DNA from: Candidatus Moraniibacteriota bacterium
Lineage (GTDB): Bacteria > Patescibacteriota > Minisyncoccia > Moranbacterales > UBA2206
Length of the DNA stretch: 64,000 bases
Direction of reading: 5' to 3'
Assembly: GCA_003543115.1 (NCBI GenBank)
Contig: DPJH01000036.1
Location: 9,182 to 73,181, forward strand
Within the stretch, counting starts at the first letter, position 1. Each line of letters opens with the position of its first letter. The position numbers and the translations under genes are program-made. Of the stretch, positions 1 through 64,000 are shown piece by piece. Below the pieces are notes generated by a model. That model had not been told where the DNA came from. It saw only the letters and a program-made list of their open reading frames with translations, and did not search any database.

Positions 1-206
1 GCATCCATCAGTCGCACCTGTTTCATTACTGAGTTTTCTTTACCGCCCTTTATCAAAATAATTTCTTCTGGATTAATATCGGATAAATCAAGTTTCGAAA
101 CAGAATATACTTGCCTATATCCGGATCCTTTTTCTTCGGTAGGGAGATTAAAATGTCTATGATATTTAGCGGTAATTTTAAAGAATTCATACACTAAGTC
201 TTTCAT
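1..206 (-). CDS. Hypothetical protein, 5' part only (runs off the window edge)
   Basis: ATG at 206 preceded by GGAGAA; frame MKDLVYEFFKITAKYHRH... stays open to position 1; upstream sigma70 promoter. Confidence 0.6.
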   Translation of the reverse strand, partial: MKDLVYEFFKITAKYHRHFNLPTEEKGSGYRQVYSVSKLDLSDINPEEIILIKGGKENSVMKQVRLMD

Positions 207-308
207 GGTTTTCTCCTTTTCGAATTTTGAGCCCGATAGTGGACGAGGTGATAAATTGTCGATGAACTTGTTAAGATGTGTTTCTTTGTTATTTCATCTT
301 AACAAGTA

Positions 309-337
309 AGTATACCAGAAAAATGGTCAAGGGTCAA
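309..337 (-). promoter_or_regulatory. Sigma70 promoter for the leftward gene
   Basis: TTGACC-17 bp-TATACT with an extended -10 TG on the minus strand. Confidence 0.65.
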
Positions 338-556
338 TTATTATGTCTAGTGATTATTTGTTAAATATGACAAAAATTCAATAAAATAGGGATAAAATCA
401 GTAATATATTGATAGTCGTTTGTAGATGTCAAGATTATTGACTATTTTGGGGGATGTGGTAAGATGGGGTTATAATTGAGTATTTTCACACCCCCTCTTT
501 AATTCTCCCCCTCAAAGAGGAGGAGAGGATAGGGTGCGTAGCTCTATATAAATATC

Positions 557-1336
557 ATGAATCATTTAATTGAACCATTGAAAAATCTAGGTTTATCCGA
601 GAAAGAAGTCTTGGTTTATTTGGCGTTGCTTCAATTAGGCTCAGCTACTCCTTACCAAATCGCCAAAAAATCCGGCATTAAAAGGCCCACTGCTTATGTC
701 ATTGCTGAGGATTTGGTTAAAAAAGGCTTAATCGTGCATGTGCCCGGGGAAGAAAAGAAAAGATATATCGCCAAATCGCCAGAAGCTTTTATAGAGGAGC
801 GAGAAGAAAAGCTTATGGCAGCCAAGCAAATATTGCCGGAACTTAAATCATTTCAAAAAAATAGCGAACAAAAAGCTAGTATTATGTATTTTGAAGGAAT
901 GGAGGGTTTGAAACAGGCTTATCAATATAAAGAAAAAGAATTGCACAACAAAGAAATAGTAGGATTTTTCGCTTCCAATGAGGACGCCACGCCAGAAGTG
1001 AATGATTTTTTTATGAAATGGAATGAATACAAAGAAAAAAATAATACTAAAGTGCGCGGAGTAACCGTAGATACGCCGCTCTTGAAATCTTTTGATAAAT
1101 TTATCAATAAAGATATGCACACTATTACGGCCAAATTTCTACCGGAAAGCATGTATAGCGCCAAAATCTCTATTGAAGCGTGTGACGACCAATTTGTCCG
1201 AATCTTTCTTTATGAAAGCGTAGAAACATTAATTGTGGAGTCTCCCAAATTCACCAAGGCAATCAAAGAAATTTTTGAACTGGTCTGGAAAAGCCTAGAA
1301 GGAAAATACGATTCACCCTCCACCTGGGAAAAATAA
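557..1336 (+). CDS. TrmB-family transcriptional regulator
   Basis: N-terminal LGLSEKEVLVYLALL...IAKKSGIKRPTAY winged HTH; C-terminal sensor domain ending FELVW. Confidence 0.85.
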   Translation: MNHLIEPLKNLGLSEKEVLVYLALLQLGSATPYQIAKKSGIKRPTAYVIAEDLVKKGLIVHVPGEEKKRYIAKSPEAFIEEREEKLMAAKQILPELKSFQKNSEQKASIMYFEGMEGLKQAYQYKEKELHNKEIVGFFASNEDATPEVNDFFMKWNEYKEKNNTKVRGVTVDTPLLKSFDKFINKDMHTITAKFLPESMYSAKISIEACDDQFVRIFLYESVETLIVESPKFTKAIKEIFELVWKSLEGKYDSPSTWEK

Positions 1337-1438
1337 TTTTTAAAATTGTTCTTGAATTTTCCGATTCCGAATGCTAAAATAAATAATAAAAGTTGCATGT
1401 ACTACGAACTATAAACTACTAACCATAAACTAAACGCT

Positions 1439-2158
1439 ATGTCAGGACATTCACATTGGGCAGGAATAAAACATAAAAAGGGCTTAAACGATGCTAAAAG
1501 GGGCAAGGTTTTCACTAAACACGCCAAGATGATCACCATTATGTCTCGAGATGGCGGAGGCAAGCCGGAAATGAATTTCCAGTTGCGCCTAGCCATTGAT
1601 CGGGCGCGTTTGGATAATATGCCTAGGGAAAACATAGAGCGCGCCATCAAAAAAGGCACCGGCGAGCTCAAGGACGGAGCGGAAATCACTGAAATCATCT
1701 ATGAAGGCATCGGACCTGGAAATGTCATGATGCTTGTCAAAACCGCGACTGACAATCGAAACAGGACAGTTAGTGAGATCAAGAGCATCTTCACTAAGGC
1801 CGGAGGGAAATTAGGCGAGATGGGAAGTTCGATGTGGAATTTCAAAAAAGTAGGCAATATCGTAATTCCTGTTTCAGAAGGCGAAGATCCATACGCCGTC
1901 GAAGAAAAAGCTATTGATGCCGGAGCGGAAGATACGCTCTATGAAGACAGCTCGCTCATTGTCTACACTCTTCCGGAAAATTTGAAAAGCGTACAGGAAA
2001 ACCTGGAAAAAATGGGAATGAAAATCGAAGATGCAGGTCTCGTTTATGCACCTTTGCAAAAAACCACCCTTTCCACTGAAGCACAAATCGATTATGAGAA
2101 ACTTCTTGAAACGCTTGATGAGCAAGATGATGTGCAGGAAATTTTCGATAATTTATAG
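1439..2158 (+). CDS. yebC: YebC/PmpR family protein
   Basis: MSGHSHWAGIKHKKG, YEGIGPG, TDNRNRT, DDVQEIF motifs. Confidence 0.95.
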   Translation: MSGHSHWAGIKHKKGLNDAKRGKVFTKHAKMITIMSRDGGGKPEMNFQLRLAIDRARLDNMPRENIERAIKKGTGELKDGAEITEIIYEGIGPGNVMMLVKTATDNRNRTVSEIKSIFTKAGGKLGEMGSSMWNFKKVGNIVIPVSEGEDPYAVEEKAIDAGAEDTLYEDSSLIVYTLPENLKSVQENLEKMGMKIEDAGLVYAPLQKTTLSTEAQIDYEKLLETLDEQDDVQEIFDNL

Positions 2159-2188
2159 TCATAAAATTCATATCTAATCGATACGGCC

Positions 2189-2216
2189 ATAGCTTCTTTT
2201 TTAAAGAAGCTATTTT
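2189..2216 (+). terminator. Intrinsic terminator after yebC
   Basis: ATAGCTTCTTT/AAAGAAGCTAT stem followed by T-run. Confidence 0.55.
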
Positions 2217-2285
2217 GTCGCACATGATAAAAATTCACTTCTTAAAATCTATTTTTAAGACTATAATAGTAAGTAAGAGAATATT

Positions 2286-2801
2286 ATGGATAAAAAATTA
2301 ACCACCCAGGTTTCTGGCGTACGGGTTCTCGGCATTGATCCCGGTACCGCAACCGTAGGCTGGGCTATTATCGAAGAAATAAATGGCGTTTTATGCCCGA
2401 TAGCTTTTGGCCATATTTCTACGGAAAAAGACAAGAGTGAAGAAAATCGTCTGTGTGAAATTTCTTGCGACATTCAAAATATTATTGAAAAATATAAACC
2501 TCAAGAGGCTGCAGTGGAACAATTATTTTTTTTTAAAAACAAAAAAACCATCATCAGTATCGGACAATCCAGAGGAGCCATCCTATTGACTCTGGAGCAG
2601 AAAAATGTTAGCATATCCAGTTATACTCCGCTCCAAGTGAAACAGTCTGTAACGGGTTATGGCAAGGCAGAAAAAAGACAAATTCAGCTTATGGTAAAAA
2701 GTATCCTAAAATTAAAATCCATTCCTAAGCCTGATGACGTTGCTGATGCTATTGCTGTTGCAATTTGCCACATAAATAGCCGCAAAATTAATAATTTATA
2801 A
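2286..2801 (+). CDS. ruvC: Holliday junction resolvase RuvC
   Basis: LGIDPG, AVEQLFF, PDDVADAIAVA catalytic motifs; follows yebC. Confidence 0.95.
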   Translation: MDKKLTTQVSGVRVLGIDPGTATVGWAIIEEINGVLCPIAFGHISTEKDKSEENRLCEISCDIQNIIEKYKPQEAAVEQLFFFKNKKTIISIGQSRGAILLTLEQKNVSISSYTPLQVKQSVTGYGKAEKRQIQLMVKSILKLKSIPKPDDVADAIAVAICHINSRKINNL

Positions 2802-2810
2802 CCTTCACCT

Positions 2811-3467
2811 ATGGAAACAACTATCAGTCCTATTATAAAATTCTTTATTCTGCAGGGCGTTCCTATGGAAACTATTATTCTTATCCTGATGCTCCCTCTC
2901 ATTGCTACTTTTATAGCCTTTTTACGGCAAGTAGTAGGAATTAAGGCTTTTGGAATATACACTCCGCTCATCATCACCTTTGCGTTCCTCGCCACCAATG
3001 GACTGCGCTATGGAATCGCTATTTTCCTGGTTATTCTTTTTTTAGGCATGCTTATGCGTTTTATGCTAAAGCCTTTCCGTCTGCTCTATCTTCCTCGAGT
3101 AGCTATAATGCTTACAGTGGTAGCCCTATTTATTCTTTTATTCTTATTTTTCGGAGGCGTCATACAAAGAACCGGACTGGCTTCTGTCTCCATCTTTCCC
3201 ATAGTCATTATGATCACATTAGTAGAAAAATTCGTTTCTGTTCAAATTGAAAAAGGCGACAGAACCGCTCTTATTTTGGCTTTTGAAACCCTTATAATAT
3301 CCATAATTGGTTTTTACATAGCCAGTTGGGGAACACTACGCACCATGCTATTATCCTATCCATGGCTAATCCTGCTCACCATTCCAATCAACATAATCAT
3401 TGGAAAATGGACCGGACTTCGCATCAGTGAATATATCCGTTTTCGCAATATTCTTAAAAAGCTTTAA
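2811..3467 (+). CDS. Stand-alone 7TM domain of the inactive-transglutaminase type
   Basis: LRQVVGIKAFGIYTP, LLYLPRVA, FPIVIMITLVEK and GKWTGLRISEYIRF motifs; directly upstream of an ATP-grasp ligase. Confidence 0.8.
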   Translation: METTISPIIKFFILQGVPMETIILILMLPLIATFIAFLRQVVGIKAFGIYTPLIITFAFLATNGLRYGIAIFLVILFLGMLMRFMLKPFRLLYLPRVAIMLTVVALFILLFLFFGGVIQRTGLASVSIFPIVIMITLVEKFVSVQIEKGDRTALILAFETLIISIIGFYIASWGTLRTMLLSYPWLILLTIPINIIIGKWTGLRISEYIRFRNILKKL

Positions 3468-3470
3468 TCT

Positions 3471-4877
3471 ATGTTTCAGTTTTTCAAAAATAGCAAAAAA
3501 CTTCTCGGCATGAATTCAAGAAATCTTGAATTTATTCGGCCTTATAATCTTCGAGGTGCCAAGAGATTGGCTGATGATAAGCTTCTCAGCAAAAAAATTC
3601 TCAGAAAAAATGAAATTGCTATTCCCAGGCTTATCGCTAAAATAAAAACTATTGAAGATTTAGAAAATTTTGATTGGCAAAGCCTTCCCACCAGTTTCGC
3701 CTTGAAGCCTAGCCGAGGTTTTGGAGGAGAAGGAATCGTTGTGGTTTATGGAAAGAAAAAAAACAGAAATGATGCTTGGATAAAAGCCGATCGTTCTATT
3801 GTCACCATAGATGATCTGCGAAATCACATAAGAAACATTCTTGACGGATCTTTTTCGCTTTCCAATACGCCAGATGTAGCTTTTTTCGAAGAACGCTTGC
3901 AGCTGCTCAAGCTTTTTAAGCCTTATTGCTATAAGGGCATACCGGATATCCGTATTATTGTTTTTAATAAAGTTCCGATTATGGCTATGCTAAGACTTCC
4001 CACTAAAGAATCCCATGGAAAGGCTAATTTACAGCAAGGAGCCGTGGGAGTGGGAATTGACATGGCCACTGGCGTCACCACCACTGCTATCCAAGGCAAA
4101 AGCAGTTTCATTGAAAAAATTCCCGACACAGAACTTTCCGTTAGCGGACTTAAAATTCCCTACTGGAAAGATATGCTGACACTGGCTGTCAAAACCCAAA
4201 AAATTTCTAAATTAGGTTTTTTGGGAGTGGATGTGGCGATTGATAAGAATCTCGGACCTGTCATCCTTGAACTTAATGCCCGCCCAGGACTTTCTATTCA
4301 AGTAGCTAATTTAGCAGGACTTGCGGAAAGACTCAAAAGAGTTTCCGGATTAAAAATACAGACTATTGCCAAAGGAGTGCGCATGGGAATGGATCTTTTT
4401 GGAGGAGAGATTGAAGAAGAACTAGAGGAAATTTCCGGAAAAAAAGTAATTGGAACAATCGAAAAAGTGAGGCTCATGGGAAAAAACGGAAAAGAAATTG
4501 AAGTTGAAGCTAAAATTGACACAGGAGCGTTTTCCACTTCTATTGATACAAAAATTGCTCTAGAATTAGGATTTGAAGATGTTTTAAAATACTTTTCTTC
4601 TCTTGATTTGCCTAAAAATTTTTCCAGAGAGGAATCAAAAAAAATAGAAGAGGATCTCAAAAGAAAATATCTTGAAAAACATCCTGATTTAGCTGATATA
4701 ATTATAATATATTCTTCCAGCGGAGTTTCAGTGCGCCCTAAGATAAAAATTTCTTTTATTCTAGATGGAATAACTATTACATCCAAGGTTAATGTCATTG
4801 ACCGCAGCGAATTAAATTATTCTGCTATTATAGGAAAACAAGATTTAAGAAAATTTTTAATTGATGTAAATAAATAA
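3471..4877 (+). CDS. Alpha-L-glutamate-ligase-like ATP-grasp enzyme fused to a C-terminal RimB-like pepsin-fold protease
   Basis: LGMNSRN, LADDKL, KPSRGFGGEGI, GIPDIRII, ANLQQG, LELNARPGLSIQ; C-terminal EAKIDTGAFSTSID...IIGKQDL. Confidence 0.85.
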   Translation: MFQFFKNSKKLLGMNSRNLEFIRPYNLRGAKRLADDKLLSKKILRKNEIAIPRLIAKIKTIEDLENFDWQSLPTSFALKPSRGFGGEGIVVVYGKKKNRNDAWIKADRSIVTIDDLRNHIRNILDGSFSLSNTPDVAFFEERLQLLKLFKPYCYKGIPDIRIIVFNKVPIMAMLRLPTKESHGKANLQQGAVGVGIDMATGVTTTAIQGKSSFIEKIPDTELSVSGLKIPYWKDMLTLAVKTQKISKLGFLGVDVAIDKNLGPVILELNARPGLSIQVANLAGLAERLKRVSGLKIQTIAKGVRMGMDLFGGEIEEELEEISGKKVIGTIEKVRLMGKNGKEIEVEAKIDTGAFSTSIDTKIALELGFEDVLKYFSSLDLPKNFSREESKKIEEDLKRKYLEKHPDLADIIIIYSSSGVSVRPKIKISFILDGITITSKVNVIDRSELNYSAIIGKQDLRKFLIDVNK

Positions 4878-4883
4878 TGCCAG

Positions 4884-5798
4884 ATGAAAAAGATCCTACT
4901 TATCGGAATTGGGGAAGAAAATAATCCCAGCCAAAAAATAATAATTGCTCTCAAAAAACAAAAGATCCCCTATATATACACCAAATGGTCCAATCTGTCT
5001 TTTCAAGGAGAAAATGTTTATATGGGATTGGAAACAATCAACTTTAAAAACATAAGATCTGTCATATTTGATATTTTCCGTTTTCCTATAATAAAAAAAG
5101 AAAACAAAGAAGAGATCAATTACAATCTAGAAAATGAATTCAATGTATTACTCAACCTGATTAAAGAAAAAGGGATCTACACTCCAAATCAATCTTTTTT
5201 TTCACAATACCCTTTTTATAATAAATTTTCGCAAATGCACGTCTTTGCTTCAAAAAAAATCCCTTCTATACCTACTGTCCATCTTTGTGACAATAAAAAA
5301 GAAAAGGTCTTTAACTTATTAAAACAGCTCGCCCCCTCTTTTCCTTTGGTGGTAAAAGAAAGTTATGGGGGGGGTGGAAATAATGTTTGGAAAGTAAAGA
5401 CAAAAAAAGAATTGGAGAATTTTATTGAAAAGAGAAGGAATGTAAATATTGTTTTTCAGCCTTACATAAAAAATGATGCGGACTATAGGGCGATTGTCAT
5501 AAACGGAGATTGTCTTGGTATAATGAAACGAAGCGCGCAAAAGGGGCAATGGAAAAATAACTTTTCTCTAGGCGGAAAGGTGGAAAAATATGCAGATAAA
5601 AAAATGGAACGTTTTGCTGTTATGGTTTGTAAAAAATTAGGGCTTGAAATGGCTGGTCTGGATATTCTTTCCACAAAAAATGGCTTTGCAATAATTGAGA
5701 TTAACCTATTTTTCGGGCTTGATGGCTTTCAGTCAGTTTATCCTGAAATAAATGTAGCGGAAAAAATAATCAATTTTGTTAATACTAAAGTTATATGA
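4884..5798 (+). CDS. RimK-like ATP-grasp ligase
   Basis: FPLVVKESYGGGGNNV, DYRAIV, WKNNFSLGG, AGLDIL, IIEIN. Confidence 0.85.
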   Translation: MKKILLIGIGEENNPSQKIIIALKKQKIPYIYTKWSNLSFQGENVYMGLETINFKNIRSVIFDIFRFPIIKKENKEEINYNLENEFNVLLNLIKEKGIYTPNQSFFSQYPFYNKFSQMHVFASKKIPSIPTVHLCDNKKEKVFNLLKQLAPSFPLVVKESYGGGGNNVWKVKTKKELENFIEKRRNVNIVFQPYIKNDADYRAIVINGDCLGIMKRSAQKGQWKNNFSLGGKVEKYADKKMERFAVMVCKKLGLEMAGLDILSTKNGFAIIEINLFFGLDGFQSVYPEINVAEKIINFVNTKVI

Positions 5799-6754
5799 AA
5801 AAAGTAATGATCCTTTTCGGAAAAAGCAATTGGCAAAAAGCCAAGCCTTTTTCCAATAAGGAATATCAATATTCATATGAATATTTTTATTCTTTATGCA
5901 AAAAAAATGAGATTCAGATGTATCGCGCTTCTTATCAGTGGTACGATTATAAAAATCATGTTTTTAAATATGCTTGGATTTATGAGGGAGAAAACGGAAA
6001 TTGGAAAAAAGTTAAAAATATCAAACCTGATTTGATTTATGATAAAACCAAGGCTCGCATGGAAACATATTATATGAAAGAATTGATAGGAGAAAATTAT
6101 CCATTCATCAATAATCAGCTTTTTACGAGGCTTATTGATGATAAATTCACCACCAGCCTAATTTTTTCCGATTGGAGCAAAAAAAATTGGCTTATAAAAA
6201 ATACCTCTGAACTAAGGGATGTTCTTCCCAAAATAAAAACAACGAAAATCGTTATTAAGCCTCTTATGGAAAGCGGCGGCAATGGAGTCCAGGTTTTGTC
6301 CAAAAAAGAAGCTTTGAAAAAAGCCTGTCTTCAGGAAACTAATTTAGTTCAAGAGTTCATTGATTCTTCAAAAGGAGTTCCTAATATCAGCCATTCCATG
6401 CATGATTTGCGCATAGTTATGGTTAATGAAAAAATTATTTATGCCTATATCCGAGAGCCGAAAAAGGGAAGTTATTTAGCCAACCTTGCTCAAGGCGGCT
6501 CTTTAAAAATCGTACCCAAAGAAAAACTCCCAAAATCTATTCTTCCTATAATAAAATCTGTCAATGAAATTTTGTCTTCTTTTAACCCAAGGGTTTTTTC
6601 TATAGACTTTATGTTTGATGAAAATAAAAAACCTTGGATTGTTGAACTTAATTCTATGCCGGGACTCTTTTTCACTTCAGAAGAAAAGCCTTATATGCTA
6701 GAAATGTATCAAGAATTATTAAATGTTTTTAAAAAAGAATTAAATTTGATTTAA
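5795..6754 (+). CDS. ATP-grasp ligase (RimK/YheCD-like)
   Basis: VIKPLMESGGNGV, HDLRIV, LANLAQGG, SIDFMFD, VELNSMPG. Confidence 0.8.
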   Translation: MKKVMILFGKSNWQKAKPFSNKEYQYSYEYFYSLCKKNEIQMYRASYQWYDYKNHVFKYAWIYEGENGNWKKVKNIKPDLIYDKTKARMETYYMKELIGENYPFINNQLFTRLIDDKFTTSLIFSDWSKKNWLIKNTSELRDVLPKIKTTKIVIKPLMESGGNGVQVLSKKEALKKACLQETNLVQEFIDSSKGVPNISHSMHDLRIVMVNEKIIYAYIREPKKGSYLANLAQGGSLKIVPKEKLPKSILPIIKSVNEILSSFNPRVFSIDFMFDENKKPWIVELNSMPGLFFTSEEKPYMLEMYQELLNVFKKELNLI

Positions 6755-6760
6755 TTTCGT

Positions 6761-7249
6761 ATGCCAAGGATAATTAAAAAATTATCTGCTAAAGATAATT
6801 TGATTCTTCTTAAAATGCATAATAAAAATTTTTCTTCTTCTTATTGGGAAGAGGATAATTGGAATCACTTTTTATCACCCGACAGAAAGTCTCTTATGTG
6901 TGCCATTAAAAAGAAGGGTGCTTACGCAGGTTTTATAATGGGAAAACCCACACAAGCAAGCTGTTCTGTCATGCTCCTCAATACTCTGCTTGTAGCGCCT
7001 GCTTATAGAAAAAATGGCTATGGAAAAAGGCTGGTTGCTTTCTTTTTAAGCACTGCCTTTTCCATTCCTCAAACAAGGAAAGTGATTTTGCATTTTCGAG
7101 ATTCAAATAAAAAAATTCTTCTTCCTTTTTATAAGAAACTGGGCTTCGGAAATCATTCGATCAGGGGTTTTTATACTAATGGAGAGCTCAAGCATTATAT
7201 GTCCCTAACAAAAAAATGTTTCCTCAAAGAATCAAAAAGCCTTAGCTAA
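6761..7249 (+). CDS. GNAT-family N-acetyltransferase
   Basis: Acetyl-CoA motif VAPAYRKNGYGKRL and FYKKLGF. Confidence 0.85.
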   Translation: MPRIIKKLSAKDNLILLKMHNKNFSSSYWEEDNWNHFLSPDRKSLMCAIKKKGAYAGFIMGKPTQASCSVMLLNTLLVAPAYRKNGYGKRLVAFFLSTAFSIPQTRKVILHFRDSNKKILLPFYKKLGFGNHSIRGFYTNGELKHYMSLTKKCFLKESKSLS

Positions 7250-7357
7250 AAACAAGGTTTTTTTGTATACTAGTCATATAAGAACTTTTCTTGTCTAATT
7301 GTTTGAAAAGTCTTTCATTTTACTGTAAAATATAAAGAATATTAAAGTAATAATTTT

Positions 7358-9895
7358 ATGTATATTTTTTCACCTAAAAGCTCAAATAATGATTTTTCCA
7401 GAAATTTTCCACAAAAAAAATTCAAAATAAACTGGAAACTATTAAGAAAAATCTTTCTTTATTCTTTTATTGCAGGAATGCTTTTAGTGGTAGGAATTTT
7501 TGCTTGGTTCGCCAAAGACCTTCCCAGTCCTGGAAAGGTCAATACTCGCGTGGTGGCAGAATCCACGAAAATTTATGATCGCACCGGAGATCATATTCTC
7601 TATGACATCCACGGAGAAGAGAAAAGAACACAAATATCTTTTAATGACATTCCAGAAACACTGCGCTATGCCACTATTTCTCTGGAAGACCAAAATTTCT
7701 ACAGCCATCCCGGCTTTGATATTAAGGGTCTTGTTAACGCGGTTATGTCTAACATACTAAAAGTGGGCGGCGGAAGAGGCGGTTCAACCATTACGCAGCA
7801 ATTTGTTAAAAATTCACTTCTGTCCGGAGAAAGGTCATTATCTCGCAAAGTAAAAGAGTTGATTTTGGCTATAGAAATTGAAGTTAAATTCTCTAAAGAT
7901 GAGATTTTGGGAATGTACCTTAATGAAATCCCTTATGGATCAAATGCTTATGGCATAGAAGCTGCTGCCCAAACTTTTTTTGGCAAGCATGCATCCGAGC
8001 TTACACTCGACGAGGCAAGCCTTTTAGCTTCTCTTCCCCAAGCTCCTTCTTATTATTCTCCTTATGGAAGCCACACAGATGCTCTTCGCGGCAGGCAAGT
8101 ATATGCTTTGTCTCAAATGAAAAACCTTGGCTATATAACAGAAGAGCAATTTATAGCTGCTAAAGAAGTGGATGTTTTAGATAAGATAAAGCCCTCCTCA
8201 GAAAACATTTCTGCTCCTCATTTTGTAATGTATATCAAAGAATATTTGGAAAAAAACTATGGGAAGCAGGTTCTTGAGCAGGGAGGACTAAAAGTCTACA
8301 CCACTCTTGACTGGGACAAGCAACAAATAGCGGAACAAGCAGTTAGAGAAGGAGCTGAATCCAACACTAAAAAATATAAAGCAGAAAATGCCGCTTTTGT
8401 AGCTATGGACCCTAAAACCGGACAGATTTTAGCCATGGTAGGAAGCAAAGATTATTTCGATAAGTCTATCGACGGACAAGTAAATGTTTCTATTCGAGAG
8501 CGCCAACCAGGCTCATCATTCAAGCCCTTTGTCTATCTTACCGCTTTCAAAAAAGGCTACTTGCCAGAAACTCAACTTTGGGATGTAGATACGAATTTTT
8601 CTGTTGACAGCGAAAAAGATTATAATCCTAAAAATTATGACGGAAAAAATCATGGATTGCTTCAAATGAAAGATGCTCTGGCAATGTCTCTTAATGTTCC
8701 CGCCGTTAAAACTCTTTATCTTGCAGGAATTAATGATTCTATCACCACCGCCAAATCTCTTGGCATAACTACGCTTAATAAGCCTGATAATTATGGCCTT
8801 TCTCTTGTTCTTGGCGGTGGAGAGGTAACGCTTCTAGATCATGTAAACGCGTATGGAACCCTAGCTACCGGAGGAATTCATCATAATAAAACCGGCATCT
8901 TAAGAATATCTGATTCGTCCGGAAAAGTTCTTGAAGAATATAAGGAAGATCCGGGTGAACGAGTCATTGAAGAAAAATATGTAGCTATGCTTGATTATAT
9001 ACTATCTACCAATTCTCTTCGCGAATCGGTTTTTGGAAAAAATAATCCATTAAGCTTTTCTGACCGCCCTGTGGCCGCTAAAACGGGCACCACAAACGAA
9101 TGGCGTGATGGTTGGACACTTGGATACACTCCGTCTATTGCAGCTGGCGTCTGGGCAGGAAATAACGATAATACTATTATGGCTCCAGGAGCTGATGGGG
9201 TTCTTGTCGCTGCTCCTATTTGGAGAAAATTTATGGATAATGTTCTAAAAAACTATACCATTGAAGATTTTCCTAAATATGAAGAGGAAAAGGATGTAGA
9301 AAAGGATATTTTAAAAGGCAAATTAGATCCGACAGGGAAAATAGAAGTGTGTAAAATAAAAAAGGATAAGTATTGTTTAGCCAGTGACGCTTGTCCTGAC
9401 GGATATTCAGAGAAAAAAGAGTTTTTTTCCGGTCATAATATTTTATGGTATGTGGATAAAAAAGATCCCCGAGGAGACACGCCTAAAAAACCTGAAGATG
9501 ACCCCCAATATAAAAACTGGGAAAAGGCCGTTCAAAAGTATGCTGAAAAAAATAAAGATTTTAAAAAAGATTCCGCCCCTACTGAAAAATGCGAGTCTGA
9601 TGATTTTTCAAATATAGAGCCTTCTGTTGAAATAAAAAATCCTTCTAATGAATCTACCATAACATCTTTCAATTTCAATATTAGTGCTTATGGATCCTCG
9701 CCTTTTGACATAGATAAGATAACTTTATATATAAATGGCGACGAGGTGGCTTCTAATAGCGGCTCTAAAATTGATTATGAATACAAAGTGCCTTCCGAAA
9801 AGAACAATTCTGACTTAGAAATAAAAGCCACAGTGAAAGACGGAAATAACTCATCAAAATCTACCAATATAAAGGTGCATATTGCCATTCCTTAG
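7358..9895 (+). CDS. Class A penicillin-binding protein (PBP1A family) with C-terminal Ig-like domain
   Basis: N-terminal TM; transglycosylase EDQNFYSH, GGSTITQQ, RKVKE; transpeptidase SSFK, SLN, KTG. Confidence 0.95.
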   Translation: MYIFSPKSSNNDFSRNFPQKKFKINWKLLRKIFLYSFIAGMLLVVGIFAWFAKDLPSPGKVNTRVVAESTKIYDRTGDHILYDIHGEEKRTQISFNDIPETLRYATISLEDQNFYSHPGFDIKGLVNAVMSNILKVGGGRGGSTITQQFVKNSLLSGERSLSRKVKELILAIEIEVKFSKDEILGMYLNEIPYGSNAYGIEAAAQTFFGKHASELTLDEASLLASLPQAPSYYSPYGSHTDALRGRQVYALSQMKNLGYITEEQFIAAKEVDVLDKIKPSSENISAPHFVMYIKEYLEKNYGKQVLEQGGLKVYTTLDWDKQQIAEQAVREGAESNTKKYKAENAAFVAMDPKTGQILAMVGSKDYFDKSIDGQVNVSIRERQPGSSFKPFVYLTAFKKGYLPETQLWDVDTNFSVDSEKDYNPKNYDGKNHGLLQMKDALAMSLNVPAVKTLYLAGINDSITTAKSLGITTLNKPDNYGLSLVLGGGEVTLLDHVNAYGTLATGGIHHNKTGILRISDSSGKVLEEYKEDPGERVIEEKYVAMLDYILSTNSLRESVFGKNNPLSFSDRPVAAKTGTTNEWRDGWTLGYTPSIAAGVWAGNNDNTIMAPGADGVLVAAPIWRKFMDNVLKNYTIEDFPKYEEEKDVEKDILKGKLDPTGKIEVCKIKKDKYCLASDACPDGYSEKKEFFSGHNILWYVDKKDPRGDTPKKPEDDPQYKNWEKAVQKYAEKNKDFKKDSAPTEKCESDDFSNIEPSVEIKNPSNESTITSFNFNISAYGSSPFDIDKITLYINGDEVASNSGSKIDYEYKVPSEKNNSDLEIKATVKDGNNSSKSTNIKVHIAIP

Positions 9896-9896
9896 T

Positions 9897-9925
9897 TTGA
9901 CAAAACATAAAAAAAGGAGTATACT
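9897..9925 (+). promoter_or_regulatory. Near-consensus sigma70 promoter with no downstream ORF
   Basis: TTGACA-17 bp-TATACT. Confidence 0.75.
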
Positions 9926-9931
9926 GAAAAT

Positions 9932-10185
9932 AGTTAATAAGAAACGGGTGATTTTTATCCTCCGTTTTTTATGTTTTAAAACCCCACACCAATTCCTGTT
10001 AATAAATTTTAATTGGAAGTGGCGTGGGGGCTAAAAACAAAAATAAAAATAAAAACAAATAAAGCAGCCTGCGCAAGCAGAATCAAAAAAACAAGGCTAG
10101 GTATTCCTTGCCTTAGGCCCAGAAGTTAATCTTCGAGGGTTCTAAATAAAAAGCGCCTCTCAATAAAATGGAGGCTGCTTTTTTT
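9932..10185 (+). ncRNA. Candidate structured ncRNA (~250 nt), family unknown
   Basis: Bounded by the promoter above and a stem plus U-run; no ORF; several hairpins including CTGC-GCAA-GCAG (GNRA tetraloop). Confidence 0.5.
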
Positions 10186-10462
10186 ATATTTTTATTTTAT
10201 CTATCGCCTTGCCGCCTATTTCACTGTTAATTTTCCTTACTATTTTATCTCTATTAAGCCATAATTCAGAAGACCAGACGGAGCTGTTGGATTTTATAAA
10301 AATAGTCTTGTCTTTGTAATATTCCGGGCGCAAATTAGCCAGGCCAATATTCCCAAACTCTTCTTTGATTATTTTTTTAAAAATAAAAAAAATAGTCTTG
10401 TCGTCAAGATTTTTTACTTGAAAAACATTCTTTTGGGATAAATAGCTCTTAATTAATTTCAT
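10184..10462 (-). CDS. dciA: DUF721/DciA-like protein
   Basis: 92 aa, KH-like pattern (IFIKSNSSVWSSELWLNRDKIVRKIN) directly downstream of dnaN. Confidence 0.65.
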   Translation of the reverse strand: MKLIKSYLSQKNVFQVKNLDDKTIFFIFKKIIKEEFGNIGLANLRPEYYKDKTIFIKSNSSVWSSELWLNRDKIVRKINSEIGGKAIDKIKI

Positions 10463-10463
10463 C

Positions 10464-11618
10464 CTATCCTTTTATTGGCATTACAATATATATATATTCA
10501 TCTAAAACTTCTCCTGTTTTTTCATTTATCTCCTTAATAGCCACCGGGGAAGATTCATTGTTTAATAAAATTGCCACCTTGCCGGTTCCAATAATATTTA
10601 TTCCATCTAAAAGGTATTTTGAGTTAAAAACTACTTCTTGAGATGGCCCTACGATGTCTACCATAAGCTCTGTTGAATTTTCTCCACACTCTACGCTTCT
10701 CGCTTCAATAAAAAACTTTTCTGCCTCAGAATCGATTTTAAAAACGATCTCGCTATTTTTAGTTTTGGAAAAAACGCTCGACATTTTTATTGCTCCTTGA
10801 ATAGTACTTTTTTCACCCACAACCCTTGTTTGAAATTCCTTAGGCATTATATGTTTATATTCAGGATATTTCCCATTAATAAGCCTTGATACAATATTAA
10901 CCCCATTAATCTCAAAAAATATCTGTCCATCCTCTATGGCTATATTTATTTCTTCATCTATTTCACTGTTTATGATACGAGCTATTTCTGATAGTGTATT
11001 GGCAGGTATAATTATGCTGTCTTTTTTAGAGATAAAATCAAGATAACCATCTTTTATATTACCCTCTTCCAATAAAAATTTATTTTCTACCAATCGAAAA
11101 CTGTCAGTAGAGGCAAAATATAATTCATTTTCTTTAAAAATAAGATTTATCCCTGTTAATTCTTGTCTAGTTTCATTAAAAGCCACGCAGCTAATAACCT
11201 TGTTTATTATATTTTTTAATTTAATACTAGAAAGAGTTAATATATAATCACTATTTTTCCTTGGCAAAAGAGGAAAATCATCTGCCATCAATCCTTTTAT
11301 TATTGCTTTAGATGTACCACTTTTTATTTTTAAATTCTGATTATCCACCTCTATATTAATATTTTCTCCAGAAGGAAGATTATTTATAAAATTACTTATA
11401 AGTTTTGCAGGAATTGTAATTTTTCCTTCCTTTTCAATTTTAGCTCCTATTTGTTTAGAAATACCTATTTCCAAATTTGTAGCGGATATTTTCAAAACAC
11501 CATTTTCTGTCTCAAATAATATATTATTCAAAATAGGCAATGTGTTTTGTTTAGAAACTACCCTTTCTGAATTTAGAATAGCTTTTTTGAATTTTTCTTG
11601 AGTGCATGTAAGTTTCAT
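10464..11618 (-). CDS. dnaN: DNA polymerase III beta clamp
   Basis: LPILNN, ATNLEI, STDSFRL, GKYPEY, FNSKYL, VMPI. Confidence 0.97.
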   Translation of the reverse strand: MKLTCTQEKFKKAILNSERVVSKQNTLPILNNILFETENGVLKISATNLEIGISKQIGAKIEKEGKITIPAKLISNFINNLPSGENINIEVDNQNLKIKSGTSKAIIKGLMADDFPLLPRKNSDYILTLSSIKLKNIINKVISCVAFNETRQELTGINLIFKENELYFASTDSFRLVENKFLLEEGNIKDGYLDFISKKDSIIIPANTLSEIARIINSEIDEEINIAIEDGQIFFEINGVNIVSRLINGKYPEYKHIMPKEFQTRVVGEKSTIQGAIKMSSVFSKTKNSEIVFKIDSEAEKFFIEARSVECGENSTELMVDIVGPSQEVVFNSKYLLDGINIIGTGKVAILLNNESSPVAIKEINEKTGEVLDEYIYIVMPIKG

Positions 11619-11890
11619 AATATTAGATATATAATATATTATTTAAATATATATAAATAAATAGTTATTATATATAGAAAACAAAATTGTTAATAAGTCT
11701 ATTTTATGGCTATAATAAAGTATTTTATCTGTGGATATTGGTGTGGATAACTAAATGATTTGGTTTATTATAAAAAGGAGTTATTTTTTAAATTTCTATA
11801 AATCACTTAATTCTAAACACCTAATCAGTCAAATACTAGAGGTTTATTTATAGGGAATAGAGAGGAAAAAAACAACTTATCCACAAGTTA
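11619..11890. other. oriC, dnaA-dnaN part: DnaA boxes and AT-rich unwinding element
   Basis: TGTGGATAT 11730-11738, TGTGGATAA 11742-11750, TTATCCACA 11877-11885, degenerate TGTTAATAA 11688-11696; almost pure AT at 11619-11680. Confidence 0.85.
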
Positions 11891-13267
11891 TCAAGTAATC
11901 TTATATAACCTTTCCTTTATAAGGGTTATTTCTTCTATTAATTTATCATTATTTTTTAATTCTCTGGTTATTTTATTACAAGCATGAATAGTTGTTGTGT
12001 GGTCTCTTCCTCCTAATTTTTCTCCTATTCCCGGAAAAGAATATTCTAATTCGCTTCTCATAAGATACATCGCGATTTGTCGTGGCTTAACAACCTCTTT
12101 TTTTCTATTTTTAATAATCAGATCATTTGGGTTTATATCATAAAAAGACGAGACAATATTGATAATATGTTTATGGTTGATGCCTTTTTTCTTTCCACTG
12201 GTAATAAGTTCTGATAGAAGGGTTGAAACATATTCTAAAGAAGGCTCTTTTCCGCTTAATTGAGAGGAGACCATAACTCTATTAAAAGCTCCTTCAAGTT
12301 CACGAATATTATTAGTTATGTTTTCAGCTATAAAGCTTAATGTTTCACTGGGAATATTAAAATTTTCATCACGAGATTTCTTGCTTAATATAGCCATTCT
12401 TGTTTCAAAATCAGCTTTTGAAACATCAGCAATCATGCCTCCTTCAAAACGTGAACGCAATCTTTCTTCTAGGGTTGGAATAGCTTTTGGAGCTCTATCG
12501 CTGCTTAAAACAATTTGTTTGTTAAGTTGGTATAAATAATTAAAAATATGGAAAAATTCCTCCTGCGTTTTTTCTTTTCCAGATAAAAACTGAACGTCAT
12601 CTATAATCAAAAGATCTATTTTTTGATAATGCTCCTTGAAATCATTTACCTTTTGTGTTCTAATAGAATCTATAAGTTCACTTGTAAAGCGCTCTGAAGT
12701 TATATATTTTACTTTTCTAGAGGGATTTTTTTGTAATATTTCATTGCCAATAGATTGAAGAAGATGTGTTTTTCCAAGTCCCACGCCTCCGTAAATAAAC
12801 AAAGGATTGTAAATTCTGCCTAGATTTTGAGAAACAGCGTAACAAGCAGCCTTAGCAAGCTCATTGCTTGATCCGACTATAAAATTTTCAAAAGTATATT
12901 TAGGATTAAGATTATTTTCTTGGCTTATGGTAAGGGTTTTTTTAATGAGAGGCTTATTTAAGATAATTTTCTTTGGAGGTTGAATAGCATCCACCCTGTT
13001 CTCTGAAAAAGAAGTATCATCGCTTGTTTTTATAGAACAAACAACCTCTCGTATGTTGTTTTGGGTATTGCGGAGAGCTTTAAGAATATATAGATTATAT
13101 TTATTCTCCAGCCATTCTTTAGCAAATCCATTTGGAACGCCAATAACAACCCTTCCATTTTCACTGGAAAGGATAGAAGTGTTTTTAAACCACGTAATAA
13201 AATTAGCTTTCGAAATTGAAAGTTCTATTTCCCCCAAAGCAGCCCTCCAAAGCTCTTCATTAGTCAT
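11891..13267 (-). CDS. dnaA: Chromosomal replication initiator DnaA
   Basis: YNPLFIYGGVGLGKTHL, LIIDDVQF, RLRSRF, NIRELEG, GGRDHTT. Confidence 0.98.
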   Translation of the reverse strand: MTNEELWRAALGEIELSISKANFITWFKNTSILSSENGRVVIGVPNGFAKEWLENKYNLYILKALRNTQNNIREVVCSIKTSDDTSFSENRVDAIQPPKKIILNKPLIKKTLTISQENNLNPKYTFENFIVGSSNELAKAACYAVSQNLGRIYNPLFIYGGVGLGKTHLLQSIGNEILQKNPSRKVKYITSERFTSELIDSIRTQKVNDFKEHYQKIDLLIIDDVQFLSGKEKTQEEFFHIFNYLYQLNKQIVLSSDRAPKAIPTLEERLRSRFEGGMIADVSKADFETRMAILSKKSRDENFNIPSETLSFIAENITNNIRELEGAFNRVMVSSQLSGKEPSLEYVSTLLSELITSGKKKGINHKHIINIVSSFYDINPNDLIIKNRKKEVVKPRQIAMYLMRSELEYSFPGIGEKLGGRDHTTTIHACNKITRELKNNDKLIEEITLIKERLYKIT

Positions 13268-13340
13268 GGTGTGATATTAATAAGAAAGATTCGTTATAAA
13301 AATAATTATATCATGCAAAAAAACAGATGTCTAAGCAAAA

Positions 13341-13375
13341 TGTGGATAAAGGTGTGGATAAGCTGTTGTTAATAA
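13341..13375. promoter_or_regulatory. DnaA boxes upstream of dnaA (autoregulation or second part of oriC)
   Basis: TGTGGATAA at 13341-13349 and 13353-13361; TGTTAATAA at 13367-13375. Confidence 0.8.
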
Positions 13376-13462
13376 GAAATAATCATAAATATATGTTCAT
13401 TATAGAATAGGATGGTAAAAAAGCAAATGGGAATAATTTAAATAAAAAGATAAAGCATATAA

Positions 13463-13491
13463 TTGACTTTAGTAGAATTAATTGATAAACT
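13463..13491 (+). promoter_or_regulatory. Sigma70 promoter of the rpmH operon
   Basis: TTGACT-17 bp-TAAACT. Confidence 0.55.
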
Positions 13492-13530
13492 TCTAATTAT
13501 TCAAAATAATAAAGAATATAATATATAAGT

Positions 13531-13668
13531 ATGAGTCAAACATATCAACCATCCAGTACTAGAAGAAAAAGAAGACATGGGTTTCGCAAAAAAAATGAAA
13601 CTGCTTCTGGCCAAGCTGTGCTGAAAAGAAGGAGAAATAAGGGAAGAAAAAATCTGACCACCGTTTAA
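13531..13668 (+). CDS. rpmH: 50S ribosomal protein L34 (not in the ORF track)
   Basis: [45 protein letters not shown]; canonical position before rnpA. Confidence 0.95.
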
Positions 13669-13697
13669 GGTGAATTAATTCATTCGAGTTCATAATA

Positions 13698-14054
13698 ATG
13701 CTTCCTTTTAAAAATCGCCTAACTAAAAAAAAGGACCACGAAAAAGTTCAAAAACTAGGATATTTTGTTTCTTTAGGCAATATAGCTATAAAGAGCTTAA
13801 AGAATGACTTAAAGGAGACAAGGATAGGTATTGTAGTTGGTCTTAAATTTTCTAAAAAATCCACAGAAAGAAATCAGGTAAAAAGAATTTTACGTGATAT
13901 TGTTCATACTGAGCTGAAAAACATAGAAAAAGGATGGGATGTCGTTATTATGGCCAGAAAAAGAGAGGAAGAAAAAAGCAAAAATATTAATTTCAAAAAA
14001 AATATGTTGGCTGTCCTTGAAAAAGGAAAGCTATTATTAAATAAAAAATCTTAA
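13698..14054 (+). CDS. rnpA: RNase P protein component
   Basis: RIGIVVG, KKSTERNQVKR (RNR-like motif); synteny. Confidence 0.9.
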   Translation: MLPFKNRLTKKKDHEKVQKLGYFVSLGNIAIKSLKNDLKETRIGIVVGLKFSKKSTERNQVKRILRDIVHTELKNIEKGWDVVIMARKREEEKSKNINFKKNMLAVLEKGKLLLNKKS

Positions 14055-14066
14055 ATAAATAAAAAA

Positions 14067-14840
14067 ATGTCTTTTTTGTTCCACGTGTTTGTTTATCAAC
14101 CAATTTATAATCTGCTGATTTTTGTTTATAATATTATACCTGATTTTGGAGTGGCAATAATATTCAGCACTATTGTGGTGAAGTTTTTTCTTATCCCATT
14201 AAGCAAAAAACAAATAGAATCACAAAAGAAAATGCAAGAATTGCAACCAAAAATAAAGGAAATTCAGATAAAATATAAAAAAGATAAAGAAAAACAAAGC
14301 CGTGCAATGATGGAATTATATAAGGAAAGCAAGACCAATCCATTTTCCGGGTGTTTGCCTATGATTGTGCAATTAATTTTTTTAATAGCTATTTACAGGG
14401 TTTTATTCAATATTTCCACAGCCGGATTGGTGGTTAATCAGTCTGATTTATATTCTTTTGTTGCTAACCCAGGACAAATCAATAAAATGTTTTTAAGTTT
14501 GGTTGACTTGGCGGCGGCTATTGATTTCTCTAATATAACCATACAGAGCATGCCGCACATAATATTGGTTGTTTTAGCGGCAGCAGCTCAATTTATTCAG
14601 ACAAAAATGTTGATGAATAAAAGCCCAATTAAAACCAATAAAAATGAAGAACCGGATTTTTCAGAAATAATGACCAAGCAAATGCTTTTTCTTGGGCCCC
14701 TCCTAACTCTTTTTATTGGAATAAAGTTTCCGGCAGGACTTGCTTTATATTGGCTAGTTTCTACTTTGTTTATGGTGATACAGCAAGTATATATGGAAGT
14801 AAGAGCTAAAAAAACGGATAGTTTAAAAGTTAATAGCTAA
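14067..14840 (+). CDS. yidC: Membrane insertase YidC (short form)
   Basis: MQELQPKI, NPFSGCLP, PAGLALYW. Confidence 0.93.
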   Translation: MSFLFHVFVYQPIYNLLIFVYNIIPDFGVAIIFSTIVVKFFLIPLSKKQIESQKKMQELQPKIKEIQIKYKKDKEKQSRAMMELYKESKTNPFSGCLPMIVQLIFLIAIYRVLFNISTAGLVVNQSDLYSFVANPGQINKMFLSLVDLAAAIDFSNITIQSMPHIILVVLAAAAQFIQTKMLMNKSPIKTNKNEEPDFSEIMTKQMLFLGPLLTLFIGIKFPAGLALYWLVSTLFMVIQQVYMEVRAKKTDSLKVNS

Positions 14841-14851
14841 GTTTTAAATAT

Positions 14852-15340
14852 ATGGAAAAAAAAGAAATTAAACTGGAAGATCTAATAAAGGAAATAGTAC
14901 TTGAATTATTACAAAAAATGGGATTTTCTTGTGAAATTGAAATCATTAGGGAAAAAGACGTGGAACAGGAAAGAGAAAACTTGATTTGCAATATTAAAAC
15001 CGAAGAGTCTAATTTTTTAATTGGCCAATATGGAGTTAATTTGCAGTCACTTCAGCATATCGCTCGAGTTTTAGTAAGGCAAAAAACGGAAGAAAGGACA
15101 AATTTTATTTTAGATGTTAATTCATATCGCAAGGAAAAAAATTCTTCCATAATAAATTTAGCCAGGAGCACTGCGCAGCAAGTGATACAGGAAAGGCGGC
15201 CGATAGTTCTTCGACCGATGTCTCCTTATGAGCGAAGATTGGTCCATATGGAGCTTGCTAAAAATACAGCCGTTATAACTGAAAGCACAGGAGAGGGCAA
15301 TGAAAGAAAAATTATAGTTAAGCCAGTGAATATTATATAA
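14852..15340 (+). CDS. jag: Jag/EloR-like KH-R3H RNA-binding protein
   Basis: LIGQYGVNLQSLQ; PMSPYERRLVH (R3H). Confidence 0.88.
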   Translation: MEKKEIKLEDLIKEIVLELLQKMGFSCEIEIIREKDVEQERENLICNIKTEESNFLIGQYGVNLQSLQHIARVLVRQKTEERTNFILDVNSYRKEKNSSIINLARSTAQQVIQERRPIVLRPMSPYERRLVHMELAKNTAVITESTGEGNERKIIVKPVNII

Positions 15341-15420
15341 GGAAACAAAACTGATTTTAGAAATTAGTTGCAGTTTATAATCAAAGCTCATTTATTATTT
15401 TCAAAAATAGAAATTAATAA

Positions 15421-16860
15421 TTGAGAGTTGATAATTTTAAAGTTATGGTTGTTGCTCGAAAAATAGCCTACAATGTTTTTGTTAGTAGTTTAACCAAGGT
15501 TCTATCTACTGTTCTAGCTTTGGTTTCTATTGGATTTATCACCAGATATCTAGGCAGAGAAGGGTTTGGAAATTACGCCACTGTGTTGGCGTTTTTATCT
15601 TTTTTCGCTGCTATTGCTGATTTGGGTCTTTATTCAATTGCTACCAGAGAGATATCCAGAGATGGAGCGGATGAAGAAAAGATATTGGGAAATATTTTTT
15701 CAATTAGGCTATTTTCGAGCTTGTTGGTGTTTATAATATCGCCAGTAGTAATTTATTTTTTCGATTATCCTGATGAGGTTAAGCGGGGCATTCTTATAAT
15801 AGCAGCTTCTTTTATTTTTTCTTCGAGCTATCAGATCCTTAATGGAATTTTTCAAAAGAATTTGGCTATGGACAGGGTGGCTATGAGTGAGCTGGCGGGA
15901 AAAATATTTCAAGTAGCCTTTGTGATACTAGCAATAAAACTAAGACTAGGTTTTGACTGGATAATCGGGGCATTGCTAATAAATATGATAATCAATTTTA
16001 TAATAATTTATTTTTTAGCAAAAAAATACGTTAGAATAAGGCTTCAATTTGACTTTTTCTATTGGAAGTCTTTTTTAAAGAAATCTCTTCCTATGGGAAT
16101 AGCAGCTATAGTGGTTTTTGTTTACTTTAAAATAGACACTATTCTTCTCTCCGTTATGAAAAGCAGCTCGGATGTGGGCATTTACAATGTTGCTTATAAG
16201 GTTTTGGAGAATATTACTTTTTTCCCGGCTATGATAGTGGGGTTGGTCATGCCTATCATGTCAAAGAATATTTTTTCCAATAAAGAAAAGTTTTTAGATG
16301 TTTCCAATAAAACATTTAAAGTCTTCTTTCTTTTGATAGTTCCTTTGATCGTAGGTGTTTTATTTTTGGCAGAAGATATTATTAGGCTTATTGGAGGCGA
16401 GGGATTTTCGGAATCTGTTGGAGTTTTGCGGATATTGGTTTTTGCCTTGGCTCTAATTTTCTTTGGGCAGTTGTTTAATATCATTCTTGTAGTAGGGAAC
16501 TTGCAGAAAAAATTGATGTGGGCGTTGGCAATTGCGGCGACATTCAACATTGTTTCTAATTTAATTTTCATTCCTGAATATTCTTACATAGGATCTTCCT
16601 ACATCTCTGTTGCTACAGAGCTTTTGGTGGTATTATTAACGGGCTACATATCTATCAGAGAAATAAGGTTTTTGCCTAAGACAGAGGGCTTTTTAAGAAT
16701 AGCAATAGCGGGCTCTCTAATGGCGGGATTTTTATATGTTTTTAAGTCCTTAAATTTTTTCATATTAGCCTTAGGAAGCGCCTTGGTTTATTTTGTTTTC
16801 TTATGGATATTTAAGGCTATTAAAACAGAGGAAATAATGAGTTTGATTGCTAAAAAATAA
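15421..16860 (+). CDS. Wzx-like polysaccharide flippase (start may be ATG 15445)
   Basis: Multi-TM; RYLGREGFG, DLGL, IDTILL, VGIYNVAY. Confidence 0.88.
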   Translation: MRVDNFKVMVVARKIAYNVFVSSLTKVLSTVLALVSIGFITRYLGREGFGNYATVLAFLSFFAAIADLGLYSIATREISRDGADEEKILGNIFSIRLFSSLLVFIISPVVIYFFDYPDEVKRGILIIAASFIFSSSYQILNGIFQKNLAMDRVAMSELAGKIFQVAFVILAIKLRLGFDWIIGALLINMIINFIIIYFLAKKYVRIRLQFDFFYWKSFLKKSLPMGIAAIVVFVYFKIDTILLSVMKSSSDVGIYNVAYKVLENITFFPAMIVGLVMPIMSKNIFSNKEKFLDVSNKTFKVFFLLIVPLIVGVLFLAEDIIRLIGGEGFSESVGVLRILVFALALIFFGQLFNIILVVGNLQKKLMWALAIAATFNIVSNLIFIPEYSYIGSSYISVATELLVVLLTGYISIREIRFLPKTEGFLRIAIAGSLMAGFLYVFKSLNFFILALGSALVYFVFLWIFKAIKTEEIMSLIAKK

Positions 16861-16875
16861 TAATCTATTTAAATT

Positions 16876-17739
16876 ATGTCTACCCAGCCCAAGGTTTTTA
16901 TTGTCGTTTTAAATTATAACGGCAAAGACGTTATAAAAAAATGTTTAGCCAGTGTTTTTAAGCTGGACTATTCTAATTTTGAAGTGGTGTTTGTTGATAA
17001 TAATTCTAAAGACGGATCTTTGGAGCTGGCCAAGAGCTGTTTTCCCAAGGCGCATTTTATAAAAAACGAGGAAAACTTCGGTTATGCTGCCGGAAATAAT
17101 GCGGGAATCAGGTTTTCTTTGGAGAGAATGGCTGATTACGTGTTGCTTTTGAACAATGATACGGAAGTAGAAAATGATTTTTTAGCAAAGTTGATAGAGG
17201 TGGCTGAAAGTGATAATAAAATAGGCCTTATCAGCCCTATTATTTTTGAGGGAAAAACGAAAAAAGTTTGGTTTTCAGGAGGTGAAATATTATGGAGAAA
17301 AATGAGCAATTTGCACAAAAAAGACATAGAAAACAAGGATTATTATGATTCGGATTTTATAACTGGTTGCAGCATGTTGGTTAAGTCGGGTGTTTTTAAA
17401 AAAATAGGCTTGTTGGACGAAGATTATTTTTTATATTGGGAAGATGCAGATTTTAGCTTAAGGGCAAAGAAAGGGGGTTTTAGAAATGTGGTTGTGTCTT
17501 CTAGTCGAATATATCATTTTGAAGCAAGTGAAAAAAATAAGGAGAACAAAATTTATTGGCTGGTAATATCAGGACTGATATTTTTTAAAAAAAACACTCC
17601 CTGGAATAAAAAATATTGGGTGAAAACCTATCTTTTAATGAGAAAAGCGAAAAACTTATGGGATGTGATGTTTAATAAAAATGAAATTGCCTTGACAGTA
17701 CAGAAAGCATATAAGGATTTTAAAAATGCCAAAATCTAA
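16876..17739 (+). CDS. GT2 glycosyltransferase
   Basis: VLNYNG, VDNNSKDGS, LLNNDT, YWEDADF. Confidence 0.9.
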   Translation: MSTQPKVFIVVLNYNGKDVIKKCLASVFKLDYSNFEVVFVDNNSKDGSLELAKSCFPKAHFIKNEENFGYAAGNNAGIRFSLERMADYVLLLNNDTEVENDFLAKLIEVAESDNKIGLISPIIFEGKTKKVWFSGGEILWRKMSNLHKKDIENKDYYDSDFITGCSMLVKSGVFKKIGLLDEDYFLYWEDADFSLRAKKGGFRNVVVSSSRIYHFEASEKNKENKIYWLVISGLIFFKKNTPWNKKYWVKTYLLMRKAKNLWDVMFNKNEIALTVQKAYKDFKNAKI

Positions 17740-18493
17740 AGAAATTAAACTATCAATAATAATCGTAAACTACAGGAGCGAACATTATCTAGATAAATGT
17801 TTAGCTTCTATTTATAGCAAGAGCGATTCAAAATATTTTGAAGTCATTATAGTGAATAATGATCAAGAGACTGAATTAAAAACAATAGAACAAAAATATA
17901 TCCACGCCAAAATATATAATTTAAAAAAAAATATCGGTTTTGGCAGGGCATGCAATTATGGAGCCGAGAAATCTACCGGATCAATATTCTTTTTTTTGAA
18001 TCCAGATACCCAATTCTTGAATAATTTCGTAGAATATATATTGGAGAAATTTTCAAAAAGCGAAGAAAAAATCGGAATAATCGGCCCTCGACTTTTGACG
18101 GATAACGGAGAAACTCAAATTTGGTGCACAGGAAAAGACTTGACTGTTGGACAAAGAATTAAGAATCATTTCTGGATAATTGAAAGTAAAGAAATTTGGG
18201 AAAGCAAGGAGGAACTTATAGTGGATTGGGTTAGCGGAGCTGCCTTAGCGATAAAAAATGAAGTTTTTAAAAAAATATACGGTTTTGATGAAAAGTTTTT
18301 CATGTATGGGGAGGATTTAGATTTGTGTGCAAGAGCGAGGGATTTGGGTTATAAAATATTGTATTGTCCTAAGATTTCTGTTTTGCATAGCGGAGGGAAA
18401 AGTAGAAAAAGTTTTTTTAGGCAAAAAATTCAATTTTTTAAATCCTCTTTATATTATATAAAGAAAAGAAGACAGCTAAATTTGAACAAATAG
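17726..18493 (+). CDS. GT2 glycosyltransferase
   Basis: IIIVNY, LNPDT, WVSGAAL, FDEKFFMYGEDLDLC. Confidence 0.9.
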   Translation: MPKSKEIKLSIIIVNYRSEHYLDKCLASIYSKSDSKYFEVIIVNNDQETELKTIEQKYIHAKIYNLKKNIGFGRACNYGAEKSTGSIFFFLNPDTQFLNNFVEYILEKFSKSEEKIGIIGPRLLTDNGETQIWCTGKDLTVGQRIKNHFWIIESKEIWESKEELIVDWVSGAALAIKNEVFKKIYGFDEKFFMYGEDLDLCARARDLGYKILYCPKISVLHSGGKSRKSFFRQKIQFFKSSLYYIKKRRQLNLNK

Positions 18494-18495
18494 AT

Positions 18496-19764
18496 ATGTA
18501 TCAGTTTCTTCTTGTTATGGTTCTATATTTGCCATTTCAATTGGCCATTAATCCTTGGCCAGGCATTGACTTGGCTTCAATTAGAATTTTGATCCTTGTT
18601 TTGTTTTTTTGGTGGTTGGCGCTAGGTCTAAAAAATAGAAAAATAGAAATTAATGACAATATGCAGACTTTTTTTGTTGTTTCTTTTTTATTTTTAAACT
18701 TTCTATCTCTTATAGCTGCCAGAAATGTTGACTGGTCCATAAGGAAGCTCCTTTTTCTCTTTTCTGTTTTCCCTGTTTATTTTGTGGCCAGCCAGATAAT
18801 TATAAACAAAAAGAGGTTATTAAAATTCATTACTGTTATTGTTTTTGGCGCTGCAGCGGCATCGGTTGTTGGTATTTTCCAGTTCTTTTCTCAGTTTGTC
18901 TTTGGGTTTAAGGCGGTGTACTCTTTTTGGGCTAATTTTGTGGTGCTTCCCTTTTTGGGCAGCAGTTTTGGAGAAGCGGTCTTAAAAAATCCCAGCTGGC
19001 TGGTTAATGTTTCAGGCAAAACATATTTGCGCGCCACTTCTATTTTCCCAGACCCTCATATGTTTTCTTTTTATTTGGGCTTGGTTTTGCCGTTGGCTTG
19101 CGGGATGTTTTTGTATGAAAAAAAAAGAAAAGCTTTTTTTCTGGCAGCGGCAATAATTATTTTTTTGGCGGATATTTTTACTTTTTCTCGTGGCGGATAT
19201 CTAGGCTTGTTTGGAGGATTTATCTTCATAAGCATCTTTTTTTGGAACAAGATACAAAAAAAATACAAAATAACTACAGGACTCTTTTTAATAGCGGCTT
19301 TTCTGGTTATGCTGGTTCCTTCACCGATCTCTCAAAGATTTTTGTCTAGTTTTAATACCAAGGAGGGTTCCAATATGGGAAGGATATTGATGTGGGAAAA
19401 AGCGATCGAGGTAATAGCGGACAATCCCGTTTTGGGCGTGGGTATCGGCAACTATCCGCTAGAAGTAAGCGCTGTTTCCACATATCGAGATCCTATCTAT
19501 GCGCATAACACATATTTGGATATTGCCGCTGAGACAGGCCTTTTGAATGCAATAATTTGGATATCATTGCTTGCTATGACCATGGTTAGTTTTTGGAAAA
19601 AATTTAAACAAGAACCCATATTTTTCTTTGCTCTGCTCAGTATGATTGTTTTTTCAATCCACTCCTTAGTAGAAACGGCTGTTTATTCTCCGGCAGTATT
19701 GACGCTTTTTTTATTGATAATAAGTTTTTCCCAGACAAAAATAAGCAATGAAAGAAATATTTAA
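18496..19764 (+). CDS. O-antigen ligase / Wzy_C family protein
   Basis: Multi-TM; TFSRGG, GRILMW, GVGIGNY, YAHNTYL. Confidence 0.85.
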   Translation: MYQFLLVMVLYLPFQLAINPWPGIDLASIRILILVLFFWWLALGLKNRKIEINDNMQTFFVVSFLFLNFLSLIAARNVDWSIRKLLFLFSVFPVYFVASQIIINKKRLLKFITVIVFGAAAASVVGIFQFFSQFVFGFKAVYSFWANFVVLPFLGSSFGEAVLKNPSWLVNVSGKTYLRATSIFPDPHMFSFYLGLVLPLACGMFLYEKKRKAFFLAAAIIIFLADIFTFSRGGYLGLFGGFIFISIFFWNKIQKKYKITTGLFLIAAFLVMLVPSPISQRFLSSFNTKEGSNMGRILMWEKAIEVIADNPVLGVGIGNYPLEVSAVSTYRDPIYAHNTYLDIAAETGLLNAIIWISLLAMTMVSFWKKFKQEPIFFFALLSMIVFSIHSLVETAVYSPAVLTLFLLIISFSQTKISNERNI

Positions 19765-20947
19765 TTTGAAAAACCTGGCTTACTTTACCATAATGGCAAT
19801 GCCATTATATATATTTAGATTTTCTATTTTAGGTGTGCCGACCAATGTTTTTGAAATATTGGCTATTGTTAGTATAAGTCTGTTTTTTATCCGTGTTGTG
19901 GGCTCCAAAATTAAGCTTGAAGGCTCTAAAACGTATCTTATGCCTATAATTATGGTATTGGCAGGATTGTTGATTTCCGCGCTCTATAATGACGCGCATC
20001 AAAGCGGCTTTGGCATAATAAAAAGCTGGTTTATAATACCTATTGTTTTTTCCTGGATTTCATTGCAGCTATCAGAAGACAGAAAAGATATTTTAAAGGC
20101 CATGCACGGTTCAGCTTTCTTGGTAGCTTGCTTGTCTTTGCTATATTTTATAGCAGGAGAAACAACTTTTGATGGGAGGTTGCAGGCTTTTTATAATTCT
20201 CCAAATTTTTTAGCGATGTTTCTCGCTCCATCTATCATGATTGGTGTTTTTTTATTGAAAGAGAATAAAAAGATTTATTCGATGACTCTCTCTGTGATGC
20301 TGGTTTCATTGTATTTGACTCAATCATACGCCTCTTGGATAGCTGTTTTCATAGCCATGATTCTTTTATTGTTTCTAAAAAAAGATTTATTAAAAAGGAA
20401 TTTTATATTAATCCTAATGCTCATTTTTATTCTATTCTTTTCCTTGCAAAAAGGAACAGACAAGCTTAATCGCTTTACTAATATGGAGGAAAGGTCTTCT
20501 GCGGCATCTCGAATGATGATTTGGTCATCAGCCATGAAAATAGGCTTGGATAATCCGGCAATAGGCATAGGGCCGGGTAATTTTCAGAATAAATACTTGG
20601 AATACCAAAAATATTTTCCGCCCTATCTTGAATGGGCGGTTCCTCAGCCGCACAATCTATTCTTAGCTTTTTGGCTGCAAGCAGGCGTTTTGGGGATTGT
20701 CGGTTTTTTATGGATTCTTTTTTTGTGGTTTAGGAAATTCATACAAAAAAATGAGAAGCAAAAAGAAGATTACATCTGTTTGGGAATAATAATTTATATC
20801 ATGGTTCACGGATTGTTTGATACGACCTATTTTAAAAATGATTTAGCTGTTATTTTTTGGCTTATAATTTTTTATTATGAAAAACATCTATCCCAAGGAG
20901 ATAGATGTGGAGAATATTTTAACAGGAAATGCAAAACTAAAGCCTGA
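19748..20947 (+). CDS. O-antigen ligase / Wzy_C family protein
   Basis: Multi-TM; SRMMIW, GIGPGNF, PHNLFL, HGLFDTTYFKND. Confidence 0.85.
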   Translation: MKEIFNLKNLAYFTIMAMPLYIFRFSILGVPTNVFEILAIVSISLFFIRVVGSKIKLEGSKTYLMPIIMVLAGLLISALYNDAHQSGFGIIKSWFIIPIVFSWISLQLSEDRKDILKAMHGSAFLVACLSLLYFIAGETTFDGRLQAFYNSPNFLAMFLAPSIMIGVFLLKENKKIYSMTLSVMLVSLYLTQSYASWIAVFIAMILLLFLKKDLLKRNFILILMLIFILFFSLQKGTDKLNRFTNMEERSSAASRMMIWSSAMKIGLDNPAIGIGPGNFQNKYLEYQKYFPPYLEWAVPQPHNLFLAFWLQAGVLGIVGFLWILFLWFRKFIQKNEKQKEDYICLGIIIYIMVHGLFDTTYFKNDLAVIFWLIIFYYEKHLSQGDRCGEYFNRKCKTKA

Positions 20948-22088
20948 TCCTATATAGCTTATCATCAATTTTATTCACAAAAAACAGATAGCTCTCATTG
21001 TAGCTAAGAAATAGGCCGGTGGCATCGTAAGTTGTTTTAAGTTCTTCCAGCGGAACTACGCGGGTTTTTTCTCCGGTTTTCAAATTAACTTTCCAAAAAG
21101 TGTCGTTGGTGGTAAAGGAACTATCAAGATAGTCATTAGGTAAGATATTTTTTTCTGAAATAGATCCAGGCAAGGCACAGAATACGAAGCTATTGTTTTT
21201 TGACCAAACACATTTGGAAACGAAAGTGGGCAGTCCGATGTTTTTATATTCTCCGCCTAGGCTGTTGGCAAAGCCTAGTTCCATTTTATGCCCACCCTTT
21301 TGGTCTACATTGCTTCGCAAAAACATGGTTCCGTCGCTGTTCCACAAATAATCAGCGCCAAAAACTCCGGATGACAGTACTTTGGTTTCTCCTCCCATAA
21401 TAGGGGTGGACTGGAATAGTGTTTCGGAAAAGGAGTCAGGCTTATTCCAAAAAGAAATAAAACCTGATTTTGGAACAGGAGCTATGCTAATGCTGTCTGA
21501 GGAAAAGGTAGTAATTTTATTCCAATTTTCTCCATTGGGATCAGAAATATTGATGGATTTCTCTTTATTTTTATTGTCGAAGTAGGTATAAATAATTTTT
21601 TTATTGCTTTGCCATGAGACAGCGCCGATGCTTTCATTGAGCCGAGAGGCTTTTTTGGTCAGATAGTCGAAGAAAGAAAATTTCGGATATCCGGCGCCGC
21701 TCGAAAATTTTGAAATGACCATTCCCTGGTTAGGAGACCAATAAACATCAAGAAGACCGATCAGATTGGCATCAGAAACAACCTTTTTTTCTAAAGTCAA
21801 GAGATCCAATTGATAAACCTTTCCGCTGGATTTGGAATAATATTTCATAGATTCATCGTTGTCTGAGAGTATGGGTGAAATAACGGATTCGTCGGTGATT
21901 TTTTGGATGCGTTCTTCGTTGCCGACAATGCTTGTTTTTTCGACTTGGGCATCATCGGATTTTTTACTGACAACAGCTTCTTTTTCCGGAGAGGGTTTTT
22001 TGAAGGAAAAAATATAGATTCCCCAAAACAAAAGAGTAATCAAGAGGATAGAGGATGATGTAATGAATATTTTTTTTGAGAGAAGCAT
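20937..22088 (-). CDS. Membrane-anchored beta-propeller-like protein
   Basis: N-terminal TM, repeated WSP/WQS/WNS/WSK blades; last gene of the T4SS-like locus. Confidence 0.6.
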   Translation of the reverse strand: MLLSKKIFITSSSILLITLLFWGIYIFSFKKPSPEKEAVVSKKSDDAQVEKTSIVGNEERIQKITDESVISPILSDNDESMKYYSKSSGKVYQLDLLTLEKKVVSDANLIGLLDVYWSPNQGMVISKFSSGAGYPKFSFFDYLTKKASRLNESIGAVSWQSNKKIIYTYFDNKNKEKSINISDPNGENWNKITTFSSDSISIAPVPKSGFISFWNKPDSFSETLFQSTPIMGGETKVLSSGVFGADYLWNSDGTMFLRSNVDQKGGHKMELGFANSLGGEYKNIGLPTFVSKCVWSKNNSFVFCALPGSISEKNILPNDYLDSSFTTNDTFWKVNLKTGEKTRVVPLEELKTTYDATGLFLSYNESYLFFVNKIDDKLYRIRL

Positions 22089-22105
22089 TTTTTTGTATTT
22101 TAAGC

Positions 22106-23185
22106 TTATTTAGCCAAACATTGTTTTTGGTAGTTTTGAACTTTCTGGACATAGTCCCGGGTTTCTTTATATCCTTGCTTGTTGGGGTTGTTTTTATGGA
22201 CACCTTCTCCTTCCACGCTTCCGTCAGCAAAATAAGGGCATTGCCACGCCGGCATGCTTTCAGGATATCCTGCTCGCCCCTTGCAGGCTTGAGATTCGGC
22301 AAACGGGCCAAGTTTTCCTTCACCAGCCTTTGCTCCTCCTCCGCCATTATAGGATGCGATTAAATCGTCATTTCCTGTATAATAACTGCCTCCATCCGGG
22401 AAAGTTACTTTTTCTGTGCCAGGAGTTGTTTGTTTGCTGGTTGGGAATTTTGTATATGAATTAAGCTGGGATTGGTTTGATTTGAGAAGCTCAGCGGCCT
22501 TTTTGATGCTTTTTTCCGGATCGCTTAACTCCGATGCGCTCATACCGGCGGTATCAGGCTTGATTTGCATGAGTCCATAAGCTCCTTTATTGCTGCCTCC
22601 TACATTAGAATTGCATCCGCTTTCCTGCATGGCAATTCCCTTAAGAAGGCATTGGGTTTCTTTATCCGGAGCAGCTGAATTAAATTGTGAATCATATTTA
22701 TCGCATGCTGGAGAAAGAGATCCTAGTTTGACAGGAGTGCCGGTTGTCGGAGGGGTCTCACCAGGCTTAGTTGGTGTTGTTGGTGCTCCTCCTCCCGTTG
22801 CCGCTCCTCCGCCCTTGGTTCCGCAAATGCCATTTATTTGGGTGAGATCCGGATTGATTTCATACAGAATGAGATAGGAAAAAAAAGCGAGCAACAATCC
22901 TACGATAGCATCAAAAATCACTCCTTTGGCTTTTCCCATGCTGGCATTGTTTCCGGCTGACATGATATACATATAGCCTCCGATTATGATCATAAACATA
23001 GCGCAAATACCGATCACCCAAATCCCGAATTTGTAAACAGCAGAAATATAGTTGCAAAAATTTCCATCAGTCGTAACTCCCGGAATTTTTTCCATGGGAG
23101 TATAATCAAAAGAAGCTAAAACATCCAAAGCAGGCATTGCGATGAAGAGAAGAGCAAAAAAAGGAAGAAGAAATTTTTTAAGCAT
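22106..23185 (-). CDS. VirB2/TrbC-like pilin fused to an SLT lytic transglycosylase
   Basis: Signal peptide; two-TM pilin (MIIIGGYMYIMSAGN...AKGVIFDAIVGLLL...INPDL); IAMQESG, GLMQI, ASYNGG, ETRDYV. Confidence 0.8.
   Translation of the reverse strand: MLKKFLLPFFALLFIAMPALDVLASFDYTPMEKIPGVTTDGNFCNYISAVYKFGIWVIGICAMFMIIIGGYMYIMSAGNNASMGKAKGVIFDAIVGLLLAFFSYLILYEINPDLTQINGICGTKGGGAATGGGAPTTPTKPGETPPTTGTPVKLGSLSPACDKYDSQFNSAAPDKETQCLLKGIAMQESGCNSNVGGSNKGAYGLMQIKPDTAGMSASELSDPEKSIKKAAELLKSNQSQLNSYTKFPTSKQTTPGTEKVTFPDGGSYYTGNDDLIASYNGGGGAKAGEGKLGPFAESQACKGRAGYPESMPAWQCPYFADGSVEGEGVHKNNPNKQGYKETRDYVQKVQNYQKQCLAK
22789..23185 (-). repeat. Direct repeat copy 1 (397 bp), identical to 23934-24330
   Basis: Base-by-base comparison found no mismatch; offset 1145 bp. 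Confidence 0.9.
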
Positions 23186-23214
23186 AAAAACAGTGCGGTT
23201 AAAACATTTACATT

Positions 23215-24330
23215 TTATTTACAATTATAACATACATCCCAATGATTACCTTCTCTTGCATAAGTGTTTCCAGACGGATCTTTATATAAAGTTGCGCCAT
23301 CGCTACGTGTGCCAGTTTTTTTATAGTTTGTCTGGATATAGTTATTGACTACCGGAGTATCATCGATATCAATTTTATATCCATTCGCATGCGAATAATT
23401 TCCACTTGCGTGTGGGCTGCTTTCTGCTCCTCCGGTAATGACAATTGGTGCGCCAACTTCTTTTTGGAAAGCAATGATGCTGTTAATTGAAGTATCTTTG
23501 AGTCCGCTTATTTTAGTTGCGCCAGGACTTGATTCCCATACGCTGATTTGCCCGTTACTTCTATTTGTTAAATCAGTTCTTGAAGTTGTTTCCGAGGCTG
23601 GGGAGCTTTCAGGACAGGGCTCATTGGTTATAGGATTGCCCCCCTCACATCCATCGGGAGACCTAGAGGTTATGAGTCTTGAGTGTGTGGTGCTTCCGGG
23701 CGTGCACAATGTCCAGGGTGAATATTCAAATTCAGTGCAGGTGTTTCCATTATTGCAAGTCCTGCTGGTAGCTTCTGGTGCTTTGCCGGTGCACCCGATA
23801 GGCAGTCCGGTAGCGGTCCTTGTTTGAGTTTCACTGCCTGTACACTGATCCGGTTCCCAGGATGAATAAGTAAAAGCACTGCATTCCTTGCCTTCTCCAT
23901 AAGGCTTTTCTGTTTCAGTCTTTGTCGTCTCCTCTCCTCCCGTTGCCGCTCCTCCGCCCTTGGTTCCGCAAATGCCATTTATTTGGGTGAGATCCGGATT
24001 GATTTCATACAGAATGAGATAGGAAAAAAAAGCGAGCAACAATCCTACGATAGCATCAAAAATCACTCCTTTGGCTTTTCCCATGCTGGCATTGTTTCCG
24101 GCTGACATGATATACATATAGCCTCCGATTATGATCATAAACATAGCGCAAATACCGATCACCCAAATCCCGAATTTGTAAACAGCAGAAATATAGTTGC
24201 AAAAATTTCCATCAGTCGTAACTCCCGGAATTTTTTCCATGGGAGTATAATCAAAAGAAGCTAAAACATCCAAAGCAGGCATTGCGATGAAGAGAAGAGC
24301 AAAAAAAGGAAGAAGAAATTTTTTAAGCAT
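23215..24330 (-). CDS. VirB2/TrbC-like pilin fused to two Cys-rich TSP1-like repeats and an M15/LAS-like metallopeptidase domain
   Basis: Same first 132 aa as the neighbour; C..F.YS.W..C...R repeats; SHANGYKID (H-x6-D) and EGNHWDV. Confidence 0.7.
   Translation of the reverse strand: MLKKFLLPFFALLFIAMPALDVLASFDYTPMEKIPGVTTDGNFCNYISAVYKFGIWVIGICAMFMIIIGGYMYIMSAGNNASMGKAKGVIFDAIVGLLLAFFSYLILYEINPDLTQINGICGTKGGGAATGGEETTKTETEKPYGEGKECSAFTYSSWEPDQCTGSETQTRTATGLPIGCTGKAPEATSRTCNNGNTCTEFEYSPWTLCTPGSTTHSRLITSRSPDGCEGGNPITNEPCPESSPASETTSRTDLTNRSNGQISVWESSPGATKISGLKDTSINSIIAFQKEVGAPIVITGGAESSPHASGNYSHANGYKIDIDDTPVVNNYIQTNYKKTGTRSDGATLYKDPSGNTYAREGNHWDVCYNCK
23934..24330 (-). repeat. Direct repeat copy 2 (397 bp)
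   Basis: Identical to 22789-23185. Confidence 0.9.
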
Positions 24331-24338
24331 AAGTTTTT

Positions 24339-27167
24339 CTAATATTCTTTTCTTTCCGGAGAGATGCTGAGGATGAGGCTGCTTGAGAATATGATCAGAG
24401 CAAAGGTTACAATTATTTTAAAAAGGAAGCTTATATATCCAGGCAGGCCTGAGAAAAGGCTGGCTAAAATTTTATTTTCATCTTTTTTCTGATAAGTGAT
24501 TTTTTTCTCTCCATTTATATTATCCGATACTATTACTTTGATTGTTTTAACGATGTCATTTTCCGAAAGGTTTGATCTTGAGATGTTCCATTTGTCATAT
24601 AAGGCTTTTTTTGTGGCTTCGTCTTGTTTGTGCGAAGTGGTGCTAGTTATGGTATAGGAAGCTCCCAGTTGTTTGGTTACGGGAAGATTAAGCGTATTCC
24701 CTCCATCGCTTACGAACGCTTCAATGCTGGAGTTGTTAGTATTTATTATTTCCTCTCCATCTACAGTCCAAGTGGTTGTTCCAAGAGAAGCGGTATTGTT
24801 AGGCGCTTGTAATTTTACCGTAGAGCCTGCTACTGCTTGAAAGAAATCTTTGCTGTAATCATCCCATTGAAGACCTTTGTCCTTATCCACAAATTGTCCC
24901 ATAAGAACAGGCGAAAGATTATTGGGATCGGTAGATTTTATATTGGCAGTTGGCTCGGAGATTGAAAAAGAACGGGTAAGGGTGATTTTTTCGGCAGAAT
25001 CCTTGCCGGCAATATCTAATTTGAGCACATAAGCTTTTCCTATTTCCTCGGTAATAGGAAAATAAATAAGATTATTGTCAGAATTTTCAGGAGAGAGCCT
25101 TTCTCCGTCCAGTGTCCAAGAAAAATTAAATTTGGAAGGATTATATTGTTCAGTTGGAATTCTGGCGGAAATAATTTCATCCGGAGTAACGGGGCATATG
25201 AATTTTTCTGACTCAGCGGTGCATCTTTCTTTTTCTTCATGGGTTAATTTTCCGGTAGCGGCATCAGCCTTAGCGGAATGGACCTTAATTTCTCCTTTGG
25301 AATTTTGAACGGTTATGATCGTAGTTTCTAATCCTTCCTTGGTAACATCAGTTGAAGAATTTTCTTTGGTTTTCAGCGTGGCTCTGACATAAAAAGCACT
25401 GGCATTTTCTGAAATTCCTTTAGCGGCCAAAACCTCTTTCTTAATGGAATCCAGGGGAATGTTCAGTTCTCTCAGTCCGATTCCTTCGAGAGGAAAATTT
25501 CCTCCCAGATCGGTCTGGGTCAAAGAGCGCCAATTGGAAGAATCGGGAGATTCAGCGATAGCCAACTCCCATTTATAATAGGTAAAGCCGCTATCTTCAT
25601 TGTTGGTGGTGTTAGATCGAATGGCAACAGTATCTGAATTTGCTCCTCCGGTGGACGAATCATATTGGGGTTTTGAATTGCTGACAGACAGGTTGTTGTT
25701 TATTTTTTTATAATCCCTTCCAGCGGTTGGTTCAACAAAAGCATCGTCAAGAGATTCATTGATAGATTCTATGGTTGGTTTTTCCGGTTCCTCCTCCCCT
25801 TCTTCCAATTTAGTTTCTGAAGTTTTGCATTCTTGTCCTTCTTCGCCATTATCATCAAAATTAACGCAGACCTCGCAACCTTCGGGATAACTTTTGTCTA
25901 TAAGAATGACTAGATTGGAAGATTCTTCAGCTTTCCATTTGAAAGCAGGGTTGGACTCTTCATATTTTCCAGGTATTCCGGGATTAGCAAATGCTTTGGT
26001 GGTGTTTTCCGAAGAACAGGATATTTGAACGTTGCAATCTCCATCTTTTCCTCCGCAATACGCATCACCTTTTTTATTAAAATGGAAATACCAGTCTCCA
26101 TTTTCTTTTCCATTTCCCATGGTTTTTATAATATCCGGGTTGTTGGAAATAGCCCACATAGTCTTGAAGGAAGAGTCTTTGGTTGAGGTCGAGCCGGTGG
26201 AAATTCCTTCCACTGCCACTCCTATTTTGTCGCCGGGAGAATAGATCCATTTGAATTCCATTTTTCCAAGGCCGGCTACGCTGGCTTCATCCATCACTCC
26301 GCTGCTGGAAGTATCATTGGAATTGGGATCGGTTCTCCAAAAAGATTCTTCTTTGGCTCCGAAATGTCCATCGCCCACTTTCTCATCTTTGAGTCCCGGA
26401 AAAGAGCTGACATCGGGAAAAAGATGTTCACAGCTTTCCATTTCAATGTCCTCTCCCGTCTCTACGTTACGGGCAAAACAATAACTGTTTTTTCCTACCT
26501 GGTCATCTCCTCCGAAAACAGCCAAATATTCGTCGGAATCGTTATTGTTGCCAGATTCACCTTCATATTGATTGGGCAAGGAACAGTGATCAGGCGGATA
26601 TTCGCTTGTACAGTTCGGATCATCTTTGCCAAGAATTTTTTGCCATTCAAAATTCCCCGAAGCGATGATTCGCATAGCTTCAATTTTATAGTCTTCTATA
26701 TCCGTTTCCCCGTCTTTGTTATAATCGCATGATCCGGGCTCTTCTTCGCAACGAGCTCGTTTTAGGAACCATGTAAAATACATATCATTGGGCTTGTTGC
26801 GAAAAAGGGACGTTTCAGCTATAGCGGTCAATTCTTTTCCGGGAATCGGATTGGTCGGAACGAATTGTACATTTACTTGCGGAGCATCTGTTTTGTAACT
26901 CATGTAATTTACTTGGGAAGTCGCCTTTAGAAGCTCTTCTTTTTCCATGCCGAAATCTTCCAAAATCTGAGTGATAATTTTTTTAACACCTGGATCAGCT
27001 TTGATCAATCCGGCAGAGGAAAAAATTCCCGCTTGTCCAAAAATAGAACTGAGAACGTCTCCTTCGGAAGTGTCTGAAGAATCAGCTTTGGATATAAAAG
27101 GAATATTAAGGCCGAGAATTAACGACAAAATCAAGATAAAACAGGATGTCTTTTGAAAAAAATGCAT
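24339..27167 (-). CDS. Large exported surface protein with Ig/PKD-like segments and a C-terminal TM anchor
   Basis: Signal peptide; Ca-binding-like DYNKDGETDIED; FSWTLDG/TTWTVDG strands; hydrophobic tail then ERKEY. Confidence 0.6.
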   Translation of the reverse strand: MHFFQKTSCFILILSLILGLNIPFISKADSSDTSEGDVLSSIFGQAGIFSSAGLIKADPGVKKIITQILEDFGMEKEELLKATSQVNYMSYKTDAPQVNVQFVPTNPIPGKELTAIAETSLFRNKPNDMYFTWFLKRARCEEEPGSCDYNKDGETDIEDYKIEAMRIIASGNFEWQKILGKDDPNCTSEYPPDHCSLPNQYEGESGNNNDSDEYLAVFGGDDQVGKNSYCFARNVETGEDIEMESCEHLFPDVSSFPGLKDEKVGDGHFGAKEESFWRTDPNSNDTSSSGVMDEASVAGLGKMEFKWIYSPGDKIGVAVEGISTGSTSTKDSSFKTMWAISNNPDIIKTMGNGKENGDWYFHFNKKGDAYCGGKDGDCNVQISCSSENTTKAFANPGIPGKYEESNPAFKWKAEESSNLVILIDKSYPEGCEVCVNFDDNGEEGQECKTSETKLEEGEEEPEKPTIESINESLDDAFVEPTAGRDYKKINNNLSVSNSKPQYDSSTGGANSDTVAIRSNTTNNEDSGFTYYKWELAIAESPDSSNWRSLTQTDLGGNFPLEGIGLRELNIPLDSIKKEVLAAKGISENASAFYVRATLKTKENSSTDVTKEGLETTIITVQNSKGEIKVHSAKADAATGKLTHEEKERCTAESEKFICPVTPDEIISARIPTEQYNPSKFNFSWTLDGERLSPENSDNNLIYFPITEEIGKAYVLKLDIAGKDSAEKITLTRSFSISEPTANIKSTDPNNLSPVLMGQFVDKDKGLQWDDYSKDFFQAVAGSTVKLQAPNNTASLGTTTWTVDGEEIINTNNSSIEAFVSDGGNTLNLPVTKQLGASYTITSTTSHKQDEATKKALYDKWNISRSNLSENDIVKTIKVIVSDNINGEKKITYQKKDENKILASLFSGLPGYISFLFKIIVTFALIIFSSSLILSISPERKEY

Positions 27168-27183
27168 AAAATTTAAAAAATAA

Positions 27184-27843
27184 TTACCTTACTAATTCTA
27201 TAATATAAAGGTCTAAAAACAAAATAAAAACAATCCCGGAAAAACAGGAGAAAAGAAACGAACGGCTGTAATAGGAGGCTATTCCTCCGGTTAGGGAAAA
27301 AATAATAAGAGGCGTATATTGCCAGGTCAGTTTTTCGATGAAAAATAGAAAAGAGATGAAGAGAATAAATTGGAAAAAGGGAGCCCAAAAGCCAAATTTT
27401 TTTTCTAAGGTTGTTTGCAAGAAACCGTGAAAAAAAAAGCTTAGAACAAACAAAATAATTCCGATAACGATCAATTCATAAAAAACAAATGCCCAAAAGT
27501 GATTAATGATAAAAATCGGCACTACATATTTTTCTTCTAAATTAAAAAAATAAAAAAGAATAACAGCAATAAAAAAAGAAAACAAGAGCATCAGAGAGGC
27601 CCCAAAAATACCTTTTTTTCTTTCAGAAAAATTTAATCCAAAATCACATAGGTTTTTTTGCAGCACTAGTTTGATAAATAAAGCTGGAAGAAGGACCAGG
27701 AAAAAAGCGATGCGAGAGATGAGTTGCAAGGCGCCCTTAGCAGGAAATGAGATTGCCAAAAATAGGCACGCAAAAGCCACTAGGAAGGTGATTATTTCCC
27801 TTTTCCAATTATGGAGAAAATTAAATATTTTTTGCATATCCAT
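27184..27843 (-). CDS. CPBP (Abi/CAAX)-like membrane protein, catalytic residues apparently degenerate
   Basis: DFGL motif, multi-TM, FFFHGFLQ in place of EExxFRG, YYSRSF. Confidence 0.5.
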   Translation of the reverse strand: MDMQKIFNFLHNWKREIITFLVAFACLFLAISFPAKGALQLISRIAFFLVLLPALFIKLVLQKNLCDFGLNFSERKKGIFGASLMLLFSFFIAVILFYFFNLEEKYVVPIFIINHFWAFVFYELIVIGIILFVLSFFFHGFLQTTLEKKFGFWAPFFQFILFISFLFFIEKLTWQYTPLIIFSLTGGIASYYSRSFLFSCFSGIVFILFLDLYIIELVR

Positions 27844-27871
27844 ACTAAATTTTTTTAGAATTTTTCTGCAG

Positions 27872-28363
27872 CTATTTTTTATTTCCTTGCTCGGCTTTTT
27901 TTCTTTCAGCGAGAGTCATTACGAATGCAACGACAACTAAAACAGTTTCCAGGGGAAGCATTCCTACAGCGGGAATCATTTCGGTAATCGCCGTGCCGAT
28001 CAAAAGAAGGGTTCTTTTGATAATGCTGCGGGCCATTTTTACTTTTCCGGTAGAGCCGGTGATAACCATAATCAGGAAGATGAAAACCGAGATAAAAAAA
28101 GTAAAGATAATGGTTAGAATTTCTCCAATTCCAAAAACGGCGATAAGGACGGTATTGATAATATCCAGCAGATCTTTAAGCATGGCTAGGATAAGCGCAA
28201 TGCCAAACAGCCAATCAATAAAAGGATCGATATATGCGAAAAGCGAAACTGATTTAATGGCAGCGGACGCCCTTTTTCCCCCTTTACTGATAGAATCCTT
28301 AAAAGATCTTTTTTGAACCAGCCTAAGGTTAGAAGCGTAGCTTGAATAAGTTTCTCCTGGCAT
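27872..28363 (-). CDS. Hypothetical membrane protein
   Basis: About three hydrophobic segments; EMIPAVGMLP re-entrant-like motif; co-oriented in the operon. Confidence 0.6.
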   Translation of the reverse strand: MPGETYSSYASNLRLVQKRSFKDSISKGGKRASAAIKSVSLFAYIDPFIDWLFGIALILAMLKDLLDIINTVLIAVFGIGEILTIIFTFFISVFIFLIMVITGSTGKVKMARSIIKRTLLLIGTAITEMIPAVGMLPLETVLVVVAFVMTLAERKKAEQGNKK

Positions 28364-28386
28364 ACTGATTATATGTTAATCATTTT

Positions 28387-30213
28387 TTATTCTCCTTCAT
28401 TATCAAAATCCTTCTTGGCTTGCTCAATTTCAAGCATTTGAGCCGGATCAGTTGTAATAACCTGATCTTCGCCATAAGAAGCTACGACTTTGATAGCTAC
28501 ATGTTTTGTTCCGGCAAAGAAAATTCCTTCACCCACATTGCTTTCAAGAAGAAGGAATTTCTCCTGATCGGTCAGATAAAATGTTTCCGATATGACATCA
28601 ATGGCTGCTGGAGATTGTTTGAGCAAGAGCTGGATAGATGAATTGGTAACGATCGGTTTTCCATAGCGGGAAGAAAGAAAATCATTCACGTCTTGAGTGA
28701 TGGTAGTGAGTCCAGTATAATATTTCCTGCATCTTTTTGCAATTCCAAAAAGGAAAGAAGCGGCATCATCATATTTCATCATTACCCAGGCTTCGTCTAC
28801 AAGAACAATTCTTTTTCGTACGTTGGCTCGCATTTCATTCCAGATGAAATGAAGCACGATATACATGGCGATAGGGCGCAATTCATCTTCCATATCACGA
28901 ATATTGAAAACCACTAATTTATTATCAGCAATAATATTGGTTGGATTGTTGAGAAATCCGGCAAAGATACCATCGGTATATTTTTCCAGCCGAATAGCTA
29001 AATCCTCTCCCCCATCCATGTTGCGCAAAACTTGGTAGAGATCGGTGATTGTCGGGTAAGCTTCTTTGGGAATGGAATTAAAAGGAGTTTGGGCATTAAT
29101 ATCCCGGATAGCATAGGTTTCATGGATGGCTCTGTCAAGAATAGAATCTTCTTCCGGCGTAATATTTCCCAGCATAAGATGAAGAAGGCCTAAAAGGTTG
29201 GCAATGTTGTTTCGCAAAATATCAGCCGGATCCTCGTCATCCGAAATTTTTGGCAAATCAAACGGATTGAGGTGATTGTGGGAATTAAGGGATATTTTCA
29301 GAAAAGACCCCTGGACGGTGTCGCAAAGATGCCTATATTCATTTTCTGGGTCAATAATAATAACATCCGTTCCAATCATCAAAGAGCGCAGAACTTCCAG
29401 TTTTATGGTATAGCTTTTTCCAGCTCCGGATTTGGCAAAAACCACCATATTGCCATTTTCCATTTTGAAGCGATCAAAAAGAATGAGACTGTTATTGTGC
29501 CTATTGATGCCATAAAGAATGCCCTCATCATTGGAAAGCGTGGAAGAGACAAAAGGAAAAGTGGTGGAGAGAGGAGCGGAATTCATGTTGGTGCCGATAT
29601 TAATTTCATCATTGGCAAGCGGTATGGTTGAATTGAATCCTTGCTCTGTTCGGAATATGGCAGGCTTGGTATAAACCAATTGTGCTTCCAGAATAGACTC
29701 GATGCTTCTGGCTGATTTTTCCAATTCTTCTTCACTTGCTCCGTAAACAGTTATATATAAGCCGAAACGAAAGAACTTTTCCGTTCCTTGTTGCAGCTTG
29801 TCTCTCAGTTCTTCAATGTCATTGATAGCGGTTTCCAGAGCTGGGTCGCGAATCATCCCACTTTCTTCTTCAATATGGATCTGAGATTGCACTTGTGTGG
29901 AGCTTCTGCGAAGATTTTTAAGGATATCATAAGTGTCGATGGGATGCACGAACATGGAAATATCCATAGGCATGTCTATGTTTATGATCGGAGAGAACCA
30001 GTTGCTGTGAAGATATCGAGGATAGGAAATTACGAAAATTGTTCGAGCAAAAGTCTCTCCCATGCGGATTGATTTGGGAGTTATTTTAATAGAAGCAGGC
30101 GCTATGATATCTTGCAGCTTGGCTATTCCTTCTTGATAATATTTTTCTGAAGCAAGGATCTCATCTCTTTCTTCAGGCTTCATGGCGCTTTTTTTATTAA
30201 AAAAATCGAACAT
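28387..30213 (-). CDS. virB4: VirB4-like T4SS ATPase
   Basis: Walker A AKSGAGKS, IIDPENEY, NPFDL, Walker B VLVDEAW, RKYYTG..ITQ. Confidence 0.92.
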   Translation of the reverse strand: MFDFFNKKSAMKPEERDEILASEKYYQEGIAKLQDIIAPASIKITPKSIRMGETFARTIFVISYPRYLHSNWFSPIINIDMPMDISMFVHPIDTYDILKNLRRSSTQVQSQIHIEEESGMIRDPALETAINDIEELRDKLQQGTEKFFRFGLYITVYGASEEELEKSARSIESILEAQLVYTKPAIFRTEQGFNSTIPLANDEINIGTNMNSAPLSTTFPFVSSTLSNDEGILYGINRHNNSLILFDRFKMENGNMVVFAKSGAGKSYTIKLEVLRSLMIGTDVIIIDPENEYRHLCDTVQGSFLKISLNSHNHLNPFDLPKISDDEDPADILRNNIANLLGLLHLMLGNITPEEDSILDRAIHETYAIRDINAQTPFNSIPKEAYPTITDLYQVLRNMDGGEDLAIRLEKYTDGIFAGFLNNPTNIIADNKLVVFNIRDMEDELRPIAMYIVLHFIWNEMRANVRKRIVLVDEAWVMMKYDDAASFLFGIAKRCRKYYTGLTTITQDVNDFLSSRYGKPIVTNSSIQLLLKQSPAAIDVISETFYLTDQEKFLLLESNVGEGIFFAGTKHVAIKVVASYGEDQVITTDPAQMLEIEQAKKDFDNEGE

Positions 30214-30239
30214 AAGGTATGAATTTTATAATTTTTTAA

Positions 30240-30926
30240 TTATTGTATTTCCAGATTATTTACATCCCCGATTTCTGGATTGGTAAATAAGTTAGGGTTA
30301 TAGGAATTATATAGCAGCTCAACTATTTCTTGTGTTTTGAGCGGAGTGAGGCGGAGTCCGATGCCGGAAAGAGACGCGGTGATATGATCCAGTCTTTGGA
30401 AAAGCTGATTTTTATATGTTTCAAAATGCTCTCTTTTTGCCTGGATACTTTTTCGGGGATTAAAATGGTCCATCATATTGCCTAAAAAACCCTTACCCTC
30501 ATTTTCTACCGGGGAAAACGGAACAACAATGTAGAAATTCTTATCCATAATATTGGAAACAGAAACTAATTGCTGGATAAAATTTTGGTATTCCGAAATT
30601 TGAAATTTCAGAAGATCGTTTTTCTGTTGGCGTGATTTTTTCTCAATGAAATCAAGATAATCGGAAATATTGAGCTTTCTGGAGCTTATGACGATTTGAA
30701 CCGGAAAATCAAGGGAATTGAGAAAAGCTTGATATTGCATTATTATAGCATCTTGTTCCTCGGTTGATTTAAGATCAAAATTAATGGCAGAAACAGCCAT
30801 TATGGCTCTCATTGAGCCATTTTTTAGAATAATAACATCTTCTTTCACTTCAGCTACGTCTAAAAATATTTGGGTGGCTGAAGCGTTATTTTGGCCGGAT
30901 AGTTTGTTTGAATGTAAAATTTCCAT
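30240..30926 (-). CDS. TraC-like / VirB4-partner protein
   Basis: INFDLKSTEEQDAI..YQAFLNSLDFPVQI; lies between prgI and virB4. Confidence 0.7.
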   Translation of the reverse strand: MEILHSNKLSGQNNASATQIFLDVAEVKEDVIILKNGSMRAIMAVSAINFDLKSTEEQDAIIMQYQAFLNSLDFPVQIVISSRKLNISDYLDFIEKKSRQQKNDLLKFQISEYQNFIQQLVSVSNIMDKNFYIVVPFSPVENEGKGFLGNMMDHFNPRKSIQAKREHFETYKNQLFQRLDHITASLSGIGLRLTPLKTQEIVELLYNSYNPNLFTNPEIGDVNNLEIQ

Positions 30927-31330
30927 TATTTTTTCTTTATTTCTAGCAATTGGGATACTTTTTTAATTTCTTCAAGGCTGATTTCTTTGTTAGTGTGAAC
31001 GGATGACTTTTCATTGATTATTTTTGTGTGTTTGAATAAGTTTTTGGTGTCTGGCATTCTTCTCCACATATATATTTTTGGCTTGGAGAAAAATATGAAT
31101 ATTGATCCTAGAGCGGATATAAGAGGTTGTCCATTGGGCCGATAGAAAGCCAGTCCTCCAAAAATAAAAGCTACAAAAAAAGTTGACACAACAAAGGCTG
31201 CCAAATCAAGAACGCTCCAAAGTAAAAGAAGACACACTCCTCCTGCTGCCAGCCATCCTAATTGTTTGGCGGTCAAAGGGCCGACGATCTTATCTTCGAT
31301 ATCAATAAATTGTGGGATGTTGAATATCAT
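30926..31330 (-). CDS. prgI: PrgI-family (VirB3-like) membrane protein
   Basis: IPQFIDIEDKIVGPLTAKQL followed by two TMs. Confidence 0.85.
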   Translation of the reverse strand: MIFNIPQFIDIEDKIVGPLTAKQLGWLAAGGVCLLLLWSVLDLAAFVVSTFFVAFIFGGLAFYRPNGQPLISALGSIFIFFSKPKIYMWRRMPDTKNLFKHTKIINEKSSVHTNKEISLEEIKKVSQLLEIKKK

Positions 31331-31348
31331 GGAATTAATTTTTGAATT

Positions 31349-32635
31349 TTATATCTCTCTTAAGTTTACCACATTTTTTCCGCTTGGTCTTGGAGGTGCG
31401 GGCTTTTTTTCGAGAACGACAGTGTTTGTTTTCGGTGTGGATGATTGGTAGGGCTTGACCGGCAAATTATCGGGTGATTGCGGAGTCGAAAAATATTTTT
31501 TTTGTTTCGCTATAGGATCCTTTTCATATTCATAAGGAAGTTTTTGGGGAGAGGAAAAAGTCATTTTGTTAGTTTGCAGTTCGCTTGCCTGCTCGCCTTG
31601 CTCTCGACTCGTCGAAGCGGGCCGGCGAGGCGGGTAGTTCGTAGTTTGTGGCGAGTTGTTGTCTGTGTATGGTTGGCCGTGGTCATTTTTCTTGTTAGCT
31701 TCAATTGGTCGTGACGTAGATGATTCTGTTTCAGCGATAGATGTTGCCGGTGCAGTTTGAATTTTGGGCTTCAATGTTTCTGGAACGTTTCTGCCTGCTG
31801 CGGGAGAGGTGAAAGGCGGAAAAACTATTTGTCTGGTTGTTTTGTTGATGGAAATGGGAGTTTCATCGTTGAATGATTTTAGGATATATGTCAGTTTTTG
31901 TCTGTCGGAAGAACTCATTTTCTTGGTGTTTTCACTATGAAATAGATAGTTTCCGATTTCAATGGCGCTATGTTTTTCATATCCGAAATATGAAGTGTAG
32001 TCAGCTAGCCAGTTTGCAAGCGATGGACGCACCGATTCCGGAAAGCTGAGAATCTTGATGCGTTGCGAGGTGATGATCTGTTCTCCGATGTCCGGAATCT
32101 CTTTGAGTGCCTGAAAAATAGGCATTTTCATCAGTGAGGGCGCGTTTTGTTCTTGTGATCCGACAGAATTTTTGGAGAGTGGTTCCTGCAAGGACAGTTC
32201 GCGTGCCTTAGAAAGAATTCTAGATGAAATATCTTGCGCAATTTGATTGCAGGCCGCTGAATCTATGCCAAGATTTTTTTCTAACAGGCCATTGATATCT
32301 TCCCATTCTTTAGTTCGGCACAATTGCCATACGATGTGGGGCAGCGCATCTCTTTGTTTTTGGGATAGATTGAATTTTTTAGCCAAATCATCATAGAAAA
32401 GGGCATGCTCAAAAGAAAGCAGAAAAAAAATCAAATTACTGTCCATTCCAGAGAGGGTGTTGGGAAAAATTTGCGCATTGGCGTTTTGTTTCTTCCATTT
32501 TTCCAGTAATTCTTTTTTTGTTTCGGCTATTTCTTCGGCTATTTTTTGTTTTTCCAGTTCTAAATCATAGCCTTGGTATGAAGGATTGCTTTGATTGAAC
32601 CTATTGTAATCAGTCTTATTTTGATATGTTGGCAT
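31349..32635 (-). CDS. Hypothetical protein with Pro/Ser/Thr-rich disordered C-terminus
   Basis: Long ORF co-oriented in the operon, ending NVVNLREI. Confidence 0.65.
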   Translation of the reverse strand: MPTYQNKTDYNRFNQSNPSYQGYDLELEKQKIAEEIAETKKELLEKWKKQNANAQIFPNTLSGMDSNLIFFLLSFEHALFYDDLAKKFNLSQKQRDALPHIVWQLCRTKEWEDINGLLEKNLGIDSAACNQIAQDISSRILSKARELSLQEPLSKNSVGSQEQNAPSLMKMPIFQALKEIPDIGEQIITSQRIKILSFPESVRPSLANWLADYTSYFGYEKHSAIEIGNYLFHSENTKKMSSSDRQKLTYILKSFNDETPISINKTTRQIVFPPFTSPAAGRNVPETLKPKIQTAPATSIAETESSTSRPIEANKKNDHGQPYTDNNSPQTTNYPPRRPASTSREQGEQASELQTNKMTFSSPQKLPYEYEKDPIAKQKKYFSTPQSPDNLPVKPYQSSTPKTNTVVLEKKPAPPRPSGKNVVNLREI

Positions 32636-32655
32636 TTTATATAATATTTTAAATT

Positions 32656-33054
32656 CTAAAATTGAAAAACTGCCTGATTGTCTTTGATATATTGAATAAT
32701 CATATTCAATCTTTGTTGATTTTTGGTTGCGTTTTCTCCTAAGTTTTTATCCATGGCTTCAGAAATTTCAAAAGCTTCTTTTGTGATATAATCTTTTCTG
32801 ATTGTTTCAAGAAGCTCTGTTTTGTAGTTTTCCGGAGCATTTTTGCCGATATATTCTATATTAGCTTCTGAAATGCCGGCTATTATGCTCGGATAGGAAA
32901 AGGAATATACGCTTGATAAGAGAAGCTCTTCCCCTTTGAGGGACAGTATGTGTTGGGCTAATGCAACTTTTTGTTGGATAGTGTCTTGCGGGAAGGCAAT
33001 GTGGGGTATCGCAAATTTATCTAAAATTTCTTCACTAATGATATCGCTAAACAT
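32656..33054 (-). CDS. Hypothetical acidic protein
   Basis: 132 aa ORF, tight spacing to both neighbours. Confidence 0.6.
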   Translation of the reverse strand: MFSDIISEEILDKFAIPHIAFPQDTIQQKVALAQHILSLKGEELLLSSVYSFSYPSIIAGISEANIEYIGKNAPENYKTELLETIRKDYITKEAFEISEAMDKNLGENATKNQQRLNMIIQYIKDNQAVFQF

Positions 33055-33071
33055 GTTTTTAAGTAAAATAA

Positions 33072-34964
33072 TTAGGTCCAGAGAGCGTCAACCACTCCCC
33101 TGGCTTTTGCTGCGGCAGTATTAATTTCTGGCGTTGTCGGCTTATCGTTTGTTTCTGCAACTTTATGCGCTTGCTTGGCCTTATCATTAAGCACTTTCCA
33201 ATTGAGAGCGATTTGTTGCTTGATATAATTTTCTTTTTGTTCAGAATTTTTTCCTTGCATATTTGTAGCGTGCATTCTATTTCTTGGATCGAGAACCTCG
33301 CTTCTTACTTTCAATTCAAATTCATCCTTTTTGCTAGTATCAGTTTTAAGATGATGTAGCATGGATGCCACTTTAACAGCTTCTCCATATCGTTTAGACG
33401 GATCTTTGTGGTGTAAGTCAGCTTTTAATATCTGATGAACAAGACTGTCTTTTCCAATCGCATCAATGTGATCATTTTCATCAGCTTTTTCCTTATATTT
33501 CTTTCTGAATTCTTCCACCCTCTTGTTTTTACTGGCATCTTTCCATCCTTTTTTGCCTCCAGTGACTCCTCCTGCAATTTGAGACTCTCGTTCTTCTTTG
33601 CCGCTCTTAAATAAGAATCTTGAATATTTATTATCCATTCCAAAAATTTTCCCGCTCTTTCTTGTGTTTTCCCATCCTTTCTTTATTCCACCTGGAATGC
33701 CAGTTGTGTTCCATGCGCCTTTTCCAAAGCTTTTCGCCATACCAATGCCTTTTCCGCGCACTTTTCCAAGAATTGATCCTGCTCCGTCAATTCCCTTCAC
33801 TGCCATGCCCATTCCTATCCAAAGTATAACAATAGGAGGAATAAATCTTGTCATACCTATAACAATATTGTTGGGCGCTGCTTCCATGCCTCCTATAAAC
33901 CCAACATCATTAGTTACGGCTGCCAATGTATTCATTAATTGTGTTGATATATAAAGAACCAGAGCGATAATTGGTCCAGCCATGGCATATTTGAAAAGAT
34001 TGTTCCACCATTCTCCGCCCTTTCCAATAATAGATCCTGCAAACCCGATAGGAGAAAAAATTATTATAATTCCTAGGGCAATAGTTCGTATGAGCAGTAT
34101 GAAGGCGAGAGCTAAAATAGTAAGAGCCAAGACAAAAATAAATATAATAGAAGCAAGCATTTGAGGAATATTAGCTTTTTTGTCTGTTATGATAATTTGC
34201 AGGTTATCGAAGGCAGATATGCTTGTTATTATTTCTCCCCCAGATTTATTGCTACCCATTAAGTTGTCAAGCAGGGTATACATAAGGGAATTGCTAATAT
34301 CAATAATAAAACGAGTAATAGGAAAACTGAAGTTCACTAAAAGTGCCATAATAACCAACCAAAGCAGTATATTTTTATAGTTATATTTGCTATATTGAAA
34401 AACAGTGGAAAAAGCGGAAAAAAGAAGAACTAAAATAAAGCCTATATTGCAAAGATCTCTGACTTTGCTCCATATTTCATATATAGCTGGATCAGAAAGC
34501 ATAGCTGAGGCAGTGTTTGCATCAATTACTTTTGAAAATAACAAAACAGCTAGATTGAGTATCCATCCAGTAAAATAAAGGACGCCCTGAAGTAACCACA
34601 TAATGGCGCCTTCAGCTGCATCTCCAACAGCTCCTGTAAATTCCTTGTCATTCTTAACTTCTTGTATTAGTCCAGCTGATTTTGTGAAAAATGGATATCC
34701 CGATGTACCTTTTTTTATAAAATCTGTTCCATATTTATAACGTCCACCATTTGATCCGCATTTTTTTTCGCATGCCTCTTTTGTCGGAGCTGTTGTTGAA
34801 TCGCCTGTTGCATAGCTTACAATATCACCAATATTTGCCTGAAAACAAGTACATGTATTTGATGCGGCTAAAATAGGCGTTGTATCAAAAAACAAAAAAC
34901 CGGCAGATATGATAAATATCGCTAAGAGTGTTGTGAATATTTTTTCCCTTTTTTGGTCTTTCAA
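33072..34964 (-). CDS. VirB6/TrbL-like polytopic membrane protein with a basic C-terminal extension
   Basis: WSKVRDLCN, LLVNFSFPITRFIIDISN, RTIALGIIIIFSPIGF, WWNNL; Cys-rich N-terminal domain. Confidence 0.75.
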   Translation of the reverse strand: MKDQKREKIFTTLLAIFIISAGFLFFDTTPILAASNTCTCFQANIGDIVSYATGDSTTAPTKEACEKKCGSNGGRYKYGTDFIKKGTSGYPFFTKSAGLIQEVKNDKEFTGAVGDAAEGAIMWLLQGVLYFTGWILNLAVLLFSKVIDANTASAMLSDPAIYEIWSKVRDLCNIGFILVLLFSAFSTVFQYSKYNYKNILLWLVIMALLVNFSFPITRFIIDISNSLMYTLLDNLMGSNKSGGEIITSISAFDNLQIIITDKKANIPQMLASIIFIFVLALTILALAFILLIRTIALGIIIIFSPIGFAGSIIGKGGEWWNNLFKYAMAGPIIALVLYISTQLMNTLAAVTNDVGFIGGMEAAPNNIVIGMTRFIPPIVILWIGMGMAVKGIDGAGSILGKVRGKGIGMAKSFGKGAWNTTGIPGGIKKGWENTRKSGKIFGMDNKYSRFLFKSGKEERESQIAGGVTGGKKGWKDASKNKRVEEFRKKYKEKADENDHIDAIGKDSLVHQILKADLHHKDPSKRYGEAVKVASMLHHLKTDTSKKDEFELKVRSEVLDPRNRMHATNMQGKNSEQKENYIKQQIALNWKVLNDKAKQAHKVAETNDKPTTPEINTAAAKARGVVDALWT

Positions 34965-35011
34965 CTTTTTCGTATATGAAATGATTTCTATTATTTTATC
35001 CAGTCAATTTC

Positions 35012-35965
35012 CTATGTCGGATTGTCCGGATTGACCCATGGTTTGGCCTCTCCTTCCGGTGCTTCATTTTCTTCGCTATTTTGAGCGTCTTGGTCTTCTT
35101 CTCCCGTGTTTTCCTGAGATTTTCCGATTCCGTCTTGAATGGTTTGGGATACGAATTGGGTGACCATTCCGGCTATCACATCTTGCATGCTGGTGGCGCT
35201 GGAAATGGAATCAAAGCTCATGGCATTGGCATTGCTTAACTGGGAAGCGATATAGGCTCCGGGAGTGACAACCTTTCCATTTTTTTCGGTCCCCTTATAT
35301 CCCATGCCGGCGATAGCTTTGACCTCGGCGATTTGTCTTGTTTCTTCCAGTTTCTTTTGATACATGCTCTGGACATATAGTTGGTAGGACCAGGGATTGT
35401 TGATTCCGGAAAGATAGGAATTAAAATTGTTGAGATTCCCATCGCTAAAGAGATTTTCACTTGGATTGCCCACATAAGTCGTTTTCAATTTCTTGGTTTC
35501 TGATTGAATCATTGATTTAGCCATACTGGAGAGTTGTTTTTTGAAGTCAGCTCCTCCGCTGCCTTGAGGAAAATAATCGCCAATGCCTTCAGCTGAAACA
35601 TAGCTGCTCAGATCTTGTCCGCCAACACTTTCACTTATATAGTCATTTATATAGACTTGGGCGCTTTTTTCCGATTGGGTGAAAAGATAGTCCTTATAAT
35701 TGCTGATTATTTTGCTGTCTTTCGAGCTGCTTCCCCCGACAACATTGCTTACTTGTTCGCTGATCATCTTGATTGCCATCTGTTTCATGGCGCCGGTAAG
35801 AATATTTTTGACCATGTCTTGCACATAAGCCATGATTCTGTTTACCAAAGTAGCCGGTATGGCCATCCAGGCATCGGCTTTTTGGGCTTGGACAGGAGCA
35901 AAAGCCAAGCCGATAGAAAAAATAAAAACAAAAATAATTTTACGAAAATTTGATTTAGACTTCAT
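35012..35965 (-). CDS. Exported helical protein of the T4SS-like locus
   Basis: Signal peptide; helical; NNPW and VVTPG motifs. Confidence 0.6.
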   Translation of the reverse strand: MKSKSNFRKIIFVFIFSIGLAFAPVQAQKADAWMAIPATLVNRIMAYVQDMVKNILTGAMKQMAIKMISEQVSNVVGGSSSKDSKIISNYKDYLFTQSEKSAQVYINDYISESVGGQDLSSYVSAEGIGDYFPQGSGGADFKKQLSSMAKSMIQSETKKLKTTYVGNPSENLFSDGNLNNFNSYLSGINNPWSYQLYVQSMYQKKLEETRQIAEVKAIAGMGYKGTEKNGKVVTPGAYIASQLSNANAMSFDSISSATSMQDVIAGMVTQFVSQTIQDGIGKSQENTGEEDQDAQNSEENEAPEGEAKPWVNPDNPT

Positions 35966-35971
35966 ATTGGT

Positions 35972-37003
35972 TTATTTTATTTCCTCGAGAAAATTATCAG
36001 AAACGGAAACCCCATAATCGTTCAGTTGCTTTTGCATATTGGAATCAAGTTTCAAGTCATACTGCTCTATCTTTTTTGTAATAGAGTCGGAAAAATCAGA
36101 AACAAGCATGGTGGCGCTTTGGATGTTTGAATAATTCACTAGATTGGTCAGAGGATCATCTTGGACCGAATTCACCGAGTTTTTGAGCTGATCGACATAA
36201 CTGATCAGCTGGAGTCCCTTGATGTGGTCCTCAGTCATTTCTTCAGGCACTTCTATATCTTTTATTTGAGAGGATATTTTCTTTAGGGACAAGTCCAGAT
36301 CTTCGATGGAGCTGGAGTTTTGAGAGCTAAGAGCGCTTCCTATTTTCTCCATAACAGAAGAGTTGAGCTTATTGATGTCATCGTTTGAGTTGATCGGTTC
36401 CGGGGAATTGGAAAGTAAGACATAGGAAATTCCGGTGATATAGTCGCTCATATCCTGCTTTTTCTTTTCCAGCTGTTTTTCTTTGGATAATCCATCATAA
36501 TCCTGCTTTTTTATTTTTATTTGCTTGGGGTCTGCAGGAGGCGGGAGTTCTCGGGCGGATTTTTCCTGTTCTATGGATTCATTGACAATAGTTTTTATCT
36601 GTTCGATGGTTTCCTGCTGATTTTCGGAATCTGCATTTTTCAAAGTGGTGGAAATTTTTTTAGAAACCTCTTTGGTGAGATTTCTTTTGTCGGAGTCGTT
36701 ATTTTTTTTATCAGAAAAAGTGTTTGCATCCGGAATCAGCTTGTCTCCGGGCGATGGTTTTTTGGGATCATAGCCGCTTTTTACTTCTGCTCCGTCAGAA
36801 TATCCATCTCCGTCAGTATCCGTTTTGTTGGGATTGGTGCCATAAGTTTTTTCTTCATCATCCGAAAGGCCGTCTTGATCGCTATCAAGGAAGATGTTTT
36901 TAGTGGTGATTGATTTTTCTTCAGCATAAGCATAGAAAGAAAAACTGCTGACGATAAGTATCAATAAAACAGCTAAGGATATTTGAAAGTTTTTTATTTT
37001 CAT
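35972..37003 (-). CDS. Exported protein with a TSP3-like Ca-binding repeat
   Basis: DSDQDGLSDDEEKTYGTNPNKTDTDGDGYSDGAEVKSGYDP. Confidence 0.75.
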   Translation of the reverse strand: MKIKNFQISLAVLLILIVSSFSFYAYAEEKSITTKNIFLDSDQDGLSDDEEKTYGTNPNKTDTDGDGYSDGAEVKSGYDPKKPSPGDKLIPDANTFSDKKNNDSDKRNLTKEVSKKISTTLKNADSENQQETIEQIKTIVNESIEQEKSARELPPPADPKQIKIKKQDYDGLSKEKQLEKKKQDMSDYITGISYVLLSNSPEPINSNDDINKLNSSVMEKIGSALSSQNSSSIEDLDLSLKKISSQIKDIEVPEEMTEDHIKGLQLISYVDQLKNSVNSVQDDPLTNLVNYSNIQSATMLVSDFSDSITKKIEQYDLKLDSNMQKQLNDYGVSVSDNFLEEIK

Positions 37004-37190
37004 CGGATTAGTTTTTGAAGCTAGAAAAATGGGCTTTTTGTAAAATAAATTTCTATAAAAAAAATTTCCAAATCAAGAAGAAGCAGAATATTTCCTATGG
37101 AGAAATTATATCACAAAAAGAAAAAAACAAGAAGTTTTCGAGTGGATGTTCGGCTTGTTAATTTCCAGCCGGGCTGGTATTATGGGTGGT

Positions 37191-38852
37191 ATGACGGGAA
37201 TAAAAAATAAATTCAAAAAACTGGGAAAAAATTTAGCCAATATCTTTCCTCAAGAATTGAGTCCTCTTTTTTTGATGCTTAATTTTTTAGGAATTATCGG
37301 CCTTCGGACTTTCGAAGATAAGTTCTTGGCCTCTTCTAGTTCTCCCTGGGAAGATGTTATGATCGAACTGATGCATAATTTTTTATTCTTTTCACTGACT
37401 TCTCTTCTGGTCTGGTTGATTTTAAGCTTTTTTCTAAAGAAGAAGCCTCGAGAACTGATTTCTTTAGTGGCTTGGTCCAATCTTTTGGTTCTTCTTCCCC
37501 CGCTTTTTGATATGGTAAAAACCAAAGGGAATGTTTTTTGGAGTTTTTATTTGTTGAGTGATATAAAAACTCTATTTTGGCAATTTTTGACTATTTTTGG
37601 CAATCTTCCGACCGGTATTGTTTATTTCGGAACAAAAATAACCTTTTTAGTAGCAATTTTCTTGATAATGCTGGTTATTTATACAAAAACCAGAAAAATA
37701 ATCAAAGCTTTATCGGCCGGGTTGGTCGTCTATATTGCTTTATTTCTTATGGGCAGTTTTCCCTCCTGGTTTGTTTTTTTAGCGCATATGTTTCAAGGGA
37801 AGAGTCCATGGGAAGTTAATGCAATAACCATAGTTCAATTCTTTGGATCGCCAGTAGAGATTTTGGGTTTTGGAACTGCCACTTTGAAATACGCCTTTGC
37901 TTATCAGATAGGCATGATTTTTTATATGCTGCTGATTTTTCTAGCAGCCGCTATTTTTTATTTGAATAATAAAGAAAAATTCTGGGCTATAATCAAAAAT
38001 GCTCGCTTTCCTCAACTAATTTATCATCTCGGCCTCTTGATAGTGGGAATGGGGCTGGGATTTTGGATGTATCCCCAGAATTGGCATTCCAATTTGTTTT
38101 CTATTTTAGCCATATCAATAGTGGCTATAAATATTGTTCTCGCTTGGCTGGCATCGGTCGTTTTCAATGATATTTATGATTATAAAATAGATATCATTTC
38201 TAATTCCTACCGGCCCTTGCAGAAAAAAATTTTTACGATGGAAGAATATTGGCAATTAGGGATAATTCTATTCATTCTTTCTTTGATAGGGAGCATGACG
38301 GTAAGCGTGTTTGGTTTCATACTATTGCTGGCTTATCAGATAGTGGCCTGGTTTTATTCCGCTCCTCCTTATAGATTGAAAAGATTTCCTTTAATAGCGA
38401 CATTTTTTAGTGCTATTGCCTCTCTTTTGATCCTTTTTTTAGGGTTTATTATGTTTTCAGGCGAAGAAAAATTAGCAATTTTCCCTTGGCGCATCGGTTT
38501 TATGTTTTTGTTCGGTTTGACATTGTCTTTGCCAATGAAGGATTTTAGGGATATTGAAGGAGATAGAAAAGACGGAGTGCTTACTTGGCCGATTATTCTA
38601 GGCTATGATTTGGGGGCCAAAGCAGTCGGATCGGGAATTTTTATTTCATTCGTGATGAGTGTTTTTTTTCTTAATGAGCTGAAGCTTTTTTGGTGGGCGG
38701 TTCTTTTTGGTGGAATTTCTTTTTGGATAGTAAATAATCCTGCTTGGAAAGGCAGGATGAAAAAAGGAGAATTGGTGGGGTGGATTTTGTCAGCAGCTAT
38801 GATCTATGCTTTGGTGATGGCTAAGATATTATTTGCTGATATGATCAAATAG
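37191..38852 (+). CDS. UbiA-superfamily prenyltransferase with a long N-terminal membrane domain (track start 37146)
   Basis: NDIYDYKID..N..RPL, YSAPPYRLK, KDFRDIEGD; ATG 37191 lies 7 nt after TTGTTA-17-TATTAT. Confidence 0.85.
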   Translation: MTGIKNKFKKLGKNLANIFPQELSPLFLMLNFLGIIGLRTFEDKFLASSSSPWEDVMIELMHNFLFFSLTSLLVWLILSFFLKKKPRELISLVAWSNLLVLLPPLFDMVKTKGNVFWSFYLLSDIKTLFWQFLTIFGNLPTGIVYFGTKITFLVAIFLIMLVIYTKTRKIIKALSAGLVVYIALFLMGSFPSWFVFLAHMFQGKSPWEVNAITIVQFFGSPVEILGFGTATLKYAFAYQIGMIFYMLLIFLAAAIFYLNNKEKFWAIIKNARFPQLIYHLGLLIVGMGLGFWMYPQNWHSNLFSILAISIVAINIVLAWLASVVFNDIYDYKIDIISNSYRPLQKKIFTMEEYWQLGIILFILSLIGSMTVSVFGFILLLAYQIVAWFYSAPPYRLKRFPLIATFFSAIASLLILFLGFIMFSGEEKLAIFPWRIGFMFLFGLTLSLPMKDFRDIEGDRKDGVLTWPIILGYDLGAKAVGSGIFISFVMSVFFLNELKLFWWAVLFGGISFWIVNNPAWKGRMKKGELVGWILSAAMIYALVMAKILFADMIK

Positions 38853-39638
38853 CCTTTTCCAATTATTAACAGTTAATTCCTGGGCCCGAACATTTTTATC
38901 TAAAGACACTAAAGACAATATTTCTTCTATTGTCTCTTTTTTTATTTTCAGGCTGGTGGAAAGATTATTAAGAAGCGTCTTTCTTTTGGAGCAAAATCCA
39001 GCCTTGACTATTCTAAAGAATTTTTTATCTTCTTCTTTGTTGAATTTTTTTTGAGGAACTATTTTTATAACCGAACTGTCTACTTTTGGAACAGGGGAAA
39101 ATGCATTCTTATCTACATCAAAAAGAATTTCTGCGCTGGCATAATATCCTACAGAAACCGCCAAAATGCTCATCTGTCCTTTTGCCGCCACAATTCTTTG
39201 AGCTACTTCCTTTTGGATCATGAGAATCATTTCTTTAGGCTGGATCAGTTGCTCAAGAAAGAGTCTTATGATAGGAGAAGTTATATAATAAGGGATATTG
39301 GCGACTACTTTATATTGTATGCCTGATTTGCAACTTGAATCCTGCATGCGCGTTGCATATTTTTCTATTAATGCCGGCAAATTTGTTCTTAAAATATCTT
39401 CATGGATGATTTCTACATTTTTGTTTGGTGAGAACTTATGCTTTAAATAAGGAATTAATGCGTCATCTAGCTCAACGGCAATAATTTTTTTTCCAAGCTC
39501 GGCTAGCTTTTCGGTTAAAACTCCTTTTCCCGGACCGATTTCCAATACAAAATTAATATCAGTGATGTCTGATGATTGGATGATTTTTTCCAAAATAGCA
39601 GGATCTTTCAAAAAGTTTTGTCCTAGTTTTGTAGGCAT
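38829..39638 (-). CDS. rsmA: 16S rRNA dimethyltransferase KsgA (track start 39653)
   Basis: LGQNFL, LEIGPGKG, VANIPYYIT, PVPKVDS. Confidence 0.95.
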   Translation of the reverse strand: MPTKLGQNFLKDPAILEKIIQSSDITDINFVLEIGPGKGVLTEKLAELGKKIIAVELDDALIPYLKHKFSPNKNVEIIHEDILRTNLPALIEKYATRMQDSSCKSGIQYKVVANIPYYITSPIIRLFLEQLIQPKEMILMIQKEVAQRIVAAKGQMSILAVSVGYYASAEILFDVDKNAFSPVPKVDSSVIKIVPQKKFNKEEDKKFFRIVKAGFCSKRKTLLNNLSTSLKIKKETIEEILSLVSLDKNVRAQELTVNNWKRLFDHISK

Positions 39639-39646
39639 AATTTTAT

Positions 39647-39780
39647 AAATCACAAAACCAAAATCTCAAATACCAAATAAATTCTAATGTCAAAGTTCAA
39701 ATTTCCAAAGTGGTTTTGAATTTATGGCTTAGGACTTGTAATTTATTTGGAATTTATAACTTTAGATTTGGTATTTTAAG
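39647..39780. repeat. Degenerate heptamer-repeat element with two mutually complementary halves
   Basis: AAATCAC/AAATCTC/AAATACC units on the left, TTGGAAT/TTTAGAT/TTGGTAT on the right; AAATACCAAAT/ATTTGGTATTT and CCAAATAAATT/AATTTATTTGG pair. Confidence 0.6.
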
Positions 39781-39794
39781 GTTGATTATGTGTG

Positions 39795-40775
39795 CTAATT
39801 TAATACTTGTTCTACTTTCACTCCGATTACTCCCGCTCCGAGCGATGCAATTTTAGTGAAAGCTACTTTGTCTAAATCAATGATTCTTCCTTTTCCTTGA
39901 GGGCCATAATCATTTATCTCTACTATAACAGATTTTCCATTGGCTGTATTCGTGACCTTGGCAAATCCGCCTCTGGGGATAGTCGTACTGGCTGCAAAGA
40001 GGCCTCCTTTGAAAGAATACCATGTTCCTTGTCCTTTTTTAGCCCCTCCAAGTTTCATATAGGTTCCTTTGACCAAAATAGCATTTATAGGTTCTTTGGT
40101 GATATTTTTTTCTAAAATAACGCGCGATATTTCTTTATTGTCCTTATAGGTGATTTTATATTTTATTTCACGAATTCCCTTTTTGCCTGCTTGCTCGGTT
40201 TTTTCCTCTCGCCAACCAAGCTTTCTATCTTCTTTAGTGATGGTTTTGTAATTTATGTCTTCTTCAACAATCTTTTCTTCTACATTGATGCGGGTGACGA
40301 CTATTTTATCTTCGAAGGCAAAGCGAGAATAAAGCGGTTTCGAAACGATATCTAACCGGCCTAAAACAACCCCGTTTTCTTCTAGTATGCCGGAAACAGT
40401 TTTTGTAGAAGATTGATTTTTTATGGTTTTTCCATCAACTTTGATTTCAAAAGGGATTGAATGGTTTATCCTTATATGCATGCCCGAATAAAGAGCTGTA
40501 TTTTTTTCAGGGAATATTTCATCATGGTTTTCGACTTTGATTTTTTGTTCTTGCAGGAAAGATTCCACATTTTGTGCTCGGGTGGAAACATAAAAAACAG
40601 CTTCATTATCCAAAAGAACTATTTTTTTAGAAGCAGAAGAGAAATCCAATGTTCTTTTCGAAAGAAAAAGCGGCTTTTTGAAGAATAAATATTGTCCAAT
40701 AAAAAAAAGAGCCAGCAATGACAAGCTTAAACTGAATAATTTTAGAAGGGATTTTTTTCTGGACATAAACGCCAT
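39795..40775 (-). CDS. YabE/RpfB-like protein: DUF348 repeats, G5 and RlpA-like DPBB domain
   Basis: TM; TVSGILEENGV; G5 QAGKKG...VKGT; VTNTANGKSVIVEINDYGP..GRIIDL; upstream of rsmA. Confidence 0.85.
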   Translation of the reverse strand: MAFMSRKKSLLKLFSLSLSLLALFFIGQYLFFKKPLFLSKRTLDFSSASKKIVLLDNEAVFYVSTRAQNVESFLQEQKIKVENHDEIFPEKNTALYSGMHIRINHSIPFEIKVDGKTIKNQSSTKTVSGILEENGVVLGRLDIVSKPLYSRFAFEDKIVVTRINVEEKIVEEDINYKTITKEDRKLGWREEKTEQAGKKGIREIKYKITYKDNKEISRVILEKNITKEPINAILVKGTYMKLGGAKKGQGTWYSFKGGLFAASTTIPRGGFAKVTNTANGKSVIVEINDYGPQGKGRIIDLDKVAFTKIASLGAGVIGVKVEQVLN

Positions 40776-40813
40776 TATTCTATCATGGATTGATTAAATC
40801 AGCAATTAACACT

Positions 40814-42340
40814 CTATTCAGTTTTAAAGCGGTATTGAATGGCTTCGGCAATATGGGACGGTTCAATATGGTCAAACTCTCCTAAATCAGCAACAGTTCT
40901 GGCCACCTTTATGATGCGATAGTATGCGCGAGCGCTAAGATGCAGGTTTGTTACGGCAGTTTTCATTAATTCTATGCAATTTTTATTAAGTTGGCAAAAT
41001 TCCTTTATTTCTTTGCCGCCCATTTCGCTGTTGGTAATTATAGGTGAATTTTTGAAGCGATTTTTCTGAATAATTCTGGCTTTTTCTACTCTTTGGCGAA
41101 TAGAAAGCGAGCTTTCAGAGGTGAAATTTTCTGCTAATTTTTCAAATTTTATTCTTGGCACTTCTACATGAAGATCTATGCGATCAAGGATTGGCCCCGA
41201 AATTTTTCGCTGATACTTAATAATTTGAGCAGGAGAGCAAGAGCAAGCCTTTTCTGGATCAGTGGCATTGCCGCAAGGACAAGGATTCATGGCTGCTACC
41301 AGAGTGAACCTGGCTGGAAATTCAAGGGTTCCTTGAGCTCGAGAAACGGTTATGATTCCGTCTTCCAGTGGCTGGCGAAGGTTTTCTAGGACGTTTCTTG
41401 AAAATTCAGGAAATTCATCCAGGAAAAGCACGCCTCTATGGCTGAGACTGATTTCTCCTGGTTTAGGATATGTTCCTCCTCCTACGAGTGAAACTGCACT
41501 GGCGCTATGATGCGGAGAGCGAAACTGTCTTTTTGTTATAAGCGGAGTGTTGGTTGGAAGTTGGCCGGACACGGAAAAGATTTTGGTGATTTCTAGAGCC
41601 TCAGGGACGGTAAGTTTGGGCAATATTGAAGGCATGGTTTTAGCTAAAAGAGTTTTTCCAGAACCTGGAGGACCATTAAGAATGACATTATGCCCTCCGG
41701 CAGCAGCAATTTCCAATGCTCTTTTGGCATGCTCTTGTCCTTTTATAAGAGACATTTCGCATAAGTGATTTTCAGCAGTAAAAAGACTGTCTAAATCTAA
41801 TTGAGCGATAGGCATCATTGTCTTTTGTCCAGTGAGATGGGAAATCAGCTCTAACAGGTTGTTAACCGAATAAATGTTTAAGCCTTCTATTACTGATGCT
41901 TCCGGAGCATTTTCACTAGGGACAAATATTTCTTTCAATCCCATTTTTTTAGCCATAATGGCCATAGGCAACACTCCTTTGACCGGCCTTACAATCCCAT
42001 CAAGGGAAAGTTCTCCTAAAAACAGTTTTTGAGCATGATCAAATTTTATTTGTTTGGTAGCTAAAAGGAATCCTAGAGCGATAGGCAAATCATAAGCAGG
42101 ACCTTCTTTTTTAAGATCGGCTGGCGCCAGATTAACAGTAATGCGACCGCATTGATGTGGGGGCTTGAATCGGCTATTTCTGATGGCAGCAGCTACTCTG
42201 TCTCGAGCTTCTTTTACAGCAGCATCAGGCAGCCCTACGATATTAAATTGGTGAAGACCGGCTGAAACTGCATCAACTTCAATTTCGATTAGTTCGCTTT
42301 TAAGGCCGATATTGGCTGTAGAAAGAATTTTTGATGACAA
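40814..42340 (-). CDS. comM: ComM/YifB AAA+ ATPase
   Basis: VGLPDAAVKEARDR, GPPGSGKT, PHHSAS, LFLDEFPEF, NPCPCG. Confidence 0.95.
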   Translation of the reverse strand: MSSKILSTANIGLKSELIEIEVDAVSAGLHQFNIVGLPDAAVKEARDRVAAAIRNSRFKPPHQCGRITVNLAPADLKKEGPAYDLPIALGFLLATKQIKFDHAQKLFLGELSLDGIVRPVKGVLPMAIMAKKMGLKEIFVPSENAPEASVIEGLNIYSVNNLLELISHLTGQKTMMPIAQLDLDSLFTAENHLCEMSLIKGQEHAKRALEIAAAGGHNVILNGPPGSGKTLLAKTMPSILPKLTVPEALEITKIFSVSGQLPTNTPLITKRQFRSPHHSASAVSLVGGGTYPKPGEISLSHRGVLFLDEFPEFSRNVLENLRQPLEDGIITVSRAQGTLEFPARFTLVAAMNPCPCGNATDPEKACSCSPAQIIKYQRKISGPILDRIDLHVEVPRIKFEKLAENFTSESSLSIRQRVEKARIIQKNRFKNSPIITNSEMGGKEIKEFCQLNKNCIELMKTAVTNLHLSARAYYRIIKVARTVADLGEFDHIEPSHIAEAIQYRFKTE

Positions 42341-42383
42341 CTTATTATATTTTTTTATCCGGCACGAGAGATAAAAACTTAAA

Positions 42384-42761
42384 TTAATTTTTATTTTTAA
42401 AAATAGACGATATGGTAATTATAGCACCAAAAAAAATAAATACATCAGCTAAATTAAAAATTGGCCAAAACTTCAAATTTATAAAATCGATTACGCATCC
42501 AAATGTCAATCGATCAATTATATTGGAAAAAGCTCCGCTAAGAATAAGTGTTATTCCGATAGATCTCAGTTTTTGATTTTCAGTTTTTGAAAAAGTATAC
42601 GATGTCAAAAATGCAATGAATATTATCCATAACAGCCAAAATAGGGCGGTTGGCATTTTCACGCCAAAGGATATGCCGGAATTGCAAATATAAAATCCGC
42701 CCGAAAAGCGGATTAAATACTTAGACAATTGGTCAAGTAAAATTGTAAATACAAAAAGCAT
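42384..42761 (-). CDS. lspA: Lipoprotein signal peptidase II
   Basis: DQLSK, NSGISFG, GAFSNIIDRL, VIDFI, FNLAD. Confidence 0.9.
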   Translation of the reverse strand: MLFVFTILLDQLSKYLIRFSGGFYICNSGISFGVKMPTALFWLLWIIFIAFLTSYTFSKTENQKLRSIGITLILSGAFSNIIDRLTFGCVIDFINLKFWPIFNLADVFIFFGAIITISSIFKNKN

Positions 42762-43118
42762 CTAATTGCAGCTTATACAGGTTTTTGCAGAGGGGTTAGC
42801 TTTCAATCTCTCAATATCAATTTCTTGTTTGCATTTTTCGCAAACACCGAATGTTCCTTTTTCTATTTTTTCTAGCGCTGCAATAATATCTTGGAGCTTT
42901 TTTTCCAAAGTAATCTCTACAGGAAGATTGTCTGTATATTCTTCTACTTCAGTCGCATTGTCTTCTCTATCGCTTCCGATATCGTCAAATGTTGTTTCAT
43001 AGTCGCCTTTTTGCGTGTTAATGGGCTTAGCTATGCGTCTAAGATTTTCTTCGAGTTCTTTTTTTTCTTTCAAAAGAGAATTTTTTATATCAGAAAGAGT
43101 GTTTTTATCAATTGTCAT
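42762..43118 (-). CDS. TraR/DksA-family C4 zinc-finger protein
   Basis: DREDNA (DxxDxA) coiled-coil tip; CEKC...ERLKANP..TCISC. Confidence 0.88.
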   Translation of the reverse strand: MTIDKNTLSDIKNSLLKEKKELEENLRRIAKPINTQKGDYETTFDDIGSDREDNATEVEEYTDNLPVEITLEKKLQDIIAALEKIEKGTFGVCEKCKQEIDIERLKANPSAKTCISCN

Positions 43119-43275
43119 AATATTATTTTCCTTAAAATTGTTAAAAGTTAATCGTAGCTTTATTTTAGCAAAAATATCGGCAGATGTCTATTGTTTGGGT
43201 TTGTAAGGATAAATCAAAAAACTAATCCATATTACAACATATCATATAAATAATTGCAGATAATGCAGCTTTAAA

Positions 43276-43683
43276 TTAGGAAAGGTAAATGTTGGGCAGA
43301 TGCTTTATTTTGGCTCGCCGCGTTTCCCAATCAAGCCAAACAGAGATAGCATCAAATCTGTACGATTTATCTTCCCAATGCATTTTTCTAAGGTATACGG
43401 AGGCTATTTTCGCTAGTTTTTGTAATTTTTGATAATTAATATTCTCTTCAGGCATAGTCTTGCCATATCTGGCATAATCCCTGCTCTTTACTTCTACGAA
43501 TATGATCTCGTTTTCTTTTGTGTCTCTGGCTATAATATCAATTTCTCCTATCCTTCGTCCGCAGTCATTCTTAAAATTCATTGCCAATATTTCAAAGCCT
43601 TTGCTTCGGAGAAAATTAGCCGCAACTTGCTCACCTGTTTTTCCTACGGATTGGGTATTTGGAATGATTTTCTCTTCGCTCAT
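43276..43683 (-). CDS. yraN: YraN-family nuclease (track start 43698)
   Basis: GKTGEQVA, GEIDIIA, FVEVKSR, RFDAI; ATG 43683 lies 6 nt after TATAAT. Confidence 0.9.
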   Translation of the reverse strand: MSEEKIIPNTQSVGKTGEQVAANFLRSKGFEILAMNFKNDCGRRIGEIDIIARDTKENEIIFVEVKSRDYARYGKTMPEENINYQKLQKLAKIASVYLRKMHWEDKSYRFDAISVWLDWETRRAKIKHLPNIYLS

Positions 43684-43718
43684 GACTATATTATACATAA
43701 AATTTCACTTTTGGAAAC

Positions 43719-44260
43719 AAAAAAAACACCTCTATGGGTGATATAGAAACCTAGGGTGTTACAGAGGTATGTACCTAAATAATAAAATATTGGACAACAT
43801 ATAACACCCAAAGGTGTTCGTCAATGTGAACGCGTCGGACTTTTTGAGTCATTTGATTGGGTGAGAACCATTTAACCACTAAAAGGTCTAGCGTGTAATG
43901 TTATTACTTACACATTGAAAAGTTTAGTATTATTCTGACTTTACTTAATACTTTTTGACTCTCTTACCATTCTCTGGCACTTGGCCTTTGAATCGTCGGT
44001 AACTACTTGGAGAAGCATTTATCGAATTGCTGCTCGAAGTAGTTACCAACTTGTTTTAAAGAACATTTTTTATTTTTTGTTTTTATTTTAATAAAAATTT
44101 TTTTGTTTTTATTTTAGGGTCCTCCGGTCAGAAGTCGGAGGCGGCTTCAAGATGTTACTTGAAACACTTGAACAGTAGAGAGGTTTCAATCGCAAATAGG
44201 GGGAAATTGCGATTGAAGCTCCTCTACCGTTACTGGAATTTAATTTTCAAGGATCACTAT
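43719..44260 (-). ncRNA. Candidate large structured ncRNA (~540 nt), family unknown
   Basis: Own promoter; at least seven stems; ends in a stem plus U8; the ATG-started ORFs I found on this strand are at most ~25 codons. Confidence 0.55.
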
Positions 44261-44266
44261 GAACTT

Positions 44267-44295
44267 ATTATAGCAAAAATAAGCGGCTAGGTCAA
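44267..44295 (-). promoter_or_regulatory. Strong sigma70 promoter facing the non-coding region
   Basis: TTGACC-17 bp-TATAAT with extended -10 TG. Confidence 0.75.
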
Positions 44296-44456
44296 TCATT
44301 TGGATCATCATGGTTAAGAAAATGCAGCATTCATGGGATAAAAGATATTTATAGTTGGATGTATGCTATCGCAATGTTTTTTTGTTGAATAAATAATTAA
44401 AAACTCTTTTTTTAAAATGAAATTTAATTTTAGATAAAAGCGGGTTATTCAACAAG

Positions 44457-44465
44457 TTATCCACA
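44457..44465 (+). promoter_or_regulatory. Perfect DnaA box outside oriC
   Basis: TTATCCACA in intergenic DNA. Confidence 0.5.
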
Positions 44466-44511
44466 GCTTATACTATTAATTCCAAATAAAAGGTATTGTC
44501 GGCAGTCTAAA

Positions 44512-45585
44512 TTATAGATTTGCTTTGTCTAGGATGGATTCGATTGTGAATTTGGTTGTTGTTATAATAAGTTTATTTCCTTGAAACGCATAATCAATCG
44601 AAAGCTTTTGGGCGGAAATCAAATTTTGATATCTGATAGTATGATTTTTGTATTGAGTGCTTTCAAATGGGGATGTGGGAATTGCAAAATCTGAATATGG
44701 CAGGATGGAAGCAAGCTCCTTATATAAAGAAGTTTCTTCTTGGGAAATTTGATTATTTGCCAACAGGGGATCTGTGGTATTTAAAACCAGACCCACTCCG
44801 AAATTTCCATTATCATCAAACAAAAATAAGCTGAATTTTTTTTCTAGAGAAGATAATATCTCAGCAGAGAGGGTTATATCGGCCATCTTTGCAAAATCAG
44901 AAAATGATATAGGATTATTTTCTTTGTCTACTACTGTAAATTCTATCGGTGTTTTTAATTTGGCGGTAACAATGTTTTGAATTTTGGATTCTAATGTTTT
45001 TTTAAGCGATACCGGATCAATACTGGCAATGTCTATGACAAGATAATTAGGGCTTTCTGCGCTTATTGTCAGAGCAGTATCCTTTTCTTCTAACGGATTT
45101 TCTTGAGCAATATTTAATGATGGGCTGCTTTGAATTTTATTTTCTGGGGATTTTCTCGTAGTAATGAAATAATATGTTCCAATGCCAACAAAAATAATAA
45201 TCAAGAAGCTCAATAAAAGCAGAATTTTTTTTGAACCGGACGACTCGGACATTTTAATATTAGAGTCGATCTTGGGTTGGATGATCTTATTTATTTGTGC
45301 ATAATCTTGTTTTGATTTCGGCCTGCTTTCATCTGAAAGATTTGATTTTTCGGGGGGAGTAAGAAAAGGACTGCTTTTTTGCTTCTCGTTCAATTGCAAT
45401 GATGGATTTTCAGGAGATGATTTTTCCGGGTAAAGAGTTTTCTTCATTGAAGGATTTTCAATTTCTTGGATATCCTTTTCCATTGTATGAATAATGATAT
45501 CTTCAATTTTGTAGTCTTTTTCCTGGCTTAAATTATTGTTATTTTCTTGGTTTTCATCAACAAATGTGCTTTGATTTCTAAACAT
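44512..45585 (-). CDS. Bitopic membrane protein, function unknown
   Basis: Disordered N-terminus (IHTMEKD), one TM, globular C-terminal domain. Confidence 0.7.
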   Translation of the reverse strand: MFRNQSTFVDENQENNNNLSQEKDYKIEDIIIHTMEKDIQEIENPSMKKTLYPEKSSPENPSLQLNEKQKSSPFLTPPEKSNLSDESRPKSKQDYAQINKIIQPKIDSNIKMSESSGSKKILLLLSFLIIIFVGIGTYYFITTRKSPENKIQSSPSLNIAQENPLEEKDTALTISAESPNYLVIDIASIDPVSLKKTLESKIQNIVTAKLKTPIEFTVVDKENNPISFSDFAKMADITLSAEILSSLEKKFSLFLFDDNGNFGVGLVLNTTDPLLANNQISQEETSLYKELASILPYSDFAIPTSPFESTQYKNHTIRYQNLISAQKLSIDYAFQGNKLIITTTKFTIESILDKANL

Positions 45586-45625
45586 TTATTTATATTTTAA
45601 TTTTTTTCATCGATTGTTTATATAA

Positions 45626-45657
45626 AAAATAGAGACAATCTTAATTGTCTCTATTTT
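45626..45657 (-). terminator. Terminator after pnp
   Basis: AAAATAGAGACAAT/ATTGTCTCTATTTT. Confidence 0.65.
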
Positions 45658-45678
45658 ACAATAAAATATTCTTTTTGG

Positions 45679-47787
45679 CTACTGGGTTTTTTTGGCAACG
45701 GCTTTCATAGAAAGATTTATTCTTCCTTGAGCGTCAATTTCGCGAACCTTTACAGGAACAATATCTCCAACACTCACCATATCTTCAACTTTTTCCACTC
45801 TTTTTTCTGACAGTTCTGAAATATGAATAAGTCCTTCTTGTCCTGGCAATATTTCAGCAAAAGCTCCGAAAGTCATGATCTTAGTTATCTTGGCATTGAA
45901 TATTTCTCCCGCTTTTACTTCATGGGTAAGATTGTCAATCCATTCCTGTGCTTTCTTAGCAGCCAGGGCATCAGGAGACGTGATGAAGATTGACCCATCA
46001 TCTTCAATGTCTATCTGGACTCCGGTTTCATCGATAATAGCGTTGATGATTTTCCCGCCAGTTCCGATGACATTTCTAATTTTATCCGGATTAATATGCA
46101 TAATGACAATTCTTGGCGCGTATTGGCTCATTTCAGTTCTTGGTGATGGAATTGTTGTTATAATCTTTTCCATTATTTCTAGCCGGTTGATTTTGGATTG
46201 TTCCAATACGGCTTTCAGCATTTCTAGCGTCACTCCTTGTACTTTTACATCCATTTGCAAGGCGGTGATTCCAATTGTTGTTCCGGCAGCTTTGAAATCC
46301 ATATCGCCATAATGATCTTCCAATCCTTGTATATCAGTCAAAACCTTAAAATTCCCTTCTTTACCAACGATTATTCCCATAGCAATTCCAGAAACTGGCC
46401 GTATAATAGGAACTCCGGCATCCATAAGTGAAAGTGTTGACCCGCAAGTTGAAGCCATAGAAGAGGATCCGTTCGACTCAAGAACTTCTGAAACTAAAAG
46501 AATTGTATATGGAAAAACCTCTTTAGCTGGCAAGACTGGGATTAGCGCTTTTTCAGCGAGCGCTCCATGACCCACTTCTCTTCGTCCCGGTCCTCTCATC
46601 GGCCTCACTTCGCCAACAGAATAGGGAGGAAAATTATAGTGATGAATATATCTTTTTTTCATATCTACTTCCATGGTATCTATGATTTGTTCATCTCCAG
46701 GCGAACCTAGGGTGGTTACTGTCAGAGCTTGAGTTTCTCCGCGGGTGAAAAGTCCGGTGCCATGAGTCCTTGGCAGGATTCCAACTTGGCAGTCGATGCG
46801 GCGAATTTGATCCAGCTTCCTTCCGTCTGGTCTTTGCTCTTTGTCTAAAATATTGATATGCACGATTTCATCAGAAACCTCTTCAAAAACTTGCTTGGCT
46901 ATTTCTTTTAATTTATCGATATCTTGCGTAAAGTTAGTTGAAATATATTCACCAACTTTTTCTTCGATAGCCTTAGTTTTTTCTTCAATAACGGCTTTAC
47001 TAGGATCATAGAGAGCTGATTCCAGCCCCTCGGAAATTAAAATTTCTTTGACTTTCGCTTCAAATTCTGGAGTTCCTTGTAAAAGCACAGGCTCTGATTT
47101 TGTTTTTCCAATCTCTGAGGCAATATCTTCAATGAAATTAGCGATCTTTGTGATGGCTTCTTGCCCAAAGGCAAAAGCTTTTATGATAGTTTCTTCAGGA
47201 ACTTCTTTGGCGCCAGCTTCTAGCATATTGATTTTATCTTTTGTGCCAGAAATTACTAAATCCAACTTGCTTTCAGTCAGTTCTCCATTAACGGGATTAA
47301 GAATAAATTCCCCATCGACTTCGCCTACGCGTACTGCTGCTACTGGTCCATTCCAAGGAATGTTAGAAATAGCTAAAGCTGTTGAGGCTGCAATAACGGA
47401 AACTGTATCCGGGTCATTTTCTCCATCAATGGAAAGTACAGTTACAATTACTTGCACTTCATTTCTCATTCTTGAATTGAAAAGCGGTCGAATAGTTCTA
47501 TCAACTACTCTTCCGGTGAGAACAGCCTCGTCAGATGGACGGCCTTCTCGTTTAATGAATCTTGAGCCTTTAATTTTTCCAGCGGCATAATATCTTTCTT
47601 CAAAATCAACCATTAATGGAAAATATCCACTAATACGTGAAGCTCCCTTGCTCATGACAGCTGTCGCTAAAACCACCGTATCTCCATAACGTACGGTTAC
47701 GGACCCATTGGCTTGTTTGGCTAGAAGCCCTGTTTCGATTTCAAGCATTCTCCCTCCAATTTGAAGGGACCATTTTTTTTGTTCCAT
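45679..47787 (-). CDS. pnp: Polynucleotide phosphorylase
   Basis: RPDGR, FTRGETQ, HYNFPPYS, SNGSSSMAS, GDMDFK; KH and S1 domains. Confidence 0.98.
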   Translation of the reverse strand: MEQKKWSLQIGGRMLEIETGLLAKQANGSVTVRYGDTVVLATAVMSKGASRISGYFPLMVDFEERYYAAGKIKGSRFIKREGRPSDEAVLTGRVVDRTIRPLFNSRMRNEVQVIVTVLSIDGENDPDTVSVIAASTALAISNIPWNGPVAAVRVGEVDGEFILNPVNGELTESKLDLVISGTKDKINMLEAGAKEVPEETIIKAFAFGQEAITKIANFIEDIASEIGKTKSEPVLLQGTPEFEAKVKEILISEGLESALYDPSKAVIEEKTKAIEEKVGEYISTNFTQDIDKLKEIAKQVFEEVSDEIVHINILDKEQRPDGRKLDQIRRIDCQVGILPRTHGTGLFTRGETQALTVTTLGSPGDEQIIDTMEVDMKKRYIHHYNFPPYSVGEVRPMRGPGRREVGHGALAEKALIPVLPAKEVFPYTILLVSEVLESNGSSSMASTCGSTLSLMDAGVPIIRPVSGIAMGIIVGKEGNFKVLTDIQGLEDHYGDMDFKAAGTTIGITALQMDVKVQGVTLEMLKAVLEQSKINRLEIMEKIITTIPSPRTEMSQYAPRIVIMHINPDKIRNVIGTGGKIINAIIDETGVQIDIEDDGSIFITSPDALAAKKAQEWIDNLTHEVKAGEIFNAKITKIMTFGAFAEILPGQEGLIHISELSEKRVEKVEDMVSVGDIVPVKVREIDAQGRINLSMKAVAKKTQ

Positions 47788-47789
47788 AG

Positions 47790-47886
47790 AACATTAGCCT
47801 TGAACTAACGACGTTATAAACACGATATTAATTTCAACGTATTGAACTTAATATTGTGCCTGTTACGCGTTAAACCAAGGTGTGTT
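47790..47886 (-). promoter_or_regulatory. Long hairpin in the pnp 5' leader
   Basis: Nested pairs CCTTG/CAAGG, TAACG/CGTTA, CACGATATTAA/TTAATATTGTG, TTCAA/TTGAA; promoter TTGACA-17-TAATCT at 47967-47939. Confidence 0.6.
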
Positions 47887-48003
47887 AAGTTGTTAAATCG
47901 CAGTATTTTCAAGCATTAGCATGAAATACCACATTTAAAGATTAGCTTATTTTTTTTGCTTTGTCAAAGCAAAAAGCCATTAAATGGCTTTTTATCCGGG
48001 TTA

Positions 48004-48501
48004 TTATATGAGAAATTTTTTCTTATTTTCACTTATATTAGTAAATTCATCTACTTCTTCTACGAGTTTGGCGCTGGTGGATTCAAGAAAGGCCATAATT
48101 TCTACACGACATCCGGTGGTGCTTTGAATATACTTTACAAGCGGTATGTAATCTCCATCTCCAGACATAAGTATGAGAACATCCAGGCTCTTGGACATTT
48201 TGATGGCGTCTACTGCGATTCCTACATCCCAATCGCCTTTTTTGGCTCCTCCTGGAAAAATTTGCAAATCTTTGGTCTTAACTTCAAATCCTTGTTTTTC
48301 CAAGGCTTCAAAGAATTTTTCTTCTTGTCCCTCAAGAGTTTTAATTCCATAGGCAATGGCTCGTATAAGCTTTCTGTCTCCCACTCCATCTTTAAGCAGA
48401 GCTCCAAAATTAGCCTTTTTCTTATGTAGAACCTTAGCTGAATAGTAGAGATTTTGAATATCTACTAAAACCCCTACTCGTTGTTCTTTGAATATAGACA
48501 T
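48004..48501 (-). CDS. NYN/LabA-like PIN-fold protein
   Basis: VDIQNL, KGDWDVGIAVD, SGDGDY. Confidence 0.9.
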   Translation of the reverse strand: MSIFKEQRVGVLVDIQNLYYSAKVLHKKKANFGALLKDGVGDRKLIRAIAYGIKTLEGQEEKFFEALEKQGFEVKTKDLQIFPGGAKKGDWDVGIAVDAIKMSKSLDVLILMSGDGDYIPLVKYIQSTTGCRVEIMAFLESTSAKLVEEVDEFTNISENKKKFLI

Positions 48502-48562
48502 GGTTTGAAATATTAATCAGTTAATAAACAAAAGCAGGCTTCCACCCGCTTTTATATTTAAG

Positions 48563-48832
48563 TTATCCTTTGATTTCAAGCTTTTTTACTATTGTCTTGT
48601 AAGTTTTTTCGTTAGTTTTCTGCAAATAAAGCATTAGCCTTTTTCTTTTTGATATCATCTTCAGAAGTCCTCTTCTGGAATGGAAGTCCTTAGCATTTTT
48701 CTTGAGATGAGAAGTGAGTTTTTTAATTTTTTCTGTAAAAAGAGCAATTTGATATTCTGGAGAACCAGTATCTTTTTCATGTCTTTTTACATCTTCTGTG
48801 ACTTGGCCTTTTTGCTTGTGGGTAAGCGCCAT
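48563..48832 (-). CDS. rpsO: 30S ribosomal protein S15
   Basis: DTGSPEYQIA, KDFHSRRGL. Confidence 0.97.
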   Translation of the reverse strand: MALTHKQKGQVTEDVKRHEKDTGSPEYQIALFTEKIKKLTSHLKKNAKDFHSRRGLLKMISKRKRLMLYLQKTNEKTYKTIVKKLEIKG

Positions 48833-48842
48833 ATTTTTTTCG

Positions 48843-48910
48843 GCTAAACATCAGTTAGGTCTTGCTTTTTATCACAATCCGCAGACCCTATTGGTCAACC
48901 AATGTTTGCT
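48843..48910 (-). promoter_or_regulatory. Structured rpsO leader (candidate S15 operator)
   Basis: Three helices on the mRNA; promoter TGGACA-17-TAAAAT at 48958-48930. Confidence 0.55.
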
Positions 48911-49021
48911 AATAAATTATTACTTTTCAATTTTAGCATAATAAATACATATTGTCCAGTTTTAACGGTCAAAACATGAAGTTTATGCTACAATTAAAAA
49001 ATAATCATAAAAAATGTAAAA

Positions 49022-51184
49022 ATGTTTGATATATTGGAAAAATTAAACTTGGCTCAAAGAGAAGCTGTTGAAAAAACGGAAGGTCCAGTTTTAGTGATTG
49101 CCGGAGCGGGTTCAGGAAAAACAAAAGCTCTTACTCATCGGGTGGCATACTTGATTCGCGAAAAAAAAGTTTCTCCGGGAAACATTTTAGCCGTAACCTT
49201 CACAAACAAAGCTGCTCAAGAAATGAAAGAGAGGATTCTTGATCTTCTGGGGGGAAACAAGAACAGTCTTCCATTAATTGGAACTTTTCATTCGATTTGT
49301 GTAAGGATTTTGAGGACAGAAATTGAAAAAATAGGATATAAAAAGACTTTTAATATTTTTGATACCCAAGATCAGGAATCTTTGATGAAGAAAACTATGC
49401 GGGAACTGGAAATCGACATGGATCAATTTAAGCCCAAAACAATATTGGGGACGATTTCTAGAGCAAAAAACGAACTTAAGGATGCTAATGATTTCTTTCT
49501 TCAAATTGACGGTTACTATGAAGAAATGGTGGCTAAAATATATATCGCTTATCAGAAAAAATTGAAGGAGCAGGATGCTTTGGATTTCGATGATATTATA
49601 ATGCTGACAGTAAAAATACTTAATAGTGTCCCGCAAACATTGCAAAAATATCAAAACCTATTTCGCTATATTATGGTAGACGAATATCAGGACACAAACC
49701 ATGCCCAATATACCTTGGTGCGAATGTTGGCTCAAAAATGGGGAAATATTTGTGTCGTAGGGGACGATTGGCAGGGCATTTATTCTTGGAGAGGTGCTAA
49801 TATCCAAAACATTTTAGATTTTGAAAAAGATTACCCTGAAGCTAAAGTAATTAAATTAGAGCAAAATTATCGCTCTACACAAAACATATTGGATGCAGCT
49901 TATGGAGTTATTTCTCAAAATATAAATCGAAAAGATAAGAAAATATGGACTGAAAACAAAGGAGGACACTTGGTGAGTATATACGAAGCTTCTAATGAAA
50001 GAGACGAGGCTGAATTTTTGATCTCTGAAATTATTAAGCACAAGGAAAGAAATCAATCCAGCTTAAATGATTTTGTGGTTCTTTATCGAACCAATGCCCA
50101 ATCCCGCATAGTTGAAGAGGCTATGCTTAGGAATTCTTTGCCGTATCGCATTATTGGCGGATTAAAATTCTATCAAAGAAAAGAGGTGAAAGATATTATT
50201 GCATATCTGCGCTTGATTCAAAATTTTAATGATGAAATATCTTTGGACAGGATTATTAATGAGCCAAAAAGGAATATTGGAGAAGTGACTTTGAAAAAAA
50301 TAATTTTACTGGCCAAAGAAAACAACATAACCCCGATTGAAGTAGGTTCTCAAATAAAAGAACTTAATTTGCAAATTGAAAAAAAATCTAAAATCCAAAA
50401 TTCAAAAATCGATGCGATTGTAAATTTTTGCGATTTTATCGTTAAGGCTAAAGAAAAAAGCAGCAAGGTGACGGTGGCAAAATTAATTGAATTTACTTTT
50501 TCTGCAAGTGGCTATGAAAAATCATTGCTCGATGGTACGGACGAGGGTCAAGCCCGTTATGAAAATGTGCGTGAATTGCAAACGGTAGCAAAAAAATATG
50601 ATGATTATGAAAATGCAGAGGGCTTGAGTTTGTTTTTGGAAGAAGTGGCCTTAATTGCGGATACGGATAATATTGATCAATCCACTGAGTCAGTGCATTT
50701 GATGACTCTGCATAGTGCCAAGGGATTGGAATTTAAAACAGTTTTCATTATCGGCTTGGAAGAGGGGATTTTTCCTCATTCTAGAAGCGTTATGGATGAT
50801 CGTGAAATGGAGGAAGAGAGAAGATTGATGTATGTGGGCATTACCAGGGCCAAAGAAAAGGTATATTTGCTCTATACTCGAGAGCGAAATATTTTCGGAT
50901 CTTTGCAGATAAATTCACCTTCACGGTTTATTGATGATATTCCTGTTCATTTAATGGATGATGCCCCTAAAGAGAAAAAAAATCTTCTTTTTCAAAAAGA
51001 AAAAGGGGCTTTCCAAGAAAAGAAACTTCCTAAATCTGATTATGTTGATGGAGACAGAGTGGATCATCCTGTTTTTGGGACAGGTCTTATTATTTCTTCT
51101 CAGGGAGATATTTTGACTATAGCCTTTTCCAAGGCGGGCCTTAAAAAACTTTCCGCTTCTATAGCACCGCTTAGAAAAATATGA
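49022..51184 (+). CDS. pcrA: UvrD/PcrA DNA helicase
   Basis: AGAGSGKT, VDEYQDTN, QNYRST, MTLHSAKGLEF, EERRLMYVGITRA. Confidence 0.96.
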   Translation: MFDILEKLNLAQREAVEKTEGPVLVIAGAGSGKTKALTHRVAYLIREKKVSPGNILAVTFTNKAAQEMKERILDLLGGNKNSLPLIGTFHSICVRILRTEIEKIGYKKTFNIFDTQDQESLMKKTMRELEIDMDQFKPKTILGTISRAKNELKDANDFFLQIDGYYEEMVAKIYIAYQKKLKEQDALDFDDIIMLTVKILNSVPQTLQKYQNLFRYIMVDEYQDTNHAQYTLVRMLAQKWGNICVVGDDWQGIYSWRGANIQNILDFEKDYPEAKVIKLEQNYRSTQNILDAAYGVISQNINRKDKKIWTENKGGHLVSIYEASNERDEAEFLISEIIKHKERNQSSLNDFVVLYRTNAQSRIVEEAMLRNSLPYRIIGGLKFYQRKEVKDIIAYLRLIQNFNDEISLDRIINEPKRNIGEVTLKKIILLAKENNITPIEVGSQIKELNLQIEKKSKIQNSKIDAIVNFCDFIVKAKEKSSKVTVAKLIEFTFSASGYEKSLLDGTDEGQARYENVRELQTVAKKYDDYENAEGLSLFLEEVALIADTDNIDQSTESVHLMTLHSAKGLEFKTVFIIGLEEGIFPHSRSVMDDREMEEERRLMYVGITRAKEKVYLLYTRERNIFGSLQINSPSRFIDDIPVHLMDDAPKEKKNLLFQKEKGAFQEKKLPKSDYVDGDRVDHPVFGTGLIISSQGDILTIAFSKAGLKKLSASIAPLRKI

Positions 51185-51187
51185 TCT

Positions 51188-51240
51188 ATTTCTGCATAAT
51201 AAAAAATCTGCTTAAAGCAGATTTTTTATTATGCAGAAAT
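51188..51240. terminator. Bidirectional terminator-like palindrome between convergent genes
   Basis: 26 bp perfect arms separated by one base. Confidence 0.7.
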
Positions 51241-51246
51241 CCGTTT

Positions 51247-52509
51247 TTAATAAATAAATCCTTTAACCACTCGATTGCCAATGCTGATCGTTCTAGTTGA
51301 TTTTTTGGCAAAGCCTCTATAATTCATTTCAGAAACTGTAAACTCGCCTCCTCTAACGCTTTCTACGATAGCCACATGACCCCACCATGACTCAGAAGAA
51401 ACCATGATTGATCCGACTTTCGGTGTTTTCCCTGTTGCATATCCCATGGATTTGGCACGATATAACCAAGTTCCGGCGTTGCCTGACCAAGGAACATATT
51501 TTTTAGAGGCTACATACCATGTGCAATATCCGTAAGGAAATTTATGTCCATTCCCATTGGCTGATCCAACTTTTTTGCCGGATACTTCGAAAGATTCATA
51601 AGGTCTTGCGGCTATTGGAGCAGAATTGTTATTGCGGGCAATATTTGAGTTTGGAGTGGAGACCGGAATATCTTTTTGGCCATCTGGAATGATTATTTCT
51701 TGGCCGTCCTTCAGGTCTCCATTGGCTGGCAAATCATTGAAAGATATGATTTTCTCCTTGTTAGCTTTATATTTTTCACAAATTGAATCGATGGTGTCAT
51801 TCTTTTTAACAGTATAGCTCAAACCTGAAGTAGGTAAAATGAATATTTTATCGCCTGGCATGATAGAGTCAACATTGTCAATTTCATTAGCCCAAAGAAT
51901 AGTATTGACTGAAATATGATGCTTTAATGCTATGGCATTGACAGTGTCACCTGATTGTACTTCATAAATTTCTACCCCTCCATCTTCTTCAGGATCTTTT
52001 TTGACTGGGCTGGTTCCTGCTATCAGAGCCTGACCCTGCATAGTTACGAGAGAAGCAGCATCTTCCTCCTTAAGTGTCGGATCAGGGGCTGTGCTGGCTT
52101 GAGCGATAGGAGCTAGGGCTATTCCTCTTTTTTTATCGGATTCCAAAAAAAGTTTTTTCTCAAGTGGATTTTCAAGATTATCCTCAGCTGATCCAAGATA
52201 TCCAAAAAGAAATCCGCTGGATTCTTTTCCTGATGAAATGTTGGTAGCTGAAACAAGAAAAGCACTTGAAATAACAACAATAAGAGCGGAATAGCTCCTA
52301 AATATATGGAGTAATTTTATGGTTCTTCGCTCCTTTATAAAATTAATGATATTCTTTTGTCCTAGATGAATCTGTTTGAGCAGATTTTTTAGGTTGTCAC
52401 GGCCTAATAAACTTTGGGATAGCGAAATAATTAGTTTACTAATGGCATTGATCTTTCTTTTTGGTTTTGGTTTTAGATAGAAAGCGTATAAGACTCTCTT
52501 GATCATCAT
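51247..52509 (-). CDS. LysM-LysM-CHAP peptidoglycan hydrolase
   Basis: YEVQSGDT and YTVKKNDT LysMs; FPYGYCTWYV, GNAGTW, WGHVAIVE, SEMNY. Confidence 0.9.
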   Translation of the reverse strand: MMIKRVLYAFYLKPKPKRKINAISKLIISLSQSLLGRDNLKNLLKQIHLGQKNIINFIKERRTIKLLHIFRSYSALIVVISSAFLVSATNISSGKESSGFLFGYLGSAEDNLENPLEKKLFLESDKKRGIALAPIAQASTAPDPTLKEEDAASLVTMQGQALIAGTSPVKKDPEEDGGVEIYEVQSGDTVNAIALKHHISVNTILWANEIDNVDSIMPGDKIFILPTSGLSYTVKKNDTIDSICEKYKANKEKIISFNDLPANGDLKDGQEIIIPDGQKDIPVSTPNSNIARNNNSAPIAARPYESFEVSGKKVGSANGNGHKFPYGYCTWYVASKKYVPWSGNAGTWLYRAKSMGYATGKTPKVGSIMVSSESWWGHVAIVESVRGGEFTVSEMNYRGFAKKSTRTISIGNRVVKGFIY

Positions 52510-52701
52510 TCCAGAACCCTAATTTTTATTAATAACAAGTATATATTGAATAGGGTCGTTTGTCAAACATAAAATTAGCATAAATTAGCAAATTACAAAC
52601 AAGGCTTGGTTAAGATAAAAAAATTATAATTATGCAAAGATATAAAAAAATTTTATTTTTTCTCATAATTAGATTATTATGGATACAGGCTTAAAAGAAA
52701 T

Positions 52702-53658
52702 ATGGATATAAATTATTATAAAAAACAATTTCTTGATTATTTGGAAATTGAAAAAGGACGGTCAAGAAAAACAATCGAAAACTATGATCATTATCTGGAT
52801 GTTTTTTTGGATTGGGCTAAAATTGATTCTGTTGGGCAAATAAATGGAGATCTGATCAGAAATTTTAGAATCTATTTGAATAGATTGGAAACAAAAAATG
52901 GGAATACTCTAAAGCGAGTTACGCAGAATTACTACATCATTTCCATAAGAAGCTTTCTTAAGTATATGGCTAAAATTGATGTTAACACTTTGCAGGCAGA
53001 AAAAGTTGAAATCGGAAAGGCAACTAGCAGAGAAGTCGATTTTCTTGAAATTGATGAAATTTATAGGATATTGGCAGCAGCTGAAGGAAATGGCTTTAAG
53101 ACATTGCGCGATAGGGCTATTTTGGAGCTGCTATTTTCAGCGGGCTTGCGTGTTTCAGAGCTTGTTAATATAAATAGGGATAAAATAGATTTAAACAATC
53201 AAGAATTCAGTGTGAGAGGAAAAGGAGATAAGATTAGAATTGTTTTCGTTTCTGCTCAAGCAAAAAAATGTTTAAAAAAATATATAGACATGAGGACTGA
53301 TATTGATCCAGCTTTGTTTGTGCGTGATGCAAGGGCTCTAAAAAAATTTGAAAGCAAGAATAAGTTGCGTGCTGGTAAAAAAGACAATGTGGGTGACGAT
53401 TTAAGATTGACTTCCAGAAGCGTGCAGAGAATAGTCAAATATTATGCGGCTAAAGCTGGAATAATCAAAGATGTCCATCCTCATACGCTGCGCCATTCCT
53501 TTGCAACAAATCTCCTTATGAATGGAGCTGATATAAGAAGCGTTCAGGAAATGCTCGGTCATTCGTCCATAACTACAACCCAGGTATATACTCATATTAC
53601 GAACAAAAAATTGAAGGAGGTTCACTTAAGCTTTCATGGAAAGAGGAATAAAAAATAA
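52702..53658 (+). CDS. XerC/XerD-like tyrosine recombinase
   Basis: SAM-like N-domain; GLRVSEL, GKGDK, HTLRHSFAT, LGH, TQVYTH. Confidence 0.9.
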   Translation: MDINYYKKQFLDYLEIEKGRSRKTIENYDHYLDVFLDWAKIDSVGQINGDLIRNFRIYLNRLETKNGNTLKRVTQNYYIISIRSFLKYMAKIDVNTLQAEKVEIGKATSREVDFLEIDEIYRILAAAEGNGFKTLRDRAILELLFSAGLRVSELVNINRDKIDLNNQEFSVRGKGDKIRIVFVSAQAKKCLKKYIDMRTDIDPALFVRDARALKKFESKNKLRAGKKDNVGDDLRLTSRSVQRIVKYYAAKAGIIKDVHPHTLRHSFATNLLMNGADIRSVQEMLGHSSITTTQVYTHITNKKLKEVHLSFHGKRNKK

Positions 53659-53663
53659 CACAG

Positions 53664-53692
53664 TTGACTAGAAATATATTTTTCAGTAAGAT
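53664..53692 (+). promoter_or_regulatory. Sigma70 promoter of the tRNA pair
   Basis: TTGACT-17 bp-TAAGAT. Confidence 0.65.
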
Positions 53693-53716
53693 TAGAAATG
53701 TTATTTATGAAATTTT

Positions 53717-53790
53717 GGTCGCTTAGCTCAGTTGGTTAGAGTATCACATTGACATTGTGGGGGTCAGTGGTTCGAGTCCACTAGCGACCA
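53717..53790 (+). tRNA. tRNA-Val(GAC), CCA not encoded
   Basis: Acceptor GGTCGCT/AGCGACC; anticodon arm TCACA-TTGACAT-TGTGG; GTTCGAG T-loop. Confidence 0.93.
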
Positions 53791-53805
53791 CATATTTTTA
53801 AATAA

Positions 53806-53877
53806 GGGACCATAGCTCAGCGGTAGAGCAGGCGACTCATAATCGCTTGGTCGCTGGTTCGAATCCAGCTGGTCCCA
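53806..53877 (+). tRNA. tRNA with CAT anticodon, most likely tRNA-Ile2 (lysidine type); CCA not encoded
   Basis: Acceptor GGGACCA/TGGTCCC; GGCGA-CTCATAA-TCGCT arm resembles E. coli ileX; lacks the initiator GGG/CCC anticodon stem. Confidence 0.88.
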
Positions 53878-53885
53878 CTACTAAA

Positions 53886-53913
53886 TTAAAAACCCCTTTT
53901 TAGGGGTTTTTAA
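53886..53913. terminator. Bidirectional terminator between the tRNAs and ftsH
   Basis: TTAAAAACCCCT/AGGGGTTTTTAA. Confidence 0.75.
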
Positions 53914-53925
53914 TTTGAAGATTTA

Positions 53926-55881
53926 TTATACGCCTTCAACTGGATTGGGATCAGGAACAGTTTTTTTATTCTTTTCAGAAGGACTCTTGGATGGAGAGCC
54001 TTCTTTTTTTGTGTCAATTTCCACTGGTTGGTCAAGATCGGGTTTTACAGGAGCGGTAGTTCTCTTTTTAATCCCCATGATATTATTGAATTCTTCTTGT
54101 TCCATGGTTTCTTTTTCGATGAGTTTAGCTACCAAATCTCCCATAACATCCTTTTTATCAAGTATGATTTTTTCAGCTACCTTATAAGCATCAGCAATAA
54201 ATTTTGAAACTTGTTTATCGATATCTTCAGCTGTCTTTTCTGAGTAATTTTTTTCTTCATGCATTTCCTTTCCCAAAAAAACCATTTCTTGCTTGTGTCC
54301 AAACGTACGTGGACCAAGTTCGCTCATTCCGTATCTGGTTACTAGATTTCTGGACATTGAGGTAGCTCTTTCCAGATCATTAGAGGCTCCGGTAGTTACG
54401 ACTCCAAAGGCGATTTTTTCGCTCACATAGCCTCCTAGGAGAACCGATAGCTCGTCAATAAAATAATCCCTGGATAAAAGTCTTTTATCTTTGGCTGGAG
54501 CACTAAGGGTATATCCGCCTGCGTGACCGCGAGAAATGATAGATATCTTTTGAACAGGATCGGTGTTTTTAAGGCTTGCTCCTACTAGAGCATGCCCAGC
54601 TTCATGATAGGCAATGATTTTCTTTTCTTCTTCGTCAATAATGCGGCTTCTTCGCTCAGGTCCGAGAATAACTTTTTCAATTGATTCTGTAAGTTCTCGC
54701 ATGAAAATTTCTTTTTTCCCTCTCCTGGCGGAAAAAATAGCTGCCTCATTCAAAAGATTGGATAAATCAGCTCCGGAAAATCCCGGTGTCCTTTCGGCAA
54801 TTACCCGCAAATCAATATTATCGGCTAAGGGTTTGTTTTTGGCATGTATTTTAAGTATTGCTACTCTCTCTTCAATATCAGGCAGATCCATTGTAACGCG
54901 CCTGTCAAAGCGTCCTGGACGAAGAAGAGCGGGATCAAGCACATCTGGCCTGTTGGTAGCAGCTATGACAATTACATTGGTGTTAGTGTCGAAACCATCC
55001 ATTTCTACCAATATTTGATTGAGCGTTTGCTCTCTTTCGTCATGTCCGCCTCCAAGACCTGCTCCACGATGACGTCCTACGGCATCTATTTCATCAATGA
55101 AGACTATAGCAGGCGCATTTTTCTTGGCTTGTTTGAATAGGTCTCGCACTCTTGATGCTCCCACTCCTACAAACATTTCTACAAATTCACTTCCGGAGAT
55201 ATTGAAAAATGGCGCATTAGCTTCGCCAGCCACAGCTTTAGCAATAAGAGTTTTTCCTGTTCCAGGAGGGCCTAACAATAGAACTCCTTTAGGAATTTTC
55301 GCTCCAAGCTTTAAAAATTTACCGGGAGTTTTTAAAAATTCCACTATTTCCATGAGCTCTTCCTTAGCTTCTTTGGCTCCAGCGACATCTTTAAATGTAG
55401 TTCGAAATCTTTTATCTTTTGGATCAACCACTCTGGCTCGGGATGAACCGAAGGAAAGAGCCTGGCTGTTTCCTTTTTGCGCTTGTTTTAGCATAAACCA
55501 AATAAATCCGGCAATAAGAAGGAATGGCAATAGGAATGGCAGAACTGTTCCTAGCCAAAATGACGAAGAAGCGTTATCTTTGATATTTATATTAACTTCA
55601 GCCAATTTTTCCTGGCTTACTCCATAATTTTTTAGAGTTTCTGTAAGTCCGGCTTCCTTTTCCTTGATAGATGTTTCTTTTTTATCATTTTTCAATGATA
55701 TTACAAGACTATTCTCATCTACAACTATCTCTTTCACCAAAGACTCATTTATTTGCGAGGCCAGCTCACTGAGTGAAATTTCAGCTGGCTTTTCTTCGGG
55801 CCCTTTATAGAGAATAAAAAGACCGGAAAAGAGAAGAACAAATAGTATGATTAGACTGATGTTTTTATTTAAATTTTTCAT
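53926..55881 (-). CDS. ftsH: ATP-dependent zinc metalloprotease FtsH
   Basis: Two TMs; [26 protein letters not shown]. Confidence 0.98.
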
Positions 55882-55965
55882 GTAATATGTTGGAACCGCG
55901 ATTTTCGCATCTATATATTTGCTTAAATAATATACGAATCCGCCAATTCAATTTATAAATTAATT

Positions 55966-56916
55966 TTATAGTTTGCTAATAGTAACTTTATCACCCTTTC
56001 TGATGATTTTCAACCCTTCGAATGAAATAGTCTGATTCTTACCTTTAGTACTTTTTATTGCTTTTAAAATTTCTTCAATATGCAAAGCGTGAACATTTTT
56101 TTTATCCATCTTTTCACTAGCAATAAAATTGATAATTATCCTTTTTTGAATAGCGGGATAAAGGGAAGTTATTTTTTTTATTGACAAAGACTTGTCATTT
56201 TCGAGATAGCTTCGAGCAAAATCATCTAAAAATGAATTATCTTCACTAATAGAAAGCGTTGCATTAAACAATGTTTTTTTAATATTGGGATTATAATTTT
56301 TTTCCAAATAAGGAATAAGCTGGTTGCGAATTTTATTGCGAAAAAATTTGGATTCCAGATTTGTCTTGTCTGTTCGATAAGTTAAATTTTTTGTTTCAAG
56401 ATAATGCAAGACGTCTCTTCTTGAAGCTGCTAGTAAGGGGCGAATAATACATCCATTTTTAAATCTCATAGAGCCAAGCCCGCTTAATCCGGAACCGCGC
56501 AGAATTCTCATGAGAAAAGTTTCAGCCTGATCATCGCGATTGTGGGCAACAGCGACTAAATCAAAATTATTATCTTTTCGGATCTTTTCAAAAAAATCAT
56601 AACGGATTTTACGTAGCTTTTCTTCTGTGTTTTTTGAGGTCGTTTTTGGTGGATGCAGAATTTGAATAGGAATATTGTATTTTTCTGAAAGACTGGTAAC
56701 AAATTTTTCGTCCATCAAGCTGTCTTTTCCTCGCAAACTATAATTGACGTGGGCAATAATCAATTCCAGGGAATATTTTTTGCTCAGTTGAAAAAAAATA
56801 TCCAAAAGACAGGTTGAGTCTGGACCTCCGGATACACCGATGACAATTTTAGATTTTTTTTGCCAAAGATCGTATTGATGGGAAATGTTTTGAAATTGTT
56901 TAATTAGATTTTTCAT
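55966..56916 (-). CDS. tilS: tRNA(Ile)-lysidine synthetase
   Basis: SGGPDS PP-loop, HNRDDQAET, RPLL, RNKIR. Confidence 0.95.
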   Translation of the reverse strand: MKNLIKQFQNISHQYDLWQKKSKIVIGVSGGPDSTCLLDIFFQLSKKYSLELIIAHVNYSLRGKDSLMDEKFVTSLSEKYNIPIQILHPPKTTSKNTEEKLRKIRYDFFEKIRKDNNFDLVAVAHNRDDQAETFLMRILRGSGLSGLGSMRFKNGCIIRPLLAASRRDVLHYLETKNLTYRTDKTNLESKFFRNKIRNQLIPYLEKNYNPNIKKTLFNATLSISEDNSFLDDFARSYLENDKSLSIKKITSLYPAIQKRIIINFIASEKMDKKNVHALHIEEILKAIKSTKGKNQTISFEGLKIIRKGDKVTISKL

Positions 56917-57475
56917 TTATAAATGTAATAATTTCTTCAAAAACATCATTAATGTCGAGATTTGTTGTGTCTAAAACAAAATCATAATTTTTTTCATCAT
57001 CCTGCCTGATTCCATAAAGAGAAAAGTATCGTTCGCTATCCTCTTCTCTTCTTTTTAGGATGCTTTTTTCTATGTTTTCAACAGTATTTAAATTGGCATC
57101 TTCATTGTCTCGGTTATTTTTTTCGCTTATATTTTTGAAAATTCGCTCAGCTGCAATTTTTGAATTAACCCGCAGGTAAATCTTTATGGATTGAGGAATG
57201 AAATGCCACGCAGTCCGGCTTTCTATGACGAAGCTTGCTTGTTTTTGCGGAAGTGAAGCTACAAAGTCATCGATCTTATTGTCGAAGCTGGGATCCGCAT
57301 CGCATATTTTTCTAAATTTTGGGAGGGATAATCCTTTTTCTTTAGCCATGTCCCTGTATATTTGTCCCATATAGTAACGTGGGATTTCGAGTTTTTCCGC
57401 TATCATAGCGGCCATAGTGCTCTTTCCTGAGCCTTCTTGTCCATTAAGGGATATGATAAGTTTTTTATGTGGCAT
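56900..57475 (-). CDS. cmk: Cytidylate kinase (archaeal/Cytidylate_kin2 type)
   Basis: GQEGSGKST, ESRTAW, ERYFSLYGI, YDFVLDT. Confidence 0.75.
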   Translation of the reverse strand: MPHKKLIISLNGQEGSGKSTMAAMIAEKLEIPRYYMGQIYRDMAKEKGLSLPKFRKICDADPSFDNKIDDFVASLPQKQASFVIESRTAWHFIPQSIKIYLRVNSKIAAERIFKNISEKNNRDNEDANLNTVENIEKSILKRREEDSERYFSLYGIRQDDEKNYDFVLDTTNLDINDVFEEIITFINEKSN

Positions 57476-57533
57476 ATATTTTTTTCAAGTGATTATATTA
57501 GTATAATACCATTAAATGAATTAATCAATAAGA

Positions 57534-57563
57534 AAAAGCTCTAACAAAAATATTAGAGCTTTT
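57534..57563 (-). terminator. Terminator after rpsA
   Basis: AAAAGCTCTAA/TTAGAGCTTTT. Confidence 0.6.
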
Positions 57564-57588
57564 CATTATAGGAATTTCAAGACTCGGA

Positions 57589-58830
57589 TTATTTCTTTTC
57601 TTCTTCTGTCTTAATTTCTTTGGATTCGCTTTTTTTGGCTTTCTTGTCAGCTAAGACGAGTCCCATTCTGTGATCTTTAGCTTCGATAGAAAGAATCTTC
57701 CATTCATATTCTTGTCCAGGAGCAATTACTTCATCAATGTTTTTTCCTGGAAACATTTCTGACATTTCACTGATGTGCGCTAATCCATGGATATCTCGAT
57801 CTAGATAAACAAAAGCTCCAAATGGATTGATCCTATTGACCACTCCCTTAACCACATCTCCGACGTGATATTTTTCTTCAACTGCGCTCCAAGGATCTTT
57901 TTGAAGAGCTCTGATGGAAAGGGATATTTTGTCATTATCAATCCCAATGATTTTGGCTTGTACCTTATCACCTACTTTGGTAATGTCTCTTGGGTTTTCA
58001 ATTAATTGCCATGCAAGTTCAGAAATATGAACAAGTCCCTCTAGCTTATCTTCTTCTGTCGGCTTTTCTTTTTCAGGATTTGGCTGGAAGAACTTAACGA
58101 AGGCTCCAAAGTCGACAACACCGCTTACCTCTCCTTCTACAACATCGCCTACTTTAAGATTGGAAATGGTTTCCTTGTCTTTTTCGCTTTGAGCTGCTTT
58201 TTCGCTTACAATAAGCTTTTCTGATTCCCTATCAGCATCCAGAATGCGAACTTCAAGTTCTTGGCTAACCAATTTCTTGAGAAGAGTAAGGATCTTATTC
58301 TTATCTCCGTCATCAACGCGAGGATAGTTCTTGCTGGAAAGTTGAGATACTGGCAGGAATCCAGATATTCCATTAACTTCCACAAGAAGCCCTCCTTTAT
58401 TGGCGCTAAGAACTTTTGTACTGATTTTTTCTTGAGTATCACGTTTGCTTTCAATATCTTCCCAAGCTTTTTCATAAGATGCTTCACGAACAGAAAGTTC
58501 AATGTAACCATCTTCATTCTCTAGGTCAATAATTGTAGCTGCGACCCTGTCCCCTTCTTTGAGTTTTCCGGAACCCATACCGTCCTTGATTTCTCTTCCT
58601 AAAACTATTCCAGTTCCAAAAGGATCGATATCGAGATAGATAGCGTTAGAAGAAACCTCAATAACCATTCCTTCTACTACATCGTTTACCTTAGGGAAAC
58701 GTAATTCGCTTGTTTGAAGCAATTCTTCCATTGGAGATAGTTCAGCTTCATTGGTGATTGCAGACTTTTTTGGCTTAGAATCATCTATTTTGTCCACTTC
58801 AGTTGCTAGTTTGTCTAAGATATTAGTCAT
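57589..58830 (-). CDS. rpsA: 30S ribosomal protein S1 (four S1 domains)
   Basis: GFLPVSQL, FGAFV, GLVHISEL, GLAHISEM. Confidence 0.9.
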   Translation of the reverse strand: MTNILDKLATEVDKIDDSKPKKSAITNEAELSPMEELLQTSELRFPKVNDVVEGMVIEVSSNAIYLDIDPFGTGIVLGREIKDGMGSGKLKEGDRVAATIIDLENEDGYIELSVREASYEKAWEDIESKRDTQEKISTKVLSANKGGLLVEVNGISGFLPVSQLSSKNYPRVDDGDKNKILTLLKKLVSQELEVRILDADRESEKLIVSEKAAQSEKDKETISNLKVGDVVEGEVSGVVDFGAFVKFFQPNPEKEKPTEEDKLEGLVHISELAWQLIENPRDITKVGDKVQAKIIGIDNDKISLSIRALQKDPWSAVEEKYHVGDVVKGVVNRINPFGAFVYLDRDIHGLAHISEMSEMFPGKNIDEVIAPGQEYEWKILSIEAKDHRMGLVLADKKAKKSESKEIKTEEEKK

Positions 58831-59169
58831 TTTGTTAAGTAATTACATCTCAATTTATCCTTATTATGATATAAATTGAGATTTGCGATAACATCAAATC
58901 GCGTTAGTTATTAAATTGATGTTGGATATTTTTTTAGAATAAAATAAAAAAAATCCTTTTAAATAAGGAAATTACTAAGAATTATCATTAAAGAGATTGG
59001 AACTTGAATGTTTAAAAACAAAAAAGCATCTCAATATTCAGTTTTCTTAATAATTAACTATAAATTAATCATATATCACATTGGTTGTTTTGGCAAGGTC
59101 TAGTCTATTTTGCCTCGACAGTGCAATTTTGATATGCTAAAATATGTTTATAACAATAAAGAATTTATT

Positions 59170-59820
59170 ATGAATATTCAATACTATGGACATTCTTGCT
59201 TTAAAATAACAACGAAACCCGCAGGAAGAGGCCAAGAAGATATTAATGTTTTTCTTGATCCTTTTGATAAAAAAATCGGTCTTCGCCCGCCTCAAGGGCA
59301 AGCCGATTTAGTGCTTATAAGCCATGATCACTATGATCATAATAATGCAGAAGCTTTAAAAGGAGATCCAACTATTTTAAATATTCCAGGCGAATATTCA
59401 ATTAAAGGTCTTAATGTGGTTGGAATGTCTTCAAGTCACAGTGAGGATGCAAAGGAACCCAACACTATTTTCATTATTGAATCAGAAGATATGAGAATTT
59501 GTCATTTGGGAGATCTTGAGTCTGATTTAAGCGAAAAACAGCTTAGCGAGGTAGATGGAATTGATATTCTAATGATTCCGATCGGTGGAAAATACACTAT
59601 TGATGCAAAAAAAGCGATTGAAATAATTAAAAAACTTGAGCCGAAAGTAGTTATTCCTATGCATTACAAGATGAACGGCACAACTTTAGACATTGAAGAT
59701 GAGAAATTTTTCTGCAATGAGATCGGTAATTGTTCAAATATTAAAACTTCTAAATTAAATATAAAAAAGAAGGACTTAGAAGAGAAAAGAATGGAAGTGT
59801 TGGTGATGACGATTGAATAA
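59170..59820 (+). CDS. Metallo-beta-lactamase-fold hydrolase (track start 59110)
   Basis: YGHSCF, SHDHYDH, HLGD, IPMHY. Confidence 0.88.
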   Translation: MNIQYYGHSCFKITTKPAGRGQEDINVFLDPFDKKIGLRPPQGQADLVLISHDHYDHNNAEALKGDPTILNIPGEYSIKGLNVVGMSSSHSEDAKEPNTIFIIESEDMRICHLGDLESDLSEKQLSEVDGIDILMIPIGGKYTIDAKKAIEIIKKLEPKVVIPMHYKMNGTTLDIEDEKFFCNEIGNCSNIKTSKLNIKKKDLEEKRMEVLVMTIE

Positions 59821-59827
59821 AAGATTT

Positions 59828-60202
59828 ATGAATCTAGCTGAAAAAATAGAAAAAATAAAAAAAGAACCAGAACATATCAGATTGCGTTATATTTGGTTTT
59901 GTGTTTTTATTTCCATGTTTTTTATAATTATGCTTTGGATTTTTTCATTGCAGATTGGAAACACGGAAAAAAGATCTGAAACAAGTGATGTTCTCGATTT
60001 GGATTCTTTGGGAAGCAGAATTGAGCAGGAAAGAGAAACATTGAAAGAGATAAATGAGAATATTAAAAATAGCAGTGACGAAATCATATCTCAAAACAGC
60101 GAGAGTAAAATAGATGAAAATTTTGAAGAAAATCAAACAATAAAAAATACACAAGAATCTATGGTGGAAAAAGATGCGCCTCTTTCTTTCCCTGTTAAAT
60201 AA
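59828..60202 (+). CDS. Hypothetical single-TM protein (track start 59813)
   Basis: KKEPEHIR, TM segment, acidic coiled tail. Confidence 0.65.
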   Translation: MNLAEKIEKIKKEPEHIRLRYIWFCVFISMFFIIMLWIFSLQIGNTEKRSETSDVLDLDSLGSRIEQERETLKEINENIKNSSDEIISQNSESKIDENFEENQTIKNTQESMVEKDAPLSFPVK

Positions 60203-60312
60203 GTTTTGTGTTAATCATAAAATAGAAAATATAATTTATTTAAATAATAAAATTTTTTTATTCACTTTTTGTTGCGTTCGGCATAGTGAATAAAGAAAAT
60301 TAAAGAATTAGA

Positions 60313-62745
60313 ATGGAAATTGGAAACATCAATTCAAGAGAAATAACTAAGGAAATGTCGCAATCTTATCTGGATTATGCTATGAGTGTGATTGTTTCCA
60401 GAGCTTTGCCGGATGTGCGCGATGGATTGAAGCCGGTTCACAGAAGAATACTCTATTCTATGTGGAATACGGGGCTGCGTTCAAACGCAAAATTTAGAAA
60501 ATCAGCAACGGTTGTCGGAGAGGTGCTGGGAAAATATCATCCGCATGGAGATGTGGCGGTATATGACTCAATGGTTCGTATGGCGCAGGATTTTTCTCTT
60601 CGTTATCCCATGGTAAAAGGACAAGGAAACTTTGGATCCATGGACGGTGATTCTCCAGCTGCTTATCGTTATACAGAAGCCAAATTGTCTCAAATGGCAG
60701 AAGAGATGCTTATAGATATTGAAAAAAATACGGTTAATTTTGTACCGAACTTTGATGGTCAACATAATGAACCGATGGTTTTGCCATCCAATCTTCCCCA
60801 GCTTCTTTTGAATGGCAGCATGGGAATTGCTGTTGGTATGGCTACAAATATTCCACCGCACAATCTAGGAGAGCTTATAGATGGCATATCGCATCTGATA
60901 GATAATCCGAATGCGACAATAGAGGATTTGGCGGAATTTGTGAAAGGGCCGGATTTCCCAACCGGAGGAATTATATATAATAAAAAAGATATACTAGAGG
61001 CCTACAAGACAGGGAGGGGCAAAATATTAACCAGAGCTAAAGCTGATATTTTTGAAACAAAAGCTGGGGCATTCCAAATTATTATAACGGAAATGACCTA
61101 CGCGACAAACAAAGCTGCTATGATTGAAAAAATGGCAGATCTTGTTCATGAAGGAAAAATTGTCGGCATAAGAGATATTAGAGATGAATCTGATAAGGAT
61201 GGAGTAAGATTGGTGATTGATCTAAAGAAAGACGCCTATCCGCAAAAAGTTTTAAATAAGCTATATTCCCTTACTGACCTACAAAAGAATTTCGGAGTTA
61301 ATATGTTGGCTTTGGTAGATGGAATCGAACCGACAGTTTTGAATTTAAAAGCTATTTTAGAATATTATATCATTCACAGAAAAACAGTAATAAGAAGAAA
61401 AACTCAATTTGAATTGGATAAAGCTAGAGACAGGGCACATATCTTAGAAGGATTGAAAAAGGCGCTGGATCATATTGATGAAATTATTGAGACGATTAAA
61501 AAATCTCAAACCAGAGAATTGGCTCATGCAAATTTGATGAAAAAATTCAAATTTTCAGATAGACAGACTACTGCTATCTTGGAAATGAGATTGCAAACCC
61601 TTGCCGGCTTAGAAAGAAAGAAAATTGAAGATGAATTGAAAGAAAAACTAGCTCTTATAAAAGAACTGGAGGCAATATTAAAAAGTGAGAAAAAGATCTT
61701 GGATATTGTAAAAAATGAACTTATTCGTGTAAAGGAAAAATTCGGAGATGAAAGAAGAACAAAGGTTATTAAGTCGGGCGTGGGAGAATTCAAGCAAGAA
61801 GACTTGATACCGAATGAGGAAGCTATAATAACTATTACCGAACAAGGTTATATTAAGAGAATGGATCCCAATGTGTATAAAGTTCAAAAAAGAGGTGGAA
61901 AAGGCGTGATAGGCGCTGTTACAAAAGAAGAGGATGGAATCAAGAAAGTTTTGGCTGTAATGACTCATGATGATCTTCTTTTCTTTACTGATTCAGGAAA
62001 AGTTTTTCAAACAAAGGCTTATGAAATTCCAACATCATCGAGAATTGCCAAGGGTCAATCTATCGTTAATTTCTTACAGCTTTCCCAGGAAGAAACCGTA
62101 ACCGCTATAGTTCCATTTATAAAAGAAGACAATTTTAAATATCTTTTAATGACCACAGAGCTTGGGACTGTTAAGAAAACTCCAATGGAAGATTTTGCAA
62201 ATGTCAGAAGAAGCGGTCTTATAGCAATTAATTTGGCCAAGGATGACATGCTTAAATGGGTGGAGGCAACAACCGGTCAGGATGAAATTATTATTACGAC
62301 CTCTAAAGGTCAAGCTATTCGCTTTAAGGAAAGTGACGTTCGGCCGATGGGAAGAAGCGCAGCAGGCGTCAGGGGAATTAAATTAAGAAAAGAGGACAGT
62401 GTGGTTGGAATGGACGCGGTATTTAAGAATCAAAAAGGAAATCAATTGATGATTATAACTGAAAATGGGTTTGGAAAGAGATCGGACCTGAAAGCTTATA
62501 AGATTCAAAAAAGAGGAGGATCGGGAATAAAAACCGCAAATGTAACGACTAAGACTGGAAATGTAGTGGGAGCTAATATTGTGAATATGGATGAAATGGA
62601 AGAAGATTTGATTTTAAGTTCTGGTAAAGGTCAGATAATAAGAATTCCACTAAATAGCGTGCCTACCTTGGGTAGAGCTACTCAGGGAGTAAGAGTTATG
62701 AAGCCACAGCCAGGAGATAAGGTGGCAGCTACGACTGTTTTGTAA
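60313..62745 (+). CDS. gyrA: DNA gyrase subunit A
   Basis: [25 protein letters not shown], GyrA-box QKRGGKG. Confidence 0.98.
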
Positions 62746-62754
62746 ACCAAGGAG

Positions 62755-62787
62755 AAAAAAAGACGAGTATGAATACTCGTCTTTTTT
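62755..62787. terminator. Terminator after gyrA
   Basis: AAAAAAGACGAGTAT/ATACTCGTCTTTTTT. Confidence 0.8.
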
Positions 62788-63070
62788 GTTTGCTATTTAT
62801 GGCTAATATAAGCCATAAATTATTAAAATAATTTCTTGCATAAAAAATTCGCCTATAATACAATTTTTAGAATTTAAATGTATCAGACTATGTTAATTAG
62901 GCGTTGTTTTTTAAAAAAATACTCATAGTTAGAAATAGATGAGCTTTTATGGGCATTAAACCGTTTCATTTTATAATCTAGTTTTTTAAGATAGGCAAAA
63001 AATTGAGCTGTAAGCATAATATGTAAAAATACTATATTATGCAATATATAATGCATAATGTCAAATATAA

Positions 63071-64000
63071 TTAATTTTTTATATCATTACTATAACCTGC
63101 TAATGCAAATGTTATAAACAATAATATTTCTCCTTGTTGAATATCCCATAAATAATGGTCAAATAACATGATAAAAATTAAGCCCAATAAGACACCTCTA
63201 CTTATTTTAGATATATAGTAGATCTTTGTAAATGTTCCACGTGGAACATTATTTATTAAATTACTTTTTTTATTTAATTTATTGTTCCACGTGGAACAAT
63301 TAACATTAGTGATTATATTCGATTGCTTTTCTTTACTATTTATTAATCTTGTAAAAAATAGTTTATAAAGTAATGTGATAAATATAATTAATCCTATTAT
63401 TCCTAACTCGCTAAATATAAGAAGAAAAACATTATGAACAGGTTGAAATTGCCAATCTAATAAATTGAGATTTGTATAAGATTGCATTTGAGTAACAAAT
63501 TGACCTGATCCTAAGCCAAAAAATGAATTGCTTAAAATTGTTTCACGTGAAACATTTAAATAGATCATTCTTTCATCCAATGATTTAAATAATAAAGAAT
63601 AAATATTCGGCTTAGCTATTACAAAAAGAGTGGTTATAATTAAAGAAAATAAAAATAATTTTTTGGTAATAATTGTTCCACGTGGAACAATTAAGCTATA
63701 TCCAAATGTAATAAGTTTTGATTTATGCCATTTTTTTAAACTTGGCTGAGGAGGAATGCTTATTTTAAATATGTATAGAGCGGTTATTATTAGCCCTAAG
63801 ATAGCTGATTTCGAGAAAGTAAATAAAAGAGCGATGATTTGAATGGAAAATATTAGTTTCTTATTAGATATTATATATAGAATGTCGCCTGATATTTTAT
63901 TTAAGATGATTTTTTTATTGTTCCACGTGGAACAATAATTCACTTTATTCTTAGATAATTGTTCCACGTGGAACAATTTATAATAAATATAAGTGATGCT
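63071..64000 (-). CDS. O-antigen ligase / Wzy_C family protein, 3' part (frame open to the window edge)
   Basis: TFSKSA, FGLGSGQF, QPVHNVFLLIFSELGIIG, FDHYLW. Confidence 0.75.
   Translation of the reverse strand, partial: SITYIYYKLFHVEQLSKNKVNYCSTWNNKKIILNKISGDILYIISNKKLIFSIQIIALLFTFSKSAILGLIITALYIFKISIPPQPSLKKWHKSKLITFGYSLIVPRGTIITKKLFLFSLIITTLFVIAKPNIYSLLFKSLDERMIYLNVSRETILSNSFFGLGSGQFVTQMQSYTNLNLLDWQFQPVHNVFLLIFSELGIIGLIIFITLLYKLFFTRLINSKEKQSNIITNVNCSTWNNKLNKKSNLINNVPRGTFTKIYYISKISRGVLLGLIFIMLFDHYLWDIQQGEILLFITFALAGYSNDIKN
63233..63975. repeat. Cluster of six parS palindromes
   Basis: TGTTCCACGTGGAACA at 63233, 63283, 63674, 63919, 63960; TGTTTCACGTGAAACA at 63539. Confidence 0.92.

Follow-up and report, generated by a model that had tools for sequence, protein, structure and literature searches.

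The window (the whole 64,000-nt stretch of Candidatus Moraniibacteriota DNA that we analysed) carries a predicted RNA gene on its minus strand, between two sets of protein genes. Upstream of it is a gene for a 357-aa single-pass protein (44512..45585, minus strand), which follows pnp and, by ORF and family scan, has no Pfam family. Downstream on the same strand are yraN, dksA/traR and lspA (42384..43698), with a comM-type gene beyond lspA (40814-42340). The yraN and comM-type Mg-chelatase genes lie in one run (40814-43698); genes of these two kinds act together in natural transformation.

The first-pass annotation had proposed a leftward promoter. We observed that this site (TTGACC-17-TGCTATAAT, 44267..44295, minus strand; a sigma-70 promoter with an extended -10) ranked first, with a score of 11/12, among the 14 promoter-like sites of a 3-kb region. 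It was conserved in 19 of the first 20 homologs parsed, and in the remaining one (L020) the promoter lay just beyond the excised stretch and was present there too. The predicted RNA is 542 nt long (44260-43719, minus strand), its start being placed from the -10 element. It ends in an intrinsic terminator (43719..43740), a short hairpin (43727-43740) with a U run, which was conserved at 20/20 of the best loci and was missed by a scan of the region for promoter- and terminator-type signals. A long final stem had earlier been placed directly before the U run; this stem exists, but the terminator is the short hairpin, and the long stem (P9) is an element separate from it. A promoter-like site for yraN itself was also present, as had been suggested (43717-43690).

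The region had been described as free of credible ORFs, and we found the same. Inside the RNA gene, the only ORFs of at least 50 aa were the ends of two plus-strand frames, reaching 43741 and 43746. No ORF was conserved over 90 homologs, the largest family of similar ORFs coming from 15 loci only. The 542-nt strand folded with -142.8 kcal/mol (z = -7.06; 0/100 shuffles were equally stable). As the opposite strand folded equally well (z = -7.20), folding alone cannot assign the strand, and the assignment was made from the promoter, the terminator and the covarying loop pairings. A DnaA box (44457..44465, plus strand) lies about 200 nt upstream of the predicted start. Using the commonly known consensus, a box was found within 330 nt upstream in 69/90 homologs, against 4.8% expected from shuffles.

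We then describe the RNA from 5' to 3' (all coordinates are on the minus strand). A first boxA-like motif (44244..44255) is followed by strand a, the 5' side of the lower P1 stem (44219..44230; from folds and alignment). The P1 tip (44185..44217) is a stem of about 11 bp with a C-rich loop (44196-44206); it covaries and is also kept outside the class. Strand a' with a toehold (44170..44182) can pair with either a or a'', as seen from a comparison of pairings across copies. Two hairpins follow, P2 (44145..44164), which is variable and drawn from folds, and P3 (44121..44141), whose loop kisses that of P7. An A-rich linker (44066..44115) carries two A5C-type repeats flanking a small stem, and next to it is the second boxA-like motif (44054..44064). 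A long hairpin (43998..44047) that had been named earlier is present, but it is an optional, lineage-specific insert seen in 4/19 copies. The small hairpin P6 (43976..43986; GGC-loop-GCC, from folds of homologs) precedes strand a'' (43959..43972), the second partner of a'. P7 (43926..43952) offers its loop (43933-43939) to P3. P8 (43821..43918) is an irregular rod with a CACCC loop (43859-43866), and P9 (43749..43815), recognized from folds and alignment, is a long hairpin with an AU-rich loop and a conserved GGG.

All the stems named in the earlier annotation were found where it had placed them. Two of its pairings did not hold across homologs. Both halves of the proposed GAGUCA/UGACUC pseudoknot occurred in 2/90 homologs only, and the CUUGAA/UUCAAG closure uses the boxA-like motif, whose commonest variant (GAACATTAAAA) cannot form the pairing.

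A DNA search of 41 related genomes gave matches in 40, and in 24/24 within the family. The same upstream protein gene and the terminator were present at all 20 best loci, and 21/21 loci tested matched the RNA profile. A pattern scan of species genomes returned at least 120 stretches, with Ca. Moranbacteria or Patescibacteria as the commonest informative record titles. The 161 loci gathered included 149 profile matches; full-length copies numbered 105, of which 90 were distinct, with lengths of 397-736 nt (median 522). Twelve sampled copies had fold z-scores of -7.3 to -15.3 (12 shuffles each). Each genome carries a single full copy at a fixed locus, syntenic in Ca. Moranbacteria. In family f2, where the P1 loop was often changed, a search with a 3'-half model recovered the RNA from 39/41 genomes. 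Several records titled Bdellovibrionales, Micavibrio or Pacearchaeota also carry the RNA by profile match; these titles are probably wrong, or the bins mixed.

When we examined the downstream gene in 87 copies, yraN followed 67, dksA alone followed one, and neither gene followed 19 (several of these with the longest downstream frame on the opposite strand). Since neither gene is present at 19/87 copies, the RNA unit is not tied to its downstream gene, and the earlier view that it is more than a yraN leader stands. A dksA/traR gene was close downstream at most Moranbacteria loci with enough flank and at most distant loci.

For distant lineages, the covariance model R1 holds nine pairs and is almost sequence-only, and searches with it therefore miss distant copies. 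Across 145 Paceibacteria outside the order it gave five weak matches, none with the RNA architecture on inspection. In a sample of the phylum, 3/5 weak matches were true homologs. Upstream of dksA/traR (30 loci) we found four clear copies and one possible copy, and upstream of yraN outside the order (28 loci) no copy. A hairpin pattern matched 29 of 351 genomes, nine outside the class having the C-rich loop. In total, 13 genomes in seven families beyond the class have the RNA. These copies share the P1 tip (degenerate in f144), strand a'', P9 and often the DnaA box; the A5C repeats were absent in two, and one copy (L284) is minimal, at about 300 nt. On viral contigs, one pattern match lacked a profile match, and a second scan gave none. 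Within the genomes searched with these weak models, the range outside Moranbacteria appears patchy.

Some neighbouring loci may be mentioned here. In three f144 copies (L328, L330, L282) the C-rich loop is lost, and a long structured 5' extension separates P1 from the DnaA boxes. At locus L336 of a Paceibacteria genome outside the order (G324), dksA is preceded by a DnaA box, a promoter, a boxA-like motif and a P9-like hairpin; this is possibly a very distant member. At L353 and L337, dksA/traR has structured leaders of a different kind, 90-250 nt long and driven by a promoter, which gave no match to the Moranbacteria RNA. In other Paceibacteria (L252, L255, L257, L279) there are long gaps upstream of yraN, three of them with DnaA-box-like motifs.

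Compensatory changes were seen in three elements on comparing related loci. In the P1 tip, 99.3% of 570 cells were paired and 7/10 pairs had changes on both sides; the pattern with which most of the sequences had been collected includes the loop, so that loop invariance is partly built in. P8 was 86.5% paired, with double changes in 15/16 pairs. The P3 and P7 loops could form at least five Watson-Crick pairs in 67 of the 94 copies parsed (116 in all), through variants such as UCUGAC/GUCAGA, CCUAAC/GUUAGG, UCGAC/GUCGA and UCCGA/UCGGA. Same-class combinations of these loops paired in 1131/1256 cases and cross-class combinations in 620/2404, and the distant copies had further matched variants. 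Outside the P1 tip, few bases were invariant.

Strand a' has two possible partners, the local strand a and a'' about 200 nt downstream, which also covers the toehold 3' of P1. The median was -16.7 kcal/mol for cognate a'/a'' duplexes and -11.3 kcal/mol for non-cognate combinations. In the 105 copies parsed, 99 cognate duplexes were stronger than the median non-cognate one, 85 were stronger than all 20 shuffles, and a'' was stronger than a in 51; these counts, like those for covariation, overstate the significance, as kin are not independent. In the distant copies, a'' was better than the best of 50 shuffles in 3/8 only. The two states of the window RNA came to -142.8 and -138.1 kcal/mol, 4.7 apart. 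Since both partners of a' are kept through sequence change, we infer a switch or an obligatory folding intermediate, and on these comparisons the RNA is likely a switch.

The conserved promoter and terminator, the fixed single locus and the compensatory changes indicated that the locus is almost certainly a real RNA gene under selection, from which a stable RNA would be transcribed.

We evaluated the known RNA families as possible identities for this gene. The Rfam 15 covariance models found two tRNAs in the window and nothing else at the gathering threshold. A relaxed scan of the RNA region gave a best match of E = 0.14, far under the cut-off, and eight homologous loci gave 0 matches. RNase P RNA is encoded elsewhere in the genome (RF00010, contig C24, 112 bits), as is tmRNA (contig C7), and neither was found at the locus, where ARAGORN and Rfam detected no tmRNA, standard or permuted. 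SRP RNA gave no RF00169 match. The absence of RNase P, tmRNA and SRP signatures that had been noted by eye is in agreement with these scans. In the same genome (97% complete) Ffh and FtsY were not found, apart from a sub-cut-off SRP54 match, and 6S gave no RF00013 match; the 6S model matched just 5/14 control genomes, which makes its absence weak evidence either way. The 6S/Ms1 architecture (a closed rod of about 180-300 nt with a central bubble) does not fit the homologs, which are branched and 397-736 nt long. OLE, ROOL, GOLLD and raiA were rejected as no family model matched, and a T-box or group II intron domain, weighed by eye, also had no Rfam match. A MITE or dispersed repeat is contradicted by one full copy per genome and covarying pairs. 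The literature searched, in the parts accessible to us, held no description of this RNA; the supplements of bioRxiv 10.64898/2026.10.21.760802 may list the element as a cluster. The RNA thus fits no catalogued family tested and is a candidate for a new RNA class. This agrees with the earlier proposal of an undescribed structured RNA of CPR bacteria, which the lack of an Rfam match, the syntenic single copy and the compensatory changes all favour.

Of the nearest comparisons, the first is with the OLE, ROOL, GOLLD and raiA-motif RNAs. With these it shares a large multi-helix form, its own gene, a covarying tertiary contact and the lack of an ORF, but those RNAs have other hosts and the Moranbacteria RNA has no Rfam 15 match; we know of no strand-exchange helix, double boxA or A5C repeats in those families. 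S. aureus RNAIII and RsaE/RoxS likewise have many hairpins with C-rich loops, no Hfq was found in the host genomes searched, and RNase III is present; the Moranbacteria RNA differs in having no encoded peptide, no target found and no Rfam match, and in its long-range tertiary structure. Like 6S (RF00013) and Ms1, it is single-copy, strongly promoted and switch-like, and 6S was not found in its own genome, yet it is two to four times longer and branched, with no central-bubble rod. A fourth likeness, to the pre-rRNA leader of rrn antitermination, concerns a boxA-like motif right after the start with a second further on, and a strand that folds locally first and can then pair at long range (PMC10250234 and PMC13753749, in their accessible parts). 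The P1 tip also resembles the 16S leader strand in Moranbacteria. In contrast to a leader, the RNA encloses no rRNA, the 16S and 23S genes lie elsewhere, its P1 motif closes a hairpin with a C-rich loop, and the sequence match fails in distant lineages.

We further examined the motifs that recall rRNA transcription. The accessible part of PMC13753749 gives a boxA consensus for B. subtilis and describes NusB binding. Each boxA-like motif of the window agrees with 11/13 letters of this consensus (the first when one flanking base is counted). A boxA-like motif was present in the first 60 nt in 69/116 copies (0.43 expected), and a second lay no more than 30 nt past the last A5C repeat in 87/116 (0.58 expected); the second is missing in distant f94-type copies. 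At least one A5C repeat was found in 112/116 copies and in most distant ones. Similar boxA-like motifs occurred in 11/14 rRNA leaders of Moranbacteria genomes. NusB was present in 40/41 genomes, and in the genome of the window the RNase III gene adjoins the NusB gene. Rho and Hfq were not found in 5/5 genomes searched.

The DnaA boxes were also looked at on their own. The genome has 41, against 13 expected. A palindrome follows the box in 27/90 copies, the window copy having none. The pattern of DnaA box plus palindrome alone led to the RNA in 18/40 metagenome matches and matched 0/251 genomes of the class, own genome included. At two metagenome loci (L289, L313) this module stands ahead of a protein gene and not the RNA, and one similar palindrome lies on contig C16 of genome G000; the module suggests a small regulon with a repressor.

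The P1 tip gave a second possible link to rRNA. In Moranbacteria its sequence resembles that of the pre-16S leader strand with a 7-nt C-rich insert. The leader motif was found in 162/301 genomes of the order (reversed control, 0), and one 23S leader outside the class (L413) has the same motif. Leader-trailer helices are RNase III sites needed for 30S assembly, according to the accessible parts of PMC10250234 and PMC11404451; the main text of the latter does not mention Patescibacteria. We compared these helices with P1. In the 34 16S loci parsed (38 in all), only 3/8 Moranbacteria loci reached p ≤ 0.06, and no distant RNA-positive genome was above its shuffles (best p = 0.195); the script chose another helix in four loci. 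The P1 tip is conserved across classes and the 16S leader-trailer helices are not. By eye, the variants of P1 and leader agreed in both halves in only 7/24 genomes, and P1 is on this count unlikely to pair directly with the pre-16S leader or trailer. A protein site shared by P1 and the pre-16S leader is plausible, and the match may also be due to chance.

The C-rich loop was evaluated as a possible guide for 16S helix 12, which was the top helix in 2/4 genomes and the second or third in the other two; as a rough estimate, chance alone would produce a 7-mer match in 16S in about one case out of five. This candidate was rejected. Families f90 and f94 keep the loop, their helix-12 sequences differ and there is no covariation, while f6 has mostly lost the loop and kept the site. 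G-rich sites in 23S gave none common to all five loci.

As regards the rRNA loci themselves, the 16S and 23S genes of Moranbacteria are on separate loci with a promoter each (L165-L172, L205-L210). In several rRNA leaders, the promoter is followed by a terminator-like hairpin with a U run, and the last boxA-like site lies beyond it. This arrangement resembles an antitermination checkpoint, in genomes that yielded no Rho when searched.

Taking these observations together, we tentatively favour an RNA with two states that would act in trans as a decoy or scaffold for NusB-S10 and RNase III, and so would tune rRNA output under DnaA control. It would be transcribed as a stable molecule, and NusB-S10 would load at its first boxA in the way known from rRNA leaders. 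Strand a' would first pair locally with a, and a'' would later take a' over through the toehold. This exchange would trim P1 to its tip and free the second boxA, altering the access of NusB-S10 and of RNase III or another double-strand binder. DnaA would couple the amount of RNA to the state of replication, so that ribosome output is tuned between growth and dormancy. The boxA-like motifs far above expectation, their presence in rRNA leaders, the near-universal NusB, the adjoining RNase III gene, the leader motif in P1, the cognate a'/a'' pairing (99/105) and the close energies of the two states are all consistent with this, as is the nearness of dksA/traR at most loci. DksA is a regulator of rRNA promoters.

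Several observations go against the decoy. The P1 tip is kept across classes where the leader-trailer helices are not, with no distant RNA-positive genome above shuffles. The f94-type copies lack the second boxA, the distant a'' pairing exceeded the shuffles in few copies, and any stable RNA would be expected to carry one boxA at its 5' end. Nor does a decoy account for P8, P9, the A5C repeats or the C-rich loop. A wider form of the same reading, which we consider doubtful, is that the RNA belongs to an ancient class found across Patescibacteria, resembling pre-rRNA but containing no rRNA, DnaA-controlled and made by an rRNA-type transcription complex. Its toehold flip would capture and release NusB-S10 and RNase III, gating ribosome production; if true, the gating would act as episymbionts shift between dormancy and growth on the host. 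To our knowledge, no RNA of such a kind, regulating the maturation factors of bacterial rRNA in trans, has been described.

We also considered a base-pairing sRNA like S. aureus RNAIII or RsaE, in which the C-rich P1 loop (and that of P8) would bind a G-rich target and RNase III, acting on the P1 stem, would cut or block it. The CCCCCU core, the most widely kept loop, is present in 104/116 Moranbacteria copies (the majority collected with a pattern that includes this core) and in 10 genomes outside the class; the loop is predicted to be single-stranded, no Hfq was found in 5/5 genomes, and the accessible RNAIII literature ties C-rich loops to loop-loop pairing and RNase III. The search for targets went the other way. 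AGGGGG stood before a possible start codon at only 5/142 sites of the genome and occurred twice in its 822 5' regions (0.7 expected), giving no convincing target. The helix-12 candidate fails in f90, f94 and f6, and the loop is lost in several lineages, 9/28 f2 copies having no C5 run. We regard this possibility as rather unlikely.

A stand-in for 6S or Ms1 would hold RNA polymerase, with the strand exchange as the release step. The missing 6S match in a 97%-complete genome, the single copy, the strong promoter, the neighbouring dksA/traR and the upstream DnaA box would suit such a function. However, no fold showed a closed rod with a central bubble, the copies have 397-736 nt against 187 positions in the 6S model, and the 5/14 controls matched leave the 6S absence weak either way; this reading is unlikely. 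Still less probable is a ribosome- or S1-binding RNA whose A5C repeats mimic A-rich translation starts and which stores or titrates 30S. The repeats are nearly universal, and the 5' regions of the genome are A-rich (AACAAA 23 times in 822, 7.7 expected), but no conserved start codon or ORF follows the repeats, and a listed ORF start lay within 40 nt at only 4/21 genomic A5C sites.

A structural RNA or ribozyme with an unrelated job, like OLE, ROOL or GOLLD, appears improbable. Large size, wide retention and covarying tertiary pairing are typical of those RNAs; here the size, the order-wide retention, a covarying tertiary pairing and the membrane protein gene upstream in Moranbacteria are comparable. 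Against this, no Rfam model matched, the fold of the upstream protein is widespread in Patescibacteria where the RNA is patchy, and invariant bases are few beyond the P1 tip, which argues against a catalytic core. A role in cis, as a leader or riboswitch-like attenuator of yraN-dksA-lspA, is very improbable. The RNA is in line with yraN at 67/87 copies and with dksA in most distant ones, and it has two alternative folds, but neither gene follows 19/87 copies, the a/a'/a'' exchange does not involve the terminator hairpin, and yraN has its promoter-like site at 43717-43690. A decayed MITE or chance intergenic structure, for which the equal folding of both strands might speak, is scarcely credible, given that each genome has one full copy at a fixed site, that three elements show compensatory changes, that promoter and terminator are conserved and that the RNA is retained across classes.

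Few bacterial ncRNA classes are longer than 350 nt, and among those known are several central machines. Searches for Rho, Hfq, SRP and a recognisable 6S found none of them in these genomes of about 1 Mb, and the retention of this RNA there as one copy points to a core job. The reach beyond the class, the covarying switch and the DnaA-boxed promoter are concrete handles on this RNA, which may bear on growth control in CPR bacteria with so few regulators.

Two further features of the window were observed. A dnaA-like gene (11891-13267, minus strand) and a dnaN-like gene (10464-11618) were named from their N-termini, and several DnaA boxes lie on both sides of the dnaA-like gene; the stretch 11600-13400 is likely a replication origin, about 30 kb from the RNA gene. 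At 21964-24330, the overlapping frames 22106-23185 and 23215-24330 (minus strand) share their first 50 residues, which suggests a tandem duplication or an assembly repeat.
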